This document shows, piece by piece, positions 1 through 64,000 of a stretch of 64,000 bases of DNA (position 1 is the stretch's first letter; each line of letters starts with the position of its first letter). A program made the translations under genes and the position numbers. The notes below the pieces were generated by a model that was not told where the DNA came from, made no database searches, and saw only the letters and a list, made by a program, of their open reading frames with translations. Source of the DNA: an uncultured virus (IMG/VR IMGVR_UViG_2925643758_000002) (Duplodnaviria; Heunggongvirae; Uroviricota; Caudoviricetes); IMG/VR virus record IMGVR_UViG_2925643758_000002; one strand, 5' to 3'.

Positions 1-1062
1 ATGGCGAAAAATCAACGTAATTCAGAACGAAATTTAATCTTCAAAACTCGGAAAACTAGCGGAAATCAGCGCACGTTTAATCTTGCAGAAGCTATCGATA
101 TGTATATCGAAGATAAACGGCTCGGCAAGCGCTCAGGGAAAACGCTGAAAACGTACTCTCAAACGTTACAACATTTCGCGAAATTCTGTTTGGACAAGGA
201 ACTCACCGGCAGCGAGCCTGCCTGCGTGAAAGAGTACGTCAAATTTCTCTCCTTTGAAAAAACGAAATGGGACGATCATCCAACGAATAAAAGGTCGCAA
301 CAAGAAATCGGGGTTTCCGCGCGCTCTGCTAATAATGTGATACGAAATCTTCGAGTCTTCTATAACTGGGCGCAAAAAGAATTCGGCATTTTTGAACAAA
401 ATCCGGCGGTTATGGTCGGTTACCAAAAGGAGCCTGAGCAGACTTTCGAGATATTTACGAATGAGGACGTGTCGAAATTGCTGTCAACGCCTAACAAACG
501 CACATATACCGGATTTCGCGATTATGTAATGATGCTGATTCTCGTAGATACGGGCGTCCGTATTGGCGAATTAACACAAACGAAGATTTCCGACATTGAT
601 CTCGTTTATAGACAAATAAATTTGCGCGCAGAAACTACAAAGGCTAAGAGATCCCGTACTCTCCCCCTTTCGAAAACTACAGCGTCAGCAATTTCCGAAC
701 TCATCGAATACGTCAACATTCAAGATGATGACGACTACGTATTCCTTACGCAATTCGGTGAAAGATATTACGGTGATACGTTTTCGAAAATGCTTAAGAA
801 GTATGGAAAAAAGGCCGGCATCACGGGCGCTCGGGTCAGTCCGCATACATTTCGCCATTACTTCGCGGTAAACTTTTTATTAAACGGAGGCGATCCGTTT
901 GCTTTAATGAAGATTCTCGGCCATACCGATATGTCTATGACTAGAAGATACGTAAACTATTTAAATAGTAATGTTCAGGAAATGCACGAAAAAGCATCCC
1001 CTGTCACGGCGCTAATGGACAAAGGAAATAATCGAAAACGTGGGCCGAAGATGTTTAAGTAA
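1..1062 (+). CDS. int: Tyrosine recombinase / phage integrase
   Basis: Motifs DTGVRIGEL, HTFRH and LGH..MT.RY; N-terminal SAM-like region. Confidence 0.93.
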   Translation: MAKNQRNSERNLIFKTRKTSGNQRTFNLAEAIDMYIEDKRLGKRSGKTLKTYSQTLQHFAKFCLDKELTGSEPACVKEYVKFLSFEKTKWDDHPTNKRSQQEIGVSARSANNVIRNLRVFYNWAQKEFGIFEQNPAVMVGYQKEPEQTFEIFTNEDVSKLLSTPNKRTYTGFRDYVMMLILVDTGVRIGELTQTKISDIDLVYRQINLRAETTKAKRSRTLPLSKTTASAISELIEYVNIQDDDDYVFLTQFGERYYGDTFSKMLKKYGKKAGITGARVSPHTFRHYFAVNFLLNGGDPFALMKILGHTDMSMTRRYVNYLNSNVQEMHEKASPVTALMDKGNNRKRGPKMFK

Positions 1063-1090
1063 GGACGGATTTTTATTCCGTCTTTTCTTT
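1062..1090. terminator. Intrinsic terminator between convergent genes
   Basis: GGACGGA-loop-TCCGTCT hairpin followed by a T-run. Confidence 0.7.
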
Positions 1091-1875
1091 TATTCAAACG
1101 CCTGCCTGAAACGTTCCATAAGCGATCTGCCACGATTTAACCGCGCCTTAACCGTCCAAGCCGCCTTCCTAAACCCAGCGTATAGGTAATCGTCGAAACG
1201 CTTAATTTCGTGCGATTTCGCTTTCATAATCGTTGCGTGCCACGCTTCAACGAAAGGCTCCGCATGATCTTCGAGCCTGATCGTTCTGTCTACGCTTGCC
1301 TTAGCGCGCAAAAGAATTCCGTAGTATTTATAAATCTTATCTGCGTCAAAGTAGCGAGCCATTGCGTTGTAGATTTCGTTAGGCAACGCACCTTTTAACG
1401 CTTCAGCCGGCACAGTCGCCGTATCTAATACGTTATTTTTGTTTTTAGAACGCTTAATAGAATCCGATGGTTCGTTTTCCGTTTTCTGTGCCGTGGCCAT
1501 TGTCTCCGTTGGCTTTTCGGCCTGTCCGCGATTGGACATTATCGACTGGTCATCTACCGGCAGGATCACGATTATATTCGCGCCCTTCCCTCCGTTTATC
1601 TTCCGCGTTGTTGCGATTTTCTTAACGATGCCGAGCGTTGCTAATTTATTCAGGGCCCGACGCGCAGTCTTGACGGACTTGCCAATGAGTTCCGCCAGCG
1701 TTTCCGCCTTCAGGTGCGCCGCCCCGCTGAACTTAACCGCGTACCGGGCGATCTTCTTCAGCGCTTGGCGGTCGGTGTCGTTCAGGTCGTATGTATTGCG
1801 CTTAATGTGTTCGTAGACTGCCGAGTTTAGGTCAGCCGTCGAATCAAACGTTTGATGCTCTGCTAAGTAATGCAT
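1090..1875 (-). CDS. Winged-HTH domain protein (replication-initiator-like)
   Basis: HTH segment ETLAELIGKSVKTARRALNKLATLGIV followed by a low-complexity linker. Confidence 0.65.
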   Translation of the reverse strand: MHYLAEHQTFDSTADLNSAVYEHIKRNTYDLNDTDRQALKKIARYAVKFSGAAHLKAETLAELIGKSVKTARRALNKLATLGIVKKIATTRKINGGKGANIIVILPVDDQSIMSNRGQAEKPTETMATAQKTENEPSDSIKRSKNKNNVLDTATVPAEALKGALPNEIYNAMARYFDADKIYKYYGILLRAKASVDRTIRLEDHAEPFVEAWHATIMKAKSHEIKRFDDYLYAGFRKAAWTVKARLNRGRSLMERFRQAFE

Positions 1876-2034
1876 AACGTTTCCGCCTTTACGTATATTT
1901 GTTAATACGTATTTTACGCATACACGTATATAGACGTCAATATTAAATTACGTTTTTGCGTAAATTTCTTTTTTACGTATTTACGAAAAGCGTTTTGCGC
2001 ATTATAATAAAATAAAAATGGACGGAGGTTACGT

Positions 2035-2247
2035 ATGAGACGAGTGGTTTTACGTATCGATAAATTAATGGAGAAGCACGGACTAAACCAAGGCGAATTT
2101 TCGGAAAAGGTCGGAATACGCCCCGCAGCCATCTCTCAATTATCACGTAATCATGTGGTCCGGATTTCAATCGAACACTTGGATCGAATCGTGAATACGT
2201 TTGAAATCGACGACATCAGCGAGATCATAGAAATTATTTCCGATTGA
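2035..2247 (+). CDS. XRE/Cro-like transcriptional regulator
   Basis: 70-aa HTH; GGAGG RBS; divergent from 1090-1875. Confidence 0.85.
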   Translation: MRRVVLRIDKLMEKHGLNQGEFSEKVGIRPAAISQLSRNHVVRISIEHLDRIVNTFEIDDISEIIEIISD

Positions 2248-2273
2248 TATCCGAACACATATTCGCATATAAT
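2244..2273 (+). promoter_or_regulatory. SigA promoter overlapped by a LexA/DinR (SOS) box
   Basis: TTGATA-18-TATAAT; CGAACACATATTCG at 2252-2265 is one mismatch from GAAC-N4-GTTC. Confidence 0.7.
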
Positions 2274-2283
2274 AAAGCCGGAG

Positions 2284-2628
2284 GTGTTCGGCATGACTAG
2301 CGATAACAAACTGTGGGCTTCAAGTTTTATCTTGCCGGAATTACGCGAAGGGTTTCAGCGATTGGCTGAGGCCAAGCTTAAAGTAGAGAAGCCGCAACTG
2401 GACGCGCAGCAGATCGAGGATATGGAAGTGACGGTCGCGCAATCGATGGAAGTAGGTGCAGATTTGTCGTTCGAGCTTTATGACGACGGATACATACGCG
2501 AAGTAATCGGTGCAGTTCATTACGTGGATCACATACGGAAGGAATTTCGTGTGAAGGACGCCAAGGGCGATACTAATTTCGTGAGGTTTGCGGATATCAT
2601 AAACGTAAAAAACGCCCCATCCGGTTAA
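2284..2628 (+). CDS. YolD-like protein
   Basis: Pattern NKLW.SSFILPE...KPQLD..QIE, typical of YolD; SOS box upstream. Confidence 0.8.
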   Translation: MFGMTSDNKLWASSFILPELREGFQRLAEAKLKVEKPQLDAQQIEDMEVTVAQSMEVGADLSFELYDDGYIREVIGAVHYVDHIRKEFRVKDAKGDTNFVRFADIINVKNAPSG

Positions 2629-2643
2629 GGACGGGGCTTATCG

Positions 2644-3204
2644 TTATTGTTTTAGTGTGTAATTTCGCGTGAAGGTAGCTGAGTTTACTGCGTCATCTCC
2701 AAGCGTTTTGTAGATATTCCAAGATAGGTTTATGCTTGTCACTTCGTTCGGAGTTGTATTGGACATAGGCCAAGCGTAGAAAAAATCGAGACGATCGCCC
2801 TTCTTCTTTAATTTATTCGTGCCGTCATCAACTACTTTTATCACTTCTTCCGGACCTAATTCCTCTCCGGTGTTAAGCTTGATTGTTTCCGCTGCCGGAT
2901 ACGCTTCAAAGGAAGAATGCCCGATGTTTTCTATCGATCCTTTTATCGCAATGTGGGCGCTTGATGGCGATATCAAAATCCGATCGATTTTAATATCTAG
3001 CCCATCGTAATTTGCCTTATCATTCATTTCGGCTGAATAAGCCCAAATAGCACTATCTTCACCTAGATTTTCATTTGTGCTCACTTCCTCAGCTTTTGCC
3101 GTACTGTCTTTGTTATGAGGCTGCGAATCAGATGAACACCCACCGATTAAAAACGCAGCTATTAACGCAGAAAAAAGTAGCCCAACCCGCTTCAATACGA
3201 TCAC
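2644..3204 (-). CDS. Lipoprotein (possible superinfection exclusion)
   Basis: Signal peptide with lipobox LIGG|C; accessory position after the lysis genes. Confidence 0.7.
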   Translation of the reverse strand: MIVLKRVGLLFSALIAAFLIGGCSSDSQPHNKDSTAKAEEVSTNENLGEDSAIWAYSAEMNDKANYDGLDIKIDRILISPSSAHIAIKGSIENIGHSSFEAYPAAETIKLNTGEELGPEEVIKVVDDGTNKLKKKGDRLDFFYAWPMSNTTPNEVTSINLSWNIYKTLGDDAVNSATFTRNYTLKQ

Positions 3205-3296
3205 GACCTTTTTCTTCTAATGATAACTTATTTTTCAGTTATGTAAACGGACACCCACGTATTCATACGCAAGCGCCCGCAAAAAGTTCCGTTATT

Positions 3297-3554
3297 CTAT
3301 TTCGTAGTTCCCTCTCGTTTTGTTCCGATTTCAAAAAGACCCGTCGCTGCTAGACCCGCAAAGCCGCCGGCCCACAAACGCAGCACCAAGTCGAGGTCAG
3401 TAAACGGATAGGCAATCGCGCCCAATAAGATACCGATGACGAAACTGAGAGCCGGCACAATATTTGTCGGCAGCTTAACCGTTTTCTTAACGAGCTGAAC
3501 GAGCGCCGTTAGGATGGGCGCGAGGATAGTCGCGAAAATCAATACTTCTTCCAT
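3297..3554 (-). CDS. Holin
   Basis: 85 aa, three hydrophobic segments, GLAATGLFE motif, adjacent to endolysin. Confidence 0.85.
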   Translation of the reverse strand: MEEVLIFATILAPILTALVQLVKKTVKLPTNIVPALSFVIGILLGAIAYPFTDLDLVLRLWAGGFAGLAATGLFEIGTKREGTTK

Positions 3555-3574
3555 ATTATCGTCTCCCTTTTCGT

Positions 3575-4513
3575 TTACTTTACTGTTGCGCCTGTGGACT
3601 TCGCGGCATAAATATTCACCTTTCCGAACTGGTCCGTCTTGATCGTGTACACATCGGTCTGCGGATTACCGAGAACCTCGTACTTCAGGCCGCCAAATTT
3701 CTTAGGGCGCAATAAGCCGCATTCGTTCCCTTTGACCGGCGCTTTATTCGTAGGATAGATGCGCCATGAGGCGGCAGACGCCGGAAGGTAGACGTATTTC
3801 TTGCCGCTGGATGACGGCTTAGAAGAGCCGGCCGTCCCCGTCAGTTTTAACACTTGGCCGACCGAAATCTTATTCGCATTCTTAATGCCATTGTATGCTT
3901 GTAACTTCGCCATACTGACGCCAAACTTATCCGCAATTTCGGACAAAGTATCGCCTTTCTTAACGGTGTATGTCGATCCGGACGTCTTGGCCGGCTTGCT
4001 TGCGGAAGACTTGCCGCCGAGTGCTTTGAGCTCCGCTGCGATTGCCGCTTTTACGGATTCCCAACGGCCTTCCGCTAACACACGATGTGGACAGTATTTA
4101 CCGGACCAGTCTTGGTGTTTACGCAGACGATCGATGCCCCATCCGCGTTCCTTCAGTAATTGCGCGATAAATTTGATCGCCAGTTTTTCGGCCGCTTCAT
4201 ACTTAGAACCGCCGGATTTCGAGTAGCACACCTCGACGCCAATAGACGTCCGGTTTCCGGAATTTACGCTGCTACCATCTCCGCAGTGAAATGCGTTACG
4301 GTCCGTTGGAATACCTTGAACGACTTCCTTATTGTCTACTGCGAAATGGTAAGACACTTCGTTGCTGTTTCCGATCATATATCGGATCTCTGCGTCTGCT
4401 GAAGCATCGTTGGCCGTATTGTGGAACGTGATGTACTTCGCATCCATTGAATACGGACACTTAATCGAATACTTACTCGCAGACACTAGGTTCTTACGTA
4501 CTGAAATCGCCAT
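3575..4513 (-). CDS. Endolysin: N-acetylmuramoyl-L-alanine amidase with LysM (XlyA/XlyB-like)
   Basis: Amidase_2 motifs HNTAN, SYHFAVD and HQDWSGKYCPH; LysM YTVKKGDTLSEIA. Confidence 0.93.
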   Translation of the reverse strand: MAISVRKNLVSASKYSIKCPYSMDAKYITFHNTANDASADAEIRYMIGNSNEVSYHFAVDNKEVVQGIPTDRNAFHCGDGSSVNSGNRTSIGVEVCYSKSGGSKYEAAEKLAIKFIAQLLKERGWGIDRLRKHQDWSGKYCPHRVLAEGRWESVKAAIAAELKALGGKSSASKPAKTSGSTYTVKKGDTLSEIADKFGVSMAKLQAYNGIKNANKISVGQVLKLTGTAGSSKPSSSGKKYVYLPASAASWRIYPTNKAPVKGNECGLLRPKKFGGLKYEVLGNPQTDVYTIKTDQFGKVNIYAAKSTGATVK

Positions 4514-4592
4514 TAAATCGTCCCCTTTTCGTTTTTGGTATTAAAAAAGCCCGCCGGGACTCTCACCTGACGGGCGTGTTGCGTTTATTCGG

Positions 4593-4802
4593 TTATTCTC
4601 TTCCGCGGAATTTCTCTTCGAGTCTATCGATCTTGTCGATGATGACGTCGTACTTATCGCTAAATTTATCGAGTAAGTCCTGTAGCCGCGACTCGCGCTC
4701 CCTGTTCGATTTCATTACGTAAATCAGCAGCCACGTAAAAAGGACCGCGAACGGTCCCTGCGTTAAAAAATATTTGAGTACGTCTAATTCGCCGCCGTTC
4801 AA
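4593..4802 (-). CDS. bhlA: BhlA/UviB-family holin-like protein
   Basis: TQGPFAVLF.WLL.YVMK...RE motif as in SPbeta BhlA. Confidence 0.85.
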   Translation of the reverse strand: MNGGELDVLKYFLTQGPFAVLFTWLLIYVMKSNRERESRLQDLLDKFSDKYDVIIDKIDRLEEKFRGRE

Positions 4803-4805
4803 TAA

Positions 4806-4994
4806 CTACGCCTCCTGTCCGCCTGTTTCTTCCGAAGGTTCTTCGATAGGAGGCTTGTTTGGATCGTAAACATCCCCGGTGATTTTCTCGTATTCTTCCG
4901 GCGTTATCCGGCCAGCTCCGACAGTATCGTGAACTTGCTTTTTCGTCCAGAGGCCGGCGTCATAAAGATTTTTGATACGGAGATACCAAGTCAT
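4806..4994 (-). CDS. XkdX-family protein
   Basis: IK.LYDAGLW...V..G.IT.EEY..ITG..Y motif. Confidence 0.8.
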   Translation of the reverse strand: MTWYLRIKNLYDAGLWTKKQVHDTVGAGRITPEEYEKITGDVYDPNKPPIEEPSEETGGQEA

Positions 4995-5285
4995 TTAGTT
5001 TCCTCCTGTCGCGATAAGATAATATAAATCCGCTATCTGCTTTTGAAGATTCTCGATTTCATTCGGAGCCGGCGGATCAGGCTTAATGCTCTCTTTGTAT
5101 TCCTCCGTCGCCGCCTCGACCCATACGTTATTCTTCTTATCGAATCGCGGCGAGATGATCGACGGATCAGGCAATACGTCCGTACTGTTTGGCGGCAGTA
5201 CTTCTACATCGATATCTTCTTCGCCGGCATAGTCGAAATTTTTGTCGTAGTATAAAACGTGCATTCTGATTTCCTCCTTTACCAT
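4995..5285 (-). CDS. Tail-fibre-associated small protein
   Basis: PPNST...P.FD....WVE pattern; lies between fibre gene and xkdX. Confidence 0.6.
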   Translation of the reverse strand: MVKEEIRMHVLYYDKNFDYAGEEDIDVEVLPPNSTDVLPDPSIISPRFDKKNNVWVEAATEEYKESIKPDPPAPNEIENLQKQIADLYYLIATGGN

Positions 5286-6862
5286 AATGGGATACCGATA
5301 TTAAAGGACACACGCGTAACGCTCGCCGAATCGGTTGCTGAAAGACCATCGAACCGTAATTCGCCGTCCGTCGTAAATGCGAACCGGGCCGTCCCGTAAG
5401 AGCCAATCGTAGGAACGACGAAATCTACGAGCTGCGTCGGCTTATACGTGAATTTCGCTACCGTCGTACCGGCGGCCGGTAGTGACCCGAACGTGCCGCG
5501 CAGTTTAATTTCGTTATTCGCAACGGAAAACTTGAACGGGTAGCTAGCGTTTTGCTGCGCCCCGTTAATTAGAGTAACGTTATTCCACGTAGCAACCCAC
5601 GGACTATTCCACTTGTCTTTATCCGCTTGTACGACGTGGATGTCTGTTTTGTTTGCGTGGGTATCTACCTTTGATTGCGCCCCTTCTACCGATTCGATCT
5701 CACGCCACGACGTCCAAGAATCCGAACTCGCTACCTTATTACGCATAAATTTCCGCCGGCCCGATGACGTCGAATCATTGCTACTATAAGACGTGTATTC
5801 CTGATACGCGTACGTGCTGTAGTTATGAACGAGAAGATATCCGTTGTTATTTACCGGTGCATTCAATGCCGTCGTTGCGCCGCTCATATAATAGAAGCCG
5901 GTATCTGTAACCGCATTAAAATTGATGTCTGTCATGTACTGTGCCGCACCAGTATCCTGCGTCAATTTAAACAACTGCGATCCGTTCCACTTGTCCTTCT
6001 CAACTTTTGATGTGTGGCGTTCTCCGTTGTTGTCGTGTTGGCGAAACGCATAATAGTCGGCCTGTCTGACATTTTCGACGTTACTAAGTCCGATCTGATC
6101 CTTCGTCACTGAGTGCGGGTTATCAGTCCGACCTGTGTGTTCGTCCGTGTACGCTTTGCTGTCCGTTAAGGCCTTGTCGGCTTTTTCCTGCGCACCATCC
6201 GGCGTTTCCTGCCTCACATTCGCAACGTTTCCAAGACCGATTTGCGATTTCGTTACGCCATGCGGATTGTCTGTTCTTTTCGTATGAGTATCCGTATACG
6301 ATTTCGCATTCTTTTCCGCAGCATCCGCTTTTGCTTGCGCTCCCTCTTTCGTTTCAATATTTTCGAGATCTTCGAATTTCTTGCGTAGCTCTTCGACTGT
6401 TTCGACCACTTCGTCGTATAAGTCGTTGATTTGTTGGCGCAACGCTTCGAAGTCATCCACGTAGTATTCCGCCAACGGTACGATATCCGTATCAATCAGC
6501 GCCTTGTCGATGGTGAACGAAAACTTATGGATGGAAAGCGCCTGTTTATTCGCGTAATACAGATAAAGTTCCGCCTGCACATCGCCGCTGTGTCGGATCT
6601 CTTCGGCTGATAGAACGTACTGCGCAACCCCTTCGATTTTATCTGTGATCTCTACGCTTCTTATGAACCGGCTGCCGTCCGCCGTGAACATGACGAGCTT
6701 CCCGGTAACAGCAGACAACGGCAATGGGACGCCATCCTTTGTTAACGAGAAGATCAAACGCGCCGTATCGATGTCTTGCGTGCTGAACTGTATTGCGGTT
6801 TTTATATTCGTTTTTGTCCGGCTCGTCACCTCAAACGCAAGTGGTGCGTTATTGTATATCAC
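5279..6862 (-). CDS. BppU-family upper baseplate / tail fibre protein
   Basis: N-terminal FSTQDIDTARLIF; repeated NPH.VTK.QIGL.NV.N fibre motifs. Confidence 0.8.
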   Translation of the reverse strand: MIYNNAPLAFEVTSRTKTNIKTAIQFSTQDIDTARLIFSLTKDGVPLPLSAVTGKLVMFTADGSRFIRSVEITDKIEGVAQYVLSAEEIRHSGDVQAELYLYYANKQALSIHKFSFTIDKALIDTDIVPLAEYYVDDFEALRQQINDLYDEVVETVEELRKKFEDLENIETKEGAQAKADAAEKNAKSYTDTHTKRTDNPHGVTKSQIGLGNVANVRQETPDGAQEKADKALTDSKAYTDEHTGRTDNPHSVTKDQIGLSNVENVRQADYYAFRQHDNNGERHTSKVEKDKWNGSQLFKLTQDTGAAQYMTDINFNAVTDTGFYYMSGATTALNAPVNNNGYLLVHNYSTYAYQEYTSYSSNDSTSSGRRKFMRNKVASSDSWTSWREIESVEGAQSKVDTHANKTDIHVVQADKDKWNSPWVATWNNVTLINGAQQNASYPFKFSVANNEIKLRGTFGSLPAAGTTVAKFTYKPTQLVDFVVPTIGSYGTARFAFTTDGELRFDGLSATDSASVTRVSFNIGIPLW

Positions 6863-6874
6863 TGCAAAACCTCC

Positions 6875-9439
6875 TTAGTGCTGCGGCGTAACGATCATTT
6901 GCGCTACACCGTAGCCTTTTTCCGCGTCATACGGAGATTTGATTTTCATAACGGTCCCATAGCCGTCGCTTTCTGCCTTGGTTGCGATGCCTTCGATTGC
7001 TGAAACGCTATCCCCTACGGCCACTGTTTCGTCAATCCTGACAAAGACTTGGCCGATCAGGCCGATGACATGCCACTCGTCACGAGAGTCACGCGGCACA
7101 TATTCGAGAGTCGGATCATAGTCGGGGTTTAATTTTGGAACGCTTAACTCTTCACCGCCATCGATAACCGTTTCGTAAACCAATCCGCCGAATTCGTTTC
7201 TTTCGAACTGATCGTTCCAATAGAACGCCGCGCCTCCGAGCACCAAGCCGGCCGTTTCCGAAACAACGCCGAGAATCTTATCTCCTTCGCCTGCTTTTCG
7301 TATCTTTTCGCCTTCTAGCGCAACCAGATAGCTTGAATCGATTTTCTGACCGTCAGCAGATTCGAAATACTCCGCGAAGTCTTTGAAATCTGAGACGCTC
7401 TCCACTCGTCCTGTGCCGCGAATATGGCCGCCAGTCGAATCGAGTTCCCATTTCGTATTTCCGGTCGAGGCGCTTCCGCTTCCGTAGCCCCCTCTGACGC
7501 TGTATCCGTTATCGTTGATAACCCCGTTGGCAGCGAGTACGACCCTCGATGGCCCGTCGCCTTTTGTATGTGAATTGTTTGACGCTATAACCGCCTGACG
7601 CGAAGCTGTTGTGGATGAGCCACCACTGGCGCCTAAAACAACGTTTCTAGGTCCTTTCGTTGTACATCCACCCGTGGTCGCAATGACTGCACTTGTTTTG
7701 TCTAAAACGTGACCAGATGTAGAAGCAGCACGGAAACCGCCTTTCACGTTGTTAGGGACTACCTTATGTTTCTGGCCTCCGAGGACTGCCGCGCTCTCAT
7801 AACCATACGCCCGGACCATTAAAATATTTGTTTGCGTATTCGGCGATGTGATACCGGACGTGCCACTTGCTACGTGAAGAATTCCGTTTTCCAAGTTTAC
7901 GTTATAGACGCCGCCTCCGACCTCGATGCCATTCTGCGCTGAATCATGTATGACGAAATTGGAAATGGAGACGTCATCTGTGCGCTGGTCGCCCCCGGTA
8001 ATGTTGATATCATAGCCGGCCTTTTTAAAACCGGAAATTTGCAGACCAGTTACGGTTATCTTCCGGCTTTTGTATTGAAAGGCAATCACCGATTTTCCTT
8101 TGTAGTCATACGTAGGATCACCGATCGCAGTAAAACCAATTATCTTCACGCGTTGGTATGCCGAGACAACTAGCGCTTTCGGTTCCAGACCTTCATAAAG
8201 CGAATTGTATATAGGCTCTCGCGAAGTACAGTCGATCAATGTTACGTCCCTTGCCGTCTCACTCCACGGATCAGTCGCTAAATGGTGTCCGATATGCCGC
8301 AAGTCGAATGAACGCACGTCCCGAAAAGATTCGTGTCCGCGAATGTGGACATTACACGGCGCCGGCCACTCCGTATGTGCCTTCACCTCTACGCCGCGGA
8401 CATTTCCTTCGGTATAGTTATCAAGAAGCCATACGTGTTTAGATCCGTCATCGACCTCGATACCGTTCGAATTGGCGGCACCCTTACGATGGGCTGTGCC
8501 ACGCGGGTTTGTCATTACGTTATTGGTGATGAAGATATATTCGCTGTAGTGCGTAGTGATCCCGTCGTCACCGTATCCATAGCCGACGCACCGATCGATC
8601 CAGACGTACTTACTACCTGTTGCGGTATAATCCTTCGCAGTAATATCGTAGGTAGGGGCCGATATGTCGAAACAATGGAGCCCCGGATTAATGCCTTCGA
8701 CTTCCCGGACGATGCCGAACTTCACTTGCGCAAAAGTTAAGCAGCTTGAATGAATGCCCCCGGTTGAACTCACGCCGCCTTGACGATCCGGATTCCAGTC
8801 GAGGGACATCCCTTGGACTACGATATTCCGGTTGCCGGACGCTGGGTCCGCGTTAATGATGACCCACTCGCTCGCCGGCGTGTCTTCGTGTAGCTTCAAC
8901 GTAGTAACGCCCATACCTTTGCCGATCAAATACGTCCATGAAGGCAACTTGATGCCTTTAACGATATACGTACCGGCCGATAGGTTTAGCCGCACCTTAC
9001 CGTTCCCGATCGCCTTTTTAAACGCTTCTGTACTATCGTTAACGCCAGTCGGATCGGCCCCATAGTCATCAACGTTTACATCGCGCTCAATTTTGCGTAA
9101 AAGCTTGTTATACTCTTTATCGAGCCGCTCTTTCAATAAAGGCGCGATGTTCCCTTCCGCATCCACACGAGCGTCAACGACCTCTTTTACGTTTGTTCCG
9201 TCCGCGTTAAGGATCAGATTTCTGATACGGTTATACAGGCCGTCGATGTATGTGCGCAAAGAAAAACCGCCATGGTCGATTTGCTCCGACGTGTGGGCGG
9301 TTTTCGCGTTCTTATGTGCGGCCAATTCCGTGTATGATCCTTTAATATCGTCCGCAATATCATCGAGGTTTTGGTTGTGGTCGTTACGAAAAACACGGTC
9401 CCACGCTGCCCCGGCCTTTCTGTACGGAAATTTCGGCAT
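6875..9439 (-). CDS. Tail spike / pre-neck appendage (beta-helix with C-terminal peptidase G2-type chaperone)
   Basis: NVDDYGADPTGVNDST pectate-lyase-like start; DFAEYFES and IGLIGQVFVR as in phi29 gp12-type proteins. Confidence 0.85.
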   Translation of the reverse strand: MPKFPYRKAGAAWDRVFRNDHNQNLDDIADDIKGSYTELAAHKNAKTAHTSEQIDHGGFSLRTYIDGLYNRIRNLILNADGTNVKEVVDARVDAEGNIAPLLKERLDKEYNKLLRKIERDVNVDDYGADPTGVNDSTEAFKKAIGNGKVRLNLSAGTYIVKGIKLPSWTYLIGKGMGVTTLKLHEDTPASEWVIINADPASGNRNIVVQGMSLDWNPDRQGGVSSTGGIHSSCLTFAQVKFGIVREVEGINPGLHCFDISAPTYDITAKDYTATGSKYVWIDRCVGYGYGDDGITTHYSEYIFITNNVMTNPRGTAHRKGAANSNGIEVDDGSKHVWLLDNYTEGNVRGVEVKAHTEWPAPCNVHIRGHESFRDVRSFDLRHIGHHLATDPWSETARDVTLIDCTSREPIYNSLYEGLEPKALVVSAYQRVKIIGFTAIGDPTYDYKGKSVIAFQYKSRKITVTGLQISGFKKAGYDINITGGDQRTDDVSISNFVIHDSAQNGIEVGGGVYNVNLENGILHVASGTSGITSPNTQTNILMVRAYGYESAAVLGGQKHKVVPNNVKGGFRAASTSGHVLDKTSAVIATTGGCTTKGPRNVVLGASGGSSTTASRQAVIASNNSHTKGDGPSRVVLAANGVINDNGYSVRGGYGSGSASTGNTKWELDSTGGHIRGTGRVESVSDFKDFAEYFESADGQKIDSSYLVALEGEKIRKAGEGDKILGVVSETAGLVLGGAAFYWNDQFERNEFGGLVYETVIDGGEELSVPKLNPDYDPTLEYVPRDSRDEWHVIGLIGQVFVRIDETVAVGDSVSAIEGIATKAESDGYGTVMKIKSPYDAEKGYGVAQMIVTPQH

Positions 9440-9453
9440 TGTATTCCTCCTCG

Positions 9454-10854
9454 TTATTTATTCTCTAGCGCGGTCAGGCGCTTGTTTATAGATTCGAGCT
9501 GTTGCGAAAGTGTTGATATATCCACCGTAGCCGTACCGACCTTGATGCGCTTCAGCTTTGCGAAGTCGGCTGCGCTCATTAAGCCGTCAGTCGTTTCGGT
9601 AGCCAGCGAGACAGAAACTTGACCGTCGGGCCCTAATACGATACTCGCCAGCTTCACGTAGTCCGACGAACTCATAAGACCGTCAGTGGTTGCGTTTGCC
9701 CGGCCGTACGTAGGAATCGTCAGCTTTGTCGGATCGTAGCCATCTTCGTAAATCGCGTCTTTTCCGATGGTTATGTTTCCGCTTATGGCGCTGCCTTTCA
9801 CCTTTCCGGTCGACGTGTCGATAAGCTTGGATACGGAGCTTTGTCCCCGCCCTAATTTAGCAGTTGTTTTTTTGATATTTGCCCGAACCTTACCGAAAGT
9901 AAAAACCGGAGACTTTTTAGGATCTGAATAAGTCTCCACACTGACTACACGCAGCTTCGTCTTCAAATCAAAGGGCTCTAATACGCACCATACATAATCG
10001 CCTTTGCGAATATCCTGCATGTTTAATTGTTTAACCTCTATATACGTAAGGCTGATAGAGATTTCAATTTTATCGGTCAGTTCTTTTTCTAACCGTTTTT
10101 CGAGCTTTCCCTCATCCTTTGCTGTGTACGAGTCATCAAATACGGGATTTGCATGTTTGATCCCATAGACTGAAGCTAATGGACTTGTGTACTCAGCTTC
10201 CACCGCGTATTTTCCTGTCTTTTCGTCCTTCTTTCCGAATCCTTTAATGTACGTTTTTATAGAAGAGGTGTCTATTTCCTGAGAAGGGTCTTTTACATTT
10301 ACACGGTCACGGATGATGTAGTCTGTGTCTCGCGCTATCTCCTTCGCGAAATAGACTTTCTTCCCAATGCACTCATATTCAGCCGAATACTTTTCCTTTA
10401 TATCGTTTAGTAATCCGAGAGAGTAGCCGTTTCCAAAATCCTCTACTTCAAACGAATCACCTAGCCCTTCCGGTAAAACCTCGTAAGAATACCCGGAACC
10501 CTTTAATGCGATGTCCAGCATATCCTCGATGTAAAGTTTTTTCTTTTTCCCGGATGTTTCGTATACGTAATTCTCACCGAGATCCGAAAAGGAACGTTGC
10601 AAGGCCGTGACATCGACCTTCAGTCTCTTGCCGCTAAGAGGAACATACCGCGTTTTCCTAATGACGAATTCCTCGTCTTCATAAAAAAGGGAACCTTCAT
10701 TTTGAATTAACGGGAAAGAGTGCGCGTTTCTGTCCGTCTCCCAAACCGTTACGTCAATAGACCTACCGTTCTCAATTTCATCTTTCTTCGTTACGTTGAA
10801 GTCCGTTAATGCTTCGACCTGATTAGCGAGGTTTTTTACAATCAAACTAGGCAT
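9454..10854 (-). CDS. Tail-associated (Tal, prophage endopeptidase-tail family) protein
   Basis: Follows Dit; TYIKGFGK and EYTSPLA..YG motifs; DGLMS..D..KL repeats. Confidence 0.75.
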   Translation of the reverse strand: MPSLIVKNLANQVEALTDFNVTKKDEIENGRSIDVTVWETDRNAHSFPLIQNEGSLFYEDEEFVIRKTRYVPLSGKRLKVDVTALQRSFSDLGENYVYETSGKKKKLYIEDMLDIALKGSGYSYEVLPEGLGDSFEVEDFGNGYSLGLLNDIKEKYSAEYECIGKKVYFAKEIARDTDYIIRDRVNVKDPSQEIDTSSIKTYIKGFGKKDEKTGKYAVEAEYTSPLASVYGIKHANPVFDDSYTAKDEGKLEKRLEKELTDKIEISISLTYIEVKQLNMQDIRKGDYVWCVLEPFDLKTKLRVVSVETYSDPKKSPVFTFGKVRANIKKTTAKLGRGQSSVSKLIDTSTGKVKGSAISGNITIGKDAIYEDGYDPTKLTIPTYGRANATTDGLMSSSDYVKLASIVLGPDGQVSVSLATETTDGLMSAADFAKLKRIKVGTATVDISTLSQQLESINKRLTALENK

Positions 10855-10865
10855 GACGCACCTCC

Positions 10866-12290
10866 CTACGCGTAATAGTGGAATCTGAAATCAAACGCAA
10901 TCTCAAAATCCCCGCTCGACCCGCTTAATTCGAATTCATTCCATCCGGGCTCTAGCGTGATAAGCCCGAAATTTGTCTGACCGAAGATGCTAACGTTCCC
11001 CTTTTTCGCAGTAACCCCGGAAATTTGAATCGCTTCCTTCGCGGTAGATTTGCCCGAAAACGTCCATAGATCGCCCGTCGTTCTATTTTTGATCGACAAT
11101 TTATCAGACGCGCCCTTATACGTAATTTTTAAAGGCATGTATCTCGGATCTAGCCGGACGGCTCCCGCGTTGAAAATACGAAAAGCATTCGTCTTGTGTT
11201 TGTACGATGGGATATCATCCGTCAGCCCTTCGCCTATCTGCCATTTGTTCGCATCAAACGTAAACGCATCCAGTGTGGTGCCGACTGATTCGCAATAAGT
11301 CGAGGCGCTTTGGAAAGTTAGCGTAAAGTCGCCGAAGCTGCCGATTCTGTCAGGCGTGAATGATGCGCTCAGCTCGACCCGCCACCGTTTTTTCGGCGTC
11401 GCTTCCGAAACTAAAAAGAACTCCTCCTCGCGATGAAGCGCGTGAAAGAGTTCCGCTTGTAATAAATGAAAATCAACGTCATCCGCTCCGAGCAAGAGAC
11501 ATTCGGCAGTCAGCGTTCGGGCTCCGAAGTTTTTCCCCACTCGAACTAAGCCGTCCCTCCCCGGAATCGTTTCGTAATCGATATCGGGAGTGGGCGAAGC
11601 AATTTTGAAACTTCGCACAAGAACTGATAAATCGCGAGCCATGTCAATTATGCGGCCATCCTTGTAAAGTATCCGGAAGTTGCTGTCCGTAATAGGGACA
11701 CCGGATGGGGGCGTTGTATAGACGCTTGAAAAAACGTCGATGGATACCTCCGGCTCTTCAACGACAACCGGAGCCGGGTTGTTTGTGTCCGGCGTAGTAG
11801 GAGTGGACGGATTCGACGGAGACGGGGCGGTGTCGTACTTCGTCAGATTATACGTTTCAATAATTCTGTTAAGCTTTGATGCGTAAGACGGGTCCGTTGC
11901 ATAACCGGCGTCTACCAGCGCAGCAGTCGCTTTCTTGTAGTTTTTCTCGCCTACGACCGCCTTATAGTGATTCGGGTCCCAACTGACGCCGTTTACGTAA
12001 AGCTTCGCGAGGTCTTGCATCGATTCATACCACGTCGGGTACTTCCGGAACTTGGCGTCCACTTGAACGTTCCTTCCATTGATTACTTCCCACGTTTTCA
12101 TGATGACATATTTTCCGTTATATTCGCCCTTCACTCCGAAAAGGTTCTTTCCATTAACGGCAAGGCCGCTAGTCCCGTAGGCACTTTCTAAGCACCCCTG
12201 CGCGATTACGAGGCTTGCAAGAATTTTATAATTCACGAATATCTTCTGCGCATCCGGGGCGATTTTCTTTATAAAATCTGTATTACTCAA
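10866..12290 (-). CDS. Distal tail protein with N-terminal GH73 glucosaminidase domain
   Basis: AQ..LES, NLFGVKG and GYATDPSY, then a Pro/Thr linker and a Dit-like domain ending LEPGWNEF. Confidence 0.8.
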   Translation of the reverse strand: MSNTDFIKKIAPDAQKIFVNYKILASLVIAQGCLESAYGTSGLAVNGKNLFGVKGEYNGKYVIMKTWEVINGRNVQVDAKFRKYPTWYESMQDLAKLYVNGVSWDPNHYKAVVGEKNYKKATAALVDAGYATDPSYASKLNRIIETYNLTKYDTAPSPSNPSTPTTPDTNNPAPVVVEEPEVSIDVFSSVYTTPPSGVPITDSNFRILYKDGRIIDMARDLSVLVRSFKIASPTPDIDYETIPGRDGLVRVGKNFGARTLTAECLLLGADDVDFHLLQAELFHALHREEEFFLVSEATPKKRWRVELSASFTPDRIGSFGDFTLTFQSASTYCESVGTTLDAFTFDANKWQIGEGLTDDIPSYKHKTNAFRIFNAGAVRLDPRYMPLKITYKGASDKLSIKNRTTGDLWTFSGKSTAKEAIQISGVTAKKGNVSIFGQTNFGLITLEPGWNEFELSGSSGDFEIAFDFRFHYYA

Positions 12291-12293
12291 ACG

Positions 12294-14525
12294 CTACCAC
12301 CTCCCGTCTCTCATCCGTTCTAAATCATACCCGTCCTGCTGAATGCGACTGATGTGCGGCTCTACAATACGGCCAACAACTTCACTATCCATCACGATAG
12401 GAGCGCCACCCTTCGTCTTAATCGCCTGCTCAATCGAACTGAGCGCGCGCAGCATATCCGATGATAAGCCAGAATCTCCTCCGAGCCCCGACGTATGCCC
12501 TGCGTCAATCATTCGCATAAGATTCGCCTGTTGCGCTTCAGTAAGCACCATTTCGTTACGCAGGGCCCGGATATCGACTTCGTGGCTCATCGGATTAGCA
12601 AATTGAGACGTTAGGCCGCCGATGTGAAGTTTATTGATCTGTCCGAGGCCGATGACGCCGCCAGTGTGGTAAGTACCTTCGTTCCCTTTTCCACGACTTA
12701 CGGCACGCTCCGTCTTCATAGAAACATCCGAAGTAATTGTCGTGATTCGTTTCGTGATGTCCTTACTTAGAGTAGCGTTCATCCTTTGGGCTTCTGACGT
12801 AATATCCGCGACCCGACCTCTTGCGGTACGAAGGTTTGCGATCTCGTCGTCAATTGCTTTAACAGACTTTCGATATTCATCCGTTTTACGATCGGCCGCA
12901 GTTGTGTTGTTTTTAAGATTCGCCTTAGCATCTTGAAGGCGAGCGATCTCCTTATCGATTACTCTCACGCCTTCGCCCTTTTTGGCGTTTAAGCCTACTT
13001 GTCGCATCTCTAAATCCACTAGTTTTTGCTTAACAGTATCGAGTTTATTTATCTCTTCATTTACCTTTTGTAGTTCTTCTTTTTTGCTTAGAAGCTTATC
13101 ACCACTCGCCCCAAGTTGCGCCTGAAGTTCGCTTAGAATCCGCTTTTCTGTACCTAGGATATTCTCCTTTTGTGCAGCGTCTTCTTTGTTTCCGGCCGCT
13201 TTCGCTTGTTTTATACTGTCTTCTATCCCCCTTACTTTCTCAAGCTGCTCCTCGGCTTTCACCTGATTTTCGCGATACTCCTCCGCAAGGCTATTTATCT
13301 TTTCTTGAAGCCTGCTTCTTTCATTGAGATTCTCAGTCTCTTTAGAGTCAAGTTTGGCTTTTTGAGTATTCAGTTCAATCCTTAATTCTTCGGCTTTTTC
13401 CTCAGTCAGCCGCTTTAACGCCTTAGTGTTTTTCGCGAACGCGTTACCTTGGTCTGTTATTGCCTTGCTTGTGATAGGAGCTTTTTCTAGTACCTTGTCA
13501 TTAAGCGAAAGATAGCGATCGAACTCATTATTTGTAAGACCCGACTTTTTGCGTAGCCCCTCCTGCTCCTCCTTCATCAGTTTTATCGCGTGAGAATCAG
13601 TTTCCAATTTAATGCGATCGTTCAAGTCGAGATAGTGCGCCATCTCTTCTGCTGTAAGCTTTGTTTTGTTTTGAAGTTTTTCAAACTCAGTCGCTAAATT
13701 ATTAATAGAATCTATCTCTTTTTGTTTGGCTTCGGCCGCCTCTAAACTAACGGTGTTCATCTGATCGTATCCCGCTTTCACCCCGACGAGTGCTCCCGCT
13801 AATAAAGAGAGCCCGGTGATCACCCATCCGGCCGGACCCATCGCAACGAACAAACCGCGCACTGCGATTCCGAGTTTCATCATGGAAGACGCAACTAGCG
13901 CCACCGCTGCGGCCGCACCCGCCATTTCGAGGCCTGTCGTAATGATTCCCGGATTCAGTTCGCTAAGGAACTCGACCACCTTCGTACCGGTATCGACAAT
14001 TTTTCGGAAAGTAGGTAAAAACTCGTTACCGATCGCAATTCCGAGGCCGTCGAGCGCAGACGTAAACTGTTCGAATGACCCTTTGAGGTTATCCATCTGC
14101 GTTTTCGCTACTTTGTCCGCTGTCCCGCCGGCTTCCTTCAGCGTCTTCGAGTAGTTGCGCAGTCCCTTTTCTCCGACGCCCAAAAGTGTAACGAACCCGG
14201 AAGCCGCTTCAACTCCGACGAGCTGTGCCGCCGCGGCCGTTTTCTGTGCCGATGTCATCCCTTCGAATTGCTTCGAAATATGGCCGACGAGCTCCGGTAT
14301 CGGCTTTAGATTTCCGTGGGCATCCTTTACTTCGATTCCGTACTTTTTCATCGCCTTGGCCGACTGGCCGACCGGATTCGTAAGGTGCAAGAGTGACGCA
14401 CGAAGAGCCGTACCCGCCATCGATCCTTGAATACCAGCGTCTGACATTTTCGCAACGGCCGTCGCAGTATCTTCGATTGAATATCCGAGAGAGTGCGCAA
14501 CAGGGGCGACGAATTTCATTGCATC
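12294..14525 (-). CDS. Tape measure protein, exon 2
   Basis: Continues exon 1 in frame after splicing (..LPQLG|DAMKFVAPVA..); GIQGSMAGTALR TP901-type motif; spliced product 933 aa. Confidence 0.88.
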   Translation of the reverse strand, partial: DAMKFVAPVAHSLGYSIEDTATAVAKMSDAGIQGSMAGTALRASLLHLTNPVGQSAKAMKKYGIEVKDAHGNLKPIPELVGHISKQFEGMTSAQKTAAAAQLVGVEAASGFVTLLGVGEKGLRNYSKTLKEAGGTADKVAKTQMDNLKGSFEQFTSALDGLGIAIGNEFLPTFRKIVDTGTKVVEFLSELNPGIITTGLEMAGAAAAVALVASSMMKLGIAVRGLFVAMGPAGWVITGLSLLAGALVGVKAGYDQMNTVSLEAAEAKQKEIDSINNLATEFEKLQNKTKLTAEEMAHYLDLNDRIKLETDSHAIKLMKEEQEGLRKKSGLTNNEFDRYLSLNDKVLEKAPITSKAITDQGNAFAKNTKALKRLTEEKAEELRIELNTQKAKLDSKETENLNERSRLQEKINSLAEEYRENQVKAEEQLEKVRGIEDSIKQAKAAGNKEDAAQKENILGTEKRILSELQAQLGASGDKLLSKKEELQKVNEEINKLDTVKQKLVDLEMRQVGLNAKKGEGVRVIDKEIARLQDAKANLKNNTTAADRKTDEYRKSVKAIDDEIANLRTARGRVADITSEAQRMNATLSKDITKRITTITSDVSMKTERAVSRGKGNEGTYHTGGVIGLGQINKLHIGGLTSQFANPMSHEVDIRALRNEMVLTEAQQANLMRMIDAGHTSGLGGDSGLSSDMLRALSSIEQAIKTKGGAPIVMDSEVVGRIVEPHISRIQQDGYDLERMRDGRW

Positions 14526-15599
14526 CAGTTTGTTATCCTACCGGCTCTTTATCCGGTAGTTCTTACGGTTTCCCGCAAGCTCAGACTATATCTTCACCCG
14601 CGTCAAAGACGTTAGGGTGCCACGCGCTCGTGGGTGTTTCATCATAGCTAATACGCCGTAGACTACTTCACCTAGTCGTTACACGTTCCGCAAGTTTCCT
14701 ATGCGGCTTCGCTCGGTATTCTCATATCACTTAAAAACTCCGAGACTACAACCTCAACCCTATTTAGATCCCAATAGGGAATCCTTAGTAACGGAATGCG
14801 CTTCCGTTCACAGTAGTCGTTTTTGATTCCATCTCGAATTTTAGTTAATCTCAGTCCTTCTTTCCCGCCGAAAAAATCAATTGCTTTAAAGTGTTGTCTG
14901 CCGTCGAACTCGATTAAGCCTATAACCCTCTCGCCCTCTGTAATGGCGAAATCAAAAAGTAACGGTTTTTTGTATTTACAATCAGAAAATGAATATTGGA
15001 TTTTAAAAGAGATTTTCCGCTTAACCAGCAAGCGCTCGATTAAATTTTCTCCCCGGGAAATGGAGCACTTCGGGCATTCATTCCTTTTTGTTAATAGATT
15101 ATTAGCCGAGGGCTCAAAGACGTGGCTGCAAATGTTGTGCCTAACTCGTACTTTTTCCCTACTGGTTTTGTACGGAGTAAGCAACGCATAGTCATTACCG
15201 TACATCTCCTGAAATCGCTTTTCAAATTCGTCAGGACTTAGTCTTTTTGACAGTCCTACACGAGCTTTAGCGCATACAGGACACCCTGTGTTCTTTCTGA
15301 TGAAATCTTTAGGGCATAGTAGAAACTCATTGCCGCAAACTGTACACAAGGTCTTAACACGCGTTACATTATTCACGTAAGTTCCAAGAATTCTATATTT
15401 TCCTTCCGTACGGTCATTAACAATTTTCAAAAATTCTTCATGTGTTCTTTTTTTCGGCATAAAAAAATCCCCCTCTTTAACTGCGAAACTTTTTAAAGAA
15501 AAGGACTGAGCGTTTACTTATTATTTAAAGTGACTTAGAGTTCACCGAATTCACGTGGTGTTACGCTGCTTGTTCCCAAGCGGCCGGGCAATTTTGTTT
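14526..15599 (-). mobile_element. Group I intron (1074 nt) in the tape measure gene
   Basis: P1 GGGU|AA...UUGCCC with U.G at the 5' splice site; P4 UUCGGUG/UACCGAG; R AACGACUAG; S GAAGAUAUAGUCU; terminal G at 14526. Confidence 0.9.
14699..15460 (-). CDS. Intron-encoded homing endonuclease (Vsr-like, EDxHD-type) with Cys-rich repeats
   Basis: CxxC repeats, then FDFAI..IEFDGRQH...RD; located inside the intron. Confidence 0.8.
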   Translation of the reverse strand: MPKKRTHEEFLKIVNDRTEGKYRILGTYVNNVTRVKTLCTVCGNEFLLCPKDFIRKNTGCPVCAKARVGLSKRLSPDEFEKRFQEMYGNDYALLTPYKTSREKVRVRHNICSHVFEPSANNLLTKRNECPKCSISRGENLIERLLVKRKISFKIQYSFSDCKYKKPLLFDFAITEGERVIGLIEFDGRQHFKAIDFFGGKEGLRLTKIRDGIKNDYCERKRIPLLRIPYWDLNRVEVVVSEFLSDMRIPSEAA

Positions 15600-16169
15600 A
15601 CCCAATTGCGGCAGATCCGTATTGGCTGTCGTCATCGCTTTTACGAGTACGTCAACGGCATGCCCGGAGTCTTCCGCTTTAATGCCGAAGCCGGTCATGA
15701 TGTTCGAAACGATATCCGCGGAACGTCCGAGCCCTTCGCCTGAAGCTGCCGCCAAGTTGAGCACGGCCGGCAACGATCCGACTTGCGCTTTTACGCTGAA
15801 GCCCGCCATCGCAAGATATTGAAGACCCTCGGCCGCTTCGACCGCGGTATATTTTGTTTCGGCGCCCATCTTAGCCGCGATATTCTTCAGATCTTCGAAG
15901 TCCTGACCGGTCGCACCGCTGATCGCTTTAACTCGCGACATGGCCTCCTCGAAGTCAGCCGCTTTCTTAACAGAAACGCCGATGCCGGCCACGACTGCAC
16001 CTCCGACCGCAAGCGAAGCCTTTTGGATGAGGCCCATTTGCTTCGACAGATTCGCTGATGAACGGCCCATTTGATCCATATCGTTTCGAGCTTGCTGCGA
16101 TCGTCGGGACCAGTCCGCCATGTCTAATACGAGACGCGCCCGGATTTCTCCGACTGTTGTTCCGGCCAT
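15600..16169 (-). CDS. Tape measure protein, exon 1
   Basis: TP901-like N-terminus (FEEAMSRVKAISGAT, TKYTAVEAAEGLQYLAMAGF); exactly 190 codons to the splice site. Confidence 0.88.
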
Positions 16170-16541
16170 CTATTTACCTCCTTTCCGAAAATTCCCCTGT
16201 AAAGCCCGTAGTTGTTCGAATTTCTCACGGTCGAATTTCACTTCAGGTCGAAGTCCTGCCGCCCGAATCAACGTATTCATGAGCTGTTTATACTCGTCGT
16301 CCTCGCTTGCCCGACTATTCGTCGCGAGAAGTACGCGAATGTCCTCTATACGCCTTACCGCGCCTTGTTTCGTCTTGGCGCGTACAAATTTCGGTATGTC
16401 TACCATATAAAACTCGTTTTCTATCTGACGCTGCGTGACGCCTAAACTGATAGCCGCCTCGATTAGATAATCGTCAATCGTATATGGATCGCCCTCTTCG
16501 TCTACTTTTCGAGTTTCGGAAGAAGGCTCTTCACGTTTTTT
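16170..16541 (-). CDS. Tail assembly chaperone GT extension (-1 frame)
   Basis: Open -1 frame from slippery A AAA AAC (16541-16535) to the stop at 16170. Confidence 0.75.
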   Translation of the reverse strand, partial: KKREEPSSETRKVDEEGDPYTIDDYLIEAAISLGVTQRQIENEFYMVDIPKFVRAKTKQGAVRRIEDIRVLLATNSRASEDDEYKQLMNTLIRAAGLRPEVKFDREKFEQLRALQGNFRKGGK

Positions 16542-16873
16542 GCTTGCGAATCGAGACGGTTCCTTTTGACAGTCAACGTGATGTACTCGATGATTTCATC
16601 CGTACCGACTTCTTCTCGAATGTACTCGGCATCTACGCCGCTCAATAATGCTGTAATCTCGACGATCTCATCCATGCCGACCTCAACCGCGCTTACTAAA
16701 TACGAGTAGAAATCCGTTTTAGGCGCGCTAAAGACTTCCAGAATGAGAAATGGAATTTTATCGAGTGTCGCGAAAAGCTGTTTCCACTTGGCCGGGGTAA
16801 GTTTCGCAACCTCGACCGGATACTTTCCGAGCTGGATCGAATCAGTCTCCTGTTTCTTTTTGAAAATGTTCAT
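16502..16873 (-). CDS. Tail assembly chaperone G
   Basis: Between tail tube and tape measure genes; slippery site near its 3' end. Confidence 0.8.
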   Translation of the reverse strand: MNIFKKKQETDSIQLGKYPVEVAKLTPAKWKQLFATLDKIPFLILEVFSAPKTDFYSYLVSAVEVGMDEIVEITALLSGVDAEYIREEVGTDEIIEYITLTVKRNRLDSQAKNVKSLLPKLEK

Positions 16874-16930
16874 GCGACTCTCCTTTCGTTAATTAAAAAG
16901 ACACCGCCTCTCGACGATGCCTTTCGTTTG

Positions 16931-17485
16931 TTATTCGCTGCCGGTGCCGGAAGAGGTCCCGGCCGTTTCGTCGCCCATAATAAAAAGATCGCCTTCCCCC
17001 ATCGTGTCCGGATAACCGGTAAACGTTAGGTTAGCGATCCTCTCATTATCGGAATCATACGTATATTCGATGTCAGTCGACGCACCAGCTAACGGGATCG
17101 TGAGCCAGTCATTGGCCGTCGCTTCCGGATCTGTCGGCTTAATTCGTAAAGGCTTCGCGTCCTTCAGCAAGTCATATCCGGCTTTACCGCTGACTACCAG
17201 CTTCTTTTTGTCTCCGTCAGACACGTACTTACTGTTCGGCACCGCCTTATGAATCTTTTCTAAATCATAGATCGCAAACGGTACGGTACATTCGCAAGTT
17301 CCACCCTTTGTCCGTGAGCCTACGATCGAGTCACCGTATTGGTCGACCGTTGTATCCTGCTTAGACATTTGCGCCTTAAAAACGATGCCGCCCTTCGTGA
17401 TGTCAAACGTCACCATATCCTTACCCTCGCCGTATTCGACGATTGCGGGGCCGATAGGAACTTGAATCGTTTTAATTCCAGCCAT
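16931..17485 (-). CDS. Major tail (tube) protein
   Basis: Position and size; IGPA.V.YG...T.GG motif; followed by a terminator. Confidence 0.75.
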   Translation of the reverse strand: MAGIKTIQVPIGPAIVEYGEGKDMVTFDITKGGIVFKAQMSKQDTTVDQYGDSIVGSRTKGGTCECTVPFAIYDLEKIHKAVPNSKYVSDGDKKKLVVSGKAGYDLLKDAKPLRIKPTDPEATANDWLTIPLAGASTDIEYTYDSDNERIANLTFTGYPDTMGEGDLFIMGDETAGTSSGTGSE

Positions 17486-17509
17486 CCGTTTTCCTCCTTT
17501 ATTTTTGCA

Positions 17510-17899
17510 TTAAAAAAGCGCCCGGTCGGGGCGCACTACACAATCGAAATTTAACGAGTATTGAGGACGATCATTATCGTCATATCCGATAAATAACGGC
17601 ACCGAATTGGCCGCGCGGATAACAACGATTGAGCTATTACCGATAAACACTTCACGGAGATTCGTTAACGCTTCCTGAAGCTGATACGCTTTCTCTTCGC
17701 AGTCAGCGTCGCCCCTTGCCTTTCCTCGTACGATTATTTGAAACGACGGCTGACTCTTTCCGGTCCATTGAGACGGAGGAAATCCGCCTGTAAATCGCAC
17801 ATAAGTACATTCGTCTGCAGCATTCCGCGGGAATCCGTTTGCGTAATAAACGCCGTCAACCCGCGACTGTATGAACGAGATTAATTCGGTTATCTTCAA
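17510..17899 (-). CDS. Tail terminator-like neck protein
   Basis: PSFQIIVRG and GYDDNDRPQYSLNF motifs; position. Confidence 0.7.
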   Translation of the reverse strand: MKITELISFIQSRVDGVYYANGFPRNAADECTYVRFTGGFPPSQWTGKSQPSFQIIVRGKARGDADCEEKAYQLQEALTNLREVFIGNSSIVVIRAANSVPLFIGYDDNDRPQYSLNFDCVVRPDRALF

Positions 17900-17905
17900 C
17901 GATTA

Positions 17906-18313
17906 TCACAACTCCCTTCTCACCGCGTCTGCTACGTGATTAATGTATTTCTGCGATTCACCTTTCAGTGGACGTTCCAGATATTTGTTACCGACCGGAT
18001 AGCCGCTGATGCCGCCGGCACTTGCCGAATTCGGCCCGAGGTTGTATTCCGCTTCGTGAGTCCATAGCGCATAGTTAAAGCCTTTATCGACGGCCCGGAA
18101 CGATACTTCACCGATCAAACTATCGCGCTTTAACGTAACCTTCTTTTTCATGCCGCGACGGAGCGTAGCTTTATCGATCGGGGCGATATTTTGCGCAAGT
18201 CTAGCGAGGTCATCCGTGTTATCATGCATCGCTGTCTTTGCTGCCTGCTCAACGGCTGCCTCTCGGCTATCCAACAACGATAGAAAATCGCCAGCATCCA
18301 ACGTAAAACTCAT
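17906..18313 (-). CDS. HK97 gp10-like neck protein
   Basis: APIDKATLR, YA..HE and KYLERP motifs. Confidence 0.75.
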   Translation of the reverse strand: MSFTLDAGDFLSLLDSREAAVEQAAKTAMHDNTDDLARLAQNIAPIDKATLRRGMKKKVTLKRDSLIGEVSFRAVDKGFNYALWTHEAEYNLGPNSASAGGISGYPVGNKYLERPLKGESQKYINHVADAVRREL

Positions 18314-18645
18314 ACGATTACCTCGGTCAGAATCGGCTTACCGCTGACATGCCGTTTCACATTTATTTCCTTCGGCTTACGCTCAATAGTTTCGCCCAGC
18401 TCGTTCGTGAACGCGAGTGTATCCGTATACCTGATGTCGGCTAATTTATCGACCAAGATGCGCGCCGTGGCTACGACTTCCTCGCTCTTCACAACGCCGG
18501 AAGAACGTGAATTCGCAATAGTAGATCCTTCGTCGATTCGGCACTTAATTTCGAACGGCTCGACGTTCACAGGGTTTCCCCACACGTCTATTTCATCTGA
18601 AGCACGAGTAACGGTCACGGTCTGACGCATTGGTATGATCGCCAA
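18310..18645 (-). CDS. Head closure / head-tail joining protein
   Basis: Position and size; D.WG.P motif. Confidence 0.6.
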   Translation of the reverse strand: MAIIPMRQTVTVTRASDEIDVWGNPVNVEPFEIKCRIDEGSTIANSRSSGVVKSEEVVATARILVDKLADIRYTDTLAFTNELGETIERKPKEINVKRHVSGKPILTEVIV

Positions 18646-19038
18646 TTACATCACCGTCGCTTTTACGGTCCGGCCGCTAAGTTTTACGTCGTTCGCTTCT
18701 TCGATCAGGTCGATTGTCTTTTTCGGTATGAGAGACTCATCGTCAGCTCGAAGCGTTTCCTTATACGTAAACGACCCGACGCCGGTGATTGAGTAAGACG
18801 CGATACCATGCTTATTCAGGCGGTTCGTATCGTTATAAGCAGTCGCAAGCACATTCGTAAACTCGTAAACTGCGTCGTCAGGAATGACGTACTTACGAAA
18901 CTTTCGAGACAAGACGTCCTCGGCTACGTTTAGTACACGCTGCTGCTTTGCGGCGTCATAGTCGTTCCAATCCTCGTTATCGATTGTCATTCGGTTAATA
19001 TATTCGTTTGCAGCTTCTACGCTTAAAGCCATACGCAC
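18646..19038 (-). CDS. Head-tail adaptor protein
   Basis: SVEAANEY..., GIASYSI.G..SFTY; position. Confidence 0.6.
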   Translation of the reverse strand: MRMALSVEAANEYINRMTIDNEDWNDYDAAKQQRVLNVAEDVLSRKFRKYVIPDDAVYEFTNVLATAYNDTNRLNKHGIASYSITGVGSFTYKETLRADDESLIPKKTIDLIEEANDVKLSGRTVKATVM

Positions 19039-19046
19039 AGCCCTCC

Positions 19047-19265
19047 TTATTTTCCGGAGGACTTACGTGCAGGCTTTTTCGGCGCCTTAGCCTCCGCCTT
19101 TTCCGTCTCATCGTCTGACGCAATACAGCTAATCCATCGCGGACATAATGCATTCAACTGCTTAATTTCGGCCGGAACATCGGTTTCGTAAACGCCTTTA
19201 TGGTCGAAAACGATCGTCTGGTCGGTGCCTACGGAATAAAACGGTGAAGCCTTATAGACGGCCAT
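19047..19265 (-). CDS. Small head-associated protein
   Basis: In the head operon; basic C-terminal tail. Confidence 0.5.
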   Translation of the reverse strand: MAVYKASPFYSVGTDQTIVFDHKGVYETDVPAEIKQLNALCPRWISCIASDDETEKAEAKAPKKPARKSSGK

Positions 19266-19267
19266 TA

Positions 19268-19522
19268 TTACGAGCCAGCTCCCTCTAACGCTTTAAGCCG
19301 CGCGATGATGTCGTCATACTGCGCCTTGGTTCCGAACCCGTCCGCTCCTTTTGGTCCGGTATCGCCTTTCGGTCCTTGAGGTCCAGTGTCCCCTTTATCG
19401 CCTTTCGGACCAGCCGTGCCTCCGCCTTCCTGTAATTCCTTAATTATGTCGCCGAGCTTTAGATCGTTGGCGACTGGCATAGATTCATTTAATCTCCGTT
19501 TCTGATCATCTGTAATTGCCAT
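19268..19522 (-). CDS. Collagen-like head fibre/decoration protein
   Basis: Gly-X-Y repeats GPKGDKGDTGPQGPKGDTGPKG. Confidence 0.7.
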   Translation of the reverse strand: MAITDDQKRRLNESMPVANDLKLGDIIKELQEGGGTAGPKGDKGDTGPQGPKGDTGPKGADGFGTKAQYDDIIARLKALEGAGS

Positions 19523-19573
19523 TGTTGGCCTCCTTTCAAATTAAAAAGACGGGCCGAAGCCCGTCGATTTCCA

Positions 19574-20677
19574 TTAAGATACAGTTGTCGAGATATTTTC
19601 AAGGATGGCGATTTTTTCGTTCGCGTTTTTGATCTTGATTCCGTATTCGCCACGGATCTGGCGCGCAACAAAGTCAGCTCCCGGAACTGTGGCATCCTCG
19701 TCGTAGACAGAGCGCTCGCTCAATGGATGCAGAGAGAGAATGTTACGGTCAAACAAAGCGATTTTGTTCTTAGGGAAGTTTGGATCGACGATTACAGTCG
19801 CCTCGCCTCCGCCTACCATGTCAGAAACAAAGGTGCTCACTCTGTGGCCTGTAACTGTGTCCGTTCTCTCTGTGCGGATAGTATCTTTCGCCAATTTTGA
19901 AATTTGACGAGCTCCCGCAGTATTGGTGAGAATCGTGTTAGCAGATCCGCCTCTTAAATAAACTTGTTCCATAACATCGTTAATTGCCTTAGCTCCAACC
20001 TCTTCGCCTTTTAAGTTAGCTCTAGTAGCATTTTTCAAGCTAGCGAAGTGTAGAAGACCACCCGTTGTACGAGGCTTACCGTCAATTCTGCGGCCATAGA
20101 TCAACCAGTCGTTAAATTCCCGCGCCATCTCTTTAAGACGTAGCTTTACTTGGTAGTCAAGCTCACTCGTCACATTGTGTGTGCGGACCGCTTGTTGGGT
20201 TTTTGATACAGCAGCATACCTTTCGATAATTTGCGTGAAGTTGTAATCTACATAACGGTCATGACCTTCATCGATACCGACACCAGCGCCTTCATTTTGC
20301 GGACGGGAAACGATGCGCAGCTCAGAGCCCGCCTTGATTTCCTCTTGAACTGTTCCGTCAAATCCGCGAACAACCGTCAGCACATCGCCGGACACGTTTG
20401 TGACTTTCAGATACTCTTCGCCAATAACAACGATGGCATCTTTACGGAACTTCTCCCCGTCATCTTCCGCCACAGTAATTTTTCCGTCTTCCGCTACCGA
20501 TTTAACAGTCGCGAGGTTTGAGTTCAGTCGGTCAGACATCCACTCGAATTTAGTCTGATAAAGTGCCTCTCCGTTTAAGCCGATCAGACCAAGCAACGTT
20601 GGTTCATCCTGAATAATAAGTTCAATCCCTGCATCAAGCTGCCGTACCTGATCTTTAAAATCGTAACTAGTTAACAT
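19574..20677 (-). CDS. Major capsid protein (DUF5309/SU10-like)
   Basis: KFEWMSD, NFTQII and final GEYG motifs; follows scaffold; terminator downstream. Confidence 0.82.
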   Translation of the reverse strand: MLTSYDFKDQVRQLDAGIELIIQDEPTLLGLIGLNGEALYQTKFEWMSDRLNSNLATVKSVAEDGKITVAEDDGEKFRKDAIVVIGEEYLKVTNVSGDVLTVVRGFDGTVQEEIKAGSELRIVSRPQNEGAGVGIDEGHDRYVDYNFTQIIERYAAVSKTQQAVRTHNVTSELDYQVKLRLKEMAREFNDWLIYGRRIDGKPRTTGGLLHFASLKNATRANLKGEEVGAKAINDVMEQVYLRGGSANTILTNTAGARQISKLAKDTIRTERTDTVTGHRVSTFVSDMVGGGEATVIVDPNFPKNKIALFDRNILSLHPLSERSVYDEDATVPGADFVARQIRGEYGIKIKNANEKIAILENISTTVS

Positions 20678-20688
20678 TTATTTTCCCC

Positions 20689-21360
20689 CTACTTCTTCAA
20701 AAGTGATTTCAATTTGTTTGAAAGCTCGATAACCTTCGAAAAATTCTTTTCTTTCCTTGCTTCGCTTAGCTGCGCTTCTAACGTCTTGATTTCTCCGCCG
20801 TCTCCGTCTCCTCCGCTATTAGAGGGTTGGCCGATCGGCTTCAGCGTTTGCTGTTTCGCAACCAAGTATGGTTTATTGTCAACGAGCCCCTTTACAACGT
20901 CCTCCATGCCGATTACTTTTCCGTCCTCAACCTTTACCGCGGATAGGTCAGCCAGACGTAAAGCGTCGTCAATGTAGGCGATGCCGTTGCTCGTAGCAAC
21001 CTTGATAAATTCGTTCGCCACTTTTTCCTGTTCAGCAGCCGCTTTTAAATCTTCAATCTGCTTTACGTAGGTGGCTTCAGCTTCGGCCTTTTCGTCGAGC
21101 TGTTTCGTAAGCTTTTCCAGCTCGGTCATTTCCGCCTCTTCGCGTTCTTTCTGGGCATTTTCGTAATCGCTAAGTTTCGCCTTCACTTCGTCATAGTCAG
21201 CGTACTTGTTCTTAACGCGCCCCTTTTCGCGAGCAATTACAGCGTTAAATTCCTCTTGCGTCATAGTCACCGTCTGCACTTCAGGTTTATTTTCCGGCAC
21301 CTCAGCCGTAGTTTGATCGGTAACCTCGCTTGTTTGCGTTTCTTTAAGTTCTTCGCTCAT
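20689..21360 (-). CDS. Capsid scaffolding protein
   Basis: Acidic coiled coil; MTQEEFNAVI..., KYADYDEVKAK, KPYL. Confidence 0.8.
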   Translation of the reverse strand: MSEELKETQTSEVTDQTTAEVPENKPEVQTVTMTQEEFNAVIAREKGRVKNKYADYDEVKAKLSDYENAQKEREEAEMTELEKLTKQLDEKAEAEATYVKQIEDLKAAAEQEKVANEFIKVATSNGIAYIDDALRLADLSAVKVEDGKVIGMEDVVKGLVDNKPYLVAKQQTLKPIGQPSNSGGDGDGGEIKTLEAQLSEARKEKNFSKVIELSNKLKSLLKK

Positions 21361-21452
21361 ACAGTCCCTCCACCGCTTAAAGCCCGTCGGCTATTGAGTG
21401 ATGCAGCCGTTTCTTTTAACGTCATAACGTTCGGACAAAATAAAAAAAAGCG

Positions 21453-22277
21453 CTACACGGCGCTTGATGGGTTTCTTATTGTAGAAATTACGTGCTTACA
21501 ACGCGGGTGAAATATCTCACCGGTCGCTTTGAGTTCGTCATATGTCGGATAATTGCCGAGAGCGTCGTCGGTCAGCTTAATGATTTGTCCCTCGTGGAGA
21601 CGGCATAGATCCTTCGCTCCGTGCGACGAAATTTGCGCATAATAAGCTCCGCGGCTTACCGCCTCATTCGTATGAGCTTCCCGGTAGGTTTCCATCATCT
21701 TTGTACGGACGACCATGTCCGCATACACTTCCGGCTTCCATCGATTTCCCCTCGCGTCGATAATGCCGGTATTCACCGAAGCCCGAAGAGACTTGCGCAC
21801 CATATCCGTTATGCTCCGCCGTCCGTTCGTCCCTTTGGTCATATTAAGCCGCATCGAATCCGAAACGGCTTTCCTCACGGCGGCCCGCGTCTTCCTATCG
21901 ACGTTTTGCGTAATCGCTAACAAATCCGACTGCGTATCCGCTACAGCAGCCGCAACCATGTACTCGTTTACCTCGTTAAAAGAAACGATCTTTTCCGCGT
22001 CCGCCACCGTCTTTGCTACGTCCAGAGCGACCAGTGCTCGCGCAATGCCATCGGTGGCCGCTTTCGGAACATTCTTTTTGACCCATGCGGAAGATTTTTC
22101 GTCTAAATCGCTGAGGATCTCGCTAATAGATTTCAAGGTCGCCAACGCGTTAGCCCTTCGAAAATTATCGAGGTCAATTCGTTCAAGCTCGGCCAAAATG
22201 TCCCGTACAGCTTCCTGATAATACCCGGCAAGCCGATTCGTCTGATAATCGTATTGAGGCTCAGTAGAGCGAGGCAT
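21453..22277 (-). CDS. Minor capsid / head morphogenesis protein
   Basis: DARGNRW...YADMVVRT and C-terminal FHPRCKH. Confidence 0.8.
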   Translation of the reverse strand: MPRSTEPQYDYQTNRLAGYYQEAVRDILAELERIDLDNFRRANALATLKSISEILSDLDEKSSAWVKKNVPKAATDGIARALVALDVAKTVADAEKIVSFNEVNEYMVAAAVADTQSDLLAITQNVDRKTRAAVRKAVSDSMRLNMTKGTNGRRSITDMVRKSLRASVNTGIIDARGNRWKPEVYADMVVRTKMMETYREAHTNEAVSRGAYYAQISSHGAKDLCRLHEGQIIKLTDDALGNYPTYDELKATGEIFHPRCKHVISTIRNPSSAV

Positions 22278-23908
22278 TAACTATCGTCCTCCTCTTCGAT
22301 TTCCTCTTTATCCTCGTCCGAGGGGCTCTTTTCCGGTTCTTCCTTGTTGAAAATCGATCCGTCAACAAAGCCGCTCGTCGTTTTTTCGTCTTCTTCAATG
22401 CGGCGAATGATTTCGTCAGCTTTTTCGTCGTCCACATCGTCCTGCTGTTTAATGGCTCCGCGAACATCAATCGTAGGCTTGCCGCCTGTGCGGATTTGCA
22501 TAATCTCAGCGAGCTCTTTTTCATTCTTCGGAAGTCCGTCGCTCCAAATAGCCCGTGGATAAACCGCATTTTCAACGTCGATGACACCGACTGCTTTTTC
22601 GAGCAGCATACACGTCCAAAGAGCATCGCGTATCGCTTTATCGTAATGGGCGCGAATACGTTTTATTTTCGAAAGTATAGGCATGAATCGAGCTTTTATC
22701 GCCGCGCCGTCTGTATGCGAAGTCCCGGTCCCACCAGAATTATCTCCGGACATTGTTGTTCCGAAAAGCCATTGCGGAGTCTCAGACATCTGAAAGACAA
22801 TACTCAATAGCATGTCGAGCTGTTTGAACGCGGCATCAAGCTGAGCCTGCCACACCATATATCCGGGCGTCGGGTCGTCTTTATTTACCGGAATGTATTT
22901 GCCACCAAACTGCACGGCTCCGTTAGTCGTTTCTAAATCTGGGCCATACGCTGTAGGGTCACTGTGTTTCCAAAGAATATAATCGATCTGAACAAGCCGG
23001 TCGTTGATCGCTGCGAATACCGTTTCGATCTTCTCCAATCCGCCAATACCGAAATAGCTGTCATCGATTGATTTATAAGGTATGTGAAAGACCGGAATGT
23101 GCGGGATGAACGTTTCTTCGTGATCTTCTTCGCGACCCGTTGGCACCTCTTCGCCTATATTGAAAACGCTGATTGGGGCGCCGCCTGAAACATCGACGCC
23201 ATTCTGATATAGTCTGTAGCGCGTATAAAAGATATGTCCCGGTATATGGCGCTCTACGTTTAAGAAAGGAATTTCCGTCTGCTCCGTCTCTACCCATTCG
23301 ACTTGGGCTATATTGACCGCTTTAATCTGCTTAACATTTCCGGCTGAAAACTCAGGGAAAACGCAATTCGCATTAACATGCTCAACAACGGACTCCATTT
23401 TCGCTTCTTCTGGAATACCTAATCCCATCGAAATGAGTTCGGAGTAGTCTTGACGGTATCCAAATCGAACCTTAATCCAAGCGTCACCGCGATACCCGTT
23501 CGACATGGCACTCTCGTGCAGCAGTTGATTGAGGTCGTTTTCTTCTACGTACCTGTTGAGCGCTGTTTGCTCTTTGCTAGTGTCATCCAGCCCGCTCTCA
23601 AAATGAACAGGCTCTCCGACGAGCATATCCGCGGGCTTGGTGACGAGTATGTCCGCCAGATTAACCGCGATGTAGAGCTTTTCGAGCTGTTTCGATTGTG
23701 GCGAATCTTTTAAAATGTCCGTAGCCCTTTCGTACACGTCTCGGTGCTTTCCCTCGAAGAGCTTACGCATACGCTTATACTTCGCCAACCTCTCTATTGA
23801 ATCATCCGGAGGAAATTGCGCGCCTTCCCGAATGATACTGTATGTCTTTTTGACTGTGTATTCATCCGAAGGCTGGTCGTGTTTCTTTAGTAAGTTGAAA
23901 AACCCCAA
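22277..23908 (-). CDS. Portal protein (SPP1-like)
   Basis: 543 aa, N....V.K.AD.L.GE motif, acidic tail; position. Confidence 0.85.
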   Translation of the reverse strand: MGFFNLLKKHDQPSDEYTVKKTYSIIREGAQFPPDDSIERLAKYKRMRKLFEGKHRDVYERATDILKDSPQSKQLEKLYIAVNLADILVTKPADMLVGEPVHFESGLDDTSKEQTALNRYVEENDLNQLLHESAMSNGYRGDAWIKVRFGYRQDYSELISMGLGIPEEAKMESVVEHVNANCVFPEFSAGNVKQIKAVNIAQVEWVETEQTEIPFLNVERHIPGHIFYTRYRLYQNGVDVSGGAPISVFNIGEEVPTGREEDHEETFIPHIPVFHIPYKSIDDSYFGIGGLEKIETVFAAINDRLVQIDYILWKHSDPTAYGPDLETTNGAVQFGGKYIPVNKDDPTPGYMVWQAQLDAAFKQLDMLLSIVFQMSETPQWLFGTTMSGDNSGGTGTSHTDGAAIKARFMPILSKIKRIRAHYDKAIRDALWTCMLLEKAVGVIDVENAVYPRAIWSDGLPKNEKELAEIMQIRTGGKPTIDVRGAIKQQDDVDDEKADEIIRRIEEDEKTTSGFVDGSIFNKEEPEKSPSDEDKEEIEEEDDS

Positions 23909-23910
23909 CG

Positions 23911-24342
23911 CTATTCCTCCTCTCCGATAATGTCAGCCAGTTCTTCGAGTTCCTTCTCGATATCTTCGTTACTGCGGGCGCCTCCGTCTGCTTCATTGGT
24001 CGTTATCTGACGATCGGTCAACAATCCGTGACGACGCATGAACAAGTCGATAGCTTTAACTGAAGGCTGCGGTCCTTTTATCAGCTTTAGGAGCTGCCCG
24101 TATACTTCGGACCGGTGCCCGGAAAGCATGTCGTCCGCTAATAGGTTCATGTATTCGATGAATATCGGATTTTGAAACCGCCATCGATAAAGCGTCATGC
24201 GACTTACCCCGATTTCTTCGGCCAGCGCGTCCTGGCTTCGTTTGTTCCCGTCTTCGGGCGTGACTTCATTACTCGCAACGACTTGCGCTGCCTTACGTTG
24301 CTGAAGCGTTAGTTTTGCTTCGAGCTCTTTCATCCGCGACAT
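23911..24342 (-). CDS. phBC6A51-family HTH protein, putative terminase small subunit
   Basis: LT.QQ.KAA, AEEIGVSRMTLYRW and SVKAIDLF...G.L.D. Confidence 0.7.
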   Translation of the reverse strand: MSRMKELEAKLTLQQRKAAQVVASNEVTPEDGNKRSQDALAEEIGVSRMTLYRWRFQNPIFIEYMNLLADDMLSGHRSEVYGQLLKLIKGPQPSVKAIDLFMRRHGLLTDRQITTNEADGGARSNEDIEKELEELADIIGEEE

Positions 24343-24358
24343 TTTATCGCCTCCTTTC

Positions 24359-26113
24359 TTATAGCCATCCCGGCTTCTTCACTAGCCTTGTTTTCGGCCT
24401 GAATACGGATTCGAGCGCCTGTTGAAGCGCGTCGAGTGAATCAACGTAATCGCCGAAAGGATACTGCGCCATCTGATCGAGAAGCATCGTATGCCTATCG
24501 TTCAGAATTAGCGTTTTGTTATGAAGCATCGGCTCCATCGACTGAATACGCTCGTCTTTCGAAGACTTATGCGATTTCACATCGTTCACGCGGCACGTAT
24601 AAAGACCTTCCTGCCGGACCCGCTCTTGAAGCTGACGATAGTATTCGTGCTGCGCGTTTATTGTTTCGACGTTGAAGGAACGGTGCCGATATTGTTTGAT
24701 TTTCCGAATAATGACGTCAATGTATACGTGAGCCGGCTCCTTCGACGCGTATTCATCGAGTACGAAAATGTATCCGGTCGGCTCGTGTTTGCCGAGCGTA
24801 ATAACCGAGTTGTAGCAAGACCTCGCATTCTTACCCTGCGCGATATCCCACGCGCCAACAATTAGAAGATCGCTGACCGGTATTTTTAATTCGTTGTACA
24901 CGACGTATGCTGTTCCGTTCTCGTGGTAGTAGTGATAATAAGCGTAGTTATCCGGAAAGAAAAACTGCTCGTCTTCACTGAAAGCCAAGTTTCGGAATTC
25001 CGAATTGTATGCGCGCGTTCCCATGTTTACTTTTTCGTGCATAAGCTCGCGATAGGTCCAGCGCCAAGGCCACGCCAGCTCGACGCCGTCCTCCAACGCC
25101 TCTTTATGCGCTTCGTAAAATTCGTCAGCCTCTTCGATCGTTTCTGCTCTCGCATAGACCTCGCAGTATTTGTCCCATAATTCCGGGTGTGTTGGCTCGC
25201 TTATGATCGCTCCGTGAAAGCTCGCCTTGAAATCCTTACGCTTCAGAACGTGGTTAAGAAGCCCGGTCGCCGAAACCATTGTCCCGACTAACACGATTGC
25301 CGTCGCCTTAGACCCGATCGGAACAACGACCGAGTTAAACCAATGAACGAGCTTTTCACGTGCTTCCTTGGTTCCTTCGTTGTTTGTCGATGACGGGTCG
25401 TCAATTATTACGAGATCCGGCCGGACAGCTCCGTGACGCTTACCGCGAAGCTGCTTACCCGAGGATGACGACTCGATAAGGATATTCGTCGTTGTAATGA
25501 ACGCCTCTTCGTTATCCTTTTCGTTGCGGCTTGCCGACTCGTGCATCATAGGCCCGAAGTCTTCCCGGAGCTTGGCGTTAAATTTCATTTGCTTGTTAAC
25601 CCATCCGATGAGCTTTTTCGATAGCGAATCCGTCTCTGATATCACGAGGATATATTTGCGCTTTCTATAAGCCGCTTGGTGTAACGGCAAAGCGTTCGAA
25701 AACATTCCGGACTTTGAGTGGCCCCGAGCTGCCGCGATTGCAAGACGCGCATTCCTTTTTTCTTCGTTGACGTAATCGCAAAGCTCAAAAAACTCTTCGT
25801 GTATCTTCGCGATATCTTCAATGCCATCATGGGGCGTCCCGTCATCAGAGTTCCTTACGACATTATCCTCGTTTTCCGGATTTAGGCCGTCGCTCAAATA
25901 CTCGTAGGTGAAATATGCGATATCCACCTCAGCACGATGAACACGCTTCAGCTTAATTAATTCGGCCTTGTTCTTCCGGAACATATCGATATGGTAATCG
26001 GTGGCTTTTTTCGCTTTAATGAGGGCCGCTAATCGGCGCACACTCTCGATCAATAAGTCGATACGCTCCTGTCGCTCTTCACGATCCAACCATTTTCCGT
26101 TAATATACGCCAA
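24359..26113 (-). CDS. terL: Terminase large subunit
   Basis: ARGHSKS Walker A, RPDLVIIDD Walker B, C-terminal D.LDAL; TTG start at 26113 with AAAGGAGG RBS (track ORF over-extended). Confidence 0.92.
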   Translation of the reverse strand: MAYINGKWLDREERQERIDLLIESVRRLAALIKAKKATDYHIDMFRKNKAELIKLKRVHRAEVDIAYFTYEYLSDGLNPENEDNVVRNSDDGTPHDGIEDIAKIHEEFFELCDYVNEEKRNARLAIAAARGHSKSGMFSNALPLHQAAYRKRKYILVISETDSLSKKLIGWVNKQMKFNAKLREDFGPMMHESASRNEKDNEEAFITTTNILIESSSSGKQLRGKRHGAVRPDLVIIDDPSSTNNEGTKEAREKLVHWFNSVVVPIGSKATAIVLVGTMVSATGLLNHVLKRKDFKASFHGAIISEPTHPELWDKYCEVYARAETIEEADEFYEAHKEALEDGVELAWPWRWTYRELMHEKVNMGTRAYNSEFRNLAFSEDEQFFFPDNYAYYHYYHENGTAYVVYNELKIPVSDLLIVGAWDIAQGKNARSCYNSVITLGKHEPTGYIFVLDEYASKEPAHVYIDVIIRKIKQYRHRSFNVETINAQHEYYRQLQERVRQEGLYTCRVNDVKSHKSSKDERIQSMEPMLHNKTLILNDRHTMLLDQMAQYPFGDYVDSLDALQQALESVFRPKTRLVKKPGWL

Positions 26114-26195
26114 ATTATCGCCCTCCTTTCGCTTGACATTCGTTTTTAATTTCGTTAATATGAATTTAACATATTGAGAACGGAGTGAAATTCGA

Positions 26196-26744
26196 ATGAA
26201 CGAAGTCCAACCGATTAGAGAAAAACGCCAAATAAACGCAATAAAAAAAGCCCTTCGCGGGCGTGATCTGCTTTTATTTACGCTCGGCATTAATTCCGGC
26301 CTACGTATTTCCGATATACTCGCACTCAAAGTCGGTGATGTGCGCGGAAAGGACTTCGTTGCGATTACGGAAGGGAAAACGAAGAAGTCAAAACGTTTCT
26401 TCTTCAATGCCGCAATCAAGAAAGCCGTTGCTGACCTGATTCCGGCCGAAGCAAACGACGACGACTGGCTTTTCCCTTCTCGGAAAGGTTCGAAAGCTAT
26501 TACCCGCGTCCGTGCTTACGGGATTCTTAACGAAGCTATTGAGCGCGCAGGCCTTTCGGAGAAGCTCGGCACAATCGGCTGCCATTCGTTGCGTAAGACT
26601 TTCGGCTACCACGCGTACAAGAACGGCACAGATCTTACGCTACTTCAATCGATTTTCAACCACTCGAAGCAGTCGGTCACGTTGAGATATATCGGAATCA
26701 ATCAGGACCGGATCGACGAAGTATACGCGAATGTTAATCTATAA
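26196..26744 (+). CDS. Small tyrosine recombinase (catalytic domain only)
   Basis: GINSGLRISD, HSLRKTFGY and NHS...TLRYIG; own TTGACA promoter at 26133. Confidence 0.9.
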   Translation: MNEVQPIREKRQINAIKKALRGRDLLLFTLGINSGLRISDILALKVGDVRGKDFVAITEGKTKKSKRFFFNAAIKKAVADLIPAEANDDDWLFPSRKGSKAITRVRAYGILNEAIERAGLSEKLGTIGCHSLRKTFGYHAYKNGTDLTLLQSIFNHSKQSVTLRYIGINQDRIDEVYANVNL

Positions 26745-26982
26745 GACGACGGGCGCCCCAACGTTTGAGCCGCAGCCAACGTAGGTGTGCCCGTCTTTTT
26801 TCGTATACGCCGGCTGCAGCTCCGACTTCTTCCTGCCGCTTCCGTATTTCGGCTCCATACCGCAGCAGACACACCGACTTGCAATCGCATACTTCGAAAT
26901 GGCGTGAACAATTGGACGGGGCACAGTGGGATTCCATTTGCTTATTTGTCATAGGCGACCGCCTCCGTTTAACTTTATCCAC
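26734..26982 (-). CDS. Small Cys-rich hypothetical protein
   Basis: ORF coupled to upstream gene; true start probably the internal MTNK. Confidence 0.45.
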   Translation of the reverse strand: MDKVKRRRSPMTNKQMESHCAPSNCSRHFEVCDCKSVCLLRYGAEIRKRQEEVGAAAGVYEKRRAHLRWLRLKRWGARRLID

Positions 26983-27245
26983 TGTGTCTTCTTCGTCGGA
27001 TGCGTGTCTTTATACCCGATATTTCTGACGACCTCTCGCTCCCACCGCTTCTCTCGATCGGTTGTAAGTTCCCTGTACGCTACTATAACCTTAGTTGGAC
27101 GCGTTCCTTTATGTTGCCAACCGACGGCTGCCTGACCAACAGCTAAAGCTCGGAAATAAATACGCTTGTTGTCGACATCTCTAAAAATATTTTCGAGAAA
27201 TCTGGCTTGCTCCGGTGTATCGACTATCATAACTACGAACTCCAT
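26949..27245 (-). CDS. Hypothetical protein
   Basis: Start MEFVV overlaps the upstream stop codon. Confidence 0.5.
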   Translation of the reverse strand: MEFVVMIVDTPEQARFLENIFRDVDNKRIYFRALAVGQAAVGWQHKGTRPTKVIVAYRELTTDREKRWEREVVRNIGYKDTHPTKKTQWIKLNGGGRL

Positions 27246-27850
27246 TAACACGGAACTCCATTTCCATCTACACAAGAGATTTTTAATAACCGCTTGATTC
27301 TCTGTCCTCTCGGAACACTGACACCCGGATCTACAAAAACTACTTTTCCGTTTAAATTCGGCGCGTTTCTTTGGGTTTCTACAGATAGATAAACAACATC
27401 TTTAAACGTATTTTCTAATGCCCGGATTGACGTGCTTGTTCCCATCCCTCGACCAATGTAGACTTCACCTTCTGCGCCTGAAGAGTAAGCGCCGTAAATA
27501 ATGTCGTTCGCTAATCGAAATTCCTCCGAGTACCAATCGCCAGCTAATCGTCTTACATTTTCAATATACTCCTCGTAAACAGTTGAGGGAACGCCCTTGC
27601 GTTTCGCCTGCTCCTCGCGCAATTCAGCTAGCGCCTGTGTCGCCGCCTTTGCTTCGCGCTGTAGCGCTTTGAGGCCGGTTATAGCTTCTGATACCTCTAC
27701 GGCTACTTTTACGCTAACGTCGCCTGTTGCGTAAATATTTCCGGTTTGAGATTCTAGGCTGAATTTTGGAGCTTGATATCCGTCTGATAAGGAATAAGAA
27801 TCTACCCTTGCCATTTCTGAATTTCCTGTTGATTCGCGTTTGTCCGCCAT
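27245..27850 (-). CDS. Hypothetical phage protein
   Basis: AAAGGAG RBS; 201 aa with a coiled segment. Confidence 0.6.
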   Translation of the reverse strand: MADKRESTGNSEMARVDSYSLSDGYQAPKFSLESQTGNIYATGDVSVKVAVEVSEAITGLKALQREAKAATQALAELREEQAKRKGVPSTVYEEYIENVRRLAGDWYSEEFRLANDIIYGAYSSGAEGEVYIGRGMGTSTSIRALENTFKDVVYLSVETQRNAPNLNGKVVFVDPGVSVPRGQRIKRLLKISCVDGNGVPC

Positions 27851-27906
27851 TCACATCGTCTCCTTTTCGTTTCTCAAAGCGCGCTTCATCGTGAAACCCA
27901 CTTTTA

Positions 27907-27965
27907 CAGGGGCGGCAGGGATCGAACCTGCCCAAATAATTCGCCACCGAGGAACATGCGCCCCT
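27907..27965 (-). pseudogene. tRNA-like element lacking the anticodon arm
   Basis: Acceptor stem AGGGGCG/CGCCCCT and T arm GCAGG-TTCGATC-CCTGC; only about 59 nt. Confidence 0.7.
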
Positions 27966-28251
27966 ATTTGCCACACCGACCGGGGTCCGCATTGTTAAGA
28001 GGCGTGTCGGTGGGTGCGCTAGCGTCACCGGAAGGCTCGGAAGCACATTCCGACTGATCAGTAAAACGCAAGCACAAAAAGACCTCCGCCGTAGGGTGCG
28101 GAAGCCTCGTTCTGATTGCGTCTATACACCGAGATCAGGACGCATCCCTTACTCGCTCGTTTTTCTGCCGGACAATGCCGGATGTATAGTTGGCGCTGTT
28201 GGCTTTTAGCAAGCTGCGATAGCTTGGCACGCCGCCTTGGCTATTCGTTTA

Positions 28252-28331
28252 TTATGCGGGCGAGGATTTGCACCTCGCATAAGTTTACGGCCCTCCGGCT
28301 TGTCTGCGTCTACCTATTCCGCCACCGCATT
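28252..28331 (-). ncRNA. tRNA-like element (Leu-type D arm, aberrant anticodon region)
   Basis: ATGCGG/CCGCAT stem, TGGCGGAATAGGTAGACGC D arm, GCGAGG-TGCAAAT-CCTCGC T arm. Confidence 0.65.
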
Positions 28332-28403
28332 CGTATAAATTAGCGCCTCTAACCGTCGCCCTACCGAATACCCTCCGACTGGATTAAAACGGCTGTGGCG
28401 TGC

Positions 28404-28550
28404 TTATTTCGTGGAATAATTGTATTCTATTTCGTCTGCGTTGCAATCCTCGCAATAAAAGTGCGCAGCCATGTCGAAGTTTCCGAAAGCTACAACGTTC
28501 TTTGATCCGCAACACTTACATATGATTTCGAAATTTTCCAGCGGTAGCAC
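28404..28550 (-). CDS. Small zinc-ribbon protein (about 48 aa, not in ORF track)
   Basis: Manual translation ..ICKCCGSKNV..FYCEDCNA..; GGAGG near the start; exact start uncertain. Confidence 0.55.
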   Translation of the reverse strand: MLPLENFEIICKCCGSKNVVAFGNFDMAAHFYCEDCNADEIEYNYSTK

Positions 28551-29105
28551 CTCCGTTTAGTTGACGCCCCGAGTTCGAAAAATTGTGCGCAAGTTCCGGA
28601 CAGCAGTTGCGCCGGTATTTTTGGGGGCGGTTGGGGGCCCGGCGTTTCCGCGATTCTTCGTTTGGGTCATCGTATATTAAATACATATTTATGAATAACG
28701 AATTTAACAGAAGTAAATTGAGTTACATTCGAATCAATAGACAAACGTTGATATGATAACGTTCGTCATCGTTTACTCATCGCAATTAAACGTACATAGT
28801 TTATGCATTCGAGAACCCGCGCCACGCCTGCACCCTGCCGCATGCCCTGTGCCGTATGCTATGTATAGGATCGTGCATATTGCGTTGGTCATTCGGTTTG
28901 ACCCCGTGAGTTTCGGAAGGGCTCATCCTCTGGCAGTGGCTCGTTGCTGTCCGCCTCATCACGCATCGCAACCGGACGCCTCTCCGCCGCCTTCCTTCCT
29001 ATATAACTATACGTATGCCTATACGGTGTTACATATAGCGTATGTGTGCCGGCTATATCCCGCCTGCCTATCGCTAGGTTATACGGTATGTTACGTCCTT
29101 CTATT

Positions 29106-29130
29106 ACGTATAGACAGCTAAGGCGGTAAA
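29106..29130 (-). promoter_or_regulatory. Putative phage late promoter motif, copy 1
   Basis: 22/25 identical to 34543-34567; upstream of the packaging/structural genes. Confidence 0.55.
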
Positions 29131-29403
29131 TTATACGGTATTATCGTTGTCCTTCCGTTATTTATTTCGTTAGGTTAACGTTCTGCTAACGGATGTCTTC
29201 CGCTTGTACTTAAACATAGCGCTAATTCCGGTCACTTCGTTCCCTACATACGCGCAGATATTAATAGATATATTGATTGCGTTAACCCCGGACGAAGGCG
29301 GAGCCGTAGTTCCGGAGGCTTGTGACTCACAAGACTAAGAAGTGATTGGCGGACTAAAACGGCTGTATCCCTTGCGGTTCTAAGCGCGAACCTACTTTTC
29401 GGG

Positions 29404-29454
29404 TGTACGAATAAAGTCGTGTTTTTGCCCGATTTGTACGAATAAAGTCGTGTT
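29404..29454. repeat. Perfect 20-bp direct repeat TGTACGAATAAAGTCGTGTT x2
   Basis: Copies at 29404-29423 and 29435-29454, 31-bp period. Confidence 0.9.
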
Positions 29455-29520
29455 CATTATCATTTAGATTATCGTAATTGAGAATCGCAGACTAAACGAA
29501 CCCACGAAAAAAGACGCCAA

Positions 29521-29760
29521 CTATTCGTCAGCGCCTCCGTTTTCTTCGTCTACAAGATCGATCAGTTCACGTATGTCTTTTATATTCAACGCCGCCGCAA
29601 TCCGGCTGAGATGGTCGAGCTGGATACGTTCTCTATGTCCGCGGACTAATTCACTTATTGTATTCGGACGGATTCCGGTTAGTTCAGCGAGTTCGCCCTG
29701 CGTCTTGCCCGAGCGCTTTAACGCCTCGCCTACCTTTATTTTTGCGATCATTTCCGCCAC
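29521..29760 (-). CDS. XRE/Cro-like regulator (paralogue of 2035-2247)
   Basis: GIRPNTISELVR...I.L.HL.RI matches the first XRE. Confidence 0.85.
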   Translation of the reverse strand: MAEMIAKIKVGEALKRSGKTQGELAELTGIRPNTISELVRGHRERIQLDHLSRIAAALNIKDIRELIDLVDEENGGADE

Positions 29761-29808
29761 CTCCTACGCTTATTATAACGTAAAAACGATATTTTTATCA
29801 ATAACGTA

Positions 29809-29837
29809 TTGACGTTATAACGTTTATGCGATATAAT
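29809..29837 (+). promoter_or_regulatory. SigA promoter with palindromic operator
   Basis: TTGACG-17-TATAAT; ACGTTATAACGT palindrome at 29812-29823. Confidence 0.75.
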
Positions 29838-29866
29838 TAAAGTAACGAAAGGAGGTGAACGGTAAA

Positions 29867-30013
29867 TTGATTGACATCATCGTAAAGCTTTCCGCGCTCC
29901 TTGGCACTTGGTTAGCGATTTTCAAACTATCGCTAGAACTTCGTAAGATGCGCAAAGAGGCGAAAGCAAAAGAGCGACGGCTTCCGACCAAGAAACACCG
30001 TCGCCGCACATAA
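29867..30013 (+). CDS. 48-aa single-TM peptide with basic tail (type I toxin-like)
   Basis: AAAGGAGGTGA RBS and TTG start; MIDIIVKLSALLGTWLAIFKLSLELRK...KKHRRRT. Confidence 0.65.
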   Translation: MIDIIVKLSALLGTWLAIFKLSLELRKMRKEAKAKERRLPTKKHRRRT

Positions 30014-30055
30014 TCCAACGGGGGCGAAAGCCCCTGTCAATCAATTATACCACGT

Positions 30056-30229
30056 ATGAAACGGATTAATACCACGGAAATTTTGCTAATTATCGTCCTT
30101 GTCTCTTGGATCGTGAGCATGAATTTCGCCAAGCTTTCCGCACTCGATTATATTGGAATCGGATCGGCGATCGTGTTTTTTGTCCTTCTGCTCTTACGGC
30201 GGAAAGGCGGTGTGGAAAATGACGCTTGA
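30056..30229 (+). CDS. 57-aa two-TM membrane protein
   Basis: Manual translation MKRINTTEILLIIVLVSW...; weak RBS. Confidence 0.5.
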   Translation: MKRINTTEILLIIVLVSWIVSMNFAKLSALDYIGIGSAIVFFVLLLLRRKGGVENDA

Positions 30230-30419
30230 TATAAGACGCCTGTGGTCGGATACGCCGCCATTAACGGCGCAACAAAAAGCGCAGATCCTCGACCTATACC
30301 AACGACCGATGACGCTATTTCAGGACAGCGGGCGCGCGTATCAAATCGGTTTTAATACGGCGCTTACCTACTTCGGGTACTTAATCGAAAAGGAAACGGA
30401 GAGTCATAACGATGATTGA
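30219..30419 (+). CDS. Hypothetical protein
   Basis: MTLDIRR start coupled to the upstream ORF. Confidence 0.55.
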   Translation: MTLDIRRLWSDTPPLTAQQKAQILDLYQRPMTLFQDSGRAYQIGFNTALTYFGYLIEKETESHNDD

Positions 30420-30528
30420 ATACACTTGCCACGATTGCAATTACGCAAAGTTAGATATCGAAATCAAGCCGGACGCGTGCTGCCCTACGTGTGGTACGCG
30501 GCTGGAAGTTGAGGAGGAAATCGTATGA
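30412..30528 (+). CDS. 38-aa zinc-ribbon protein
   Basis: MIEYTCHDC...CPTCG; overlaps both neighbours. Confidence 0.6.
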   Translation: MIEYTCHDCNYAKLDIEIKPDACCPTCGTRLEVEEEIV

Positions 30529-31262
30529 CTTCTACGCGCAACGAGTCAATCATAAAGAAAATTCGCGGCCTATTGGCAATTGCAAACGACAATAAAAGCG
30601 ATGAAGAGTCGCAAAGTGCGTTTCTATTGGCGCAGAAACTCATGATTAAGCACGATATTTCCTCCGGTGAGATAACGGAAGAATCCGCTGAACAGGAGAT
30701 CGTAAAAGGTCAGGCAACGGCGTATAAGCGGCTTTTCTGGTGGGAACGTTCGTTAGCACGAATTATCGCGGATAACTTCAAAGTTGAATATTATTACAAT
30801 AATAAACGTTTTGACGGTGAGCAAAGAAGGAAGAAAACTGTAATCTTCTTCGGTTATGATAGCGATGTGCAGCTCGCGAAAGAAATGTTTGTACTCGCCT
30901 ATGATGCGATTCAGTTCTACTCAAAGCGTTTCATAAATTCCTACTATGACGAAGAATACGCCACCAGAACCGTAAGAAAGACCAACGACCTAAAAAACTC
31001 TTACATGAAGGGATTCCTTGACGGACTTAAAGAAAAATTCGCCGAGCAGTTGCGTCAGATGAAAGAAGAATACGGTTTGATGGTTATTAAACCGAAGGAA
31101 GTAAGCGACGCCTACAAAGAGCTTTCGAAGTCGTTCGGAACTGCACGCGCAATACAAGTCCCGGATATTGAGGAGATGTTTGCGTATAGTAGCGGTCATC
31201 GCGACGGAAATACCATCGATTATACAAAATCGACTATTGACGACGAAGTTGTCGGCTTCTAA
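30525..31262 (+). CDS. DUF2786-domain protein
   Basis: IIKKIR.LLA.A....EE..SA...AQKLM.KH.I N-terminus. Confidence 0.75.
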   Translation: MTSTRNESIIKKIRGLLAIANDNKSDEESQSAFLLAQKLMIKHDISSGEITEESAEQEIVKGQATAYKRLFWWERSLARIIADNFKVEYYYNNKRFDGEQRRKKTVIFFGYDSDVQLAKEMFVLAYDAIQFYSKRFINSYYDEEYATRTVRKTNDLKNSYMKGFLDGLKEKFAEQLRQMKEEYGLMVIKPKEVSDAYKELSKSFGTARAIQVPDIEEMFAYSSGHRDGNTIDYTKSTIDDEVVGF

Positions 31263-31275
31263 AGGAGGAAATCGT

Positions 31276-31713
31276 ATGAAACGTTTAGTCAAATCGCTCG
31301 TAATCACCGCCACCCTATTAACCGGCACTATTGCGCTGGCTCCGCAGGCTGACGCAGCATGGTCGGGCTGGCAGACGGAGAAGCTCAGACACAAGGCGCG
31401 AGTATATACGGACGCAACCACGTACAGTAGCAGCGCGACTACAGTCGATTGGAAAGCCGAGAAAAAAGGCGGCGGAACGCTTTATTACACGGCCGGCGTT
31501 TATAAAAAGCGCAGCGGTGGCGGGCTGATTGAAACCGGCTTGTTACAGCGCGGAAGCTTCAAGACATCAACGCCACTTAAGTCGTTTAGCGCGAAGTCGA
31601 TCCGCAGCAAGACCGGCAAAGGAACATACGTTATCCAGATCGACTGCTATTCGGATTCAGGCAAGCGCAAATACGTCGGTACGTTTGAGTCAGCGAAATT
31701 CAACGTTAAATAA
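31276..31713 (+). CDS. Secreted basic protein
   Basis: AAAGGAGG RBS; Sec signal peptide ending ADA|A. Confidence 0.7.
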   Translation: MKRLVKSLVITATLLTGTIALAPQADAAWSGWQTEKLRHKARVYTDATTYSSSATTVDWKAEKKGGGTLYYTAGVYKKRSGGGLIETGLLQRGSFKTSTPLKSFSAKSIRSKTGKGTYVIQIDCYSDSGKRKYVGTFESAKFNVK

Positions 31714-31843
31714 TGAACGAAATGAGCCGTTTCGAGCTTTCGGATACCTATCGTACCTGAACGCGTCTGAAGCGGCTCTCTCATTGTAATTTCGTGGTAT
31801 AATCGTTCTATACAACGATGTAGGACACGGAGGTACAACGAAA

Positions 31844-32023
31844 ATGGAGGAAAAATACGAGACTAACGGCATTGATACGTCGATCACTTACGAATACAAG
31901 GAATTTCCGGATAAGCGCGCAGGGCGATGCGACAATTGCGATTATACGCTTTTCAAAAGCTCGGTGAGGAGCGGAAAGTTTCTTCGGGAGTGCCGGCGGT
32001 GTGGAATGAAAAAGAACATTTAA
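31844..32023 (+). CDS. 59-aa Cys-rich phage protein
   Basis: GGAGG RBS; CDNC...CRRC. Confidence 0.65.
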   Translation: MEEKYETNGIDTSITYEYKEFPDKRAGRCDNCDYTLFKSSVRSGKFLRECRRCGMKKNI

Positions 32024-32037
32024 TGGGAGGGCATTCA

Positions 32038-32481
32038 GTGAGTAATATTGATCGCTTATCAGAACGACTTGATAAAAAATATAGAAATAAGATTTTGACA
32101 CTTAAAATTATGAGGAAAGTAAGAGACGACTTAATTCAACTCCGAAACCGTTTAGCCGATGTCATTGAGGTGTCGGACAACAGAATAGAAATTAGGAAAG
32201 ACAACAACCAAAATGAAGTTTTATATTTCAAACTAATGAGTTCTCCTGCTGAATTCCGGACCGTTATATCAGAAGGAAAAGCTTATTTACAAGTGAGAGA
32301 TCCTGAAACTCAACTTGTCCACGTTGTTTTACAGATCAACAGCAGTGAAGAGTTATTACCACTAGTATCCATTAACAATCCTTGCAGCTACTCTATACAT
32401 ATTAGTGAGCTTGTCGATTTTATTATTGGAGTAGTTTGTTTTAGCAACGACTTCAAAAATGGACCGGTAGTTGCACAATAA
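32038..32481 (+). CDS. AT-rich hypothetical protein
   Basis: GGGAGG RBS before GTG; lower GC than flanking DNA. Confidence 0.55.
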   Translation: MSNIDRLSERLDKKYRNKILTLKIMRKVRDDLIQLRNRLADVIEVSDNRIEIRKDNNQNEVLYFKLMSSPAEFRTVISEGKAYLQVRDPETQLVHVVLQINSSEELLPLVSINNPCSYSIHISELVDFIIGVVCFSNDFKNGPVVAQ

Positions 32482-32537
32482 TTACCAACGCCCAATCACT
32501 TCGCTCCAGCCGACTATTACTATATCATTAAAGTAAA

Positions 32538-33374
32538 ATGAAGCTGAAACGAGGTGATTTTTTGTTTATTTCGCCAATGCTATTAGAGTCCGCAAAAGAC
32601 CCGTTCGACTCTGACGATTACATTACGGAAATCAAATTCGACGGTATCCGCCTGCTCGCGTCCAAAGATGGCGGCCGCATGCGCCTCTACACGCGCCACA
32701 ACAACGAAGTCACCGCTAAATTCCCCGAACTCCACACGTTACAGATTCCGGACGGTACCGTTTTGGATGGCGAGCTTATCGTGCCCGGATCGACAGGCGC
32801 CGGAGACTTCGAAGCTATGATGGAGCGGTTTCAATCGCGAAGAAGTTATCATCCGATAGTATTCTGCGTGTTTGATATATTGCGTCTCGACGGCGTACCG
32901 ATTACGTCGAAGCCGTTATATGAGCGGAAGGAATTATTAAGCGGCCTTGCCCTCGATCATCCAAACGTTAAGATTGTCGATAGCGTTACGGGTAATGGCC
33001 GCGCTGTTTTCGAATTAGCGAAAAGCTCCGGCATTGAAGGCGTCGTTATGAAGCGCGCTAATTCGTCCTACGCGGAAAATAAGCGGTCAGAGCGTTGGCT
33101 GAAGATCGTTAATTACGAGTATACGGACGTTTGGATTACGGGCTATCGGAAAGAGGATAATGCGCTTGTTTTAGCGTATGAAGACGGTGCTTATGCGGGC
33201 CTGATGGAGTTTATGCCGCACGCTGAACGGCGGAGATTTCATTCGGAGCGGAAAGACGTAGGAGAAACGGATAAATACGTGAATATAGAGCCGATAAAAT
33301 GCCGTGTGAAGCATCGATTTAAGACGCGAAGAGGATTGCTGCGGATACCTTCGTTTGATTCGTGGAAGAGCTGA
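32538..33374 (+). CDS. ATP-dependent DNA ligase (SPbeta LigB-like)
   Basis: EIKFDGIR, LDGEL, FDIL, EGVVMK and WLK motifs. Confidence 0.92.
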   Translation: MKLKRGDFLFISPMLLESAKDPFDSDDYITEIKFDGIRLLASKDGGRMRLYTRHNNEVTAKFPELHTLQIPDGTVLDGELIVPGSTGAGDFEAMMERFQSRRSYHPIVFCVFDILRLDGVPITSKPLYERKELLSGLALDHPNVKIVDSVTGNGRAVFELAKSSGIEGVVMKRANSSYAENKRSERWLKIVNYEYTDVWITGYRKEDNALVLAYEDGAYAGLMEFMPHAERRRFHSERKDVGETDKYVNIEPIKCRVKHRFKTRRGLLRIPSFDSWKS

Positions 33375-33413
33375 TGATATATTTAAGGCATAAACACCGA
33401 AGGAGCTATACGA

Positions 33414-33575
33414 ATGGACGAAAAACAATACGCTCGCATTGCGCTTACAAACGGGCAGATTGCGCGCTTTGAATTACCTACGAATCTAAACAGCCGAGAC
33501 ATAGCTATCTTAAAATCGCAGATCGAAGTTCTTGAATTACAAACGGAAGATGACGAAGAAAAGACGCCCGTATAA
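33414..33575 (+). CDS. 53-aa hypothetical protein
   Basis: AAGGAG RBS; manual translation MDEKQYARIALTNG... Confidence 0.55.
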   Translation: MDEKQYARIALTNGQIARFELPTNLNSRDIAILKSQIEVLELQTEDDEEKTPV

Positions 33576-33590
33576 GGCGTCCTTTTTCGT
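33559..33590. terminator. Bidirectional intrinsic terminator
   Basis: GACGCC-loop-GGCGTC flanked by A and T runs. Confidence 0.75.
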
Positions 33591-33591
33591 T

Positions 33592-33663
33592 TTATGCTCC
33601 GCGTGACGGACTTGCGCCCCTACTCGCGCTTTCTAGCGGACTAGCTCCTCGTGGCATCCCCAT
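33592..33663 (-). CDS. 23-aa poly-arbitrium-peptide minigene MGMPRGASPLESASRGASPSRGA
   Basis: GGAGGTGA RBS, ATG..TAA, three xxxRGA hexamers, terminator directly downstream. Confidence 0.8.
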   Translation of the reverse strand: MGMPRGASPLESASRGASPSRGA

Positions 33664-33687
33664 TCGCCTCACCTCCGATATAGTAAA

Positions 33688-33717
33688 ATTATACCTTCTT
33701 AACGTTGAACAGCGCAA
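33688..33717 (-). promoter_or_regulatory. Candidate SigA promoter of the minigene
   Basis: TTGCGC-18-TATAAT in the 3' end of the upstream gene. Confidence 0.5.
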
Positions 33718-34489
33718 TCAGCGTTTTGTCCGGCGTCTTGGATTGTCGATAGAATACGTTAGGATTAAACGTGTAGCGCTCCGGCTCGCTTCCGACTTTA
33801 ATGCGTGCAACAACGTATTCGCCGTCGAATTTCATCTGCTTCAGGCGCCGGCCGAGCGTATCTGAAGTAACACCGATCGCCGTCGCAAGCTCCTTCTTAT
33901 TGAACCAGCGGATGCGCTTCGGATTCTTTTCGAAAGGATTTTCGCATAGAGCGTTTGTTTCGAAGTGAATAAACGGCAGCATTCGATAGATCAGTCCGAT
34001 GTCAGTCGCCTTCACTTCGCTGTACACACGTTTAATCTTCGCGCTGTAAAGCTTGACGACTTGCTGGCTACCGAAATTCCCTTTAAAGTGATAGCGGTCA
34101 TTTACACTGTAGCGGCCGCCCTCTTCACGGATAATGTCGTGCTCGGTACAGGCGAAAAGGAAGTCGTAAAAGGTCATCCGTTTTTTACCGAGCTGCAAAA
34201 CGTCCATCATGTCCGCGGTGGTCATCGGTGTTTTATTACGGCTGGATTTGATTAGTACACCGTTGTAGTCGACGTAGCACTGAAGCAGCATCAGGTAGCC
34301 ACACTGTGCCGTCGTAAGAGCGTCATAGACTTCGTGAATATTAGACATATTGGCGTTTGAGAAATCGCGCCGATCGGCTGTTTTTTCTTGCTGCTGACGA
34401 AAGGCTGCGTCTTGGTTGCGGTGCCGCAGCGTGTACATTTCCGACCAGTCTTCGCCTGTCTCCGTATTAATAACTCGTAATCTCTTCAT
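33689..34489 (-). CDS. RepL-like winged-helix DNA-binding protein
   Basis: VINTETGE N-terminus, HTH KELATAIGV...LGRRLK, C-terminal YTFNPNVFY. Confidence 0.55.
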   Translation of the reverse strand: MKRLRVINTETGEDWSEMYTLRHRNQDAAFRQQQEKTADRRDFSNANMSNIHEVYDALTTAQCGYLMLLQCYVDYNGVLIKSSRNKTPMTTADMMDVLQLGKKRMTFYDFLFACTEHDIIREEGGRYSVNDRYHFKGNFGSQQVVKLYSAKIKRVYSEVKATDIGLIYRMLPFIHFETNALCENPFEKNPKRIRWFNKKELATAIGVTSDTLGRRLKQMKFDGEYVVARIKVGSEPERYTFNPNVFYRQSKTPDKTLIALFNVKKV

Positions 34490-34542
34490 TATACCGTCTC
34501 CTTTTCACAAAAATAAAAGAGCGCTGAACGGGCGCCCTCACA

Positions 34543-34567
34543 ACGTATAGACAACTAACGCAGTAAA
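34543..34567 (-). promoter_or_regulatory. Putative phage late promoter motif, copy 2
   Basis: 22/25 identical to 29106-29130; intergenic. Confidence 0.55.
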
Positions 34568-34576
34568 ATACGGGTA

Positions 34577-35119
34577 TTAGTGATAAACTTTTTCGCCGGT
34601 TGCGATATTTACGGTGAACTGTCCGGGAGTATGCCTTCTCTCCGTAATCACCTCCCCTTTCGGCGTTTTGCCTACGGCGACTAGATACCCTTTCGTAAAA
34701 GAATTGTAGTTTTTCCTACGCTCTTCATTCCGTGCCTTGGCGCGCCTATCCAGTAATTTATTTTCGTAGGAAGATCGTGGTCTGCGGATCGGCCGACCTT
34801 TATAGGAGCCGGTTTGGTCGTATTCCTCCGCCAATTTATCCGAAGCTTCGCGTTTGTATCGCTCTTCGAACTGGGTTTCACTCATGATCGGATACTCTTC
34901 GCGCGTGACCTTATCCGGATGTGAATCGGATAGCTCTTCATAGAGTACGAGATTAGCCATTCGCTCAAGCGCTGAGGGCTCCGGTTGCTCTCCGGTAGAG
35001 TCGTAGTAAGCGTCTGCTAAGGCCGTGATTGCCTCAATACGTTCACGCCGTGTCATCTTGCCGGCCTTGGTAAGTGTGTACATTTCCGTAATCGTTTCGT
35101 GCAAAATCGTTTTATCCAT
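34577..35119 (-). CDS. Hypothetical phage protein
   Basis: Start MDKTIL coupled to the upstream stop. Confidence 0.65.
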   Translation of the reverse strand: MDKTILHETITEMYTLTKAGKMTRRERIEAITALADAYYDSTGEQPEPSALERMANLVLYEELSDSHPDKVTREEYPIMSETQFEERYKREASDKLAEEYDQTGSYKGRPIRRPRSSYENKLLDRRAKARNEERRKNYNSFTKGYLVAVGKTPKGEVITERRHTPGQFTVNIATGEKVYH

Positions 35120-35502
35120 CAATCCGTCCCCCCTGTCGTGTATCCTTCGCCGTGACCGGCCCAATAGTAATAAATGTCCGCAAGCTTTTCGGAGGCTCTG
35201 TCGAGTGCTTCATTTACGTTCTTTTGCGCAATGCCCATCCGTTCGCCCGCCTCGGTTTGCGTTAATTCTCCGAAGTAAACGAGCTCGATCGCCTGTCGTT
35301 GCCGAACCGTTAAGCCGGCGAGCTCGATCGCCTTATGAATGTCGATCAGCACTTCCACGGCCGCATAGTCGCCGCAGCGTTTTCGGCTGACGAACTTTTG
35401 GTAATCGGTGAGTAGCAACTTGACGCCCTCTGCGTTATCTAGCGCATAGGCTGCGTTAAATTCGCGATCCTTTCGGTGGAGATCGATTTTGACTGTACCC
35501 AT
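35119..35502 (-). CDS. Sigma-70 region 4-like HTH transcription factor (probable late activator)
   Basis: LTVRQRQAIELVYFGELTQTEAGERMGI.QKNV. Confidence 0.8.
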   Translation of the reverse strand: MGTVKIDLHRKDREFNAAYALDNAEGVKLLLTDYQKFVSRKRCGDYAAVEVLIDIHKAIELAGLTVRQRQAIELVYFGELTQTEAGERMGIAQKNVNEALDRASEKLADIYYYWAGHGEGYTTGGTD

Positions 35503-35581
35503 CCCTTCGCCCCTTTTCGTTTGACTTTCGCCCCAAAAGCGAATATAATTTCCGTATAATGTATAATCGAGGTGTATCCGT

Positions 35582-35962
35582 ATGGTTATTAATTGGATTT
35601 CAGCGCAAAATAATGACGCTTACATAACGCTTGATAAACAGCGAAGAATATACGTTTCGTCCGGCGCACGTAAAATCATCGGCCTGCCCGACAAATCTCC
35701 GTTTTACCTGACGATCGGCTACGATGACGAATCAAATCGCCTTGTTTGCGCGAAGCCTGAAAGCGTAAAGGCCGATGCGACTCCGTTCAAATTCGATAAG
35801 CGTTCGTATAATAAAGCCGCAAGCAAAGTAATTAAGGCGGCCGGCTTCAAAGACGAGGACCTTCCGCTACGTTTTCAGATGATTGGCGAAGAGGAAGCCG
35901 CGAAGCAGGCGTATATGGCGTACCCTTCCGGCGTTTATGCTTTCAATTTAAATCGTAGCTGA
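35582..35962 (+). CDS. Hypothetical protein with its own SigA promoter
   Basis: TTGACT-17-TATAAT at 35521-35549; GAGGTG RBS. Confidence 0.65.
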   Translation: MVINWISAQNNDAYITLDKQRRIYVSSGARKIIGLPDKSPFYLTIGYDDESNRLVCAKPESVKADATPFKFDKRSYNKAASKVIKAAGFKDEDLPLRFQMIGEEEAAKQAYMAYPSGVYAFNLNRS

Positions 35963-37083
35963 TCCGCCAAGGCACATCCGATATACCACGCAACGCGCGA
36001 AGCAATTCCGTTTCCGACAATCCGGTATTGTGCCGATAAAGAAATATCGTCTGGCAGGACGTAAGTGTCTGGCGCAGATTGGATTCGGAGACATTCGCGA
36101 ACGGTGAAACGGCGAGGTGCTTCGGTCGGATGGATCGGCTGGCCGCTGTTATGATGCGCTGGAATCGTATTAGACGGTCTATCTAGCGATTGCACGCGGT
36201 TAGCTTGGCCGTATGTGTATTCGCTTTTAGGCGTCCAATACTTTCCGCAATCTTGACGCTCAGGCTCAGGCAAATCCCCGATAACATCCCGCAATACTCT
36301 CGTCTGATAATCGTCTTCTAACGGATTCGGAAACTCGAATGTGAATCCGAGGTCTTTTCGAATTCCGACGATAAACACGCGCTCTCGCTTCTGTGCTACT
36401 CCGTAGTCCCACGCGCTCAGCGCTTTCCACTCAATCTCGTAACCTATTTCGTTAAACTTCTCGATAAGCGCGTCGAATGTAGGACGGTGGCGCTTCGTTA
36501 TCAGTCCTTTTACGTTTTCAAACACGAAGGATTTCGGTTGCTTGCGTTCGATAATTTCGAGGTAGCGCCAGACGAGTTTGCCGCGTTCTCCGTCTGCTCC
36601 AGCGCCTTTGCCTGCGACCGAGAAGTCTTGGCATGGTGGCCCTCCGAAGATAACGTCTGTGTTCGGCAAACTATCGATATCAATTTCATTAATGTCCGCC
36701 TGTTTAACGTAATCACCGAAGTTGTGGCGATATGCTTTGACGGCATTCTTATCGAAGTCCAGCGCCTTTACGATATCGTAGCCGGCCGCCTTAAAGCCGA
36801 CTGCTCCGAGGCCTCCCCCGCAGAATAGTTCGAGCACAGTCAGCCCGTTTACCGGCTGTTGTGGCGTTAAATTAAAGTCGCCCATATATTCGCTCCTCTC
36901 CGATATATTAACGAGTTCATTCGGACATTTCGATCTATACTCCGCGATAAGAGTGCGTGCCGGTCCCGAACCTTCATTTATCGGAATACCTCTTCCGTAA
37001 TTCGTCGTTGTCTTCCCATCCACAACGTTCTGGATATACGCAGGTAGTTTTGTTTCCGGTTCGTGATTCGGAACCTCCGTCAC
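35935..37083 (-). CDS. DNA cytosine-C5 methyltransferase (two possible starts, 37083 and 36885)
   Basis: Motifs LFCGGG, GGPPCQDFS, FENVKGL, QKRERVF, RECLRIQ and GNG. Confidence 0.93.
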   Translation of the reverse strand: MTEVPNHEPETKLPAYIQNVVDGKTTTNYGRGIPINEGSGPARTLIAEYRSKCPNELVNISERSEYMGDFNLTPQQPVNGLTVLELFCGGGLGAVGFKAAGYDIVKALDFDKNAVKAYRHNFGDYVKQADINEIDIDSLPNTDVIFGGPPCQDFSVAGKGAGADGERGKLVWRYLEIIERKQPKSFVFENVKGLITKRHRPTFDALIEKFNEIGYEIEWKALSAWDYGVAQKRERVFIVGIRKDLGFTFEFPNPLEDDYQTRVLRDVIGDLPEPERQDCGKYWTPKSEYTYGQANRVQSLDRPSNTIPAHHNSGQPIHPTEAPRRFTVRECLRIQSAPDTYVLPDDISLSAQYRIVGNGIASRVAWYIGCALADQLRFKLKA

Positions 37084-37652
37084 TTAACGCCCACCTCCGC
37101 CATTAAATCGTCCAACTTCGCATATAGCTGCTCGTACGTTCCATCGTTAACAATTTCGTAATCAACTTCGAAACTTTGCAGCGCTTTTTCAGTCGGATGA
37201 TCGAGCGCTGCTAAATCGAAATCGTCGCCGGCCTTCCGTGCGCGTTCAATCCGTAATTCCTCCGGCGCTGTGATGCGGACGATCGTAAATCCTTCGGCGC
37301 GCAGCCGGGCATATTCGTTCTGCTGCCGAACGTCTTCAATCAGTACGCGATTCTTCAGGGACGGTGATAAGCCGCAATCACATTTGCGAGAAAAGAGCGC
37401 CGTGTATGCGTCAACTTTCGCCATGCATGCGTCTATCCAGAAATTCTCGCCGAATATCTTCCGCACCGCCTGACCGAATTCTTGATAATACGCGCGTGGC
37501 TTCGGCTTTTCAGGTACGGAAGGGAACGCGCGATGGAAAGCCGCCTTTAATTCGTCACTGAAGGCGAACTTTTGGAAATCGTAATACATCGATAGATAGC
37601 CGGCGGCCTCCGACTTGCCTGCGCGTAACGGCGCGGTTAGGGCGAGCTTCAT
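37080..37652 (-). CDS. Deoxynucleoside monophosphate kinase
   Basis: P-loop-like AGKS, FSDELK, DVRQQNE and H.TE. Confidence 0.8.
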   Translation of the reverse strand: MKLALTAPLRAGKSEAAGYLSMYYDFQKFAFSDELKAAFHRAFPSVPEKPKPRAYYQEFGQAVRKIFGENFWIDACMAKVDAYTALFSRKCDCGLSPSLKNRVLIEDVRQQNEYARLRAEGFTIVRITAPEELRIERARKAGDDFDLAALDHPTEKALQSFEVDYEIVNDGTYEQLYAKLDDLMAEVGVK

Positions 37653-37894
37653 GGGCGCTCCTCCTTCGGTACGTATTCGACGATCTCATAGCGCTTGCGA
37701 ATCTCCGCCTTTATCGCATCTTGTTCGGCCTTCGGCATATCGTAGAAATTGGGCGTTTGGTAATACGCTTGATCGTTTACTTCCTGTGTTATCACGCCTT
37801 TGGCCGCACCTTCCGATAGATAAGCGACTTTCCTTCCGCTAGAATTCATCCGTTTTCCGTCCTTATAGATAACGTAAATCACATCGTTTGTCAT
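37649..37894 (-). CDS. Hypothetical protein
   Basis: Coupled ORF with RBS. Confidence 0.6.
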   Translation of the reverse strand: MTNDVIYVIYKDGKRMNSSGRKVAYLSEGAAKGVITQEVNDQAYYQTPNFYDMPKAEQDAIKAEIRKRYEIVEYVPKEERP

Positions 37895-38697
37895 AGGCCG
37901 GCCCTCCTTAGCGCCACAAATGCTTCCGCCATCGCCTTCGCGCTTGATTCCGTTTCCTTTCCGACTTCTGCGGCCAACCGCGCTAACTCTTCGCCGAGCG
38001 TCCGTTTATCTTTATACAGCGTGTCGATTTCGTCTCTATGGCGATCGACCGTTCGTTTTAAAGACGCTACCTCTTGCGCTAAACTGGCGATAACGTCGAT
38101 TGGGTCGGCTGGCTGCGGTTCGTCTTCGGCAGATTCGACCGGGACGAGGACGCGATACTCACCGTGGGCGATGACTCGACCGCACACCGTACTGATAGCG
38201 TTAGAAAGCTTAAGCGATTTTCTCACCTCGAAAATATTTCCGTTATCATAAGGCTCTTCTCTGCGTACGTCAGCATCTACAACAATAACCTTCTCGCCTA
38301 CTTTTGCCTTCCGATCGACCATTTCACAGCGCTCGCCGTCAATGTGCACGATGTTGGTCGGTTCGAGTACGTGATATTCAAAATCGAAGATATCTCGATG
38401 ACACGACGTCTGTATGCCCCTACTGCAACTGAGTAAACTTTCCACCTCAAATAAATATCCGTTATTATACGGGTCTTCACATTGAACGTCTGCGTTTACG
38501 ATGACGATCTTCTCGCCGACCTCCGCCTTCCGATCGACCTCTACGTATTCGCGCTTGATGCCGCCAAGTGTTTCGTCAGCCAGTACGTGGATTTTAGCGT
38601 TTGCGTTTACGATATTCGCCATATTATCGATATTCCTCCTTAATATTCGAACATATTCTGATTTAGCTCTTTCCGCCTCAGCGCTGAACCAACTCAT
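37891..38697 (-). CDS. Hypothetical protein with internal repeat
   Basis: Duplicated VDRKA.VGEK...V.ADV....PY.NG..FEV unit; start MSWF. Confidence 0.65.
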   Translation of the reverse strand: MSWFSAEAERAKSEYVRILRRNIDNMANIVNANAKIHVLADETLGGIKREYVEVDRKAEVGEKIVIVNADVQCEDPYNNGYLFEVESLLSCSRGIQTSCHRDIFDFEYHVLEPTNIVHIDGERCEMVDRKAKVGEKVIVVDADVRREEPYDNGNIFEVRKSLKLSNAISTVCGRVIAHGEYRVLVPVESAEDEPQPADPIDVIASLAQEVASLKRTVDRHRDEIDTLYKDKRTLGEELARLAAEVGKETESSAKAMAEAFVALRRAGL

Positions 38698-38701
38698 CCG
38701 A

Positions 38702-38878
38702 TCACTTCCTCCGTACGTATTTCGCAAATACTTGGCGTGATGATTTCGTCGAGAAGTTGGGCAACGTAAGTCCAGCTCCCGCAAGGTCGTCAAGTTCTCG
38801 CTTCTCGCGCTTAGTCGGGTATTCGTCTAAGAAACGTTCTGTAAGCGCGATTATATCTTTTCGTGTTATATCCGCCAC
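38702..38878 (-). CDS. 58-aa hypothetical protein
   Basis: GGGAGG RBS and GTG start; fills an operon gap. Confidence 0.5.
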   Translation of the reverse strand: MADITRKDIIALTERFLDEYPTKREKRELDDLAGAGLTLPNFSTKSSRQVFAKYVRRK

Positions 38879-38893
38879 TACACGGCCCTCCCG

Positions 38894-39460
38894 TTAATTT
38901 ATTACGCGAACCTGCACCGACTGCCGCCCGAACTGTACCGCGCCGGCTTCTTCCGTAACTAACACGTCAATCTTGGCGCCCTTAATCGCGCTCCCAGTAT
39001 CCTGCGCCACGGCTTCAAACGTCGTGCCGTCTGCCTGCCGCACCTCAACCGCCGAGCCTAATGCAATCACTGACGGATCGACCGCAATAATACGTTTGCC
39101 GGCGTGGTAGATCGTATGGCTGACGTCGAGGCCGGTCGCTGTTGTTCCGGTACATCCTTCCGCGCAATAAGCCGTATACGCAGTCGCTTCGAACGTTTGC
39201 CAGCCGGAAGGCTCTGCGTGCTTATGCGGCGATTTTACGTGCTTTTCGTTAGACTGCGCCTTGACTTCGTCTTTTACGGAAGCAAGTTCGGATTGGAGCG
39301 TCTTTATCTTCGCATCCTTGGCCGCCAGTTCAGCGTCCTTGCCATCGATAACGGCTTCCGCCTTTTGCAGCGCGGATTCTTCCTCGGTGATTCGCGGTGG
39401 GTCTGGCGGTGGTGGCTCCGGTGGCTTGGCGGTCGGGTTCGTAAGTAATTGCGTTGACAT
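38894..39460 (-). CDS. 3D-domain cell-wall protein
   Basis: ATAYT, TATG, IAVDPSVI.LGS and DTGSAIKG.KIDV. Confidence 0.88.
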   Translation of the reverse strand: MSTQLLTNPTAKPPEPPPPDPPRITEEESALQKAEAVIDGKDAELAAKDAKIKTLQSELASVKDEVKAQSNEKHVKSPHKHAEPSGWQTFEATAYTAYCAEGCTGTTATGLDVSHTIYHAGKRIIAVDPSVIALGSAVEVRQADGTTFEAVAQDTGSAIKGAKIDVLVTEEAGAVQFGRQSVQVRVIN

Positions 39461-39486
39461 CGCTAGATTCGTTAGTATACCGATGC

Positions 39487-40182
39487 TTACACCTCCGTTC
39501 TTGTTAACTCGTCAATGCTAATCGGAAATTTCGGTTTAACTAACGAGTAAACCGCTTTCGCGTATTCTTGGATTTCGACTTGACTATCGTGTGCCAGACG
39601 TTGATTTAAGAAATGCACAACCGATTGAAGCGATGCCGTCCAGTAATAGCGTACGTACATTCCGTAAGCCGGAAGGAATAGGCGCGCTTGCTCTGCGCAA
39701 ACTCCCGAATTCATAGCACGTTCATACAATCGCTCACCAAACGCAACGTAGTCGATCAAGTCTTGTGTGGCTATTTCGCCTTGTTGTTCCGGCAAACAAT
39801 TACCGCTACCTTGCTTCGAATTCTCCGGTGCTGATCTCCATTCGTCTGCTTGCGGAATATAAAACGTTGGTTCTTCGGTAACATAGCGCCTGCTCGACTC
39901 ATTCCAAGCGTCCATTGTGTGGTCGGAGCCTACGATGTACTTCCAATGCTGCCGCGCAACCATTAACGGCGCGTATACTTCGAACTGAAGCGTTGCATGA
40001 CGGAAAGGTGACGTATGGCCTTCTCGCGCAAGAAATTTAATAAGCCGGATGTCCTTTTCGTCTAGCTCGGTCGATTCCTTGTCGTAGGAAACGCGAGCTG
40101 AGTTGACGACAGAAAGATCGGAGCCCATTACGTTTGTTAATCGGACATATCCGTTGTCGAGTACGTTAATCTTTTCGTTCAT
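39487..40182 (-). CDS. thyX: Flavin-dependent thymidylate synthase
   Basis: ARVSY, GHTSPF, NESSRRY, EQARLFLP and SQVEIQ. Confidence 0.92.
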   Translation of the reverse strand: MNEKINVLDNGYVRLTNVMGSDLSVVNSARVSYDKESTELDEKDIRLIKFLAREGHTSPFRHATLQFEVYAPLMVARQHWKYIVGSDHTMDAWNESSRRYVTEEPTFYIPQADEWRSAPENSKQGSGNCLPEQQGEIATQDLIDYVAFGERLYERAMNSGVCAEQARLFLPAYGMYVRYYWTASLQSVVHFLNQRLAHDSQVEIQEYAKAVYSLVKPKFPISIDELTRTEV

Positions 40183-40403
40183 TGTTTGTCCTCCAATCGT
40201 TTTAATGCTTCGCCGTTTTCGCGAATAGTTTCGTTAATCACTAATCTGCGAGCTTTCTCTTTCGTAGTTATTCGGAATGTACAATCGTCTTCCCCGTACA
40301 TCTCGCAATAAACAACGTAATCGCGGAATAGGTCGTTCATATACTCGATATCGCCGCATCCGTACAACTTACCGTTCAGAAAGCACGCATATATTTGCGT
40401 CAT
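40179..40403 (-). CDS. Hypothetical protein
   Basis: Coupled ORF. Confidence 0.55.
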   Translation of the reverse strand: MTQIYACFLNGKLYGCGDIEYMNDLFRDYVVYCEMYGEDDCTFRITTKEKARRLVINETIRENGEALKRLEDKQ

Positions 40404-41015
40404 CTAAGATTCTTCCTTCGGCAAATCAAATGCTAGTCCGCTGGATTTTAAATGCGTTTCTTCTTCCTTCGTAGTAACCCCGCTACTCCCGAAGCCGCCC
40501 GCACCTCGATCGCTATCTCCAAGCGCATCAACTTCCGTAAATACCGCCTGCTCGACCGGCTTGATTACGGCTTGGGTGATACGATCGCCTTTTCGGATGA
40601 TGTACGTATCGTTCGGATAATATCCGAAATAATCCCACTCGTTCTCTAACGAACCGCTAATGACTTCCGGCGAATCGATCTCAGAGTATTCGATAGATTG
40701 CTGGTTAAGATCGAGACCTAGTACTTTTTTCTGCGCAATATTATCGACAATCACTCCGACTTCTCCCGTATACCCGCAATCTACAGTGCCGAACTGCACG
40801 CGTAGTTTAGTCTTCAGCGTTATACCGGATCGCGGTCGGATCTGCATTTCGTACCCCTCCGGAATCTCGAACGCCAAGCCCGTCGGCACACACGCAGTTT
40901 CGCCCGGTTCGATAATAACGTCCTCTGACGCCACTAAATCGAAGCCGGCGTCCGTTGCGTGCGCATAAGCCGGAATCTGTGCGTCCGGTGATAACCGCTT
41001 AATGTTTACGTTCAT
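40404..41015 (-). CDS. dut: Trimeric dUTPase with internal insertion
   Basis: AGFDL, RPRSG, GTVDCGYTGE, GDRITQ and RGAGGFGSSG; start MNVNIK. Confidence 0.92.
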   Translation of the reverse strand: MNVNIKRLSPDAQIPAYAHATDAGFDLVASEDVIIEPGETACVPTGLAFEIPEGYEMQIRPRSGITLKTKLRVQFGTVDCGYTGEVGVIVDNIAQKKVLGLDLNQQSIEYSEIDSPEVISGSLENEWDYFGYYPNDTYIIRKGDRITQAVIKPVEQAVFTEVDALGDSDRGAGGFGSSGVTTKEEETHLKSSGLAFDLPKEES

Positions 41016-41158
41016 TTCGTTTCCTCCTTCGTTAATATCGCAATCAAGGCGAACACGGCCACTATCGAAAACCACCGGAATCCTATCGTATGGATGTACG
41101 GCAGAACGAAAAGCAGTCCGGCGATGATCGTTGCCGTGGCGCTGATAAATCGTTTCAT
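41012..41158 (-). CDS. 48-aa membrane protein
   Basis: GAGGAGG RBS; two hydrophobic stretches; stop overlaps the dut start. Confidence 0.55.
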   Translation of the reverse strand: MKRFISATATIIAGLLFVLPYIHTIGFRWFSIVAVFALIAILTKEETK

Positions 41159-41237
41159 AGGCGATGACCTCCTCGGCATGCGTACTTTTGCGACATCCTA
41201 TGTGAAATAATATGCACCTAGTAGAAAAACCGCGCAA

Positions 41238-42236
41238 TTATCCCTCGAAATAAAAATCCGAATCCTTTAGCGCTTCGACCGTCGCCTTCTTATAGCCGTT
41301 TCCTTTTTGAGAGAAGAAGTCGTGCGATTTCGTCTTCGTATTCAGTCCGTTCATGACGATAGGGTTCGGCCTTTCCTCTTCGAAATACGGATCGAAGCCG
41401 AGGTTTTGTAGCGCCTTATTCGCGTTGTAACGAAGGAATCGTTTTACATCGTGTGTTAAGCCGACCGCATCGTATAGATCCTCGGTATATGCGACCTCAT
41501 TATCGTACAATTCCGTCAGCAGCTCGACGGCAAAGTCGCGCATCTCAAGCTGGACGCCCGGCTCTTGCTTTCCGTAAATCTCTTGCGCCAAGAAGCCGAC
41601 GTACACGCCATGGATCGCCTCATCGCGAATGATAAGGTTAATGATCTCGCCGCTGCTCGTTAGCTTGCCTTGGCCGGCGAAATATAACGGATAATAAAAG
41701 CCGGAATAAAACAGGAAGCTTTCGAGGTAAACCGAAGCCACAAGCGCCTTATATAGCGAAAGGACATCGCCTTCTTTTATGTCGCGATATAGGCCGGTTA
41801 TCAACGCCGCCTTCCGCTGCAAATACGGATTGACCTTAACCCACTCGAATACTTCGTTGATCGTCTCCGTCGGTGCCAGCGTCATGAATATATTCGAATA
41901 GGACTTCGCATGGACAGCGTTCTCCATCATCGCCATGAAATTAAGGACGGCTTTACGTTGGTGGCCGGCGACGTGCTGCGCGATGATAGGCATTCCGGTA
42001 TTTCCCTGCTCCGTGTCCAAGAGCGTCAGGCCGGCAAGGCCCCGCATGTACGTCGTCTGCTCGGCCGGGCTCAGCGCCTTCCACGAAAGGAGATCGCCAT
42101 TAAGCGAAATCTCTTCCGGAAGCCAGAACTGCTTAACGTTCTGCGCGTAGAACATTTGCGTGAAGTCGTCTTCGTGGCGCGACCAGTCGGCCGCCGTATG
42201 GATTGCGTTTTCATTTGTCAAGTATTCGTCCTCCAT
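41238..42236 (-). CDS. nrdF: Class Ib ribonucleotide reductase beta subunit
   Basis: [24 protein letters not shown] and HDFFS. Confidence 0.95.
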
Positions 42237-42320
42237 TTCGCAATTTTTTAAGCTACCGCTCTCTTGACATATAGAAGCTATAGTTTATAATTTCAAAGTT
42301 AGAGAAGGGAGTATCTGTTT

Positions 42321-42503
42321 ATGAAAAAAGAGCGCATAATAGCCGTAACTAAAAACCAGGCATTTCCACCATTTTCCCCTGTAATAGTACACACTAGTGG
42401 TAAGAATAAGGGAAAGATGGAAGATGTATCTATAGATGATTTATCCTTTGCTGAGAAACAGAAGTTTGATAGTTTGGTTAAAAAAATAATAAAGAAATAC
42501 TAG
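42321..42503 (+). CDS. 60-aa basic moron protein
   Basis: TTGACA-16-TATAAT (42264-42291), RBS, terminator at 42503-42527; AT-rich. Confidence 0.7.
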   Translation: MKKERIIAVTKNQAFPPFSPVIVHTSGKNKGKMEDVSIDDLSFAEKQKFDSLVKKIIKKY

Positions 42504-42531
42504 AGACGATAATTCGTCTCTTTTTTCTCAG

Positions 42532-44655
42532 CTAAACCGCACAGGACAAACAACCTTCCTGCCCGGTATCCTTCGTCCGCGCATAATACAGCGTTTTAAT
42601 CCCCTTATGATGAGCGTATAAGTCAATCCGGTTCAGATCGCGCGTCGTCATCGTATCCTTCAAAAACAACGTAAACGAAATGCCTTGGTCGACGTGTTGC
42701 TGAATCGTTGCGATCATATCGACGACTTTAAACATATCCATGTCGTACGCTTCCTTGTAGAAGAACCAGTTCTGCGGCGATAGCCCCGGCATAGGATAAT
42801 ACGTCTTCGAATTGCCGTACGTACGCTCCTCGATGCGCTCCATAATCGGCATGACCGACGCCGTTGCCGATTGCACATACGAAATTGAGCCCGTCGGCGC
42901 GATCGCAAGTCTGTACGAATGGTATAGGCCGTACTCACAAACGTCCAATTCGAGGTGATGCCAGGCGAGACCGTCCGGAATCCATATGTCTTTAAATAAC
43001 GCTTTTACTTTCTCCGTCTTTGGAAAACAATCGAGGCCTTCTCCGTTCTGCTCGTCAACATACGCATATTTAAAGAAGTACTCTCCGCTAGCATACGTTG
43101 ATTCCTCGAAGCCTTCGTAGGTACTGCCGGTTTCTTTCGCAAGCTCCATCGATCTCACAAGCGACCAATAATTCACCAGCGCGAAGAATACGTTAGCGAA
43201 ATCGCGCGCCTCCTCCGATTCATAAGCGATACCGTTCTGCGCTAGGTAGCCGTGCAGATTCATCGCGCCCAACCCAATCGAACGCATCTCACGATTAGCT
43301 CGCGCAACAGCCGGCGCGTTCTTGATATTCGAAGTTTCCGAGACTCGCGTGAGAGCATCAACGGATAGCTTCACGATTGTTTCGAAGTCGCCGTTTTTCA
43401 TTACGTTTGCAACGTTGAGCGATCCGAGATTACACGAAATATCAAGGCCGATTTCGTCCGGTTCGCCATAGTCGGTGTATTCCGATACTTGCGACGCTTG
43501 AAGGACCTCCGAGCACAAATTCGAAAACTTCACCTTCGATGTGTGGCTGTTCGCATGCTCCGCGTTTACGTTGCCTTCGAACATGATATACGGATAGCCC
43601 GATTCGGAACGCAACACAGCGAGCTTTTCGAGTAGCTTCCGCGGATTAATCTTTTCCTTACGCACGGCCGGATTATCGACGAGCTTATCGTACATCTGAC
43701 CGATATCCATTTCGTCTAGGTGCGTTCCATACGCCTTATACACGGTGTGCGGATAGAAAACGTAAGCTGGCCGATCTTCTCGCGCCAGTTCGATGAATTT
43801 ATCCGGAATGACAACGCCGATGGATAACGTTTTGACGCGGACGTCTTCATCGGCCGAGATTTTCTTCGTATCAAGGAAGTCGTTAATGTCCGCATGGAAT
43901 ACGTTGAGATAAGCCGCGCCCGACCCTTGCCGCTGACCCATCTGATCTGCGTAACGGAACGCATTATCGAGCAGCTTCATAACGCCGACTACGCCCTTCG
44001 TCGCGTTCTCTACGTCTTTGATCGCCTCGCCTTTCGCCCGAAGCTTCGATAAATTAAGCGACACGCCGCCGCCAAGCTTCGAAAGCTGCATCGAAATATC
44101 AATTGCGCGACTAATATCGTTAAGGGAATCGTTAACCTCGAGCAGGAAGCAGGAAACGAGCTCGCCCCGACGCTTCCGGCCCGCATTCAAGAACGTCGGC
44201 GTTGACGGTTGGTATTCTTGCCGCATCATCAAATCTACGTACTCGATCGCCTTGGCTGCGTCTCCTCCCGCGAAGAATAACGCGACAACAGAAACGCGGT
44301 CTTCGTATCGTTCAAGGATCTTTTTGCCGTCGTTCGTCTTCATCGCATAGTCGTTATAGAATTTGAACGCGCTCATGAACGAAGGGAATCGGAACTTGTG
44401 CGCATAGGCCGCCTGATAGACCGCCTTGATTTCATCGAACGTATAGGCGTCGAGGAATTCGGTTTCGTAGTAATCGTTATCGCGCAGATAGTCGAGCTTT
44501 TCGCGAAGGTCGTGGAAAAATACGGTGTTTTGATTTACGTAGTCGATAAAATAAGCGCGGACGGCTTCGAGATCCTTTTCGAATTGGAACCGGCCGTCCT
44601 TCTGTAGCATAATTTCGTTATTAAGTTCGATATAGCTTGCGTGTTTATTCGTCAT
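42532..44655 (-). CDS. nrdE: Class Ib ribonucleotide reductase alpha subunit
   Basis: PSTPTFLNAG, SCFL, SNLCSE, CNLGS, APTGSIS and C-terminal CLSC. Confidence 0.95.
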   Translation of the reverse strand: MTNKHASYIELNNEIMLQKDGRFQFEKDLEAVRAYFIDYVNQNTVFFHDLREKLDYLRDNDYYETEFLDAYTFDEIKAVYQAAYAHKFRFPSFMSAFKFYNDYAMKTNDGKKILERYEDRVSVVALFFAGGDAAKAIEYVDLMMRQEYQPSTPTFLNAGRKRRGELVSCFLLEVNDSLNDISRAIDISMQLSKLGGGVSLNLSKLRAKGEAIKDVENATKGVVGVMKLLDNAFRYADQMGQRQGSGAAYLNVFHADINDFLDTKKISADEDVRVKTLSIGVVIPDKFIELAREDRPAYVFYPHTVYKAYGTHLDEMDIGQMYDKLVDNPAVRKEKINPRKLLEKLAVLRSESGYPYIMFEGNVNAEHANSHTSKVKFSNLCSEVLQASQVSEYTDYGEPDEIGLDISCNLGSLNVANVMKNGDFETIVKLSVDALTRVSETSNIKNAPAVARANREMRSIGLGAMNLHGYLAQNGIAYESEEARDFANVFFALVNYWSLVRSMELAKETGSTYEGFEESTYASGEYFFKYAYVDEQNGEGLDCFPKTEKVKALFKDIWIPDGLAWHHLELDVCEYGLYHSYRLAIAPTGSISYVQSATASVMPIMERIEERTYGNSKTYYPMPGLSPQNWFFYKEAYDMDMFKVVDMIATIQQHVDQGISFTLFLKDTMTTRDLNRIDLYAHHKGIKTLYYARTKDTGQEGCLSCAV

Positions 44656-45176
44656 GCGGCGCCTCCTCTGTATTTTAATACGTTGTTCATTCTTGGCGAT
44701 AAAAAGCAACAAGTTTCTTTAGAATAGATCTTCCCCTCAACAGATAGGAGATCCTTATCAAGTTGAATTTCACCACGTTTAAATTTATCGAAGTCCCACC
44801 CAGGTAAGTTAGGTACATCTTTCAAAAACTTCTCAAAGGAAAACCACTCTTTACATACTGTGACTCCCGCACCTCCATAACGAAGATAGTCCTTTCTTCT
44901 AGGGTCGTAACATCTTCGGAGGATTCCTCTCCAAACATGGTAGATCTTTTCGTTCCCTTTGTAACTTGCTAATCCTAAAAACCCAACACCAGCTACATTT
45001 TTGTCGTAAGGATACTTAACCTTCCCATTCTTTATATTATGGGAGTACGCGCTCCTTCTAATTCCGCAAGGAAACTCTATAACGTAAACTGTTTTATTCC
45101 TCTTATCCTGACCAAAGCCTACTATTCTATAGGGCGTTCCATGTCTTGTCTCGAAACTGTCTCCGATCTTATACAC
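44652..45176 (-). CDS. Free-standing HNH-like homing endonuclease
   Basis: W..IL.RCY......YGG.GV.VC.EW..F..F...LDKD..YS..TC; AT-rich; between nrdI and nrdE. Confidence 0.72.
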   Translation of the reverse strand: MYKIGDSFETRHGTPYRIVGFGQDKRNKTVYVIEFPCGIRRSAYSHNIKNGKVKYPYDKNVAGVGFLGLASYKGNEKIYHVWRGILRRCYDPRRKDYLRYGGAGVTVCKEWFSFEKFLKDVPNLPGWDFDKFKRGEIQLDKDLLSVEGKIYSKETCCFLSPRMNNVLKYRGGAA

Positions 45177-45520
45177 GACCTCACCTCCTGTTTAAAAAAC
45201 TGTACGTCTGAGTCCGTTCCAGCTAATTCGAACTTACACAGAATAGGGACTCCGAATTCCTTACTAATCAAATCCGCAGCCTTTGCGTAATTATCCGCCC
45301 ATATACGATTACCCGACGCAGCCACGCCCGCAAGATAGTCGCTGTTATCCGCAAGGAAGTCCGAAACCGTGCCGGCAACCTGACCGAAGCCATACGTACC
45401 AGTCACGCATACGAACGGCTCGGCGAGCATCAGCCCCGGCTTAATTTCGACAGCGGCCAGACCGGTCTTAGCGATGAATCGGCGGACGTTGCCTGTCAGC
45501 GAATAGTAAGCGATCAGCAT
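45122..45520 (-). CDS. nrdI: Flavodoxin NrdI
   Basis: YYSLTGNVRRF, TYGFG, GVAASGNR.W and KFELAG. Confidence 0.92.
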   Translation of the reverse strand: MLIAYYSLTGNVRRFIAKTGLAAVEIKPGLMLAEPFVCVTGTYGFGQVAGTVSDFLADNSDYLAGVAASGNRIWADNYAKAADLISKEFGVPILCKFELAGTDSDVQFFKQEVRSCIRSETVSRQDMERPIE

Positions 45521-45707
45521 TCGGAATCCTCTTCGTCTTCAAGCGAGTCAAGTTCGTCCTCAATATCGGCGATTTGTTCTTCGATATCGTCAATATCGTT
45601 CTGAACGTCCTGCAGCTCCTCACGTAAGTCTTCGAGATCACTTTCCCTCGACCGTAGTTCGACTTCCAACGCTGATAGCGCATTTTCTAGCTCTTCGTGT
45701 TTATGCA
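45514..45707 (-). CDS. Acidic coiled-coil protein
   Basis: Heptad repeats. Confidence 0.55.
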
Positions 45708-45712
45708 TACGC

Positions 45713-45898
45713 TCACCCCTTCCGTCTCTCAATTTCCGCCTCCACTTCGTCCATCCGCGCCTGCGTCCGTTCCCGCTCGATTCGTTCTTCGATCAGTTTC
45801 CGGTCGTGGAAGCTGATGGCGGTAGCACTTTCGATCAGTTTTTCGTTAAGCCAACGTCTCATATTCCGCAAATCTTCGTCAGTTGCTCCGTGAATCAT
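45713..45898 (-). CDS. Hypothetical protein
   Basis: Coupled ORF. Confidence 0.55.
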   Translation of the reverse strand: MIHGATDEDLRNMRRWLNEKLIESATAISFHDRKLIEERIERERTQARMDEVEAEIERRKG

Positions 45899-46149
45899 TC
45901 GGCCGTTCCCTCCGTTTCGCGCTCGCGTTTATATGCGCGGTACGGTTCGACGATCAGCCATAAGATAAACCGGACGATTCCGTAAAGCCCGACGAGAAGC
46001 AGTCCGAATACGGAGACTACTATAACCAACGTCCTCACCACCGGAAACCCCGCAGACCAAATCATTAAGCAAACGGGCACAAGATACGCTATACCTGAAC
46101 ATATCCACGAGATCGTTTCGATTAATCTCCGCTTAAACATTCGCATCAC
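45895..46149 (-). CDS. Membrane protein
   Basis: Two TM segments. Confidence 0.6.
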   Translation of the reverse strand: MMRMFKRRLIETISWICSGIAYLVPVCLMIWSAGFPVVRTLVIVVSVFGLLLVGLYGIVRFILWLIVEPYRAYKRERETEGTAE

Positions 46150-46655
46150 TCCAAGTCGATTTTATATTCGGTCGTAATCGTATCTTCCGGGAGGTAAAAC
46201 TCGTATGCCTCGAATCCAGTACTCTTACCGTAAAAGAATCGCGCGAATGCCGATTTAAATTGCACATCGTAAGTTAAAACATAAGGCTTCGCGTATTTCC
46301 CTTCCTTCATCTTCGAATCCTCAACTGCGGCTTTGCTAACCGTTTTAAATCCGTCTTTCTCCTTTACGAAATATAAATACTGCTTTTCGCCAACGTCTCC
46401 GGAACCAAGTACGAAGCTTCCGCTTGTTTTAGCGTTGTCTTTAATCGAGTAGATTTCCGCTTTATGTGGATCGACTGTTTTCGTTTCGATAAAAAACGAT
46501 GGTACAGCCGCAATTAAAAACACACCCACACCACAAAGGATTCCTATAAAAATCCCGCCTAGGACATCGAAAAAGTCAATAAAGTACCACGAATCCTTAA
46601 TTGCTAGGATTGCGACAACAACGGTAACAAGTAATGACAGGATAATGATTCCCAT
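46146..46655 (-). CDS. Membrane protein
   Basis: Two N-terminal TM segments; SGSFVLGSG motif. Confidence 0.65.
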   Translation of the reverse strand: MGIIILSLLVTVVVAILAIKDSWYFIDFFDVLGGIFIGILCGVGVFLIAAVPSFFIETKTVDPHKAEIYSIKDNAKTSGSFVLGSGDVGEKQYLYFVKEKDGFKTVSKAAVEDSKMKEGKYAKPYVLTYDVQFKSAFARFFYGKSTGFEAYEFYLPEDTITTEYKIDLE

Positions 46656-47021
46656 CTATTCCGCCTCCTTTACCGTCATTATGTTTTCGTAGCTCGACAT
46701 AAATGGAATCCGGAAGCCGACCGTCTTGAATTCGTACGTCTTACCGATTTCGATCTCCGCGTACAGATCGCTGGAATTAAACTTCCGCGCGAACAAAGCG
46801 TCGGTATTTTCGAACACTTTCGCGTTACCTTTCTCGTCATCTCCGAAAATCAGATACTTCGAGGAATCGTCAGACGTTTTCGTTTCTTTATCCGTTACCT
46901 TTATTACGTAAGTGTTTTCGTTATGGTAAGACGCAATCGTATACGCCGGCGCTGCTACCACGAAAGAAAACACAGCCAGCGCAATCATTGCGATCGTCCC
47001 CCACTTTATTACGTGGTCCAT
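46656..47021 (-). CDS. Membrane-anchored protein (DUF1523-like)
   Basis: N-terminal TM; VFENTD...KFNSSD and GFRIPFMS.Y.NI. Confidence 0.65.
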   Translation of the reverse strand: MDHVIKWGTIAMIALAVFSFVVAAPAYTIASYHNENTYVIKVTDKETKTSDDSSKYLIFGDDEKGNAKVFENTDALFARKFNSSDLYAEIEIGKTYEFKTVGFRIPFMSSYENIMTVKEAE

Positions 47022-47272
47022 TATTTCGCCTCCCTTACGGACTCAACCGCCTTCTGCGCAGCCAATCCATTGAGTACATGCGTAAATTCCAGCGCATTCT
47101 TTTGTTCTCCTGTAAATTCGTTGAACATAAAGAGAAGCGCCATATTTGCGGCAGTAAAGAATTCCGTCAAGTCTACGTCTTCCAATTCCGCAATAAAGTG
47201 TTCGGATTCTTCGTTAAAGACCTCGGAAATCGCTCCGAAAATACCTTGCGTGTATTGTTCGTATTTGCCCAT
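47021..47272 (-). CDS. Hypothetical protein
   Basis: Coupled ORF. Confidence 0.6.
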   Translation of the reverse strand: MGKYEQYTQGIFGAISEVFNEESEHFIAELEDVDLTEFFTAANMALLFMFNEFTGEQKNALEFTHVLNGLAAQKAVESVREAK

Positions 47273-47470
47273 TTATTCGTCCTCCCCGATAGTCGCGTTA
47301 TCATCAATTCGATAGACGGTTTTAGTGACGTAAAAGATCGAATAGCCTTCGTGCCTAAGTGAGTTAACAAGGCTCTCCGCATCGATTTCGGAGCCGCAGC
47401 GAAGAACTTTAGCATCCGCATAACTAAACCCCTCCGTTTTCCCTGCGATTAAAAAATATTCTTGATCCAT
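47273..47470 (-). CDS. Hypothetical protein
   Basis: Coupled ORF with RBS. Confidence 0.55.
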   Translation of the reverse strand: MDQEYFLIAGKTEGFSYADAKVLRCGSEIDAESLVNSLRHEGYSIFYVTKTVYRIDDNATIGEDE

Positions 47471-48004
47471 TTATTCGCCCTCCTCCGGTTTTATAATCTT
47501 CTCGCGGACAAGATACGAAAGCCCAATCGCCACCGCATCTGATTCGTCATCTGTCCGAAATGTAAAATCGGCCGGGAGCGAAAGTATCCGCCGTACTCCC
47601 GCCTCTACTTCGTCTTTTGATGCGCTGCCTTTTCCGGTTACGTCCTTTTTAACCGTTGTCGGCGTGATCTCCACATCCGCCTTATAGCCGTATTTACCAA
47701 GCGCTAAGTCGATGACGGCCCACGCACCAAACACCGTTTGGGTCGATCGCCTATTGCGCCCTTTCGTGTAATGCTCCCGGACAACAACGTCGAACGGTCC
47801 GTGTTCGTGCAGAACCATCGTTGCCGCTGCCTCGATATAGGAATACCGGTGACTGTCCGGCGACTGGCTCGTCGTGCTGACAGACGTTACATGTACGAGA
47901 TTCACGCGCGGACCTGACTTCAGCCGTTTGACTTCGAGGACTGCGAATCCGGGATTAGTCGATATGTCTAACGCTAGGATGCGGATAGACTTGGTGCTAG
48001 TCAT
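47471..48004 (-). CDS. RuvC-like Holliday junction resolvase
   Basis: ILALDIS..PGFA, VVVRE, KK.VTGKG.ASK and DESDAVAI. Confidence 0.85.
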   Translation of the reverse strand: MTSTKSIRILALDISTNPGFAVLEVKRLKSGPRVNLVHVTSVSTTSQSPDSHRYSYIEAAATMVLHEHGPFDVVVREHYTKGRNRRSTQTVFGAWAVIDLALGKYGYKADVEITPTTVKKDVTGKGSASKDEVEAGVRRILSLPADFTFRTDDESDAVAIGLSYLVREKIIKPEEGE

Positions 48005-48318
48005 CGGAGCTCCTTCTCGGCATATTCATCGAAAGTTATTTTCGCGTGACATTCCTGCATTTTCCCGCCCTTAAAGTATTTTCGCCACATATCGTCTTTC
48101 TCTTCGCCTTCTCCTGTAAGCGTGATGAGTACGTCAGGGAATTGACGGGATACTTCCCGCACATCTTCCTCGTGTCCGTACCATTTCAGTTCGTAGGCCC
48201 ATCCATTGAAAACCGAGGTCAAGCAGCCGTTTTCAAAGTGATTTTCGTTGACGTATTCGCGAATCAGCTCCGTATCCTTATCCATCTCAACTTCGTATTG
48301 TGTGTAGTAATCCATCAA
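48001..48318 (-). CDS. Hypothetical phage protein
   Basis: KWY..E.D...S..FP......GEGEE..D.W pattern. Confidence 0.6.
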   Translation of the reverse strand: MMDYYTQYEVEMDKDTELIREYVNENHFENGCLTSVFNGWAYELKWYGHEEDVREVSRQFPDVLITLTGEGEEKDDMWRKYFKGGKMQECHAKITFDEYAEKELR

Positions 48319-49373
48319 ACCGCCTCCCCTTTGCGTACTTTTTCGATAAACTCTAGCGCCCCGGCATACTGCCTTTTCGTAGAATCAAAGACGTTCGACC
48401 GCTTGACTCGCGAAACCTTATCACGGATGTCTTCCAGCTCGGCCGCCGTAAGTGACCGCGCAATAGCCGTTTTGTATCCGTTGAATGTCCAGCCGTTAAG
48501 GTCGACCGCCCTCGGCTTGCCGTCGTCAATCGAATTCTGAATTTCTACGAATCTATCGAGCAGCACGTCGATGTCTTCGCGTCCGATTTCGAGGCCGAAC
48601 GCCCGGATGTCCGGCGACTTTTCGAATTCTCCTTCTTCGTACTCCCACGCCTTCTTCGATGCGTTTACGTAGAGGATCACGTATAAGTCGACGCCATACA
48701 TCTCCGCATAAGCGACACACTGCTTAACGTGTTTTTCATCCGGCTTCTTCAGCGAATAGAAAGACGTACGGGCCGCGCTCGTTTGCTTCGACTTGATTTC
48801 GAGTCCCACGCGCAATACTTCGCCATCTTCCGTGACATAGCGCATAATGCCGTCGCACGTTCCGAAAAGGTGAAACGTCTTGCCAGCGCGCTCGATCTTA
48901 TGGTTCCGCTTGGCGAAGTCCTCGAACATCGGCGTGCCGTCCGGATTACGTTCGAAGCTGAACGGGCAGGGGCGGCCGACTTTCTTTTCGAAATGTTTTT
49001 CCATAAAGAGCAAATCACGCTGAATCATATCGCCAATTGCCGTTCCGATGCGGGTCCAGCGTCCCTGATACGGAGGCTTTTTCGTTACGTCTCTCGGATC
49101 TCCTTGCGCCTTATGATAAAGTTCACGCGGGCAGGCATTCGCAGATGACGGCGAGAAATACGGTTTCTTCGGAAATACTTTCGGAGCATCTGCGTACCAT
49201 CGGTGGATCTGCGCGTCCAGTGCGTTATCCCACGTTTCCGGAAGCGAGTGCCATTCGTTTAGATATTCGATGAGTTCATCCGCAATCTGTTGCGCATAGC
49301 CGGTCGGTTCGGGCGTCGGCGCTAATTGGGCGCGCAGTGAGTTTGCGGCTGATCGTGCGTTTGCGTTCGTCAA
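48315..49373 (-). CDS. PD-(D/E)XK (Cas4-like) exonuclease
   Basis: SPSSANACPRELY, GTCDG, LEIKS and Q...Y. Confidence 0.75.
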   Translation of the reverse strand: MTNANARSAANSLRAQLAPTPEPTGYAQQIADELIEYLNEWHSLPETWDNALDAQIHRWYADAPKVFPKKPYFSPSSANACPRELYHKAQGDPRDVTKKPPYQGRWTRIGTAIGDMIQRDLLFMEKHFEKKVGRPCPFSFERNPDGTPMFEDFAKRNHKIERAGKTFHLFGTCDGIMRYVTEDGEVLRVGLEIKSKQTSAARTSFYSLKKPDEKHVKQCVAYAEMYGVDLYVILYVNASKKAWEYEEGEFEKSPDIRAFGLEIGREDIDVLLDRFVEIQNSIDDGKPRAVDLNGWTFNGYKTAIARSLTAAELEDIRDKVSRVKRSNVFDSTKRQYAGALEFIEKVRKGEAV

Positions 49374-50081
49374 TTAATCACGTCCCTTCATCGTACGCCC
49401 GATAATACTGCCTAGCTTGACAAACATATCGTGATCCTCCGGAAACGCTCGAACCAAACGAATTAAGTCCGTATTATCCAACGCAACCATATGAACTTTA
49501 CGTACAATTGCGTTCTTAGGCTTGAACTTCAGCGGACGATCTGCGGAGTCTTGAACGATGTTTTCGAACTCGTTAAACTCCTCTCTTACATGCGGTAGAT
49601 AGAGCCGGAATACTTTAATCGTCGCTTCTACGTCGTTAAGCGCCCGATGATGTCCTTCAAGCGAGATATCGTGGCGTTTAGCAACATGCTTGAGGCTCGC
49701 AGATAGTTCCGGTTCAACGAAGCGCGCCATAGCTCGCGTACAGTAAAAGCGTTTAGGCTCGATTCCGCCTCGACTGATAAACGACAGATCGAACGGAGCA
49801 TTTTGCGCAACTACAATCGAATCGCCAATAAATTCGTTCAGCTTTTCGAGTGCTTCGGTTTCAGTCGGTGCGCCTTCGAGATCGGCCGCTGTGATGCCGG
49901 TCAGTTTCGTAATGAATTCCGGCAGCTCACGGCCCTCTTCCAGCGCAACCATCGTATGAAAACGATCAATTTCGTTAAAGCCTTCGTCGATCTTAATCGC
50001 GCCGATTTCCGTAATTTGTTCGGACTGATAATCGAGTCCTGTCGTTTCTAAGTCGAGTACAACGTATGTCTTTTTCATCAT
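49374..50081 (-). CDS. DnaQ-like 3'-5' exonuclease
   Basis: VLDLETTGL, NAPFD and HRALNDV. Confidence 0.88.
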   Translation of the reverse strand: MMKKTYVVLDLETTGLDYQSEQITEIGAIKIDEGFNEIDRFHTMVALEEGRELPEFITKLTGITAADLEGAPTETEALEKLNEFIGDSIVVAQNAPFDLSFISRGGIEPKRFYCTRAMARFVEPELSASLKHVAKRHDISLEGHHRALNDVEATIKVFRLYLPHVREEFNEFENIVQDSADRPLKFKPKNAIVRKVHMVALDNTDLIRLVRAFPEDHDMFVKLGSIIGRTMKGRD

Positions 50082-52234
50082 TCCGCCTCCTTGTTTTTAA
50101 ACCATTCATCTACCATAAATCCTTCGCCCCATCTTCGGCTGATTTCAATATCCGTCTTATTCGGCACATCTAGCCGCAATGTATTTAGCATCACCGCCTC
50201 GAAATCCGCTACATCATCACGCGTTAAAGTTTCCGGAGCATAAACGGCAACCTCGTCGTGTACCGAGAAGGCCATCGTCCATCCTTTTCGGCGGCATAAT
50301 TTCTGTAGTTCGATCATCGTTAGCTTCGTCTGTATGGCTGCGCTGCCTTGGATAATCGCGTTTGTTGCCTGCCGCATTGCCCGGAACTGCGTAAATCGGT
50401 CGCGCGACTTGGCTTCCGGAAGCCTACGTTTCCGCCCGTGAATCATCTGTACGAAGCCGTTACGCTTGGCAAACTGCTCGTTCCCATCGATCCACTCTTT
50501 TACCTTCGGATATTTTTCGTAGAACTGTGCGATAAAGTCCTTCGCTTCCTTCTCCGTTATGCCAAGCTGATCGGCAAGTGTTTTCGGGCCCGTTCCGTAC
50601 ATAACCGCGAGAATTCCTGTTTTCATCATCTTCCGGTACTTAGAACCGTCTCCGCATTCTTCGATTGGCAAGCCAAATAATTCGCTGGCAGCCGTTGAAT
50701 AAAGATCGCGCCCTTCCCGATAAGCACTTACGAGGACTTCCTCGCCTGTAAAATGTGATAAGAAGCGTGGTTCCTGTTGCGAGAAATCACCGGATAGGAT
50801 TACTTGACCCGGAGGAGAGACGAACAGCTTACGCGCAAAGTACGGCTGATTCTGCAGGTTCGGATTGTTCGAAGAAAAGCGCCCGGTCACGGTGCCCGTT
50901 TGATTGAAGTTCCCGTGAATGCGTCCGTCTGCCTTTACCTGTTGCGGCAAAGCTTCGATATACGTTCCAAGCAGCTTCGTCTTCTCGCGATAAGATAACA
51001 AGAGCTTAATTCCTTCGTGATGTGACGCCAGTAATTTCAACGTCTTAACGTCGGTCGATTTCTTGAAACCCTTCGGCAAGTAACGGTCGAGCTTCAGTTC
51101 ATCGAAGAACTTTTCCGATAGCTGCGCCGGTGAATTGAAGTTGATCTCGCCGAAGTGACTTCGCAATCCCTCTTCAATATCGACTAGTTCCGCTTTCAGC
51201 TCGGCGCCCAACGTTTTAGCCTTCTCGATATCCAGTACGAAGCCGGCCGCCTCCATCTCGACCGACACACCGATCGTTGGATTCTCGACTTGTTCGTAGT
51301 ATTCGAGTAGCCCAATCTTTCGTAAATGTTCGCGTTGGAAGTTTCGTAATTTGAGCGTAACGTCACCGTCCTTCGCCGCATAAGCCAGCGCAACGTTTAG
51401 ATCGGCGACTTCGTGAAAGCCAGCCTTACCGAATAACTCATCGTATGTCTGCGAAGGAATGCCGAGATATTTCGTAACGAGATCCTTCAACCGGTAAGAC
51501 CCACCCGTAACGCGCTCATTTTCGTTAAGAATATGCATAGCGAACTGCGTATCCCACGCCAAGCCACGCAATGTAACGCCTTCGTGCGATAACATGTGAA
51601 TATCGAATTTTCCGTTATGTGCGATCTTTTTAACGGAAGCATCTTCGTAAATCGGTTTTAGTTTCGCCATCACGTAATCATGCGGCAACTGCGGCGCCTC
51701 TGTAACGTGCTTGGTCGGAATGTAAGCGTGTATGTTCGCCTTGACTGCACTTATCACGTTACCTACAATCCTGTCTTCCCACGTATCAGCGCCCGTCGTC
51801 TCTACGTCGAATACGATCTCTTCTTCGTCAGCCAGCAGCGCCAGAAATTCGTTAAAACGTTCGTCATCCGTAATCAGCCAGTAATTATCCGGCGTGTTCT
51901 CGACCATCTGCCGCAACGTTTCTTCGCGCTGGGCTTCCTGAAGCGTCTTCCATAATCGGAGCGCCTCCGCCTTGCTGAACGCTTTAGGATTGCCGGCCTT
52001 GTTCACGCAGTCAGCCGGATCGCGCGCCAGCTTGCCCGCATCCATGGCCGCCCTGACTTCCGTTACCCTTTTGCGATCGGCATCCGATAGCTTCATCGCG
52101 AATATTTTGCGCCAGCTTTCCTCAATCGGCTCGGCGGTCTTGGCTTTCGCCTTCCGCTTGGCCGTCGCCTCTACTGCGTCCGATTTCGGTGCCGCCGGCT
52201 TCAGCGCGTTCATATTTAACCGTAAGCCTTCCAT
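50078..52234 (-). CDS. Family A DNA polymerase with 3'-5' exonuclease
   Basis: FDVETTG, TGRFSS.NPNLQN, DFSQQEPR, K...LA..YG and VHDE. Confidence 0.93.
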   Translation of the reverse strand: MEGLRLNMNALKPAAPKSDAVEATAKRKAKAKTAEPIEESWRKIFAMKLSDADRKRVTEVRAAMDAGKLARDPADCVNKAGNPKAFSKAEALRLWKTLQEAQREETLRQMVENTPDNYWLITDDERFNEFLALLADEEEIVFDVETTGADTWEDRIVGNVISAVKANIHAYIPTKHVTEAPQLPHDYVMAKLKPIYEDASVKKIAHNGKFDIHMLSHEGVTLRGLAWDTQFAMHILNENERVTGGSYRLKDLVTKYLGIPSQTYDELFGKAGFHEVADLNVALAYAAKDGDVTLKLRNFQREHLRKIGLLEYYEQVENPTIGVSVEMEAAGFVLDIEKAKTLGAELKAELVDIEEGLRSHFGEINFNSPAQLSEKFFDELKLDRYLPKGFKKSTDVKTLKLLASHHEGIKLLLSYREKTKLLGTYIEALPQQVKADGRIHGNFNQTGTVTGRFSSNNPNLQNQPYFARKLFVSPPGQVILSGDFSQQEPRFLSHFTGEEVLVSAYREGRDLYSTAASELFGLPIEECGDGSKYRKMMKTGILAVMYGTGPKTLADQLGITEKEAKDFIAQFYEKYPKVKEWIDGNEQFAKRNGFVQMIHGRKRRLPEAKSRDRFTQFRAMRQATNAIIQGSAAIQTKLTMIELQKLCRRKGWTMAFSVHDEVAVYAPETLTRDDVADFEAVMLNTLRLDVPNKTDIEISRRWGEGFMVDEWFKNKEAE

Positions 52235-52268
52235 CCGTCGTCCTCCTTCCTCGCGTAATAAGTTCCGC

Positions 52269-52424
52269 TTATTCGCTCATTATTACGTTAAGGCATCCGA
52301 ATATAAAAACGCTTAGAACGCACGTTACAGTAGCAAACACATACATGTTCAATACGCACCATCCGGCAATGAATGCCATTAATACACCGAATACAAATGC
52401 GATCGCTCTCGGTAATCTCTTCAT
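52269..52424 (-). CDS. 51-aa membrane protein
   Basis: GGAGG RBS; manual translation is hydrophobic. Confidence 0.5.
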   Translation of the reverse strand: MKRLPRAIAFVFGVLMAFIAGWCVLNMYVFATVTCVLSVFIFGCLNVIMSE

Positions 52425-52600
52425 AAATCGACCGCCTCCGTCCATCTTCGTTTATAGTCCGCTTCGTTTTCCGCATACCATTCCGACCAGCAAGACGGCC
52501 CACACGCATAAACCTCGAAGAGCGAATCGTAAATTGCGGATTGCCCTTCGTAAAGGTTAGCGTTACATGCGGCGCAGACGGCGGCCGGCTTAGCGGTCAA
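52421..52600 (-). CDS. Small zinc-binding protein
   Basis: CAAC...C..SC; start uncertain. Confidence 0.5.
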   Translation of the reverse strand: MTAKPAAVCAACNANLYEGQSAIYDSLFEVYACGPSCWSEWYAENEADYKRRWTEAVDL

Positions 52601-53867
52601 AGCGCGCCTCGACTGGCGTAATGAGTTCGACTTTAAGAAAATATCCATGCACTGTATCCACGACGGACCCACCAGAGGCTTGTTTGAGGACTTCGATAAT
52701 ATCCCCGTTTGCTACACGTCCAGCACACTTGTTGTCTACTACTCGCGCGATATCGCCTTTCTTATACTCGCCAACCTTGCGTCCGATCTTCGCCCACTTC
52801 GCTTCTTCGGCTTGCTTACGCTCGATCTCGGCGGCTTCCTCTTCGGATAAAATTTCGAGCTGATCTGGCGTTGCGTAGCCGAACCTCTCGGTACTGTCAG
52901 CGATTCGAATACGTTTACCCTTAGGGTGATTGAAGTTATTATATAAAACCTCGTAAATCTTATCGTTCTCAAATCCGCTAAGAGGGTAGTCTCCGCCGCC
53001 TGAAAGCAACCGCACCTTATCGCCTCTTTTAAATTTAGCGCGTGCTGCTGCGTCTTTAGCTTCGGCAACTTCTTCGTCAGTGGCGCGGACGAGTTCAGAT
53101 TCATAAAACCAGCCGCCTCGTTCTCCGTTTAATTTTTCGCATTTGTAAGGTACGACGCTCTCATCGTCTATTTTCACTAATACGATTTCTCCGATTTCCG
53201 CGCAATGCACTCTGAGGTTTTCGACCACCTTCGCATAATCACCGACCTTCAGGCGCTCAGGCTTCGGCTCAACTTCTACGCTTGAGGCGCTTACTTTGCG
53301 GTAAACTTCGAATTCGTCATCGCACAGCACTTGTGTATCAAATTCGTCCCCATCGTCGTCAGTAATCCATGGATCTCCTTGCGAATCAACGTAATCAATT
53401 TCGTAATACTTGCCCGAGGTTAGACAGCGTTTAGGAGCCTCATCGAACTTAATATAATCGCCATCCTGCGCTTCGCTTTTGTCAATCCGCTTATATTCCG
53501 CTTCACCCTTTAGCGCAGCCACGTCGGATTTTAACGATTCGATTTCGCCTTCCGCGCTGCTGACGCGTTCTTCTAATGACGGACTGGTGCTGGTGGATAC
53601 TTTGCGGAAGAGTTCGTAATCGTCGCCAAATCTAACCCGCCCAAAATCTACGTCGTCCAAGAATCTAACGTCGTCCGCATGGTCGGCATCATCCGTAATT
53701 TTGTAGAAAGCGCCGTAGGTAATATCGTAACCACCTTCCTCGGCCCGTACCAAATCGCCCATCTTCGGTAAACCTTCCGCCTTCACATATTCCGAACCGC
53801 CATACGCAACCTTCGTAATTTCACCGTTCACCATATCGAGTGTCTCAACGCCGTTTAATTTCGCCAT
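52590..53867 (-). CDS. Modular protein with repeated SH3-like units
   Basis: Several K.GD..(R/K) / Y.I repeats. Confidence 0.6.
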   Translation of the reverse strand: MAKLNGVETLDMVNGEITKVAYGGSEYVKAEGLPKMGDLVRAEEGGYDITYGAFYKITDDADHADDVRFLDDVDFGRVRFGDDYELFRKVSTSTSPSLEERVSSAEGEIESLKSDVAALKGEAEYKRIDKSEAQDGDYIKFDEAPKRCLTSGKYYEIDYVDSQGDPWITDDDGDEFDTQVLCDDEFEVYRKVSASSVEVEPKPERLKVGDYAKVVENLRVHCAEIGEIVLVKIDDESVVPYKCEKLNGERGGWFYESELVRATDEEVAEAKDAAARAKFKRGDKVRLLSGGGDYPLSGFENDKIYEVLYNNFNHPKGKRIRIADSTERFGYATPDQLEILSEEEAAEIERKQAEEAKWAKIGRKVGEYKKGDIARVVDNKCAGRVANGDIIEVLKQASGGSVVDTVHGYFLKVELITPVEARFDR

Positions 53868-54305
53868 TTATACCGCCTCCGATTCGTTAATTTCCGTAAC
53901 CTCTACGTCTTCACGTCGAAAGTTCAAATCCATCCGAACCCACCGTTTGCCATCCTTCGACTGCGGCCCCCAATACTCCTTTAGCTCGCGATTCTCGAAC
54001 ATCCAAACGGTGGGCGCCACCCCTGTACCGATTTCGACGCCGATAAAGTAATCGACTTCGTCAAGCATATAAGGCGTGCCGTCGTGCTTCCGCGCCTGAA
54101 CGATCCGCTTTCCGCCGCGCTTTTTACGTACGATAATCGTCTTAACCTGAAACGTTTTCCATTCGCCGCTCAGAGGATCTTTTGCGCTAATATCAAACGC
54201 CTCTTCCGTTTCGGACGTACTGACCGCCTGCCAGCCGCTAGCCAGCAGCGCAGCACGTGCGATCAGTTCCGAATACTTGCCGGTATCTTCTGCTTTATGC
54301 GCCAT
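53868..54305 (-). CDS. PD-(D/E)XK endonuclease (homing-endonuclease-like)
   Basis: G..SE.IA...L...GW, FDI and QVKT. Confidence 0.7.
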   Translation of the reverse strand: MAHKAEDTGKYSELIARAALLASGWQAVSTSETEEAFDISAKDPLSGEWKTFQVKTIIVRKKRGGKRIVQARKHDGTPYMLDEVDYFIGVEIGTGVAPTVWMFENRELKEYWGPQSKDGKRWVRMDLNFRREDVEVTEINESEAV

Positions 54306-54336
54306 ATAAGCGCCTCCTTTTCGTCTTTAGTCGCGA

Positions 54337-55107
54337 TTAAAACGGGAGTTCTTCGGAAGTAGGTTCGTTAGAATCTGCCGATCCGCCGCCGAGTGACAGA
54401 CCGATCAAGCCGATATCGAATCCGGCCGCAACAAGGTTCTCGATCTGCGTTTTCTCATCCGCTTCGAAAAGCAGGCCGTCAAACAGCGACATATCGAATT
54501 CTTTATCCGCATACTTAGCGAAGTTCTCGCGCTCCTTCTCCGTTAGATCGTCTTCCATGTCGATGATAGGCGTTAAGCTAACGGTAGTTGCCGTTCCTGA
54601 CCCCGTCTTTTCAAGCTCGAACGCAACCTTTCCGAGTTTCTTTTCATACTTCAAGATAACCGCGTAAATTGTTTGCGCCTGCTTCTTCGAGAGGTCGATA
54701 ATGATTGGCTCGCCCGTCGTCAGATCGATAAATCCAAGGGCATAACGCTCTTTTACGCGATACTTGCTCGCCTCTTCTTTGTATCTTTCTTCCGCATGGC
54801 TATCGCCTTTGTTTTCGGCTTCTTTCTTCAGATCCTGATAGTACTTCCACGCGAGATCCCACGGCGTGTAATTGCCGACCGGGAAACCTTTTTCGTTCAT
54901 AGTGCTCGGGTTTTCAGCCACGAACGAGTTAACTTTTTTATAAATTCCGTAGTTGTAGAATCGGATAAGATCCGCAGTACCAAGAACGCGAACTTTAAAG
55001 GAAGTGCCGGATGTAAAACTTGTGAACTCGGTTTCCTTACCGCTTCCGCCCTCGTTCGTTGAATTTAAAGCGTTTAATGCCGCTGCACCTTTTTCAAATT
55101 TGCTCAT
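54337..55107 (-). CDS. Single-stranded DNA-binding protein (gp32-like)
   Basis: Acidic C-terminus ending EELPF; start MSKFEKG with RBS. Confidence 0.7.
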   Translation of the reverse strand: MSKFEKGAAALNALNSTNEGGSGKETEFTSFTSGTSFKVRVLGTADLIRFYNYGIYKKVNSFVAENPSTMNEKGFPVGNYTPWDLAWKYYQDLKKEAENKGDSHAEERYKEEASKYRVKERYALGFIDLTTGEPIIIDLSKKQAQTIYAVILKYEKKLGKVAFELEKTGSGTATTVSLTPIIDMEDDLTEKERENFAKYADKEFDMSLFDGLLFEADEKTQIENLVAAGFDIGLIGLSLGGGSADSNEPTSEELPF

Positions 55108-55253
55108 TCGTTTTCCCCCTACGTCTTTATTAAGGCTTTTCGCCCTCGCAAAATGCCGGTGTCTGCGCCCGAAACGCCGCCAGCGCTTGGCAGTAGCGAC
55201 GCGACACGGATTACCTAACGGCCGCCCCGACATTCTCCGAGGACGCGACGCGC

Positions 55254-55352
55254 CTATGATGCGTCGTCTTCGCCAATTTGCGTCCACATTCCGAAAAGTA
55301 TTAATCCGATGATGACGGCGGCAATCGGTCCCACCCACGAAAGATCAGACAT
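55254..55352 (-). CDS. 32-aa single-TM peptide
   Basis: MSDLSWVGPIAAVIIGLILFGMW...; overlaps the upstream stop. Confidence 0.45.
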   Translation of the reverse strand: MSDLSWVGPIAAVIIGLILFGMWTQIGEDDAS

Positions 55353-55911
55353 ACGCCGCTACGCCTTTCTCAATCGATTCAATTTCGGATTTAATCGTGG
55401 TAGCTTTTTCGTTAATTGATGCGTATTCAGAACGAGCAACGGTGATCTTTGCGTCAATGACTGCGATAATCTTATGTGCACGAGCTTTTGCGCGGTTTAA
55501 TTCGAGCTGCGCGATTTCGAGGTTCTTTTCCGCAAGCTGAATCGTTAAGCTTCGTAATTCGCGTTTATGGCGGACAATGATTGCACCCGATTTACGTTTG
55601 ATTACCGTCTTCAGTTCGTCTGGAAGACCGTTAATTAGATTCGGACTTCCGGATGGCGTAGCGTCGATTGGCGCTAATCCTTCGTGCATTTTATACACAG
55701 TGACGACTTTATTATCGATTACTACGAGTCTGACACGCGACTTTATGTGGTCGAATATTCGTGACGTCTTTCCGTTATGATCATTCGCGTCTCCGATATA
55801 ATGAGCCGTTTGCATAAGGTTATTTATACACCCGACAGCAGATCCGCGGTCGTAGCCAAGTCGTTCAACTGCACGATCAACAGCATGCTTGGTTACTCCG
55901 TACTTTTTCAT
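55345..55911 (-). CDS. Hypothetical protein
   Basis: TKHAVDRA.ER N-terminus plus coiled coil. Confidence 0.6.
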   Translation of the reverse strand: MKKYGVTKHAVDRAVERLGYDRGSAVGCINNLMQTAHYIGDANDHNGKTSRIFDHIKSRVRLVVIDNKVVTVYKMHEGLAPIDATPSGSPNLINGLPDELKTVIKRKSGAIIVRHKRELRSLTIQLAEKNLEIAQLELNRAKARAHKIIAVIDAKITVARSEYASINEKATTIKSEIESIEKGVAAYV

Positions 55912-56069
55912 CCGACGCGCACCGCCTTAATCGGAGTAGACGGAAGATAGTCGGCCGGGTCTTCATCGTGCGGCCATGCGCCTTGGTAAATGAAATCGGT
56001 GAGTTTGCGCTCATCTAGCGCTAAAAGCGTTTGAGATTCGTTAAATGTGGGTAAATTCGATGTATGCAT
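55908..56069 (-). CDS. 53-aa hypothetical protein
   Basis: GGAGG RBS; ATGA coupling to the next gene. Confidence 0.5.
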   Translation of the reverse strand: MHTSNLPTFNESQTLLALDERKLTDFIYQGAWPHDEDPADYLPSTPIKAVRVG

Positions 56070-56211
56070 AGTACGTTAGCCTCCGTTATTTTAAGGATAA
56101 TCGCACTAGGCCGAGGACATGTTCGCATAATTGTTCGCTTGAATTCGTTGACAATATGCAATACAATGAGGACGTAGCGAAAGTCCTTCGGGCCTAGCTG
56201 CGAGAGAAATA

Positions 56212-56739
56212 TTAAGCTGTTAATTCGCGTTGACAGTTTGATCGGAATCGTTGGATAAACTTTCGATGTGACGGAGCATTTCCTCCAAAACGTTGCGCCA
56301 ACAACGTGGAAACTTCCGTATCGTTTGTACATCCGCGAGTCCAAGTATCGAGAATAAGTTTTTTTCTTTCGTCGTCCTGCGCCAACAGGGCGACTTTTTC
56401 TTTAAGTAAAACCGCGTCCTCAACACTCGCCAAAGTGTCTTCCGGCTCCCAAACGGCTCCTTCTTCGTTAATCCCTTCGATTGCAACTTCGTTACGTGAT
56501 CGCCTGTTTCGTAATACTCTCGCCTTCACCTGTCGGATAGTGCGTTGGATAAGCGCCTTTTTTTCGCGTCCATTATCGAGATACCGTTCTAATGCACGAC
56601 CAATCGCTTGGTAGCATTCTTGCTCGAACGATGTGAGATCCGGAATCAAATGCGCAATGCGGTCGGACTCCCTTAAGACATACGGAATTGCTCCGCTCTC
56701 AGCCGCCAATCGAAGCCTATTAAATTGTGTTTGTTCCAT
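56212..56739 (-). CDS. Putative (sigma-like) regulator downstream of aimP
   Basis: AAAGGGG RBS; helical protein with sigma-like layout; function inferred. Confidence 0.5.
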   Translation of the reverse strand: MEQTQFNRLRLAAESGAIPYVLRESDRIAHLIPDLTSFEQECYQAIGRALERYLDNGREKKALIQRTIRQVKARVLRNRRSRNEVAIEGINEEGAVWEPEDTLASVEDAVLLKEKVALLAQDDERKKLILDTWTRGCTNDTEVSTLLAQRFGGNAPSHRKFIQRFRSNCQRELTA

Positions 56740-56931
56740 TTGTTATCCCCTTTCGCCTTACACTTATATAATGGGTAGGCAGTTAGTAATTTTGCGACAT
56801 CATTTTAATAAATCTTTTAATTAGTTTGATTACTTCTCCTCCATATGAAAATATTAACACATTCAAATATTATGCAGATTAAATCTTCGTTTTCTTTACT
56901 TTATTTTATTTGACGGAATTTTCTATACAAT

Positions 56932-56960
56932 AAAAAAAAAAAAAGACCACAAATGTGGTC
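56932..56960 (-). terminator. Terminator after aimP
   Basis: GACCAC-ATTT-GTGGTC hairpin followed by a long T-run. Confidence 0.8.
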
Positions 56961-56966
56961 CGGCTT

Positions 56967-57089
56967 TTATCCTCCAACTCTTACTTCTGCGGTTTGAACT
57001 CCGCCAGACGCTTCGTCTTTCACTTGTCCGTTATGCAACGCAGCAAAACCCGCTCCTAAAACTAAAACAATTAATAAAATCTTTTTCAT
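56967..57089 (-). CDS. aimP: Arbitrium pro-peptide, 40 aa, probable mature EVRVGG
   Basis: MKKILLIVLVLGAGFAALHNGQVKDEASGGVQTAEVRVGG; signal peptide; RBS; overlaps the receptor's 3' end. Confidence 0.85.
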   Translation of the reverse strand: MKKILLIVLVLGAGFAALHNGQVKDEASGGVQTAEVRVGG

Positions 57090-58200
57090 AAAAAATTTCC
57101 CCTCTCGATTTAATTTTTAGGTTTTTTAATACTGAAGCATGCCCTCTGTCCTCTCCTATCATCATGAGGTCATCCGCAATCAACGAAGCGAACAAGTAGT
57201 TCATCCCTGTATGAAAATGGATGTATCCCTGATGCAATCTATCTTTAGAGAGACACTGAACATACTTGAAATATACCAGAAAGTCGGCATCACCTCCTAA
57301 AATTAATTCTTTTTCGAATAGCGACAGATCTGGTATCCCTCTGCCCTCTCTATGCTTGAAGTATATTTTTGCCAATTCAAGGTTATATTGCGTTTCTTTG
57401 ACTAAGACAGGCTCACCTACTAGCTTCATAACCTCCAGGCTTTTCTGGAAATATTCTAAGCTTTTTTCCTTATCTTTTTCTAGGTTGATCATACCGAGGT
57501 AATAATAGCCGTCTGATTGGTGTTTTAGATTCACTTGGCCCTTTATAAGGACATTTGCGTGATAAGAACATAGCTCAATCTCATTTAAGCTTAAATAGGC
57601 AGGAGCAAGAACTTCCGAAAGTCTATACAAATAACATTCTTTATAAAAAAGGGACCGCTCGGTATTCATTTTTTTAAGGTCTTTAACAACCTCTTCAGCT
57701 TCTCTCGTTATTCCATAAAAGTCCTTATGGTAGTAGTACGATACGCATTTATATATTCTCTTTAAAATATTTAGTTCTTTATTGCCGTAAGCTTTTACTT
57801 TCGACATTTGAGAGGAAAGCTGATTGAAGTTTGTTTTATAGGTCATGTAATCATGTAGAACTGTATACGCGCGGACATAGGGGACAAGGGCTTCATCTTC
57901 CTGAGAAATTTCAATAAGTTTTCCTAGCAACCCCACGTCGCGCTTTACAGCAGCGTACTCAAAAGCTTGCTTTGTAGCCTCTGTCGTAGGGAGTTTTAGG
58001 CACCAATCTCTCATTTTTTCGTGGTAATTTCCTTTAAAAAAGTATTGGCTCAATCTAAGTATTTTACGGAAACCGATTTTTCCATCATCTTCAAAATCAT
58101 ATAAGCAACTCGACTTTATCCCGGTGCTTTCTGCGAGTTGGCGAACATTCAAATCCATCTCTTTTCTTATCTCGATAACTTCATCGACTATTGATTGCAA
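57031..58200 (-). CDS. aimR: AimR-like RRNPP peptide receptor (HTH + TPR)
   Basis: N-terminal HTH, AFEYA motif, TPR-like helices; followed by a secreted peptide gene; TTG start at 58200 fits the RBS. Confidence 0.82.
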   Translation of the reverse strand: MQSIVDEVIEIRKEMDLNVRQLAESTGIKSSCLYDFEDDGKIGFRKILRLSQYFFKGNYHEKMRDWCLKLPTTEATKQAFEYAAVKRDVGLLGKLIEISQEDEALVPYVRAYTVLHDYMTYKTNFNQLSSQMSKVKAYGNKELNILKRIYKCVSYYYHKDFYGITREAEEVVKDLKKMNTERSLFYKECYLYRLSEVLAPAYLSLNEIELCSYHANVLIKGQVNLKHQSDGYYYLGMINLEKDKEKSLEYFQKSLEVMKLVGEPVLVKETQYNLELAKIYFKHREGRGIPDLSLFEKELILGGDADFLVYFKYVQCLSKDRLHQGYIHFHTGMNYLFASLIADDLMMIGEDRGHASVLKNLKIKSRGEIFYEKDFINCFSFRSGFCCVA

Positions 58201-58303
58201 ACATAACACCCCTCAAATACAATTTACTTAACTGGTTAAGCACAGTATACTACATATGCACACTTTTGTGTGCGGAATTTTTTAGAAAATCGGAGGTTTT
58301 TTA

Positions 58304-58513
58304 ATGATTAGTTATAAACCGCTTAGGGACTACCTTGAGGAAAGGGGAAAAACAACAGGCATTCTAAGGGATAAAGTGATTCACCGTAATCTTGTAACTA
58401 AAATTAACGAGGACAAGCCGGTAAGTATCTCTACAATTGAAACGATATGCCTCTTTCTCAAAGTCCCTATCGAGAATGTTGTTCAAATTGTACCTGATGA
58501 TGTGGAAAAATAA
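58304..58513 (+). CDS. Cro/XRE-like regulator
   Basis: MISYKPL...VS..TI..IC..L...I..VV; divergent from aimR; palindrome GCACAC-TTTT-GTGTGC at 58258-58273. Confidence 0.8.
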   Translation: MISYKPLRDYLEERGKTTGILRDKVIHRNLVTKINEDKPVSISTIETICLFLKVPIENVVQIVPDDVEK

Positions 58514-58566
58514 CTGTTTATAGTCTATAATTTCCTCCGTGACACCTTATCTGATGTAGTACGGAG

Positions 58567-58806
58567 GTGTTTATTACGTTTAAGGTCGGCAAATGTCGGA
58601 TACCCGAACTATGCAAGAAACGCGGAATCAGTCTCAGTCAACTCGCAGCAATGGTCGGAGTATCAAAAACGCAAATGTCCGATTACGTCAGCCTTCGGAA
58701 TCTTCCGAGCATCGAACGAACCTACAATATCGCAATGATGCTCGGCTGCGCGCCCGAAGATCTGTACGATTGGATTGAGGTACCCGACAGCAACACGGAG
58801 GGTTAA
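58567..58806 (+). CDS. XRE-family regulator
   Basis: HTH QLAAMVGVSKTQMSDY...PSIE...IA..LGC..EDLY. Confidence 0.85.
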   Translation: MFITFKVGKCRIPELCKKRGISLSQLAAMVGVSKTQMSDYVSLRNLPSIERTYNIAMMLGCAPEDLYDWIEVPDSNTEG

Positions 58807-58822
58807 TATAACCTCCGCCGAC

Positions 58823-59818
58823 CTAAAGTACGGGAATTCCCGAACCGAAACGTAAAGTATTCCTTACGACCTCCGCACGATCATACACGTCTCGCAACGC
58901 TTCTGTACCGCGCTTTATAAGTAGTTCATCAGCGTCTTTCACCTCCGTAATATAACCGTGCGCAAGCCGCACCTTTCCGCTCAAATAACGCTCAATCTCC
59001 CGCCGTAACTTTTCGCCAGCTTTGTCGTTATCTGTAACCACCGTTAAATATTCGATAGATGACTGCGCAATTATGTCCGCCTTCTGTAAATTAAATGTGC
59101 TGCCTCCGGTTCCGATCGCCGGTACGCCCGCAGACCGCCACGCCATAGTATCGATTTCCGCCTCGCATATCACCGCACTTTTAATCCGCTGCGCATATAC
59201 GAGATCCATTCCGTAAACTAAATACCGGATAGGCAAGCCGCCTTTTACGTACCAGAACGCCTTCCCCTTTGTTGCCCTATACTTAACGTTAGCCAGCCGG
59301 CCGTTAGGAAGCCGCCAAGGAATCGCGACTGCGTTACCGGCAAGTGATACGCCGGCCTCTTCTTGTACTGCGGCCGCAATGCCCCGGCCCGTCAGGTAAG
59401 CGTTAGGCCCCGGCGCCGTGTCAGCGAGGATCGATTCCGCTAAAGGCTCCGGCTTCGTGACGGGCTTTAATTTCGGAAGTCGCAGCGCCATACGTCCGCC
59501 TTCAGCCGCCGGTGCATACGTTTCCAATAAATACTCGATTGCGTCGTCTTCGGTTTCGCCACGCAGGAAAGCGAGCAGTTTAACGAACCCGCCTCGCGCA
59601 AATTCTTCATCATAAGCGCCTGAGTCGCCCCAATAGCCGGCTTTCGCTGACGCTGTGTCTTCGAGGTAGACGTAAAAGCTCGGAGTCCGATCGTATCTGA
59701 AAGGACTGGTGGCCAGCAGGCGTTCATCGCCCCATGTCGGCCGGGTCCAGTCGAATTGTTCGAGCTCATACCGAATGTCGACGTCCACAAAACGTCCATT
59801 CAAAGTTAATATCGGCAA
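58823..59818 (-). CDS. DNA primase (TOPRIM)
   Basis: ICEAEID, TDNDKAG and KDADE. Confidence 0.88.
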   Translation of the reverse strand: MPILTLNGRFVDVDIRYELEQFDWTRPTWGDERLLATSPFRYDRTPSFYVYLEDTASAKAGYWGDSGAYDEEFARGGFVKLLAFLRGETEDDAIEYLLETYAPAAEGGRMALRLPKLKPVTKPEPLAESILADTAPGPNAYLTGRGIAAAVQEEAGVSLAGNAVAIPWRLPNGRLANVKYRATKGKAFWYVKGGLPIRYLVYGMDLVYAQRIKSAVICEAEIDTMAWRSAGVPAIGTGGSTFNLQKADIIAQSSIEYLTVVTDNDKAGEKLRREIERYLSGKVRLAHGYITEVKDADELLIKRGTEALRDVYDRAEVVRNTLRFGSGIPVL

Positions 59819-59952
59819 TTCGAGACACTTCCTTTCGAGACTTGTAAATTATATTACGACATTGTTACGAGAATTACAGTCGCAATTTGTCGAAAATATT
59901 CAAAAATTTAGATGTAATTGTTGACAATATCATCCGGTAAATTCCAATCGCT

Positions 59953-61347
59953 CTAAAACTCGAACACGTCCGCAGCCCCGGCGCCCGTTTCCGGCTGTTT
60001 CACTACGCCGATTTGCGGAAGATAAATAATCTCTGCGACTTCCCCTTCGCCGCCATCGCGACCTTTATTCAATCCGATTAAGCCACGTCCTTCTTTCGCG
60101 TTCGTATCGACCGCAATCAATAACGCAGCATCTTCGAGCAGGGCTTTCGTTTTCTTGACGTCCTTACGCTGCGGCAGTTTAAGATCGCGCGTTCCATCTT
60201 CCGTTTCTTTCTCGTCATCCTCATCCGCCTGTGTGAGCGCAAATATGGTCGTTTTCGTATGCCCGGCCAGACGGCGCAGTTTTTGCGAAGTATTAGCCGC
60301 ATCCCCGCCCGCCGTCTTTGACGTATTGGCTTCGTAGTCGAGGTAATAAAACGGATCTACAAGCACGACGTCGGCCTTCGTTTCAATAATGTCCGATTTT
60401 AGGTCGCGCAGGGTTCTTGAGCCGAAGTCTTCATCGTCGACAGCTCGCACCGTAATGTTTCCCGGAATGATTTCGTTAAGACGATCAAGGAATTCCATAA
60501 AGCCCGCTTCGAACTCGTCGGATAGTTTGCCCTGACGTACGTCGCGAGAGTTGAAGCCGGCTTCCATATCGACGCCGTCAAGAGTCGCGGTCGTTACGCC
60601 CATGGTTCCGGAAATCGATACGTACAGACGCACCAACACTTCGTACCAGCCCATTTCCATCGACCAAATCAGAACGTTCGCCCCCTGCATCGCACAGTTA
60701 GTGACCTCTTCTAACGATACGGCCGATTTACCCCGGCCCGACTTTCCGTAGATCACGTACACGTTCGACGAGACGTAGCCACCCATCGCCTTATTAACAA
60801 AGTCGAATTTGCTGCGCCAGATCCGAAAGGACTCGCCGGCCTTACGGTTTTCATATTCCGCTTTAAACTTGTCGATGTCCCGTTTGATATCCGTCCCGAC
60901 CGAGTTTCGAACGTTTGTTCTCATTTTAAGACTTTCGGCCTGCCCCGTCAACCACTCGAAGAATTTTCCCATATCACCGCTTTTTTGCGCTTCAATAAAT
61001 CGTTTTTCGAGTTGCGGCTCCTGAACTTGGCGGCCGGTTTCCGGATCAATGCGGCCGTTCATCAGCTCGATAAATTCGCGCTCTGCCGCCCGATCCTTGA
61101 GGTTTTTCGCAAGGTAATCGTAGCTGGCTTCGATATTAAAATCCGGCTGGAAGTCCGGCACCTCATTCGTAACCATTTCGGCCGTCGGCGCTTGGCCTCG
61201 GTATTTCTCCGCGTAATCCATGACGTACCGGAAGGCCTTGCGTTCGCCCTGCGTTTGGAAGTCGGCTTCGGAAACATTGAAACGCAGAAGGGCGTTCGGA
61301 TCGTTTGCTTCGATAGCTTTCGATATAAGTAAAGTTCCGTAGTTCAT
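59953..61347 (-). CDS. Replicative DnaB-like (SF4) helicase
   Basis: GKSGRGKS, SMEM, VLVD, LTQ and KGRDG. Confidence 0.9.
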   Translation of the reverse strand: MNYGTLLISKAIEANDPNALLRFNVSEADFQTQGERKAFRYVMDYAEKYRGQAPTAEMVTNEVPDFQPDFNIEASYDYLAKNLKDRAAEREFIELMNGRIDPETGRQVQEPQLEKRFIEAQKSGDMGKFFEWLTGQAESLKMRTNVRNSVGTDIKRDIDKFKAEYENRKAGESFRIWRSKFDFVNKAMGGYVSSNVYVIYGKSGRGKSAVSLEEVTNCAMQGANVLIWSMEMGWYEVLVRLYVSISGTMGVTTATLDGVDMEAGFNSRDVRQGKLSDEFEAGFMEFLDRLNEIIPGNITVRAVDDEDFGSRTLRDLKSDIIETKADVVLVDPFYYLDYEANTSKTAGGDAANTSQKLRRLAGHTKTTIFALTQADEDDEKETEDGTRDLKLPQRKDVKKTKALLEDAALLIAVDTNAKEGRGLIGLNKGRDGGEGEVAEIIYLPQIGVVKQPETGAGAADVFEF

Positions 61348-61568
61348 GCGCGCTCCTCCCTTCGATTTTTACGAAAGAAAATCCGTTTAACTAATGCTCT
61401 TACTCCTAATGCAATCCCCTCAGCTGTATATAAAGCGCCTTCCCCGATATAGTAAATCGCGACTAGTGGTAAGTATATCGGAGATAGGACGAAGAAGATC
61501 ACGTTTTCTATGCGTACCTGTTTAGTCCACTCTTCATCCGTATAAACGCACCTAATTCTACGCTTCAT
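61344..61568 (-). CDS. Small membrane protein
   Basis: Hydrophobic core; coupled ORF. Confidence 0.55.
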   Translation of the reverse strand: MKRRIRCVYTDEEWTKQVRIENVIFFVLSPIYLPLVAIYYIGEGALYTAEGIALGVRALVKRIFFRKNRREERA

Positions 61569-62092
61569 TCGCCCGCCTCCCGTCTCAATTTCGCCATTAC
61601 ACCGTCAGCCTTCGCTTTATACTCCGCATCCCCAAACGTCTCGTATAGGCGCATGTTATCGTTGTATTCGTCCAGCAACTCGTCAGTCTTCCGTTTGCGT
61701 TTCGCAACTTCCTGCGCACTTAATACCCGCGCCGTCTTCGGCGTTTCCTTCGGCCCTTTCGCCATCCCAACCGCCTCCTTTTTCGCGTAACCTATTCCGA
61801 AAGAAAAATCATCCGTAAAGTGAAATGCCGAGCCTGACGGCTCCGGATAATTCGTCACGTCGTACGTTAAGAGATAATCTTCCGCGAACTGTTTCCGACA
61901 GACCAACCGCAGATCCATTTCGAACGCTTCGAGGAATTCGCCGTTTATGGCATCAGTTAGCTCGAAATCGACGTATTCACTTACGCCCCACTCCTCGGTT
62001 CTCTTTATTTCGCTCCAAGCATCAACGTAGAAAATCCGATTTTCGTACCCGGCAACCGATACGATATCTCCGAAGGTGAATTCCGTTTTCAT
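61565..62092 (-). CDS. Hypothetical phage protein
   Basis: Coupled ORF; C-terminal D.LLD.YND...L...FGD.EY. Confidence 0.6.
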   Translation of the reverse strand: MKTEFTFGDIVSVAGYENRIFYVDAWSEIKRTEEWGVSEYVDFELTDAINGEFLEAFEMDLRLVCRKQFAEDYLLTYDVTNYPEPSGSAFHFTDDFSFGIGYAKKEAVGMAKGPKETPKTARVLSAQEVAKRKRKTDELLDEYNDNMRLYETFGDAEYKAKADGVMAKLRREAGE

Positions 62093-62460
62093 GGTCGGCC
62101 ACCACCGTAGTAAACAATCGATATCTTTAATCCGTTCTTTTTCGCAAGGTCAATCATATGCTTAGTGCCTCGGCTCTTACCGTCCCAAAACGCCATTAAT
62201 GCGTCTGCTTCTTCCGCCATTTCTTTATTACGAATGTACCCGGCAGCCTTTCCGAATTTATCCCAATCGGCAGGATACTCACTTATTTCGTACCCTTTCT
62301 CGCGCGCATAACGTTCACCGAGACTATCCGCTCCGCGTGCTTTTCCGGACACAATTACGATCTTCTCGTTTTGTCGATTGCGTAGAGCCGAGTCTAATTT
62401 ACAACGCAGTAAGTCGTAGTCATTAAAATCACGCCCTCCTGCTACAACAACCTTAATCAT
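62089..62460 (-). CDS. SLOG/YspA-like (DUF2493) protein
   Basis: VAGGRDF.DY, SG.ARGAD, AG.IRN..M and FWDGKSRGT. Confidence 0.85.
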   Translation of the reverse strand: MIKVVVAGGRDFNDYDLLRCKLDSALRNRQNEKIVIVSGKARGADSLGERYAREKGYEISEYPADWDKFGKAAGYIRNKEMAEEADALMAFWDGKSRGTKHMIDLAKKNGLKISIVYYGGGRP

Positions 62461-63239
62461 CTACGCATCCCCCTTTTCGATTCGCCGACGAATTCAATCT
62501 CGCGGCATAGGTCGCCCACCCGATCGGCCAGACGTCGCTCACCGAATACTTGCCAAAGCTGATCTAGCGCAATGTTGCTCGTGTAGATCGTCGGTAGCTG
62601 ATTCGTTACTCTTGCGTTAATAACGGTATGCAAATCGCCGCGGAAGCCGTCCGTTGCATCGCGTACCCCTATATCGTCCAGCACGGCAAATGGCGCCTTC
62701 TTTGCGGCCTCAAGCGCACGATAATACCGGGCGGCCGCCGGCTCTGCGACTGAATCCGGAACACGCGGACGGTTGAATTCGTTATAGTCGTTCTGCCACG
62801 CGTTTACGTCGAGGAAATAGGCCGGCCGCTGCAACGGTTCGAGGCCGCGCCGCAGGGAGCCGCTATAATGGACACGTAGCCATTCGTTAAGAAGTGCGGC
62901 GGCCGTCGTCGTCTTTCCGGTGCCGGGCGATTCGCTTACGAGGTACAGCGACTTAATGCGGTCCGCTGCCGCTACCGAGCCGGATTGCTGATCGAATTGA
63001 CGATTAAATGTAGACGCGTAAGCATAAGCCGCTTTATAAGCCTCCGGTTGGTCACCGCGCGCTGACGAGTTCTGTAGCGTCACGAGCCGGTACTCACGCG
63101 GTAGCCCCGCCGCCGCCGACCGCCCTCCGTTTCCGCTTACGCCGTGCATCTGAATGAAAGCCGTACAGTGTTTCGTACAAGCCGCCGTACCTGCTCCCAT
63201 GCATCCGTTAGCAAGTACGCAATTGTTTTCGTTAGTCAT
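62457..63239 (-). CDS. DnaC/IstB-like helicase loader ATPase
   Basis: PGTGKTT, VLDDIG, TSN and RL.DR. Confidence 0.85.
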   Translation of the reverse strand: MTNENNCVLANGCMGAGTAACTKHCTAFIQMHGVSGNGGRSAAAGLPREYRLVTLQNSSARGDQPEAYKAAYAYASTFNRQFDQQSGSVAAADRIKSLYLVSESPGTGKTTTAAALLNEWLRVHYSGSLRRGLEPLQRPAYFLDVNAWQNDYNEFNRPRVPDSVAEPAAARYYRALEAAKKAPFAVLDDIGVRDATDGFRGDLHTVINARVTNQLPTIYTSNIALDQLWQVFGERRLADRVGDLCREIEFVGESKRGMRR

Positions 63240-63258
63240 ATTCGCGGACCTCCTTTCG

Positions 63259-63411
63259 TTAATTTTTACGGAGAGTAAACTCCGCTTTTACTTCCCGATT
63301 CCATTGATTGATCACAAACCTTCCTTTGGTCGCCGCGTATCCTCGCTGCTTAAGCCACTGGACCATAGCTTCGACGATCTCCGCCTCACTCATCGTATAT
63401 TTTAAAGTCAT
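63259..63411 (-). CDS. 50-aa hypothetical protein
   Basis: Manual translation; ATGA coupling. Confidence 0.45.
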   Translation of the reverse strand: MTLKYTMSEAEIVEAMVQWLKQRGYAATKGRFVINQWNREVKAEFTLRKN

Positions 63412-63764
63412 TCGCACTCATCCTTTTGTTTTTTCTCGTTTTCTAAATACGCATCTTTCTCCTCTTCGGTTAAGACCTCGTAATCTTCGTTCTCAAGGAA
63501 AAACATCGTTCCGAAGCACTCATCGTTAACATTTACGCCCATGCGAACCCAAGTTGGAAAAGCTGTAGTTTTATCTTCAACTGTTCCTTCCGGAAAGTTG
63601 ATTTCTACATATTCACGATCATACTCGCCGTTCTCGATTTTTTCTCTAATCCGAGACATATCGATAATTTTATGAACGCGGAGAACACTTCCTTCCGGAT
63701 AATTTTCGCCTCCGTAAATAGTCAATTTAATCAAATCTCCGACACTTGCTTTTGCCTTGGTCAT
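63408..63764 (-). CDS. Hypothetical protein
   Basis: Coupled ORF with RBS. Confidence 0.55.
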   Translation of the reverse strand: MTKAKASVGDLIKLTIYGGENYPEGSVLRVHKIIDMSRIREKIENGEYDREYVEINFPEGTVEDKTTAFPTWVRMGVNVNDECFGTMFFLENEDYEVLTEEEKDAYLENEKKQKDECE

Positions 63765-63976
63765 TCACCGATCACCTCTTCGCGTGAGTCGTCGATGATA
63801 GTTGTTATGCCGTTCCCTAAAAACAGTCTTACTGATTGAATGGGTACGAAGTCTGTCCGATGGTCCACCTCTTCAGATACAGTTAAACGCGGGTATTTAC
63901 GACTGTAGTAAACAACGTCGCCCACACGAACCTCAGTCGGCTGCGGAGCGTTCAAGTATTCGTCAGGCACCGCCAA
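63761..63976 (-). CDS. Hypothetical protein (may start beyond the window)
   Basis: ORF at the window edge. Confidence 0.45.
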   Translation of the reverse strand: MAVPDEYLNAPQPTEVRVGDVVYYSRKYPRLTVSEEVDHRTDFVPIQSVRLFLGNGITTIIDDSREEVIGE

Positions 63977-64000
63977 GCCTAGCGCACGTCTTAGCGCGAC

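Follow-up and report, generated by a model that had tools for sequence, protein, structure and literature searches.

A 23-codon minigene in a temperate phage of the Bacillus subtilis group encodes three hexapeptides that are the arbitrium signals of other, SPbeta-like phages, and our best explanation, to which we assign a probability of about 70%, is that it forms a multi-signal mimic that would switch off the AimR receptors of rival phages while sparing the phage's own. The gene lies in a stretch of 64,000 nucleotides, here called the window, from an uncultured virus of the Caudoviricetes (IMG/VR record IMGVR_UViG_2925643758_000002). An earlier note, made from the letters of the window and a list of its open reading frames, had already read the gene as a multi-specific mimic, and that reading is supported by the comparisons reported here. 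Comparison among relatives strongly supports a translated poly-signal gene, under selection and composed of rivals' arbitrium peptides, and the proposed jamming function is well motivated.

Results

The minigene and its flanking signals

Direct reading of the minus strand placed the start codon (ATG) of the minigene at 33663-33661 and its stop codon (TAA) at 33594-33592. The product, M-GMPRGA-SPLE-SASRGA-SPSRGA, has 23 residues and carries no signal peptide, pro-region or hydrophobic stretch. The earlier note had described this minus-strand frame as missing from the ORF track, and the ORF list indeed contains only a 41-residue, TTG-extended form (33592..33717). Its account of the three RGA motifs, spelled CGA GGA GCT, AGG GGC GCA and CGC GGA GCA, was likewise accurate, and the strong ribosome-binding site that it had placed upstream was read directly as GGAGGTGA, 5 nt before the ATG. 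The same motif is found in all 24 listed loci of the minigene family, loci that were themselves located by that motif. The candidate promoter of the earlier note stood only in part. The TATAAT box and the 18-nt spacing are present, but the -35 element is weaker than had been claimed, TTGCGC agreeing with the consensus at three of six positions, and a consensus promoter scan of the window did not return the TTGCGC-18-TATAAT site among its matches. The GTATAAT sequence is kept in 22 of 22 listed MG-type loci (those whose product begins M-G). The terminator that had been noticed after the gene was found as a hairpin at 33563-33581 with a T-run on both strands. The coordinates of these and other features are collected in Table 1.

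Table 1 Positions of the minigene, its parts and signals, its upstream neighbor and the phage's own arbitrium genes in the window
Feature	Position	Strand	Remarks
Minigene coding sequence	33592..33663	minus	23 codons + TAA, by direct reading; homologues at the same position in relatives
Cassette 1, GMPRGA	33643..33660	minus	directly after the initiator Met
Spacer SPLE	33631..33642	minus	kept as [S/N]-P-L-E in relatives
Cassette 2, SASRGA	33613..33630	minus	SAIRGA, SIIRGA, GIVRGA or SIVRGA in relatives
Cassette 3, SPSRGA	33595..33612	minus	abuts the stop codon, so that its C-terminus is free
Ribosome-binding site GGAGGTGA	33669..33676	minus	direct reading
TATAAT -10 box	33688..33693	minus	perfect; overlaps the stop codon of the upstream 266-aa gene
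Weak -35, TTGCGC	33712..33717	minus	18-nt spacer to TATAAT, by direct reading
Bidirectional intrinsic terminator	33556..33581	both	G+C-rich hairpin, common to the minigene and the convergent + strand genes
Upstream 266-aa gene, unknown function	33689..34489	minus	phrog_9501
AimR, own arbitrium receptor	57031..58209	minus	PF22871 E 3.6e-16; NF038310 E 2e-52, 178.5 bits (cut-off 70)
Own AimP, 40 aa	56967..57089	minus	hydrophobic, signal-peptide-like N-terminus; ends ..AEVRVGG

An Rfam search of the minigene locus gave no match, and the RNA fold of the region was unremarkable except for the terminator (z -1.86). Two RNA-library assemblies of a relative include the minigene locus, with 67 letters where the window has 52, corresponding to a longer variant. 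One of these contigs has a depth of 91, which falls to 3.5 shortly before the 266-aa gene, upstream of about 34478. The step in depth can be taken only as a hint of expression; contigs cannot show a transcript, and the libraries may contain DNA.

The 266-aa protein encoded upstream gave no Pfam, NCBIfam or PDB sequence match, and the depositors of related phages have labelled it as DNA-binding or AsnC-family. A terminator-like hairpin is located at 34517-34539 (minus strand), between a 195-aa gene and the 266-aa gene. Because of this hairpin, the 266-aa gene and the minigene may form a transcription unit of their own, apart from the sigma-factor operon.

The phage and its own arbitrium system

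The window belongs to a temperate Bacillus subtilis-group siphophage and includes an integrase gene together with genes for lysis, tail, capsid, portal, replication and nucleotide metabolism. Among named phages, the closest to it are 268TH007, 268TH002 and phi18-2, all of B. subtilis. The tape-measure gene appears split (12294-16169, minus strand), with positions 4-98 of the PhageMin_Tail profile matching a 202-aa ORF (15561-16169), positions 100-201 matching a 741-aa ORF (12294-14519), and a 253-aa ORF (14699-15460), which weakly matches CapR and zinc-finger profiles, lying between the two pieces.

Analysis of the 99 ORFs scanned in the window identified a single AimR (57031-58209). The minigene has neither a signal peptide nor an adjacent receptor, as had been suggested, the sole AimR being located about 23 kb away. 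The phage's own signal had also been judged unrelated to the cassettes of the minigene, and this holds for the AimP product, which ends in ..AEVRVGG. The cognate aimP directly follows aimR and shares 59 nt with its 3' end, in a different frame; the same overlap was seen in three natural systems of other Bacillus genomes whose signals are ..EIKVGG or ..AIKVGG. A search of viral contigs for close relatives of this AimR confirmed none.

The hexapeptides are catalogued arbitrium signals

Comparison of the hexamers with a published AimP catalogue, a check proposed in the earlier note, found all three listed. Table S2 of Gallego-del-Sol et al. (Cell 2026) draws on 281 systems and gives 26 peptides as proposed mature signals of clade 2, with SASRGA counted in 42/281, GMPRGA in 32/281 and SPSRGA in 8/281. 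The three hexamers of the window are thus catalogued mature AimPs of clade 2 (SPbeta-like), which together account for 82 of the 281 systems. SASRGA and SPSRGA, which the earlier note had tentatively taken for natural signals, are confirmed as such in two papers and in this table. Natural aimP genes ending in GMPRGA were also found in the genomes that we fetched.

The activity of free peptides of this kind is described in the available text of several publications. Synthetic hexapeptides bind AimR, inactivate it and abolish its DNA binding. In infection, reporter, lysogeny and excision assays, SASRGA, SPSRGA, SIIRGA and GVVRGA act on the phi3T AimR, and both SASRGA and SPSRGA repress it (Manley et al. 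2025 preprint, available text). Such hexapeptides are reported to act on cognate and non-cognate AimRs alike, the receiving phage entering lysogeny early and the emitter gaining in fitness. The structures of SPbeta AimR, as far as the available text describes them, show the free N-terminal amine of the peptide held by Q299 and E300 and the free C-terminal carboxylate held by R228, both contacts driving closure of the receptor.

The minigene family in relatives

The earlier note had proposed a search of relatives for a small ORF with variable xxxRGA cassettes at this position, and such an ORF was found as an MG-type minigene at 21 of 61 readable loci. The cassettes vary among these relatives and are mostly other catalogued arbitrium signals, a pattern beyond coincidence and the opposite of the lack of conservation that would have spoken against the earlier reading. 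The loci were retrieved through homologues of the 266-aa protein and number 67, of which 21 contain an MG-type minigene, 2 contain a MIKAIT-type minigene, 38 contain none and 6 end too early to be read; some of the 67 rows represent one prophage recorded in two collections. Further variants, beyond the 67 loci, came from pattern scans and a protein search. The total is 24 distinct peptides (18 MG-type and 6 MIKAIT-type). A signal peptide is absent from all 24, every MG-type variant begins with M-G, and each minigene product contains 2 to 4 cassettes.

The nearest record, an IMG/VR provirus, encodes M-GMPRGA-NPLE-SAIRGA-SPSRGA. Other variants rearrange, replace or add cassettes, as in GMPRGA-NPLE-SAIRGA-GPAE-SASRGA, GMPRGA-SPLE-SIIRGA-GPAE-SASRGA, GELNPGA-GPQLY-GMPRGA-SPLE-SIIRGA-GPAE-SASRGA, GMPRGA-SPLE-GIVRGA and GEIKPGA-NPLE-SAIRGA-SPSRGA, and prophages of B. 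paralicheniformis and B. glycinifermentans carry GFTVGA-KELPKPKY-GFPRGA. Eight of the ten distinct RGA/VGA cassettes are catalogued signals (GMPRGA, SASRGA, SPSRGA, SAIRGA, SIIRGA, GIVRGA, GFTVGA and GFPRGA) and jointly cover 151 of the 281 systems; the remaining two, GPVRGA and SIVRGA, are not among the 26 catalogued peptides. GFTVGA and GFPRGA were catalogued from B. sonorensis (Gallego-del-Sol et al., Cell 2026), and the cassettes therefore follow the host group, in this case the B. licheniformis group. The commonest catalogued signal, GFGRGA (56/281), occurs in B. subtilis-group strains and is never a cassette in the 24 variants.

Two further cassette types were observed. At seven loci the first cassette is GEIKPGA, GEIRPGA, GEIKLGA or GELNPGA, replacing GMPRGA, and these GE..PGA sequences are similar to EIKVGG and EIKVGA, signals that are used within the family's own clade. 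No natural AimP ending exactly like them was found in the systems examined, and a scan for natural AimPs ending in EIKPGA-TAA gave seven matches, all of them chance. Homologous minigenes of the B. pumilus group were seen at six loci downstream of the 266-aa homologue. Their design is MIKAITK-x-[GELKPGG, GEVKPGG, GERKPGG, DPKPGG, VPKPGG, DPKPGS], mostly followed by SASK, and their -10 region reads TGGTATGAT or TGGTATGGT. In the systems examined the B. pumilus-group cassettes have no exact natural counterpart, the nearest endings being ..ADPIPGG, ..EIKVGG and ..DVRPGM.

Searches by nucleotide sequence or pattern added little to this family. An exact 26-nt search of viral contigs returned 0 matches, and no named phage was matched by the minigene in blastn. 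A wider blastn query retrieved only 268TH007, 268TH002 and phi18-2, all without a minigene, together with 13 Paenibacillus larvae phage records whose short matches cover only part of the 266-aa gene. Scanning for the M-GMPRGA pattern gave 80 matches, 8 of them in the minigene family; the other 72 were rejected, being mostly inside longer ORFs of unrelated contigs and otherwise chance short ORFs without a Shine-Dalgarno sequence. A metagenome scan gave at least 119 matches, and among the matches listed there were 2 family members and no new variant. Related phage records annotate nothing at the minigene position, and the protein collection holds three nameless clusters. A literature search on the unmatched cassettes found nothing relevant.

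Selection on the peptide

Comparison of 13 distinct B. subtilis-group sequences revealed 23 extra synonymous codon variants and 8 amino-acid variants. Half of the latter (4/8) affect the first three residues of cassette 2 and convert one catalogued signal to another. Only synonymous changes occur at the R, G and A residues of each cassette and at the L and E of the spacer. Spacer codons in these sequences alternate between CTA, TTA and TTG for leucine and between GAA and GAG for glutamate, the only amino-acid changes within the spacer being S/N and one P/S. Relatives that differ by SPSRGA versus GPAE-SASRGA are separated by a 12-nt in-frame indel; minigene indels are multiples of three, and the ribosome-binding site and ATG are retained. 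To judge from these patterns, selection acts on the minigene peptide.

The natural aimP genes examined spell the signals differently. SPSRGA is encoded by TCN-CCA-AGY-CGN in natural aimP and by AGY-CCG-TCA-CGC in the minigene, which uses the other serine codon family. Because natural aimP genes encode the hexapeptides with different codons, the identity of the hexapeptides is evidently a convergence at the peptide level and not the result of copied aimP DNA. In 22 of 22 variants the antisense frame that shares its wobble positions with the sense frame is open as well, so that the strand cannot be assigned from codon variation alone. This antisense frame contains no ATG, GTG or TTG within the minigene and would lie past the + strand terminator. 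The sense strand holds the conserved ribosome-binding site, the ATG and the matches to known signals.

A precisely inserted, moving module

In 268TH007 and phi18-2, which lack the minigene, nothing separates the stop codon of the 266-aa gene from the same AACGAAAAAGGACGCC hairpin. The minigene is therefore a precise insertion of about 97 nt between stop codon and terminator. Of the 38 relatives without a minigene, 22 have the terminator immediately after the stop codon. At two loci (L107 and L131) the same TATAAT-TTTTACTAT-GGAGGTGA-ORF-terminator unit stands behind a non-homologous upstream gene, with a -10 box that reads TGGTATAAT, an extended -10. The minigene module evidently moves.

These characteristics recall phage morons. 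The minigene has a candidate promoter and a terminator of its own, lies between conserved genes and is patchily distributed (absent from 38 of 61 readable loci), and the likeness extends to its precise insertion, its own -10 box and its two upstream contexts. Unlike typical morons, it is far smaller and its cargo is a string of signals. As part of our best reading as a whole, the minigene is probably a translated accessory module of the moron type.

Self, non-self and co-resident systems

Own AimPs of family members end in AEVRVGG, ADIRVGA, AINAIGG, ANQLGG or AEIKVGG, and in the family members examined no own-AimP ending was found in the minigene of the same record. Three genomes with a GFTVGA/GFPRGA minigene also hold a clade-2 system, with GFPRGA as its signal in one genome and GFTVGA in two IMG genomes, and a fourth such genome has no AimR at all. 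One B. licheniformis-group genome contains two related proviruses, each with a GFTVGA/GFPRGA minigene, and also a 173-kb provirus whose AimP ends in GFTVGA.

Other co-resident systems are not matched. Genome G058 has an adjacent GFGRGA system in the same record, and the minigene cassettes do not match it. The clade-2 aimR of genome G055 is interrupted, in two pieces about 1.3 kb apart with internal stops, and lies about 4 kb from minigene L107. An intact SAIRGA aimP follows the broken aimR; the L107 minigene carries GMPRGA and GIVRGA and lacks any peptide reported to act on the SAIRGA receptor. The mismatches in G058 and G055 count against a simple rule by which the minigene targets whatever is co-resident. 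Relatives without a minigene also co-reside with clade-2 systems, in two cases.

Discussion

Proposed mechanism of the mimic

We propose that the peptide, which lacks an export signal, would be made in the cytoplasm. Methionine aminopeptidase removes the initiator methionine when glycine follows. Its action on the minigene product would leave GMPRGA with a native N-terminus, and the stop codon would supply the native C-terminus of the last cassette. Since SPbeta AimR anchors both free ends of the hexapeptide, the precursor would have to be cut precisely, and a peptidase is expected to cut at the conserved spacer junctions, between RGA and the following xP.. and after the closing ..E or ..Y. 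The conservation of the spacers suggests that this peptidase is a specific one. The released hexapeptides would then fill the pocket of a rival AimR, the receptor would leave the aimX promoter, and the rival would enter lysogeny or fail to be induced. The phage's own AimR, which uses ..EVRVGG, would not be triggered. Our preferred route is action inside the carrying cell, as a private device against superinfecting or co-resident SPbeta-like phages. We prefer it because every variant is leaderless, because the gene has its own -10 box and because minigenes co-reside with target prophages; taken over all the possibilities, it would have slightly less than even odds. Against the mimic stand the junctions of the minigene product, which are E/S, E/G and Y/G compared with A/S and A/G in natural pro-AimPs, and those cassettes (GPVRGA, SIVRGA, GE..PGA and all of the B. 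pumilus group) that lack an exact natural counterpart in the systems examined. The reading is weakened further by the absence of GFGRGA from the cassettes, by the 38 of 61 readable relatives that have no minigene, by the minigene-less relatives that nonetheless share a genome with clade-2 systems, by the open antisense frame and by the weakness of the evidence on expression.

Alternative explanations

The same mimic might reach its targets by another route, in which the peptide is released at lysis, trimmed by extracellular proteases and imported via Opp, acting as a public, false high-density signal that sends rivals into lysogeny. The conserved spacers end in Glu or Tyr, and such ends fit the specificities of glutamyl endopeptidase and subtilisin, two enzymes secreted by Bacillus. 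Import precedes the action of natural arbitrium peptides, and other phages can be manipulated with conditioned media, according to the available text of published work, and tandem phage Phr propeptides are described as maturing outside the cell (Felipe-Ruiz et al., PLoS Biol 2024, available text). A signal peptide, however, would broadcast the product sooner, and from lysogens as well, and yet it is absent in 24 of 24 variants; the own -10 box, moreover, suggests expression that is independent of the lytic programme. Release at lysis is the main alternative, which we entertain only tentatively. It is improbable that the peptides instead target the host and alter Bacillus development (sporulation, biofilm) independently of AimR. 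This proposal draws on a 2026 preprint, the available text of which reports altered colony development and increased sporulation in response to SAIRGA, independently of AimR, but the window's variant of the minigene contains no SAIRGA, and a host target leaves unexplained why the cassettes track many catalogued AimR ligands and differ by host group.

Two other explanations seem to us very hard to sustain. One holds that the phage uses the peptide in its own lysis-lysogeny decision, either as an additional ligand of its AimR or on some other receptor of its own. The window phage is indeed an arbitrium phage, and the GE..PGA first cassettes of some relatives have the above likeness to own-clade signals. 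The 99 ORFs nevertheless include one AimR with a different cognate AimP, the cassettes are the exact signals of other phages, and a constitutive agonist produced internally would blind the phage's own sensor. According to the other explanation the ORF is not expressed as a peptide at all, being a by-product of a variable stop-to-terminator spacer, an RNA element or an antisense reading. Its extreme shortness, the lack of annotation in related records (three nameless protein clusters aside) and the antisense frame open in every one of the 22 variants would be consistent with this view. Retention of the ribosome-binding site and ATG, the restriction of indels to multiples of three and the match of 8/10 cassettes to catalogued signals with non-homologous codons argue for translation, while the missing Rfam match, the unremarkable fold (z -1.86) and the absence of a start codon from the antisense frame argue against an RNA element or an antisense gene.

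The multi-signal mimic, our preferred reading, also admits a bolder form. The locus may be one of fast-shuffling 'signal warfare', with an array that tracks the signals of rivals in each host group and, inside the lysogen, privately forces incoming or co-resident SPbeta-like phages into dormancy, and with the unmatched GE..PGA and ..KPGG cassettes as designed agonists or antagonists of sibling receptors. This form is speculative, and we consider it possible rather than probable.

Relation to known signalling systems

The product resembles canonical AimP (SPbeta, phi3T) in its mature hexapeptides and in a last cassette that ends at the stop codon; SPSRGA followed by TAA gives the xxxxG[G/A] sequence at the extreme C-terminus that marks an AimP. 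Unlike canonical AimP, the minigene has no signal peptide or pro-region and does not adjoin aimR, and it holds several different signals in unrelated codons, with no homology beyond the hexapeptides. The natural AimPs examined start with MKK.., followed by a hydrophobic run. Streptococcal SHP and ComS are also short precursors without a Sec signal peptide, and are exported by PptAB. They are hydrophobic, encode one signal each and have an adjacent cognate receptor, Rgg or ComR. The minigene product shares their shortness and lack of a leader, but is multi-signal and has no adjacent receptor.

The same ligands and receptors are involved in the cross-talk between complete arbitrium systems, where the receiver turns to lysogeny early and is induced less (Manley et al. 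2025 preprint; Gallego-del-Sol et al., Cell 2026; available text of both). Each phage described there emits only its own secreted signal, so that cross-talk is a side effect of similarity, whereas the minigene is separate, receptor-less and composed of foreign signals only. Tandem Phr propeptides of phage Rap-Phr systems likewise contain several units per precursor, which are freed by proteolysis (Felipe-Ruiz et al., PLoS Biol 2024, available text). In contrast to the minigene product, these propeptides are secreted, lie beside their cognate Rap receptor and hold units for one receptor. The minigene has no leader and no receptor, its units address different foreign receptors, and its neighbors are the 266-aa protein gene and convergent genes. 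No description of a receptor-less, leaderless, multi-signal arbitrium gene was found in the literature searched, which included the available text of both cross-talk discussions and of a 2026 review.

Significance

Arbitrium is the model for communication between viruses, and work of 2025-2026, in its available text, indicates that similar signals leak between complete systems to the gain of the emitter. A receptor-less, leaderless gene made only of rivals' signals would demonstrate selection for deception in its own right. Should the bolder, fast-shuffling form of the mimic be true, the minigene would be the first gene devoted to the forging, by one virus, of another's communication signal. 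It would also provide a compact natural reagent, with up to four specificities in one small ORF. Several matters become testable through the minigene, namely whether arbitrium peptides act without secretion, which peptidases mature them and why signal repertoires diversify. More generally, ORFs that fall under annotation thresholds can carry ecologically important functions.
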